Positions 1 through 33,000 of a stretch of DNA of 33,000 nt are shown one piece after another. Both the position numbers and the translations under genes were made by a program. Origin of the DNA: Paragordius varius (lineage: Eukaryota; Animalia; Nematomorpha). Each line of letters opens with the position of its first letter. Within the stretch, counting starts at the first letter, position 1. The notes below the pieces were generated by a model. The model saw only the letters and a list, made by a program, of their open reading frames with translations. It was not told the origin of the DNA and did no database searches. Where the stretch lies: the NCBI GenBank assembly GCA_964247055.1, contig OZ176052.1, forward strand, positions 2,914,001 to 2,947,000, given 5' to 3'.

Positions 1-684
1 TTTTATTTAAGATTTCTCATGTTTCAAATTATAAATAAAGCCTAAATCTTTATAAATTACTAAAAAAAGTTTATTTCTACCAGATTTATTACTTAAAGGG
101 ATTGCTTAATCATTCATTAAAAAATCATTAAACATGTATATATCCATTACTTGGCATCCTAAATAATATTATTAAGTAATGGGTAAAGTTTTTTTATATG
201 AATGAATGAATCTGTTCGGATTGTCATATCGTTTTATATTTTCTTTTAAAAACCTATTCTTTTATAAATTATTGTTTTGAAAGTTTTTTTAACAAGATAA
301 TCATGGTTTATTTGCAACTTAAGGCAATTTTTAACCAATATGAATGCAAATTATTTGATTAAGAAAATTTTAAAATTTAAATTGAGTTTTGCGGTCAAAA
401 ACTAAAAATGTCCGATGTAATGTGGTAATTCATTTTAATATAATGGCTACATGTATTCGATATACAAATAAGTATTTGACTACTGCCCGTTTAGGATAAA
501 TCTAATATTGTAAAAATATGAAATGTATAAAAATTATTAATATTTTTATTTAAATATTTGTAGTATATACATTGATACGAATGAAATTTTATATACAGTC
601 AGTCGATAATGCAAATTCCAATACCAATAATAATATATTAAAGGGTTTAAAATTAATTTTTAGCCGTTAAAACAAATATATTAC

Positions 685-3600
685 CTTATAAAGCTTGAAA
701 GTTTAGGTGACCGGGGTAATTTTGTATTGCACAAATGTTTGAGAGAAAAATAGGCAGAATATCCTTTAGAAAATGTACAAGTAAGCCCATATATATAATA
801 TAGAGGTATTAAAGTTTTTGTCTCGTTGTGCTGTTGTGGACTGTTATGATAGGCATTAAGGATATCATCATTTTCACTTATAATATTTTGATCAAATCTA
901 GCAATAATAAGTAAGTAGGTATAACAGACATACAAACATTTTTTTTGAAAAAAAAATGTTAAAATATGTAAAATTTAGGGTACAAAATTTATTCTTAGAT
1001 ACTTTAATAATTAAAATCAAAAATGTATATCAAGGATAAATTTACTAAATAATAATAATAATAAAGTTTAATAATAAGGAGTTTTAATGATTAGCAATTA
1101 AATATTATATAAAAATTAAAACTACGCTAAATACTTTAAAATCGAGCAATAAATATAAAAAAACATGCTTAATAATTTGCATAAATAAAAAACTTTACTG
1201 ATATAAAAACTATTTGGACTCAACTTATACCTTAACCACAAAATGTCACCAGCTTGGGAAGTAAGATAAGAGTTAATAGATTGATATACTTCGTGTAAAA
1301 CTTCGTCACTATCATTAAAATCTCCATTTCTCCCAATGGCATATTCTAACATTTAAAAATAATTTCTCATATATATTATTTATGTAAATAATAAAAATAT
1401 ATTCAAATAAATTTGATAAATGAACGTTATTATATCGAATATATATATGTATATAATTTAACATTATAATAAATGTCAGCTATTTTTATAAAATATTAAT
1501 TATTTTAGTATAATCAAGAAATTTAAATTTTTAAACTATAATATTTAAAAATATTTCATATTTATCAATATTTTAAAAGAAATTGATTAGAATTTTCAAG
1601 ATACTATATTATATTTTACTTTGAGTATGTGAGACAGGAACCGGATTGTTTCCAATTTTAAGGTAAATGCGAATGGATCTATCCAAAGGTCCGGTGGCCT
1701 CTATCAGTTTTGGGAGACATTTGGAAAAAAGATCAATCGATAAAATACGAATGTTCATGTCAAACATACCATAAACTGGTCTGTGATAATAAAATAAAAA
1801 AAAAATTGCGATTATATATATATAAAGAATGTCTCAAATGGTATAAATTTCAAAAATGTTTTAAGATTGCAAAAAAGATGCCATAATTAGAATTAGAATT
1901 CAGTTTTATCAATAAAAATATATTTAGTAATGCGGAGATAGCTAATTTAAATTATAAAAATTAAAAACAAATATGTATATAACAACTATATTGTTATATA
2001 CATCTTTTATACACATACGATATATTATTAGCACAAAATAATTTGATTCCGAATATTCAAGCATTGATTTTAAACTCTATCAACATTATTAACTATTCAT
2101 TAAAGTTTCGACCTCATCTTAACTACTTGAAAATGCTAATGATATACTAGTGGAATCACAAAAAATTTGGAAAGTTATCAATAATGAAAGAGTATGTTTG
2201 ATCCTATAAAAATGTTAAATAAAAAAACTGTTATGTAAACCAAACTACTCTATTATTCTGAATAAACCTTTTATTAAAAAAAATTAAAGGTATATAAATA
2301 TCGCCTAAAGGGTTTTTCCTAAAATTTTTTCCCACCCAATACTATAATATAATACAAAAACACAGTAAATAATCAATCTTTACCTATGATCTGAGCTAGT
2401 CAGTTCCGCACGATTATAAACCAAAAGTTTTAAACCATTGCTAATTTTGCCGTTCGCAGTATTTTTAGTATCGGATTGATTTTGGTTAAAACCAGGTCTG
2501 TCTTTCCAATGTCTCCATAGAATACGATCTGTCCAAGCCGGTATTCGATTTTTTTCCGATGTGTCATAATGCAAAGAGCCAACATCATATTTGTAAGTTG
2601 GGGCAAATGACAATGGTCCTTCACAGAAATCTTGAAATGCCTGTTTTTATTTTTTTTGGGAATGTATAGTTTTACAACAATAATTATATGAAATTTAATC
2701 CTTAAGCGTTCGTTTTAATTTCAAACTTTAATTACAAATTTATTTTAAAACACTTAAAAATTACACTAAAAAACTTTTCAGTATAACTTTTTAAACACTT
2801 CAAATTAATTTTTAAACTTTCACCGTGTATGATAAAATATCACCATTTTTGCCTAAAAAATGTGTTCTATGTAATTTATTTTTTGTTTTTTAGCTTTACC
2901 ATACCTAATAAAAAAGTAATTAAAATATTAAATTTTTTTACCCTATCTCTTAGTTATTAAACATTATTTATATATTATAATATAATTCCAAAAAATTACC
3001 AATCCATTCTTGATCTGATTGGTCAATTGTTCAGCCTCTGTTAACTGAGTCCATTTCAAACCCCTAACGTAATCTTTAACATTGTCTATGGGCATATCGA
3101 TACGATAATTAAAATCACCAAACCAAAATACATAATCGCATGTTTGTAATGATGATTGCTAAAAGTATATGAAATAAATAAATTAAATTTTTAGAAATGA
3201 ATAATCACAAATATTATATACCGAAAAAAACTGATTTTAACAATATTGAAAATACCGTAAAATTACATTTTTCATTCAAATAACAATAATATTGGTCGTT
3301 TAAAATAAAAACAAAAAAATCTATCATCTTTAAATAAAAAAAGTTAAAAAGGCCATTATTTGATTGATTCGTTCAGAAAAATCGTAAATATCCGTTTTTG
3401 TCCAATTCGCACAAATAATATTGCTCTAAAAATAGGTTCCCTCCTAAACAGGTAATAAAAAACAGCATTAAAAAAGTCAAATTTGACTGTATCATCGCGC
3501 AAATATACATATAAATTTTATTTACGAAAATTTTTTTATTAAATTTTCAAAATGTATCAATAATTCATATATAATTTTTACAATTTTCGAAGTGATTTCA

Positions 3601-6600
3601 GCAAAATCATTATTGCGTTCGCGTGTTTGGCTTTGCCCTGCGGCCAAATGAGCACATATGAAAGCAAGGGAAGAACATCCAAGAGTTACTTTGAGAAATA
3701 TGGCACCCTTATTACCAGTCGTACCACCCAGGCCTGTTTTCACTTTGGTGATGGAAACATCTCTAAACACAAATTTAAAAATTAAAATATATTTTAATAA
3801 TCTAACATGTTAAATATTTGGATCAACTATGCTAAAAGAATGGTTTTTAAAGTTTATTTTGCAAAAAATATAATAATTAATACTTAATGGCAAAACTAAA
3901 AATCACATAATTTTTATGCAAAAAGAATGCACTTTTTAATGACCACTTTTGTTCAATCTAATATTTAAAGATAATTTTTCATTTTCATTTTTAAATCTTA
4001 ACATTGATGGTGCGAAAAAAGTATTTTTTATAAATAATAAATAAACTAAAATAAAAAATTAACTTTCATTACCTTATATAAGGGACTAACGTTTGATGAA
4101 CAAACAAAAAAATACAGACACCCACCAATTGTGAAGATGTAACTGAAACAAAACGGCCTTTTAGCTTAAGTAAATCAAGCATTTGAGATTCCCAATAAAC
4201 CTGGTTTTCAATACTAAATTATTTATTAAAAAAAGTTGAATTATTATAGAAAAAATAATAATAATTTATTTAATATGGACTTTGCTAAAAAAGCATATAG
4301 AAAATCGTAAATACTTTGTTATTGCAATATTTTTGGCATTGAGATCAATTATTTCTTGGAAACCGACCACATACATATCAGGTATAATATCCTCTTTATC
4401 TGAAATCAAAATTATTATAGATATACCATTTTCCAGTCAAAAGACCACATTTTTTAACCATATTAAAAGAATTGTCTATAATTAAACATGTTGTCATTTA
4501 AAATAATGTTGCTTTTGGTTAAAAAATGTTGCGTTTGGTTAATGTTTGACTCTAAAACGATATATGCAGAAATTATTGCAGAAATTACTAGTTTATCTTA
4601 TTTAATGTCGGATATATAATGATGATATTCAATTAATCTAAACCAATTAATCCGAAACTTCAACAATTTTTTTTAATTCTATAAAATAAAATGGTATATA
4701 TATATATAGATTTGTGTGACAAAATTATTGATTTTTATAATAATTCTCATATATCCAACTCTAATCTTATATAAAACTATTATCAATAAAATTTATTCAT
4801 TTAACACATATTTTTTTCAAAAAACAGTCAAAACACAAATAAAAAAATATCCAAATTATAAAAATTTCGAACCTTTAGCAATACCATTGTAGTCTCTACA
4901 ACCAGTCTTATATATGGGTGTGGTAAGCCATTTACATAAATTATCAGTATCGCTGGCATTTAGTATTTTCCCTCCATTCACATTCCATGTGCCTATGAAA
5001 CATCTCAACGATCTAGGTTCACTTATTTCATGGTACCAGTAATACAGTGTTTCACGTAATTCGGTAGATACTATTTTTTGATTTTAAGAAATTGGTATAC
5101 ATTTTCACCCTTAAACAATTCCAATTCACCCTTGAACAATTCAAATTCACATCAAATAAAGTATAAATTTTTTAAGATTAAAATAACCTATATTAAAAAA
5201 ATATTTTTTTTAAAATTAAAATAATACTGAAAAAATAATATATGCCATAAAGATGTATTTTATATTAAACGGAATATTATTCGAAAACACATAATTTATT
5301 TTTGGGGTGAATTTGAATTGTTTGAGGGTGAATTTGAACTGTAAATGGTATATAACAATTTTTTTATTTGAGATGATGAATTCAGGTAATTTTTTAGGAT
5401 TTTTATTATAGCTATAAAATGTTATAAAAATAAATGATTAAAAATATTACCAATCTTTACGAAGTGAAATATTGTAGAATTTTAAGAAAATGCGTCTAGA
5501 TGTTAATGACAAAATACTGTATAATTTTTTGTAAAAAATATAAATAGCTGTAATAATCGCCTCCCCTACAATAACATTCCTTAAATTAATAACAAACTCT
5601 TTTCAATAAAAGATAATAACAATACACACCTTATGTCCAATCATATCTATTTTATCCATATATGGTAAATAAATTATTTCTGTATTTTAGATATTTATAT
5701 ATAATATATTTATAAAAAAAATTTAAAATCTTTAAAAAAAATATACTCCATTGAGTTCCTATGGGGAACATGTATTGCAAAAAAGCCGTATAAAATTCAA
5801 TTCGAGTTGCATTAACTTGAACCGGATTAAGTAATAAATCTATAGCAAGTTGTCTAGCCTCATCCAAAAAATTGCTTTGAATCGTTCGACTTACTGAAAG
5901 GGCACCCTCTTTAAACTATTATATATATATATATATATGTATCGTTGTATTAGGAAAATTAAATAATAATATATATGATTATCTTTGTAAAATTTTAAAA
6001 ACTTAGGTTTTTAGATTTTAAAGTATAAATTTTCCACCATTTTACCATTTTTTGGTGAAAAATTATCGTTTAAATCTTTTTTGTGCATAACTAATTAAAC
6101 GCATGAATTGTAGAAATCTTTTTTTCGGAAATTTCGTAATTACATATGTTTTATGAAACTTTTATTCATTTATAAATATTTTTTTTAAATTTTTAAGCTG
6201 GTTTGTTTTTGTCAAAATTTATGGTTGTGCAATCCGTATTTTAAAGATATTCTTTTGGTTATTTAATCATAAAATTTAATTACTTTTCCTTTAAATTCCA
6301 TGGCATTCGTTCCGGCATAAATATAACTTATTTTATCACCATTCGCTGTCCACATTGAACGAAACATCTCTTCGAATCGAGATATGATTGGGGTATCATT
6401 TAACCCCAAGGCAAATAACTGATAAGCTAAAATCTAACATTAAAATAATATATATATATATATACAATTTTAAAAATTTTAAAGTGAAATCTTATACCAA
6501 TGTAAATATTGTTTTGCGTAATCAATATTTTATAATTATTAATTATAATTAAAAAGGATATAGAGTCGTTGAATATAAAATATTTTTTGATAATCGATTT

Positions 6601-9600
6601 ATAATTATATATGGAAGTGTTATTATAATAGTATAAACACAATATTTGATGGACTATATTAGTTTATTTTATAAAATAAAAAAGGCAAAAAAGAATTCAG
6701 TTTATATATGTTAAAAACAAACCTTTCGCGCAATATAACTTTGCGTGGAATTTGTCCTATCAATACAATCCACACAATTGGTCCGTATAAAAACTAAAAT
6801 AAAAAATGACAAAATATTAATTAAATGAACATTATTATATAATGTAAAATTTAACAATTTAAATCGCTTAGTCAGTTGTAAATTTAAGTTTAAATTCGCT
6901 TAGGATTAATTATATGTTTATGGTCAAAATTTATTAAATTAGATATAATACAGTAAAAACTGAAATTATACGGACAAAACGTAAAAATATATAGACAAAT
7001 ATTTTTTTCCAAAAGACAACCATATTTTTTATTTTTTGATTTATTTCAATATAACTCATTGTTTTAAATGGCAAAGTGTGAAATAGAGATATATAATATT
7101 AACATAATCAATTCTATATTTTGCAATTGTAACTAAGTAGCTTATATGGGAAACATTTAGGTTTAAAAAGTATGGTTGTCTTTTAAATCAAAATATTTGT
7201 CTTTATATTATCACGTTTTGTCCGTATTCAATTTTTACTGTATATTTTTCGCTTTTTTTATATTTATGTTTTCTTTAATTTAAAAATATAATCAATAGGA
7301 AAATTTTGATATATAAAAACCTAATAGCTCAAAAAACATGTATGAAAGTGAATTCGAAATGTTCAAAGATTAATTTAAAGTGTTATTTAATATATTATAC
7401 AAAATAGGTAGGTAGTGCTTACTATTTTGCATGGAATGCGGTTGAGTATCATTACCAGTCAGGGTAGAATAATGAGATTTTACATTCGACATGTAAAATA
7501 AGCCTAAAATGCCATTTAAATTATTACCAAAATTATTATTTTTATCGTTGCAAACACCTACTACTAAATTTTCATTCGTCGCGTTAGCATTAATATGAGT
7601 TTGTTGAGATTCTAATTCTGATTGTGTAGTAGTATTGTTAAATAAATTTGTGTCCTTAAGTTTATGTAAGGATGGATATATTTCATGCTTCCACAAGGAT
7701 TCTAAGGCCAAGCCAGCTAACCGTGAACTGGTCCGGCATTGTGCATGATAATCAAACAGAATAAAGGGAATTAACTCATGGAATGTTGAGATTTTATGAT
7801 GATCCTATATTATAAAAAAATGAATTTTTCATAAACTTTGATTCTATAAATTAAGTATTAATTTTTAGGATAAGAGATTAAATTAATATATTTTTTGAAA
7901 TGTCATCTTGTCAAAACGACTAAACCCCGCGCAAAAGATTTGAAAAACTAAAGTTTTATTATAAAATCAAGAAATCTCATCATCTATCATTAGTCGGCGT
8001 AAAACTGCAAATTTTATGCGATGAATATCCGTATAAAACGTATTTTTTATTATAAATTTTTAGGATAAATATCTTACTTCATCGGTGAAAAAAGCATTTT
8101 TTATTCGATTTATGGGGGAGAAAAAAATGTTTGTGCGAGTCTAATTGAACAAAATCAAAAAAAGATTTTGCCAACAAAAATCTTATAATTATAAATGGCT
8201 AAAATCATATGACTAATCGGCATGATATGAGGTGTTTAACTGTAAAAATTAAATAAACCCCAAATTTTTTTATTTATCAATCAATTATAATTTCTCGAAT
8301 AATGAGGAAAAAAGTAATTTGACTCTATAAAAGATTAGTACAATGCCAACCATGATAAGAATTGAAATTCATCTCCAAAATCTTTAAAACTAATTTAAAA
8401 TAAATTTTTCGAACTATTCCTTATTTTAAAGTATAGTTAAGAAAAAATATAATTCTGCTTTTAATTATTTTAAATAAAATAAATATAAAATTAGTAGTTT
8501 TTAAAAATAATTAATTATGAAAAAAAAATATAATTATATTTTAAAGATTATAAAATATCAATACCTGATAATTTTGACTTAAATATTTTTCGCCCTCTTT
8601 GGATCCCAACAAATTTAGTATGACCAAATTCCCGTATTTATTGGTGAGCAAAGAAAAGTGTCTAAATTAAGGTAATACCGAAAAATAAATTAATATAATG
8701 TTTGAGATTTGCAAATAAAAAAAATTTTTTTCCCCGAAATAAAATCTATTAAATTAATAATGGGGTTAGTTTTTAAGCATTATAGTTATAATAATTATTA
8801 AGAATGTTAAAGGTAAAACCCTAAAATTATGATAATATTAATCTATTTTTCACTTATTACTTTATTTGGATAATTGAAATAACAACTCATTAAAATAAAT
8901 TTAAACCTATATTCAATGTTACCATTAAGATATATAGTCCAAATTTTTATATAATCAAATTATTAAATAGTAAAAATTTTACAACATATTCTAATTCCAT
9001 TAAAACCGGAAAACTTCAAAAATAAAAAATTAATCCTTTTCTCAATAAGACAAAAAAATAATATATACAAATAAGATATATATTATATAAATCGATTGGC
9101 AATGAATATAAACTAAATTTATAATAATTTTTTTATAATGATAAATGAAATTAGGTGAATAAACCGTCAAATAGATGTTAACTTTAATGTTGTATAAAAG
9201 ATTTTGCAATATAATAATCAAAATAAATTATATAATCTTCATTGCATTTGTCTCTATGTTAAAGCAAGAACTTAGATTTAGAAAAAAACTTTAATTTGTA
9301 GTTTATATTATTTAAAAAAACCCATTTTAGAGATCGTGAAATACCTATCATAAGCTGGACAAGAGGCTTCAAAACCCCGCGATAACTGTATTTTATGTGC
9401 ACCGACTTGAATACCCGTTTGTTCCCAAAAGACTGGAACGGAACCACGGATTTGAACATACGAACTAATCAAAGTTTCATCCAAAATCACCAACTAAATT
9501 ATGTTTGAAAAAATAAGGACATGCAAAATATATATTTATATTATCTGCTCAATTTTGTTTGACAGACTAATTGATAATCAATTTTCATTGATCACCAAAA

Positions 9601-11412
9601 ATAAAGGAAAGAAAATGATATAGGCATTCACAACGGTAAAACAACAAAAATGTTGTTACATCAATATAAAATTATTGAATATATTGATTTTTGGAGCTTC
9701 TACAACTACGATGTTTTATAGAATGCCTAATATAATATGAAAGGAAAAATATCCCCCAAAAAACATAATAAATGAAGAATTTTCCAATTTTTTGACATTA
9801 ATATTCTAATTAATTATCAATTTAACTCTATTTAGCACCTAACTTTATATTATTGAAATGAAAGAAAATAAATCTAAATTATTGTCAAAATTTTCTTCCC
9901 TTCATAATTTGAATAAGTCTATTTTTTATCGAGAACTAATTAAATTATAATATAAAATAATAAATTTTATCCTACATAACTAAACAAAAATAAATAATTA
10001 AACTCATATTTTTGATTTTAGTTTCATTAAAATGACTGATATATACCCCCAACAAACTTTTTCGTTTATATACTGAAAATAATTAAAACTTTAACCGGTT
10101 ATAGCTTAAGTACTAAAAACTTATTTGAAAATCGGAAAACTACAGTGATATAAACACACTGTAATAAAATCATTTAAGAGCTAATTAAATATTAATTTAT
10201 AATACCTGTTCAGTTTCAACAAAATTTGCGACACACCCATTGTCATCAATCCCACGAACATTAAACCGTGTTCCCGCCCTTTCTGCACTGTAACGTGAGA
10301 TGAGAGCTAGCCTTGCTTTGTGAGAACCGGCGTAAGCCGTTTTAATTTCAATGTGACCACAAATGGTTGGGGTGAACCATTTACCTGCATCCTCTGGTCT
10401 GATACCATGTTGCGATAAGTAAGTGTAGGGGATTTTATTCCTGAAATAAAAAAATTTTCTTAGTAATGAGTTGGGATTTTAACTTAAAACATAATTACTG
10501 GGTAAAAAATAGTTAATGTCCACTGCTTAAGAATGCAGGAATTTAGGGTAATAAACAGTTTTTAATAATTGGAAATGCTGTTAATTTAAAAGAGCTATAC
10601 ATATCGCAGTTATAACATTCTTAGGTGTATTTAAAATAAATTAACTAAACATGAATTTGACTAAATTAATTTTTTAATTACAAAAATACTTGATTAAAAG
10701 CAATAGCAATCTCAATTTAGCGACCTAAAACCTTTAAAAAACCCCTAATTAGGGTAAAAAATATAATGCTTTATACGCCTAAACCCAAAGAGCATTATTC
10801 ATATTAAGATTTACAAATCTAGAAGATAGTTTGTTAAAATTTACCAAATTAATAAATAATAAATTTTGTACCAAAAGAATCGTTCGTCTGTTTCATCATT
10901 TGATTGAATCCGTTGAAACGATAACGTGAGATCAAATTTTAAATCCGAAGAATTTTCAGAAACGGAAAAGTAGAAAGATCCTGAACTCAAAAACCTTTTA
11001 AGTTCTGTTATCCCAATGTATTCCTCTTCAAAAAGAATATGTGAATTGATGCATATAAATTGCACCGATGTGATTTTGTAAATTTCAGATTCAAACAGTT
11101 TCCCAACTGATACACAACCAGTAACCAACACTAAAAATTTACCATTGTGGTTGGCTTTTAGTTATAAAAAATATTAAACCAAAAGATAATTCAATCAGGC
11201 CCAAACAACAGTAAGCATCAAATCCACGGTTATATTGAACGCGTGATGTTAAAAATGTTGATTTATCTAATTATTTTTTTATATAAATGAAAATTACCAA
11301 TTTCATACACTCCATCGTGCTCAAAAAATAAATATCCGTATTTTGTTTCGAATAAAGCTCCGTTTACCTCTTTGTCTTTGGTGTAAACCAAAACAGTTTT
11401 TCGCAAGCTCAT
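685..11412 (-). CDS. SYNJ1: Synaptojanin (Sac1 phosphatase + inositol polyphosphate 5-phosphatase + RRM-like domain), multi-exon; 3' end uncertain
   Basis: Manually spliced GT-AG exons with consistent phases: 11412-11298, 11266-11180, 11154-10872, 10440-10206, 9493-9345, 8661-8565, 7804-7423, 6793-6723, 6433-6284, 5915-5747, 5070-4873, 4399-4315, 4213-4073, 3762-3582, 3158-3000, 2640-2384, 1780-1620, 1345-1231, 897-685. Sac1 motifs: [37 protein letters not shown], catalytic [12 protein letters not shown] (CX5R). 5-phosphatase motifs: [58 protein letters not shown]. The last exon ends either at the AG|GTAATA donor (685/684) or at the adjacent TAA (683-681). Confidence 0.95.
4424..4562. mobile_element. 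Degenerate copy of the short TACCAT palindromic MITE
   Basis: TA|TACCATTTTCCAGTCAAAAG... and AAAAATGTTGCGTTTGGTT are shared with 17004-17118. Confidence 0.6.
5098..5350. mobile_element. MITE family A copy (opposite orientation) in a synaptojanin intron
   Basis: 21-bp repeats at both ends; right end GAATTTGAACTGTAAATGGTA|TA. The core is the reverse complement of that in the 16178 copy. Confidence 0.8.
6951..7240. mobile_element. Tc1/mariner-type MITE with CAGT termini and TA target duplication
   Basis: TA|CAGTAAAAAC..ATACGGACAAAACGT..AGACAAATATTTT ... AAAATATTTGTCT..ACGTTTTGTCCGTAT..TTTTTACTG|TA, giving ~55-bp imperfect TIRs. Confidence 0.75.
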
Positions 11413-11473
11413 AGCAACTTAAATCCTACTAAAATCAGTACCCATACAATTTAGCATAATCACATAAAATGTG
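11413..11473. promoter_or_regulatory. Putative bidirectional promoter / shared 5' region of synaptojanin and WDR24
   Basis: Divergent ATGs 61 bp apart. Each has an in-frame TAA shortly upstream and each aligns near the homolog's conserved N-terminus. Confidence 0.6.
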
Positions 11474-14400
11474 ATGTTATTTAAATTGGAGGCACCTTTA
11501 AATGCCATAAGCGTGTGCAATAAAAGCCAATGCCTTGCTATAGCTGGGCGAAATCTGTTGAAAGTTTACAATATTCGGATAGAAATCGGCCATCCCATCA
11601 AAATAGAAGAACTTATGAATTTAAGACGCGGACGCAATTTGAATCAAGGTTGTACTGATATATCATGGAATCCAGAACAAACCAACATTTTAGCCTCAGC
11701 AACGGCTAATGGATCCCTTATTTTGTGGGATATGGAAAAAACATCTCCCACCAAACAAACTAAAACAATAACCCAACATACAAGAGCTGTCAATCGATTG
11801 TGTTTTAACCCTGGAAATTCTAACATTCTTTTAAGTGGTTCTCAGGATGGCTCAATGAAATGTTTTGATATAAGGAATCAACAGACAACTCATATATTTT
11901 CAGGGTAATCAAATATTAATTAGAAAAATTTGCTAAATTTTATCAAATTTTATATAGAGATACAAAAATTTATCGATTGAACTCTTGTTAGAAATACTGA
12001 CAGTGTACGAGATGTCAATTTTAATCCACATAATACCAATGTCTTTGCTGCGGGCCAAGAAAACGGTACAATTCAATTATGGGATCTTAGAGCTCCTGCA
12101 ACACCCTATAGAGAATTCTCGGCTCACAATGGACCAGCTTTTTCATGTGAATGGTACCCATATTCACCAAATTTGCTTGGTTCAGCTGGTCGCGATAAAT
12201 TTATAAAGGTGTTTTTTGAATCATTTTTTTAAATTTTTATATGACATAAACTAAATTTATTAATAATTAATTAATTACAGCAAAAAAATGGAAATAAAGT
12301 TTACATATATAAACCTTAATGATAAAACTCACTTTTTCCCTTATTTGCCAATAATATTAAGAGTAATGCTAATAATAATTTGCCTTTATTACTATAATAT
12401 TAACATAACATTTATAATGAAAATCATACTCCCTATTATACAAGTAACATGATAAAATTTTGATTAACTTTTTCAGTAGTAGTTTTTTTAAATTTTTGTC
12501 ATTTCTCTTGAGTTCTCATGTATAAAAACTACATGTTAATTTTGACCTTAAACTGACCATAAAAATGTATTATGGATTTTGCAAATACATATTTGATAAA
12601 TTACACATAAATTTGAATTCTGTTGTATTTTATGTTAATTTTTTTTTGTTTTGTGGGGCGGAATAGGTTTGGGACATATCCTACCTTCCAAGATTAGAAA
12701 AAAGTTTGCAATCTTTTGCCTCCATATCCCGTATAAAATGGAAACCAGTAGAACATTCCAAAAATACTTTTACGACCGCTGACAATCCGATTGAAAACGG
12801 TTCATTTGAATTGGTTAGCACATGCTTAGTATTCGATCATAATGTAAATTTGTGGGATTTACAAAAACCTTGGACACCTCAATTCTGTTTTTATCCACAC
12901 AATGATATTGTTACCGGTTTATTTAATTTATTTTTTGGCAAACTAATTTTTTTGGGTAGCCGGACTAAATAAACTTTTTGGGGATGTTTATGCTTGTATA
13001 ACCTACAAAAATATATTTATTATATTTTAGATTTAAAAAAACACGGTCAATATCGATTTTAATATTTAATTTAATATTATTATTATCATAACATTTATTT
13101 AATATCAATTTTTTAATTATTTATCAATGTTGAATTTACAATTGCTATCATATTGCATTTTAGGCATTAGTTGGTATACACCACACTTGAACGATAACGA
13201 CACATCATACATTGTCTCATGCAGTAAAGACGCCACCTTAGCAATTTATAAACCGCCTGATTGTGTTACTACTCCACATTTAAATCTTAATGATACATTT
13301 TATTATACACCATGTCAGTACAAGGTACAACCTTTTGCTTTGGATTGGAGTTTTAGCGGTACAAATCATTCAATGTTAGCTAGTGTTGAACCGCTGTCAT
13401 TATCTCTTAATTTAAAAGAAAATGTAACATCAAAAACTCCTCTAGATAATTTGTTGCATCTTATGACAGATTTAAACATTTTCGATAATCAGTTGCAGGA
13501 TAAAGATTTAAGTGCTTCTTGGAATTTAGTGTCTACAGATGGGAGGAGAGATGTTCTAGAAAAGTTATTACTTTCAAACAACATGTCGCATACAGATTCA
13601 ATGGAATCCCATATGATTGACAATAATACCAAAAATGATGCGGACCTATCGGTAGAATACATAAGTACAGGAATCGATATAACTGACATGTCGGGGGATC
13701 AAATCATCTCTGAACAAACGTTTATCATGACTGCGCAGCAAGGGGAAAATTTTAAGCCGAATGGTACCATTTCTGATTCGCATGGTTTCACTTTGGTCTC
13801 ATACAAAAAATTATCATCACGTAAAAACAAAGCTAAAAATCTTACTTCGACTCGTGGCATGGACTTATCAAAAGAGTGGATATCTCAGAAAAAGAATGAT
13901 GAAAGAATCACAACTCAAGCATATACTGCAGATATTTTACCACAAAGTGCCATGCGAAAAAATTTATCGCTCCAATTTACAAGTTTTATAGCGTCATATT
14001 TAATTTTTTATTTTCTTACATCACGTCATACGGAATAGTAGTATTTAAGTGTTTTTAGATAAAATTTGTTTCGATTTGGACATATGTATTAAAAGCGTTT
14101 GATTGGAAAATTATTATATAATTCAAAATATTGTTCAGTCTTTTTGTAAATTTAGGCCTTTTTATTTATCATTATTTAATAACAATCTGTTATTAATATT
14201 TCTAGCCTTTAGTTTTAAACTAAAATTGTACATTTCCCGATATCGATTGAAATTTTCTTGGTTTTATATTTCAACTCTTTTGCTTGGTAGAAAAAACGTA
14301 ATAACGATCAATTTTTTTAGATTAGTTTTTATCACTTAAAAATTTGAAAAGAGACAACACAAATTTATTAATAAATTAAATACTACAGAAACAAACTTGT

Positions 14401-17400
14401 CACAATCTTTGTACAGCGGACGATCTAGTTTACAACCCTCGAATACCAATATGGAAAACAACGAATCATCTACAAAGTCAATGTCAAATACTCCTCCTTC
14501 AAGTGTGGTTGTCAACATGTTATCAAACAAGAAATGGACTGCCCCTATATCTCGTCTACTATCTCCAACATCAAATTTAAATCTTTCGGCTAATATAACG
14601 GTGAATGATAAAAACGACATGAAACCACTCCATAAATATGCGCTATCTCCGTTTGCCATATCACAAGGACCGAGTGAAGTAACTTTGCTTGAAAATTTTG
14701 CCGGTTCCCTAGTCGATAAAAGTCTTGTTAAAGTTATACGGATCGCAAATGCAACTGTTTCACGTATAAATGAGGTTTCTGTTTTAGATTATATATAAAT
14801 ACCATATTTTCAACAGCATTAGCACAACAATGTGACTTAGAAAATTAAACGCGTAAAAAGTGTTAAAATCCAAACTCTAACCTGATTTTATAAATAATGA
14901 AGGCCACTGTTACGGTCCCATGAACTATCATAAGATCGCATTTAACACGTATTTGAAGAGACCATTTGTTTTATAACAAGATTTGGCTATGTTTGTGTGT
15001 CACCTCTTTACACTCTGACACTTTCTTTATATTATCAATATATTCTGTATCGATTCATGAAATTTTTGATAACTCCATAAATTAATATATTTTTCTCATT
15101 GCTTTTAGCCCATTATCCCACATTTCCCCTATGATGGTTCTTTGACCCTACCTCCCAGCATATATCAAAATTTACAACAAGGTAATGTTTCAATTCCCTT
15201 GTTATCGACTCATGTTACCAACGAATTTGCCGAAGCTTTTTTTAAACTATGTTGTGGTATTGGTATAAATGACTTTAATCAACAATTTGATGGCGGCACT
15301 AATAATGAGCGCTTGGAATCATTGCAAATGTCTAGTAGTTTTGTTTGGTTCATACTACCTCTCATATCCTTTGATCCACAAATCTGTTTAAAAACTTTCA
15401 TCAACCAGATATTACAGATTAATTCCAGTGATGATTATGATGATAATAAAAATTCTCAAATTACGGTTATTTCTAATGTGGAATTAGCTACAAGTAATGT
15501 GGTTAATATATTTGGTGTAAAATAACTGTTATATTGTGCTTAAAAATGGGATTTTTTTGTTATACATATATATATAATTTTTTTTAATTAGATTATATTA
15601 TTATAAATTACGATATATGCTTAAACACAGCTTATCTATGTAGGGATGGAACAATTGGCCAGAAATATACCCATTATTACTGCGTGGTAAGGATTTACAC
15701 TGTAATTTTTGCGATTTTAAAATGATATAAAACATTAGTATTAAGTTGTCCTGCCAGATCATTTATTTTAATAAGATTCATATTCAGGGCATTATTAATG
15801 AAATATTTAATAAATTATTACCTATATTTGAAGTAAAACAATTTTATATATTTTGTTCAAATCTAAATATTTACCTAGGAATAATTAAGCTATTAGTTTT
15901 TCTAAAATGGCAGAACGTAATAAGTAAAAAAATACCGTAATATGCTATGCATTCGCAATTTAATACCTCCATATATATATGTATTCAGATAAATAATTTA
16001 TTTCTTTTTTTAAGTTTAGGGCCATCTGAATACAATATAAGTCCATCAAAGTTACACACGAATAAAGAAGCTATGAAAAAAACATTTCGGGACAATAATT
16101 TGAGCCAAATTCTCGGGATTGATTTGCAAAAGGCTATTAGAGGTTGTTATAATTATTTTTCTTAGTACTGTCAAGTATACCATTTACAATTCAAATTCAT
16201 CCTTTAACAATTCAAATCCTCTCTTGAACAATCAAATTCACCCTAAAAATATATTATGTGTTTTCGGGATAGTATAACTCATCAATGATATGAAATATAT
16301 CTTAATGGCATAATTTATTATTTTTTCAGTATTATTTAATTTTAAATAATCTTTTCTAAAAATATAAAAGAATATAAGTAATTTTTAATCTTAAAAAACA
16401 CTTAATTTATTTTAGGGTGAATTTGAAGTGTTTAAGGGGTGAATTTGAACTGTATGTAAAATATGATTCTAATATTTTTATATTTAAAAGAAACGTTAAT
16501 AGAAGACACCCGGAATATTAGTTTGAAAGATTCCACGACAAAATCAGAAAACATGGCTCTGACCTTTGAAAAATTAACCAAAATTACACCTTTTTTAAAT
16601 CGAAATCATGATACAATTGACGTAAAAATGCCTAAATTTGAACACACTGTAAATGATATGGATTTCAATGAAGATTTTAATATGAGTATTGGTAAATGAA
16701 TAATATTATATATTTTATCACTTATACGATTAATATGAATTATTTTTTAAAACTTAGATAATGTGATTAAAGCTGTTGAATTATCCAAAGAATATGTGGA
16801 TTATCATAAAAACATGTACAGATTGTTAGAAAATGGGGTAACATACTAAATTATTTGCCAAAAATTGTTTATTTCTTTTTTATATATAAAAAATATTTTT
16901 TAGGATCGTACCTTTCTATTCGATCCCATGAATGAAGATAATGCAATGATGGGTATACAATTTAATCATTAAATTTTTATATAGAATTTTTGCTCTTTTT
17001 AAATACCATATTTCAGTCAAACGCAACATTGTTTCAAGCAAACGCAACATTTTTAATCCGTTGCGATAAAAAATGTTGCGTTTGGTTGAAAAGTGTTGCT
17101 TTTGAATTAAAAATGGTATATCATTATAAGAGATTCTTGTTTTATTTTACGCTAAAAATTGACTACAGTCAAACCTATTTTGTCAACCCGCAAAATTTTT
17201 AACTATATCATTAGTCTATTATTTATAAAACGGATCAAATATTAAAAATGGATTCGTGCGGATAAAAATTAAATATTTTTGGCTATATGTGCGTTTGAAC
17301 TCAGGGATGTCCAATATGCCGCCCTCTGATATATATGTGAAGCCCATGAATTTACAAAATTATACTATATTAGTTAAATTGTTATTTTTTAAACAATTTG

Positions 17401-18005
17401 TATAGGTTTAAATACTTATAACGAGCTAGAAAAAATTGTTTGCATTTTATCCATTTGTGTCGAACACCTCTGATTTAAATATCATTCATAAAAATGATAA
17501 AATTTAAGGAATAATTATAATCATAACATTAAATTATACACAGATAATCCAAGAGTATCTACAAATTCAATTGTCCCACAAATCCAAATAAACCCATTAG
17601 CATTAAAACGTATTTGGGATCCCAAGCTTATGAATCGATGGCATAACACTAATCATCCCTTTATTCTCTTATCTTTCATGATAACATTTCTAGTCGAATT
17701 TAATGTAAGGAAATAAAAACGTGCAGTTAATAATATTTTTACCGATAGGAATTGCCGGGGTGTTACCTATGATTGAGAAAGAAAATTATATTTTTATTTT
17801 TGTAAACTGGTTAATTTTAAACAGCCATAATAGATACATGAAAAAATATACCGTATGTGGATTTTTTAAAATGTTTATTAAATATTGTATCATTTTAAAT
17901 TTTTCCTATTTAGCTATAATTATAAACATTTTTTTCAGAATTGTCCAAAAATATGCTTTTGGTTTAAAGTATGTCCTTTTAACGCTTAAGATAAATGTTT
18001 TTTAA

Positions 18006-18051
<46 letters not shown>

Positions 18052-18968
18052 ATATATATATATATTGCATAATTTTACGAATATTTATTATGTAATTTGC
18101 AATGTTATCAATCTTTTCACTCACCTTATTCATTTCTGTCTCATGTAATTTTTTATTTTTATAATTATTTAGCATGATTTACAAACAGCATGCCATATCC
18201 TGATATTGTGCGGATCGGGTTTTTTGCAACATTTAAATCGAATACGTGTTGCCCATTGGTTTGGGATGTATATTGGTTAATTTATTATCATCTTTTAATT
18301 TTGATTTTAGTTTTCCTAAGAAATTTAACATATATTTGGCCTTCTTTTTTCAAAACTCATTAACCAAAATTTGTTTTAAACAGGTCAACTTCGTCAACAA
18401 AAACTTTTTTGTCGCGCAAACAATGTCATAAAATCAGCACCATTAGAAGAAATTAATGCGATTAATCGGACTTCAACATACTATGCCTCTAAGAAGGGCC
18501 GTAGGAAATATATATGTGCTGTATGGTAAGTTTTTTTACAATTTTGTAGTTGTAATATAAAATTTTAAACATGATAAAACAAAAAAGAAGACTATATATA
18601 AATTTTTTAATAAAATAACAATAAAACTTTAATTTTATATAATATTTCTTTGAGGTACAGAAATAAGGAATATATGATTTTTTATTAAAACTTATACTCT
18701 TCTTTGTTTTATTATCATTTTATATTTTACATTAAAGTTTAAATTAAGATTTGGAATTTATTTTGTGAAATCGTGTATACATTATAAAAAATTTGTTTGT
18801 ATTAAAAACTGTAGTATTTTTTTAATTTTTAGTGAACTTCCAGTCAACACCCTATTTATATCATGCTCAGAGTGCTTACATGGTGGTCATTTTGCACATT
18901 ACAAATCTTGGTTTAAAGCAAACCGTTTTTGTCCAACTGGGTGTGGACACGAATGTTTATGCAATTGA
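11474..18968 (+). CDS. WDR24: GATOR2 complex subunit WDR24 (WD40 propeller, helical region, C-terminal RING-like zinc domain), multi-exon
   Basis: The N-terminus MLFKLEAPLNAISVC..AIAGRN resembles WDR24 (HLDAPANAISVC..VVAGR). WD repeats: HTRAVNRLCF..LLSGSQDGSMKCFDIR, SVRDVNF..ENGTIQLWDLR, AHNGPAFSCEW..GRDKFIKVWD. Later motifs: HDLQTACHILI, HWFGMYI, and C-terminal CAVC..LFISCSECLHGGHFAHYKSWF..CPTGCGHEC. Well-supported exons: 11474-11904, 11992-12208, 12667-12916, 13164-13982, 14389-14774, 15109-~15501, 17544-~17704, 18173-18275, 18384-18525, 18833-18968. Several small exons between 15.6 and 17.0 kb are less certain. Confidence 0.93.
16178..16460. mobile_element. MITE family A copy in a WDR24 intron
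   Basis: TA|TACCATTTACAATTCAAATTC... with 21-bp repeats; ends GGGTGAATTTGAACTGTA. Core is similar to 28270-28440. Confidence 0.8.
17004..17118. mobile_element. Short palindromic MITE (TACCAT termini, AAACGCAACAT repeats at 21-bp spacing)
   Basis: TACCATATTTCAGTCAAACGCAACATT...AATGTTGCGTTTGG...AAAATGGTA|TA. A related copy lies at ~4424-4562. Confidence 0.7.
18012..18046. repeat. (TA)n microsatellite in a WDR24 intron
   Basis: About 17 consecutive TA units. Confidence 0.9.
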
Positions 18969-19507
18969 AGAAGCATTCAACAACTGGGGATCTAATTTAA
19001 AAAGCGAATTAATTATAGTTGTTAATATATATTATATCGTTATAAATTAAACCATATAATAGATTGTAATTTGTATAGCTTTTTACAAATGTACATATAG
19101 ATATCTAATAGTGTATTATTTTTTTATTCCGTTTTTATCTGCTAATACTGCTACCCGTTTGTATTAATTGATTGGGGATATACAGCCTAAACATCAGTTA
19201 ATTAATCCGAAATACTAATATCATTACTAAAGCATTAATGCAATTATCGAAATGGATGAGTTAAAAAGAAAAAAATATTTATCTGAAACTATTAAAATCG
19301 AGAAATTCTATTTTTTGCACATTACAATAGAGAAGGGCGTGTCAGCAAATGATACGGGTTACAATTATAACTAACGCAAAAAAATATTTACTATGGTTTC
19401 ATAGTCATAAAAATTATTTAACCTAAGTAATTCAAACCAAAAATAATGCATTTATGCACTAAAAGATTTTTCTTTTATTAACATTTATCACTATATTAAA
19501 AATATCA

Positions 19508-19669
19508 ATTACAGTTGCATTTTAATGGTGGCTTATTCCACACTATAGTTGAGCAATTTGCAACACATTAGTTTATGGAAAAAAAAGAAAGGAAAAAATT
19601 GTTTATTCAACATTTTGTTGTTTTTACCATAAATGTGAAATTAGCAACCATTAAAATGCATACAGTAAT
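19508..19669. repeat. Short inverted-repeat element (probable MITE)
   Basis: ATTACAGTTGCATTTTAATGGTGGCTTATTCCACA pairs imperfectly with TGTGAAATTAGCAACCATTAAAATGCATACAGTAAT. Confidence 0.55.
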
Positions 19670-19767
19670 CGCGTTTAAATAAGATTCTAGCCGTATATAA
19701 ATAATAGGTATAATTTTAATACATCAACTTTTCCTTAAAATTCAATGTGAAAATCTATATGTACACT

Positions 19768-20540
19768 TTGTGCAAAAAAAGAGGGTTACTTTTTTATAAG
19801 ATAGCTTATGACCAGCGAATTCATTTGCCACAAAAATTGTTGACGACCTATCGGGCAAAAAGTCAAATTAAGGAAAGTTGAGATATTATGTATTTGATTA
19901 TTTTAGGAGATATATTTAACATATAAATAGCCTAGAATCATATAGTTAGGGTTTCTATATAATCTCAGTTCAAAAGATAGCGTTTTTCTTTTAATAGACA
20001 AAAAAATTAATGAAACTATATGATATAATTTTTTCAATTATTTATAGCTAAACTCACTATTAATCTTAATATTCATATTTTATTCAGTAAAAAAATTATA
20101 TATCAAAAAACTAATATTGTTTTTTAGCTCTTCATTTTTTGTCTGGTTAATGAGTGTATAAAAATGTATACTGTTTTTTATTTTGGAATCTTTCATGAGT
20201 GGGAATCATAAAGTATATAATTAATGTAAAATGGGATTCAAAAGCAGTGAAATATTAACCAACAAACATTACAAATTCCTGTAACAAATTTGTTTTAAGA
20301 CAAATTAATATATTTACTGGGATAGGAAGGGATATTTGGTTGATTTTCACTATTTGCGAATCCTATTTTGTATTAATTTATTAACTTTATGATACCCACT
20401 TATGTAAAAATTTAAAAAGAAACATAAATTTTTTATACAAACCAGATGACAAAAAATGAAAAAATAAAAACACCATTTTTTATTTTTATATAGTTCTGAA
20501 TAAAATATGAATGTTAAAGTTTTAATGGTGTTTTGTAAAA
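19768..20540. mobile_element. Third, truncated copy of the same foldback family
   Basis: Starts TTGTGCAAAAAAAGAGGGT as at 22270 and contains ATCATATAGTTAGGGTTTCTATA (~19937). It turns at ~20310 into the inverted arm, which is truncated at ~20540. Confidence 0.75.
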
Positions 20541-22936
20541 TTTATCGTTTGTATTGTTAGTAAAATAGAAATTATAATTTATAAGTTGAATAAAAAAATA
20601 TTTTTGCAAAAATTTAAAAAAAAGCTTTAACACTCGCCTTCCTAGGCTGACAAGAGAATAGTGTAATATTTTGTGATTATAATAAATTTATATGCCGACA
20701 TCTTTATTACTAATCTTCATATGACGAATTTTAACATTATTATAGTGTGAAGATAACATTTATAGTTACCTGATTTAAAATTAATATAATAATTTATATT
20801 TAAAAATATTATACGCCATCTTGTTAATAAAATAGTTAAATAAAAATTTTGTTACTTAAAATATTTTTAAATATGCTGATTGTACTCACTACGTTATGTT
20901 TTGTGGTCAACTTTTTAAATTCTTTAATTTCTTGATAAAGTGGCATGGATCTTCATAATGTGAACAATAGAAATTAAACTTCATAAAAGAGAAATTGCAT
21001 AAATAGCAAAATGTGGCAAGTTATCAGACTTTTGGCTGTATTTTTCATTCATTTTAATTTTATCATATATATTTATAGTTTTAGAAACTTACACTAAAAG
21101 GCCAAATAAAGCTTTGATAGATTCATATAAGCATTTTTAGGTTTTTTTTTAATTTTGAAATGTAATCACAAATTTACTAAGATAATTTAAGTCGTGTTAT
21201 GAAAATATATCTTAATTTTGTTGAATGAAGCCTTTATTTTTAAGCTCGTCTAAGAATCGCCGTCTGCGAGCGAATCCGACCTATTTCAGTTGAAAATTTC
21301 AAAGTTTTATATTGACTTTTGATTTCTCAAAAAATAACGGATGTCATGTTGCAATACCACAAGGTAGGTAAGAACATTCGGAACACTTTGCCGTTAAACA
21401 AAAATTAATACAAAATTTAGTGAAACACAAATATTATTAAACTTTCTCCAAGGCCTATGATAATTTCTTAATATTAATATACGCTTCTTGTATAATATAC
21501 TGAATAATTAATTTTTTACTTCGGTCAAAGTTCTAGCCAAAATACTAATGATCAATTGTTTGTCATTTTCGTTTTTGCATATATTTCTCTTATATGGCGT
21601 TTACTCATTTTTTCAGAAAAATGCTAAAAAGATATGAATTATAATAAGAATTAAAACGCATGGTTATATTGCGATTGTACCGTGTGCAATAACGTTGGAA
21701 AATATATATTATATCTAAGTTTATTATTACATAAAATACTAAAAAAAGACTAGGAGATTTTGGCCATACCTTGTCCACCTTATACATAGGGTACTTTAAA
21801 TCGGACTTTTAGCACTATCTAATTAACATTTTTAACTGCTAATTATACTCACTCTTTAAAGGTTCTATTTTTTGGGATACAGCCTTAAATTAAGAAGTGA
21901 ACCCCCTATAAGTCTAATTTTGTCACCAAATAGATGTCATAATTATGAAGATTTAATATTATTGAATAATAATTATCAAATACAAATAAATCAATTTTAT
22001 AATTTTTTAAAATGTTCATGATGTATTTGCCATGCATTTTGCACACAATCAGGTCATTTTAAGTTCTATTTTGGAATCAAAGCTAGGTTTGTTTTGTTTT
22101 TGAATATGTGATATGGATGGCCTTTAAAATATTTTGATTGGTTTAATTTCGCAAAAAGCCATGCGCAAAAAAAAATTTATTTATACTAAATTTTGAAATA
22201 ATAGAAAGATGCTTAAATCGCTTGAATAATTATAAAACATTTTGTAAATGGGTAGTAGGTATATATATATTGTGTGCAAAAAAGAGGGTCATTTTGATGT
22301 AACAAAAAATTTTTTTTCATGTGATAGATTATAACGAGCTAATTCATTTCCCGCATTTTTATTTGTTAACAACCTAGTTTTGAAATATTCAAAGAAAATC
22401 AAAATTGGGCAAACAGTGAAAATTAAGGTTAATTGAGGATAATTGAAAAAATAATGATAAAGTTTGAGATATTATGGTTTATTATCATTTATGGATATAT
22501 TTTCAATATATAAATAGCCTAAAATCATATAGTTAGGGTTTCTATAAAATTTCAAGTCAAAAGATGGCGTTTTTCTTTTATCACACTTTAAAGACAAAAA
22601 AATTTAATGAAACTATATTAAAATAATTTTTTTTAATTATTTATTACCTAAACTCACTATTATAATCTTAACACTCATATTTTATTCATAAAAAACTTAT
22701 ATATCAAAACCAAAAATATTGTTTTTAATTTTTATATTTTTTGTCATCTGGTTTATGAGTGTATAAAAAATTCATACTGTTTTATTTGGAATCTTACATG
22801 AGTTGGTATGGTTTAATATTTAATTTATGCAAAATAGAATTTAAAAGTAGTGATATATCAACCAACAACCCTTACAAATACCTACAAAAATACTAATTTG
22901 TCTTAAAACGAATTGTTATAGGGATTTGTAAGGATT

Positions 22937-23308
22937 AACAGTTGTTAAAATCCGTAATATAACGACAAAGGATAATTAAATATAATTAAATAAAATTATA
23001 AATAAAAATTATAAACGATATGTGAAACCCTTCGTCAATAGTAATCGCAGACTAGTTTCGTGCTTGTTAGCACTCATCAGTACGACACAACTATTTGACT
23101 TGGGGTTTTTTACATATCGATTTCGTACATATATCCAACTTTGCAATTTTGGTATAAATGCAGTTGGTTATACGAATTTAAATTAAATTTTAATGTAATT
23201 TATGAAAATTAAACTGAATTTCTATTTATCCTTTATCGTTATATTACAGATTTTAACAACTGTTAATACAAAACATAATCAATCCGTTAATTACCATTAC
23301 AATATCAT
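22937..23308 (-). mobile_element. Non-autonomous hammerhead-bearing retro-insertion (Penelope-like pLTR / retrozyme-like)
   Basis: Flanked by the direct repeat ATTTGTAAGGATT (22924-22936 and 23309-23321). The equivalent site occurs once in the sister foldback copy (~25086-25100). It has ~40-bp inverted repeats (22934-22976 / 23226-23267), an internal hammerhead and no ORF. Confidence 0.75.
23045..23085 (-). ncRNA. Minimal type I hammerhead ribozyme
   Basis: The minus strand reads UCGUA-CUGAUGA-GUGCU-AACA-AGCAC-GAAA-CUAG-UC-UGCGA. It has stem I UCGUA/UGCGA, an intact CUGAUGA core, a 5-bp stem II, GAAA, a vestigial palindromic stem III (ACUAGU) and a GUC cleavage triplet. Predicted cut is between 23050 and 23049. 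Confidence 0.9.
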
Positions 23309-23777
23309 ATTTGTAAGGATTGTTGCTTGATATTCCACTACTTTAATTCCTATTTTAAAATTATATATTTAATAATCTAATGTAAGATTCCAAAATAAAA
23401 CATATAAATTTTTATACACATAAACCAGATAACAAAAAATGCAAAAATTAAAAACAATATTTTTGGTTTTATATTAATAGATAAGTTTTTTATACTGAAT
23501 AAAATATGAAGTTAAGATTGTAATAGTGAGTTTAGGCAGTAAATAATTAAAAAAACTTATTTTAATGTAGTGTCATTTAAAAAAAATTGGCTTTTAAGTG
23601 TGTTAAAAAACGCCAACTTATGAGGTGAATTATAGAAACCCTAACTATATGATTTTAGGCCATTTATATATTGAAAATATATCCTTAAATGTTAATAAAC
23701 CATAATATCTCAAATTTTATCATTATTTTTTGAATTATCCTTAATTTACCTTGTTCAATTTCGATTTTCTCTCAATA

Positions 23778-24398
23778 TACCATTTGAAGAGTGTCCTTAA
23801 ACATTTCAAGTTGCTCCTTGAACATTTAAATTTTTACCTTGAACACTTCAAGTTGGTCCTTTAACTTTTTTCTTTGGTTTTTATCTTTTTCCATAATATC
23901 GTATATTATTCATTTACTTTATTGTTTTTAACCTATTTTCTATCATATTAGATAAATTTTAAATCATTATCTTTTAATCATTCAGAAACCGGATATCTTA
24001 ATTAACTTCTAAATTTTGGATATTTTAACATGTATTTAAAAAATATATAATTTTTCTGGGATTTTTCATTAAAATTTTAAAAGTTAATTTTTTGTAAATT
24101 AAAAAATAGTTTGAAACAATAAAGTGGTTTTTGAATAATTTTATTTTTAAATAAATAAATATATAATAAATAAAGAATATTAGGTTAAAAATTAACAATA
24201 AAAAAATAAATGCAAAAATTATGATTATATCGAAATTGAAATTTTAAGAACCAACTTGAAGTGTTCAAGGACAAACTTGAGGTGTTTAAAGACCCACTTG
24301 AAGTGTTCAAGGGCCAACTTGAAATGTTCAAGGACCAAGTTGAAATGTTCAAGGACCAACTTGAAGTGTTCAAGGACACTCTTGAAGTGCTAATGGTA
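23778..24398. mobile_element. MITE with TACCATT termini and 21-bp subterminal repeats (CCTTGAACACTTCAAGTTGGT type), nested in a foldback arm
   Basis: Structure TA|TACCATT...AATGGTA|TA. The TA duplication is supported by the empty site in the paralogous arm (~22373-22400). About 4 repeat units lie at the left end and about 6-7 inverted units at the right end. Confidence 0.85.
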
Positions 24399-25892
24399 TA
24401 TTTCAAAAACTAGGTTGTCAACAAATAAAAATTTTTGCGGCAAATGAATACGCTGATCAAAAAATATCTCATGAAATAAAAATTTTTAACAAAATATTTT
24501 TTCTCATGAGATAGCCCATGATCAGCGTTTCATTTGACGCAAAATATTTTATTTCTTCACGACCTATTTTCGAAATATTGAGAGAAATCGAAATTGGGCA
24601 AAAAGAAGGTAATTAAGGATAATTCAAAAAATAATGATAAAATTTGAGATACTATGGTTTATTATCATTTAAGGAGATATTTTCAATATATAAATAGCCT
24701 GAAATCATATAGTTAGGGTTTCTATAAAATTTCAGCTCAAAAGATATCTTTTAATAAACTTAAAAAACAAAATATTTAAAACTATATTAATATATTTTTT
24801 TCGATTCCCGACTAGCTAAACTTACAATTAATCTTAACATTCATATTTTATTCAGAAAAAAAACTTTATATCAAAAAACTAAAAAAATTGTTTTTTATCA
24901 TTCCATTTTTGTCATCTGGTTTATGAGTGTATAAAAAACTTATACAGTTTTATTTTGGAATCTTACATAAGTGGGAATCACAAAGTATATATGCAAAATA
25001 GGATTTAAAAGTAGTGGAATATTAACAAACAATCCTTACAATCCCTGTAACAAGTTTATTTTAACACAAATTAATATTTTTATAGGGATATGTACGGATT
25101 GGTTGATTTTCCACTACTTGTAAATTTTATTTTGTATTAATTTATTTTTTAATTTCTCATGTGAAATTACAAAATAAAACAGTATTTTTTTTAACCAGGT
25201 GACAAAAAAAATGAGAAAAATAAAAAACAATATTTTTAATTTTATTTTGATATATAAGTTTTTTTTACTGATTAAAATATGAATGTTAAGATTTTAATAG
25301 TGAGTTTAACCAGTAAATATTTAAAAAAATTATCTTAATATAGTCTCATAAAAAAATTTTGGGCTTAAGTATGTTAAAAAAACTCCACTTTTAAACTGAT
25401 TTTATAGATCCTAACTATATGATTTTATGCTATTTATAAATTGAAAATTCCTAAAATGATACTAAACCACAATATCTAAACTTTTATCATTATTTTTTGA
25501 ATTACCCCTAACTATCTTTAATTTTTACTTTTTGCCCTTAGATTTTCTCTTATCAAAAACTAGGTCGTAAACAAATTAAAATTGCAGCAAATTAATACGC
25601 TGGTCATAAGCTTTCCCATTAAAAAAAATTATTTTGTTAAAAATTTTTTTGAACACAATATATATTAAATATATATTTATATTGTAAAAAAAAATATCAT
25701 AAAAAACAGAGATCAACATGACGTTAATATTAAATATTACTAATATTGTTAACAAGCATTCCTAAAAAACTAATAGAAATCCATTAATATATAAAAAAAT
25801 AATCTGAAATTCTAATTAAAAGAAATTTGTATAATGTAATTAAAAGTATTTAACAACAATGATTTCATTATTTTTTAAAGCAACTAACAAGA

Positions 25893-27227
25893 ATGGACTC
25901 ATTTGAAGATTTGAATTTGGATTTATTGCGATCGAAAAATTTTACGCGGTGTATTAATTTTAGCTCTATTATATTGCATGACACACCGTTAAAACAATTT
26001 AATCGAATATCATCCATCATTTTATGCTTACTTGGTGTAATAGGAAATTCCATGGGTCTAATAATTGCCTCCTATCGAAGCAAACACAAAATGACTCCAT
26101 TAAATGAGGTTTGCAATAACACCCCCGAAAGTAAAAATGCCTATCCGTTACGCATTTCGTTTAAATTGAGATCGTCTATGCGTCAACTTAGATTAACGGG
26201 TTTACCCAACAACCAATACGTATTATTTCTATTCTATGCCGTAAACATTGTAAATTCCCTACTCCTAATCCCTTACCCTATCTTTAAAACTGTAAGGTCA
26301 GAAAAACTGACATTACTTTTGTGGGATAATTGGAGTTGGTCTTACTATATGTCTCACATTCATTTCATCGTGTCCAAAAGTTTGGTTAGTTTTGGGTTTT
26401 TGCTTTACATCATATTCTTTGCAAACCAATTCTTAATCATATACGTTCCGTATAGATATAATACGTATGTTACACGGACCCGAATTAATGTATGTGTGAC
26501 AATAGTGTTGCTATATTGCATAGCTTGGCAAATACCATTGTATTTTTGGTCTGAACCCGTTCGAATCAATGTTTGCTTATACAAAACCAACAACAACAGC
26601 AATCAGTTTGAAACCAAATCCATATGGTATCAACATCTAGTATATGATGAACACATCCTATCCTGGATGAAATATTATAGCTTGTTTAGGGAACTTTTTG
26701 TTCTCATTATTCCTTTCACGTGGTTAATTGCTATGCAATCGTTGTTATTGAATTATACGTCTGAAAAGTTACGGCATTATCAACGTTTTCATTTACGAAA
26801 ACGATTCAAATCGATTTTCCCCAAAGTACAAGCGGATGACAGGGGGACTTCTATCGTATGTAATGCAAGTTCAATGACTCCTTCGTTACTTGAAGAAATT
26901 AGGAAAAGTTTGGTAAATGATAGATTATATCGTAAGAATTTGAGTAGTAACAAAGAAATATCCAAAACTATACTCATATTGTCGGTCGAATTTATATTTT
27001 TGCTTTTTCCCTTGTCAGCCTTTGAAGCTGTATGGTATTTTGTTATAAAAACGCCTGAAAAACATAAAAACGTTTTAAATATCTATATATTCACCATATT
27101 ATTGGAGCACATCTATATTACATGCTCTTTTTACATCAATTATACGTTTAATCCTTTATATAGAAAATTTATTAAAGATAGATTTATTATCCTAATTAAT
27201 CAGGTAATATTTAGAAGATCTATTTAA
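25893..27227 (+). CDS. Intronless 7-transmembrane rhodopsin-class GPCR, divergent (peptide-receptor/srw-like)
   Basis: 444-aa uninterrupted ORF in very AT-rich DNA with seven hydrophobic segments. TM1 has LGVIGN; TM3 ends ANQFLIIYVPYRY (DRY position); TM4 has WQIP; TM5 has IIPF; TM6 has FIFLLFP; TM7/helix 8 reads CSFYINYTFNPLYRK. N-terminal NFT/NFS sequons are present. Confidence 0.85.
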   Translation: MDSFEDLNLDLLRSKNFTRCINFSSIILHDTPLKQFNRISSIILCLLGVIGNSMGLIIASYRSKHKMTPLNEVCNNTPESKNAYPLRISFKLRSSMRQLRLTGLPNNQYVLFLFYAVNIVNSLLLIPYPIFKTVRSEKLTLLLWDNWSWSYYMSHIHFIVSKSLVSFGFLLYIIFFANQFLIIYVPYRYNTYVTRTRINVCVTIVLLYCIAWQIPLYFWSEPVRINVCLYKTNNNSNQFETKSIWYQHLVYDEHILSWMKYYSLFRELFVLIIPFTWLIAMQSLLLNYTSEKLRHYQRFHLRKRFKSIFPKVQADDRGTSIVCNASSMTPSLLEEIRKSLVNDRLYRKNLSSNKEISKTILILSVEFIFLLFPLSAFEAVWYFVIKTPEKHKNVLNIYIFTILLEHIYITCSFYINYTFNPLYRKFIKDRFIILINQVIFRRSI

Positions 27228-27350
27228 TTCCGACAATGTATGTAATCTTACCGTTTTTATTTTGTAATAGTGTTGTATCATCATTTCAAACAAAAATAAA
27301 TTTAAAACTATTTTTAAATACAAATATATATATATAAATTAGAAAACATA

Positions 27351-30234
27351 CTACCTTTCAAGAAAATTAACCAAAAAATAAGATAAAATATAACTTTTTT
27401 GCGATTGTATCCTATTTTTCATCTTATAATTCTTATCCATGAATGATAAAATATTTCGCCTTGCCTGGTGTCGATCATTTATAGTTTTACTCGTAAGAGC
27501 TTGAATTGGTTTGCTAGGTGCACCCTTAACAACAGTCCCAAATTTTCCCACACTAGATTCCACCGTTTCCTGGGGAAATGTGGTATCCAAATTGATTGAA
27601 AACACAAACAGGGTAAGGTTAAAAGAAGTATCTTCTTGAGAAGTTAAACGTAATTGATTTAACAAAGGCTGGTTATGGTTATTTTTAGATTCATTATCCA
27701 TAAACGTAACATTTGATGTAGATGTTGATGATTTTGCCAATCTCCTTAAACTTGTTGTCATACTTTGAAACAGCTTTTCATTCGAAGATGACATTTCATC
27801 CGCTAATCGCTTTATACTTTGTCCGAAATCGATTGAACGTTGCTGAAAAGGTATGTGGTTCAAAACTTTTTTGGCCGACGGGATTGTGGATAAACAATGG
27901 ACATAAGATCAACATTACAATCACGGATCATTAGTTCCGTAAGGTTTGGGAGATTATATGCTCTAAAATGCGCAAATATAATGGGGGCATTATTGGTTGA
28001 TTCATCTAGCGTGTGAAATGGATGCAGTGCATATTTTAATTCATTGGTATGTCTTAACAAAAATTCCCAGAAGGAGATGCCCACACGTTGTTTGAATGAC
28101 AAAGCAAGAGTTTCTAAATATAAAACAATATATATGTATACCATTTACAGTTCAAATTCACCCTTGAACAATTCAAATTCACCCTTGAACAATTCAAATT
28201 CACCTTTGAACAATTCAAATTCACCTTTGAACAATTCAAATTCACCTTTGAACAATTCAAATTCACCCTAAAATTAAATTATGTATTTTCGAACTGATAT
28301 AACTCATTATTAATATGAAATATATGTTTATGTTATAGTTTATTATTTTTTCGGTATTATTTTAATTTAAAAAAAATTTATTTTTTAAAAATATATAAAA
28401 ATATTGGTAATTTTTAATCTTAAAAAACATATATTTTATTTGAGGGTGAATTTGAATTGTTCGAGGGTGAATTTGAATTGTTCAGTGAATTTGAATTGTT
28501 CAAGGGTGAATTTGAATTGTTTAAGGGTGAAATTGAATTGTAAATGATATATATATATATAAATTTTCTTGGGAAAGTGAATGACAAAGTTTTATAATAC
28601 AATTAAAATATTTTATTAGAGACCTGACGGTATAATGTAATTATCATAATTTTATAAAAAAATATAAAAAGATAGGGTATCTCTTACGATTGATATTATC
28701 ATTCGAAAATCCGATATTCATATATTAACACTCAATATTATTGGTATCTTGTTTAAAAATATATATTAAGATATGTGAATGATCAAACCTTGCATCAATA
28801 AGTTTCGGCTGAATCCAGGCGCCTTATTGTAATAATTTATAAAATCGGTGAGCATATCTCTAACGTTAAAATTGGACGGTAATTGGAAATTAAGTTGGGG
28901 CCTAGGTTCTATACAGTGAAAATATTTTAGATTTGTATACAAGATACGAAGATGGAAATCGTATGCAAAAGAATGTAGATGACATAGAACTTTGTACATT
29001 TCACACGTTTGGAGAAAATTTGTATTTGTTGTCTCATCCTAAATGCATAATTTTTCAATAAAACTAAGAATGAAGCCAATAATTAGGATAGTTCTATATT
29101 TATCTGTTAATAAAATATTAATCACGATTTGCGTAAAATTCCTGCATTTACAATATTAAAAAAAATTTTGTCAGATTAAATATACCCTAATAACTAAAAA
29201 GGCATAGTGTGTAATCGCTTAAGATTGGTAGATCATCTACACAGACGATTAGTATAATCCAATAAACGATAACATAAGGATTATCCCGAAACAAAATTAG
29301 ACAACATTTAGTTTAAACCATAATGCGCTCAACCTTAACTTCTGTTGAAAGCCGTATAGACACCCTTTATGATTAAATAGCGCCTTAAATTAAAAGAATA
29401 AAAAGAAAAATAGTCACAATTTATTAATGTGGCTTTGATTCGTATAATTTTTCCTAATTCAAAAACTCCTTTTATTTATACCATTAAATAAAAGATTTGG
29501 AGGATTCGGAAAATAAAATATTTCGATTAAGTGTTTTTAATATCTGGGGGTAAAACATTTCATCAAATATATCATACTGGGAAATTTTGGGTTAAAAATG
29601 GTGGTTTGTAAAGATGAAAAGATAACACAAAAAAAGGTGGATCCATATACAACTCAACTAATAAAATCCCATTGTTGGCTTGACATTTTTGCATAAAAAC
29701 TCTTGGCACCGATCCTTGATCATGATCTAATTTTCTAAAACAATACATATATATATATATATATATATTAAATAAAATATATATTAAATTTTAACGATTA
29801 ACGATAAAATGCTGTTTTTTACTCTTGATTTAAGATGGATACATTCGTTATGTGATAAAACTCTAAATGAAGCAAATATTGGACGTATTCTTGCATGAAA
29901 CATTTGTAAAGATCAATCCAAGTGGTTAAATTAAGATTTATATTATGGGATGAATCCTAAAACCGTAAAAATAATATATAGCAAATATATGGAAAAAAAT
30001 AAATATAAAAAATCCGTACAACTAAATAAAAGGCAGATCTAGTTTTGGATATTTCCTTACGCCATTCTGGATCAAAAAGTATGGGCGTTTTAACATAATG
30101 AATTAAACGACATCTGCGTTTGAGGCAATTCAGATTGGTGAGAGATAGGGGAATACTTAATAAACCATTATTTCTGCTACTAACAACACTCCAATATTCT
30201 AATAAAAATTGGGCTATAGACTTGTCTTTTGCAT
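27351..30234 (-). CDS. SZT2: KICSTOR subunit SZT2, C-terminal exons (partial; upstream exons not resolved; internal frame break near 27865)
   Basis: Exons 30234-30020 (LNCLKRRCRLIHYVKTPILFDPEW; cf. human [25 protein letters not shown]), 29956-29823 (FMQEYVQYL; cf. FLQQYVQYL), 29734-29578 (MQKCQANNGILLVEL; cf. LQRALPGGIILMEL), 29038-28789 (CHLHSFAYDFHLR..APGFSRNLLMQ; cf. MHVHSFSYDFHLR..GPHFGRNHIYQ) and 28113-~27351 (LTLFVFSINLDTTFP; cf. LQFFVVLTSQRELFP). Human comparisons are from memory. The motifs are collinear and splice phases are consistent. Confidence 0.88.
28139..28549. mobile_element. MITE family A (TACCATTTACAG termini, 21-bp AACAATTCAAATTCACCCTTG subterminal arrays), in an SZT2 intron
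   Basis: About 6 tandem 21-mers at 28150-28268 and about 5 inverted copies at 28441-28540, TA-flanked. The internal AT-rich core is shared with the copies at 5098 and 16178. Confidence 0.85.
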
Positions 30235-33000
30235 CTAAAATATATGATAAATCGAACATTACTTAAATATTATAAATATATAATACCTTCTCGGTTAATT
30301 ATTTCATACTTATAATTATATAAATTTGATGAATTATTTTAACTTTTGTGGTTTATATAAAGCGTAATATATACCCATTAGTAATGTGACCAGATAGGCT
30401 GTTTTTCGCAGTACAGTACTGAGTTTTCAGAAAAAAACTGCGCCTGTATTGCGCCCATTTTTGTACTGCTTTTTGAAATTGAAAAAATTTAATTTTTTGA
30501 AAATATTCATCTTTTATTTAAAAAATATTTTAGAATTTAATATAGTACCCTCTGTAAAAATAACCCCATAATTTGTAAAGAAATGGTGTATTTTACGGTA
30601 AAAACTAAGATTGGCCTATTTTTAATTGGTTAATATTTTACTTTCTGCTTGAATTATACATATTGGGTTTTGGATCGGTCAAACCGCTTAGGATTGTAGC
30701 CTTTCGTGCAGTGGTGAAACTATAAATCTCCCACTCCACCGTATCAGGCTAAAGGCGTTTCACTCAGGGCTTCCGCAAAAAGAGGCCTCAAAATTTATTA
30801 TTAATAAAATTAATTTATGATATTTTAATAAATGTTTGATCAGGTTACGAAAGTTTATTTTTGTTAAAATTATCAAATCGGAAATTATATATAAAATTGT
30901 ATTCCCGTAAGATATTATTCAAATTTATTATATATGGCATATGATTTTAAAATAACCTGTTTTCGTATAAAAAATTGAGTTTTTTACGTCTATACTAATT
31001 AGGTGGGAGGTATGATATTTCTTCATTTTTTTTAAACTTTAATCTTTATTAGTTTTCTTATTTTTTGCATAAACGAATTTAAGATACTTTGTTGAAGCGT
31101 ACTTCAAACTATTTTAGAGAATGATAACGGTGTAACGCTATAATATATAAATTAAACCCTTTTCCTAAATAATTCGATGATGTTGAACATTACTATAGGT
31201 AATTTAAAGGTTTGCTTTCTTGCAAATGGTGAATTTTTGTAAAACACAATAATTCTGAGTGAGGAAAACGTATAGCATTATCGAAATACATATATAAATT
31301 ATTAAATCTCATCCGTTTATATCGTTTCCATCATGCTGAAAATAGTATGAAGTAAGCTTCAACAAAATTTCTTTAAAAAATAAATTTTTGAAAGTATCCA
31401 TTTTTTTGAAATATATTTAGTTGATATCAAAATTTAGCTTGTATTTAAAATTATTGCACAATTTCGAAATTTTTGCGTTTTCTTTGAGAGAACAGTCCAT
31501 TTTTAAAAAAGCCAAAAAAATTGAGACTTTCAGAGCCCTTATCCAGCATTTTAAAAATTTTTAATATAATTTTGCTTTTTATATATAGTTTATAATATTT
31601 TAGTAATTTGAAATAAAGCACTTAAATTGACCAAAAAATATAAATGAAAAAATTGCGCACCTTTTGCAATTTTATACGGAGCATCTACTACAAAAGTGTA
31701 AATAATTTTCTTTAATAACTCGTAAAGGTTAAAAGCGCCATGATAATCCTGTTTTCCTATCAGAATATATATTTCATCAGGATATTTTTTTGTGGAAACT
31801 TTGTAATATACTACACCGATGGTGTAAGAACAGGCAAAGTATGTTTTAATTTTGTACTGCGTCCAAGTCAAAAATATCTGGTCACATTATATATATATAT
31901 ATATTCCATCAAAGTTTAAAACAAGTAATATTAAAACAATTTTTCCTCCCAAATCGATGCTACTGAAGATATAGATATACAAAGTTCTTGACCTCAAAAA
32001 TTTTTAAACATTAAATGTTTTTCCCTAATATATAATTAATTTGATAGTAGCAGGTAAAATTATTTTTCGTAAACATGTAAATTTATGTGATTATTATTTA
32101 CAAATCTACTATAAATTTTGCTTCGTAAAATTTAGAGGCTAATATATATTTTTATTGCTATGCATTGCATTTTTTATACAACTATCATTATTGTAACTAC
32201 ATTTAATCATGAGATTTTATCAAGTAAATTTAATTTAAATAAAAAAATTTAATTTTAATTAATTAATAATATTATATTTCAATGATCTTGGCTTCTAACA
32301 TTGGAAATGTTTTACTTAAGCGTACGATAAAATATAATACAAATCAAGAATAGTTAGTTTCGATACAAAATTTGGTAATTAAATGCTCCGGGACTTTATA
32401 AATAAATTTTATTACCAATGAAGTTTTTGGTATAAATTTTAAGTCAAAGTTAAAATTAGGCACATTCTCGCTGAATGAACGTCAGTATTACTTATACCGC
32501 TCACGAGCCGTATAAGGCATTCAATTAAATTTTCGAGCCAGAGATTTATATATTAAAATTTTAAAAATCTAACATTACATCAGCGGGATATGTTTCGGCT
32601 TACAACACAAAATTATGTAAGAATTCAATACTACGAATATGATGTGAAAAGAACACGGATTTCCTCATTTTATATAATGTGATACCTAATTTAACATATT
32701 TATATGTGTAACAGCCAAGTTTTTGATATAAATTTAAGTTATATTATTTTAGGTTTTTATTTTAAATACTGTCTTAGGAATAAATAAAAACGCAACTAGT
32801 TAAATTTATATCTCATGGTTTGGATAGTGTGGTCATAAAATGTTTCGTATTACAACAATTAAAAGTATAATTGATTTAAAACCTTTAATTAGGAGTTATT
32901 TAATATTTATAATTAGGTTTTTGCCATAGCAAATATTCACCATTTAAATACTGCCAAATACCGTCACATGGTTATTGCTACAAGGAGAAATTTTTCAACA

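Follow-up and report, generated by a model that had tools for sequence, protein, structure and literature searches.

The window analysed here, the whole 33,000-nt stretch of DNA, corresponds to C3:2914001–2947000 of a 110.6-Mb assembly of 44 contigs with a GC content of ~25%, the range being ~22–32%, and it carries a 372-bp insertion (22937–23308) flanked by an exact 13-bp direct repeat, ATTTGTAAGGATT, at 22924–22936 and 23309–23321. When the insert and one copy of the repeat are taken out, what remains runs colinear to the reverse-complemented left arm of the surrounding foldback (22500–22880), an uninterrupted sister arm in which the empty site lies at ~22861–22873; both the 13-bp target-site duplication (TSD) and the empty site given in a preliminary description of this DNA are confirmed by this reconstruction. 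Past the insert, the remainder of the right arm resumes at 23322–23677. The insert sits in a member (window 22500–23677) of a foldback family of ~850 bp with two inverted arms of ~420 bp, here 22500–22880 and 22912–22936 plus 23309–23677, separated by ~20 nt; across all large contigs the family is represented by at least 40 arm pairs of 75–89% identity. Matches to mir-249 and MIR7996 at 22850–22956 were rejected, as they represent the central hairpin of the foldback and are far below threshold. Elsewhere in the window, an ORF fragment with WD40 repeats (11471–11908; THOC3/WDR-like) is likely a host-gene exon, and the ORFs at 13127–14038 and 25893–27227 have no Pfam matches.

Alignment with copies elsewhere in the genome resolves the insert into two parts of opposite orientation. 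The minus strand of 22937–23218 is a direct, 5′-truncated copy of a 455-nt repeat unit (unit ~132–411), which includes a hammerhead motif and has its tail-less 3′ end at 22937; read along the ribozyme strand it is positions 91–372 of the insert, a segment 94–96% identical to more than 40 genomic copies. On the plus strand, an inverted partial copy supplies the 3′ end of the unit body (~370–411) at 23223–23265 and, beyond it, the 44-nt tail (unit 412–455) at 23266–23308, which matches the tail found elsewhere and is confined here to the inverted copy’s outer end. The two parts meet in a few bases of filler or microhomology (23219–23222), where BLAST segments stop at query position 86 and restart at 91. 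In unit coordinates (U), the window copy is rc(U~357–455) joined to U~130–411, with U1–131 missing. Because the element’s own 3′ end is duplicated in inverted orientation, the insert has an outer inverted repeat of 45–50 nt (22934–22983 with 23218–23267, 50 nt, 90% complementary), in which the inverted body segment pairs with 22937–22983 as the outer ‘rod’, and its 372-nt minus strand folds very stably at −116.8 kcal/mol (z = −11), in keeping with the rod-like fold expected of this strand. ORFs touching the insert reach 54 aa at most, as anticipated for an element without coding capacity, and a search for terminal direct repeats in the insert found none.

The minus strand at 23091–23040 reads as a canonical metazoan type-I hammerhead with helix I open. 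Helix I comprises 6 bp (GUCGUA, 23086–23081, with UGCGAU, 23049–23044) and is followed by the CUGAUGA core at 23080–23074, by a 5-bp helix II closed by the loop AACA (GUGCU-AACA-AGCAC, 23073–23060) and by GAAAC-UA-GUC at 23059–23050, all on the minus strand; helix III is reduced to 2 bp and a 2-nt loop and so forms the palindrome ACUAGU. The conserved order CUGAUGA...GAAA...UH together with an open helix I is that of the type-I class. Cleavage is predicted between 23050 and 23049, which would leave the U at 23049 as the new 5′ end; the preliminary description had read the parts and the cut in the same way. When 23010–23125 of the minus strand is folded, it forms one hairpin of −38.3 kcal/mol with the ribozyme at its tip, so that the extensions of stem I proposed earlier are present as an imperfect hairpin of ~45 bp, and the same arms recur in the canonical unit at locus L003. 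When two copies of the ribozyme were co-folded, a different pairing resulted, which was uninformative on dimer action.

A chance origin of the hammerhead is excluded, since the pattern CTGATGA-N(8–24)-CGAAAC has a single match in the window and none in 100 shuffled versions, and since the 31-nt ribozyme core has 220 genomic matches at up to three mismatches against none for the reversed control. A descriptor scan found the identical hammerhead variant 29 times across the window and the loci examined. Comparison with Rfam, suggested at the outset as a check, did return a hammerhead as best match (Hammerhead_HH9, 26.7 bits, E = 2e-4 in the 651-nt stretch searched), but below the HH9 gathering score of 52; the best copy of the window family (F1) genome-wide, at 29 bits, is likewise sub-threshold, and the window as a whole contains no hit at the gathering score of any Rfam family. 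This shortfall arises in part because the HH9 alignment skips five model positions of the helix III loop. Judged on its sequence, the hammerhead in the insert is real.

Further evidence comes from a second hammerhead family (F2) of ~73 nt in the same genome, which scores up to 38 bits with HH9 and up to 33.2 bits with Hammerhead_1 (threshold 34). It is present at dozens of genomic sites, including those of L058–L071, often as ‘minus then plus’ pairs such as C4:786563–786634(−) with 786982–787054(+). F2 retains CUGAUGA, GAAAC and GUC, whereas its helices differ from those of F1: helix I is GUGUGG/UCACAC in place of GUCGUA/UGCGAU, helix II is GUCC/GGAC in place of GUGCU/AGCAC, and the helix III palindrome is ACGCGU in place of ACUAGU. 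Of the six pairs of helix I, five differ on both sides, as does one pair of helix II, and the UA-to-GC change in the palindrome keeps its self-complementarity. Compensatory changes in all three helices thus support the predicted ribozyme fold, in a test that compares F1 with F2 only, two families of one genome, the F1 copies (82–97% alike among themselves) being too similar to be tested against each other. F2 has no ORF nearby, and five of its copies lie within a common ~2.5-kb repeat.

A genome-wide BLAST search with the insert returned 149 segments and brought out tandem copies and TSDs of variable sequence, both of which the preliminary description had proposed to look for. Most copies align, in the ribozyme-strand reading, to insert positions 91–372 only; upstream of position 91 most of them carry a different conserved sequence of ~131 nt, and downstream of position 372 they continue into a conserved 44-nt tail. 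In tandem copies the tail abuts the upstream part directly, with a constant junction between tail and unit start. The unit is accordingly 455 nt long and consists of an upstream part (U1–131), a middle part equivalent to insert 91–372 (U132–411) and the tail (U412–455). Tandem copies have a period of 444–455 nt; the 455-nt period is observed at loci L003, L004, L006, L007, L017, L022, L023 and L025, three direct cores on C4 are spaced by 444–445 nt, and the window copy is not tandem. Members of the family occur dispersed, in tandem (up to three units seen) and as head-to-head pairs, with variable 5′ truncation. Each unit has one type-I hammerhead, with a predicted cut after unit position ~301, ~110 nt upstream of the 3′ end of the body.

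The preliminary description took the 372-bp hairpin itself for the mobile unit, its RNA being designed as a rod with the ribozyme at the tip, and the z-score of −11 as well as an inverted arm at about the same place in six genomic copies speak for such a reading. When the six copies were aligned, however, junction, truncation point and flanks proved different in each, which identifies them as independent events and not as descendants of a hairpin master. Moreover, most copies have the 131-nt upstream part instead, with no matching arm, and the canonical unit is much less stable, folding only moderately better than shuffles (z = −3.6). We therefore consider it very improbable that the hairpin is the mobile unit: the family unit is the 455-nt sequence, and the window copy, which lacks U1–131, is a truncated head-to-head product. 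The inverted repeats said to close the unit do exist, but since the inversion junction is copy-specific, the outer rod is a by-product of insertion, and what is inherited family-wide is only the inner ~45-bp extension of helix I. The case calls for caution with hairpins of this kind, because a ‘ribozyme-tipped rod’ can arise from Penelope-type integration instead of from RNA design.

In every structural respect tested, the family has the form of a retrozyme. It is a non-coding repeat, a few hundred base pairs long, with one type-I hammerhead and tandem copies, as are non-LTR retrozymes; it has no LTR, and its TSDs of 13–18 bp exceed the 4 bp of plant LTR retrozymes.

How these units enter the genome can be read from 17 independent head-to-head insertions, the window copy among them. 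Exact flanking repeats of 13–18 bp (mode 13–14), all unrelated in sequence, were found in 15 of the 17, in agreement with the earlier assignment to a non-autonomous retroelement with a long TSD. The tail, reaching U446–455, is present at exactly one outer end in 15 of the 17; two insertions have partial tails only, and none has a tail at both outer ends. Both outer ends are always 3′ ends of the element, and all 15 close core pairs among the matches listed run ‘minus then plus’, with their 3′ ends outward. The 3′ ends of unit copies fall at unit 411–420 or 446–455 and rarely at 370–400, and are thus not perfectly fixed. A 12-nt flanking repeat, allowing up to two mismatches, was absent at the boundaries of ten partnerless copies and of the head-to-head insertion L022.

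These features bear directly on whether the insert could be a DNA-transposon MITE or foldback element in which the hammerhead is fortuitous, a reading that its inverted termini and its location inside a true foldback family might invite. TSDs of the fixed TA type, named in the preliminary description as the sign of a MITE, were not seen; at 13–18 bp and of unrelated sequence, the TSDs show no fixed short form. The ends are asymmetric, with the tail on one side, the junction is copy-specific, 5′ truncation is variable, and units occur in tandem. With 220 cores kept in the genome and a second family showing compensatory changes, a fortuitous hammerhead in a MITE is hardly credible.

The genome also harbours Penelope-like elements (PLEs) of several families, with more than 100 endonuclease-domain matches that are typically arranged in head-to-head pairs. 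One of these families, PLE-1, is intact, with RT/GIY-YIG ORFs of 787 and 743 aa and copies that are 95–100% identical (L053:5346–7709(−), L054:6089–8320(+), and also L055 and L056). Its 787-aa protein has the YVDD and GIY-YIG motifs, and the nearest Atlas protein clusters of PLE-1 are RT and GIY-YIG families, mostly from arthropods. PLE-1 always occurs in head-to-head pairs, and in four of its insertions an inverted 5′-truncated copy is combined with TSDs of 12–15 bp and with a ~33-nt tail that is confined to one end. Craig et al. (2021, PMC8557442) name as hallmarks of PLEs TSDs, 5′ truncation, partial tandems, the presence next to the element of an inverted 5′-truncated copy, and a 30–40-bp tail that is often at one end only; apart from the TSDs, these traits are reported there as PLE-specific and unseen in LINE target-primed reverse transcription (TPRT). 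The hammerhead family and PLE-1 alike show 5′ truncation, tandems, the inverted copy, the one-end tail and the TSD, and the TSD length of the former is similar to that of the RT/GIY-YIG elements of this genome. Because the family and PLE-1 share the anatomy listed as the PLE hallmark, a Penelope-type enzyme is the best-supported mobilizer, which was also the candidate favoured in the preliminary description. That the family inserts into other retroelements follows from locus L019 (1122–3137; C4:5136634–5138649), where a decayed PLE of another family, with 52–77% aa identity to PLE-1, is split in its coding region by a head-to-head insertion of the hammerhead family whose 13-bp TSD corresponds to a matching overlap in the protein alignment of the split PLE.

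In L1 twin priming, the inverted part of an insertion derives from RNA upstream of the direct part. The insertions described here resemble its products in combining a 5′-inverted segment and a 3′ direct segment within one TSD-flanked insertion, but differ in that both parts end at the 3′ terminus of the element and overlap in content. A SINE-like element moved by a LINE reverse transcriptase, with inversions due to twin priming, would have candidate enzymes in a genome with 150 strong RVT_1 matches, and long variable TSDs and 5′ truncation would also fit LINE TPRT. Yet the inverted segment repeats the 3′ terminus of the direct segment, not the region upstream of it, and is therefore not a twin-priming product; the 3′ end has neither poly(A) nor a simple repeat, the one-sided tail is reported as unseen in LINE TPRT (PMC8557442), and the resident PLEs have the identical anatomy. 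Mobilization by a LINE is, in our assessment, distinctly unlikely.

The linkage to a PLE RT–GIY-YIG ORF, named at the outset as a point to check, did not emerge, as no PLE sharing the unit sequence was encountered among the PLE copies examined. BLAST comparison of the unit with the PLE loci (copies of PLE-1, PLE-2 and PLE-3) gave only short low-scoring matches, from which an unrelated unit fragment in L052/L057 was set apart. No CUGANGA motif, and hence no canonical hammerhead core, is present in PLE-1, and an Rfam scan of 50 kb of PLE loci at E ≤ 0.1 gave no hammerhead match. Since the unit is without an ORF, the element is not itself a PLE, though it may depend on one. It could still be asked whether the copies are extremely 5′-truncated pLTR copies of an autonomous PLE and no separate family, given that Xenopus retrozymes are homologous to PLE pLTRs and that few of the several resident PLE families, with their more than 100 endonuclease-domain matches, were read. 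Every copy that passes unit position 1, however, goes on into a further unit’s tail and in no case into coding sequence, in contrast to truncated PLE-1 copies, which reach the endonuclease coding region. Two of the 100 cores listed were found no more than ~1.5 kb from a PLE endonuclease match; the first is an insertion into a PLE, and the second lies well beyond the expected end of its PLE. An origin of the family as truncated pLTRs therefore appears unlikely.

Taken together, we think it quite probable that the insert is a dead-on-arrival copy of a 455-nt non-coding hammerhead retrozyme that was integrated in trans by a PLE RT/GIY-YIG enzyme. We suggest a cycle in which multimeric transcripts of tandem copies would self-cleave after GUC, as published for related families, probably by way of dimeric hammerheads that use the palindromic helix III, and in which the resulting 455-nt monomers, by analogy, may be circularized by a host RNA ligase. 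Staggered cleavage of the target leaves the 13–18-bp TSDs. Each of the two nicked strands of the target would serve as a primer for reverse transcription in the 3′ region of the element RNA, and the two 5′-truncated cDNAs would end up fused head to head, with no set position for the junction. In the window copy, joining of rc(unit ~357–455) to unit ~130–411 would have created the accidental 45-bp outer hairpin. With a single ribozyme and no U1–131, this copy could at most cut a read-through transcript once.

Non-LTR retrozymes are described as non-coding low-GC tandem repeats of 150–450 bp with a type-I hammerhead and TSDs of more than 4 bp, with expression as RNAs of ~170–400 nt, both linear and circular, in many invertebrate phyla (PMC7229834). 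The family agrees with the metazoan examples of Cervera & de la Pena (2020, PMC7229834) in its type-I hammerhead, lack of coding capacity, low GC content, tandem and dispersed copies and TSDs longer than 4 bp, as well as in the form of the ribozyme, with a helix I of 6 bp, a helix II of 4–5 bp and a helix III of 1–2 bp with a small palindromic loop. It differs in that its 455-nt unit is at or just above the published upper size and its arrays comprise three units at most, copies being mostly single or head-to-head. The minimal hammerheads of PLE pLTRs, with a palindromic or vestigial helix III, have also been reported as opposite-strand motif pairs 100–700 bp apart (Cervera & de la Pena 2014, PMC4209133). 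For these as for the window ribozyme, such a helix III implies action as a dimer. In the PLE motifs helix II is long (7–8 bp) and preceded by a bulged base, and helix I is short, whereas the window ribozyme is built to the ‘canonical metazoan’ proportions that are typical of hammerheads in tandem repeats and retrozymes, an architecture that works inefficiently as a monomer and is active as a dimer if another copy lies nearby. The kind of element is thus already described in animals, including its link to PLEs, and no new category is opened; the earlier suggestion of an undescribed family holds for the sequence family, which is new, and not for the kind.

That retrozymes depend on PLEs was proposed by Craig et al. 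(2021, PMC8557442), and recent vertebrate work has argued for it from co-occurrence in species and from pLTR homology in Xenopus. We come to the same conclusion on a different basis, namely anatomy shared with resident PLEs and no sequence homology. Compared with PLEs as described (PMC8557442), the insertion anatomy is the same, while the element lacks an ORF and does not detectably resemble, in sequence, any of the PLE copies examined, and a canonical hammerhead is missing from the best-preserved PLE family of the genome. The inverted partial copy, one-sided tail and ~13-bp TSDs common to a non-coding element and to RT/GIY-YIG elements provide independent structural support for the published idea of animal retrozymes riding on PLEs. 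More tentatively, the family may amount to insertion-anatomy evidence that PLE RT/GIY-YIG enzymes integrate hammerhead retrozymes, a reading that we hold possible but not probable and that is based on head-to-head double priming, the one-sided tail and a nick stagger of ~12–14 bp as in the resident PLEs; we found no earlier published evidence of this type for PLE integration of retrozymes in the literature. If it is true, mobilization in trans would be independent of a shared pLTR or ribozyme sequence, and a small genome (110 Mb) whose partners have been recently active would be a tractable system for the poorly understood transposition cycle of PLEs. The animal genome concerned, small and AT-rich, also contributes a well-resolved family to the known retrozymes.

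Several further observations concern the other elements of this genome. In PLE-1, ~50 nt from the 3′ end, a hairpin of 7 bp is followed by CGAAA and resembles helix II of a minimal hammerhead; as a ribozyme candidate this 3′-UTR hairpin was rejected, as it is without C3 and G8 and no helix I can be drawn. A third PLE family includes a 5′-truncated head-to-head pair at L049:689–2206 (C5:6761455–6762972), in which a hammerhead-like motif (CUGAUGA followed by a helix II of 4 bp and by GAAAAUUU) lies ~70 nt before each 3′ end, with a helix III that is possible only in a dimer (AAUU). Degenerate endonuclease copies of this third family are found ~7–9 kb from many contig ends (C1:7648–9049; C2:7778–9144; C5:6853–8219; C7:7806–8132, in L057; C28:8488–8814; C3:14411682; C4:14188544–14188863), which suggests a shared subtelomeric block, and on C7 a fragment of the 455-nt unit is located ~1 kb upstream of the third-family copy (L057:6699–6844). 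Between 1.86 and 3.16 Mb of C2, dozens of near-identical RVT_1 ORFs of ~1,150–1,236 aa form blocks in both orientations, with spacings of ~14–30 kb between some neighbours and wider gaps elsewhere; they may represent an array-associated retroelement, for example an rDNA-specific one.

At the insert itself, the target site on the 3′ side (22907–22936, minus strand) resembles the tail, TTACAAA being present in both, and BLAST carries the unit alignment 25–30 nt into this flank. The target of locus L009 likewise begins TTACAAG, a resemblance between target and tail that hints at microhomology at priming.
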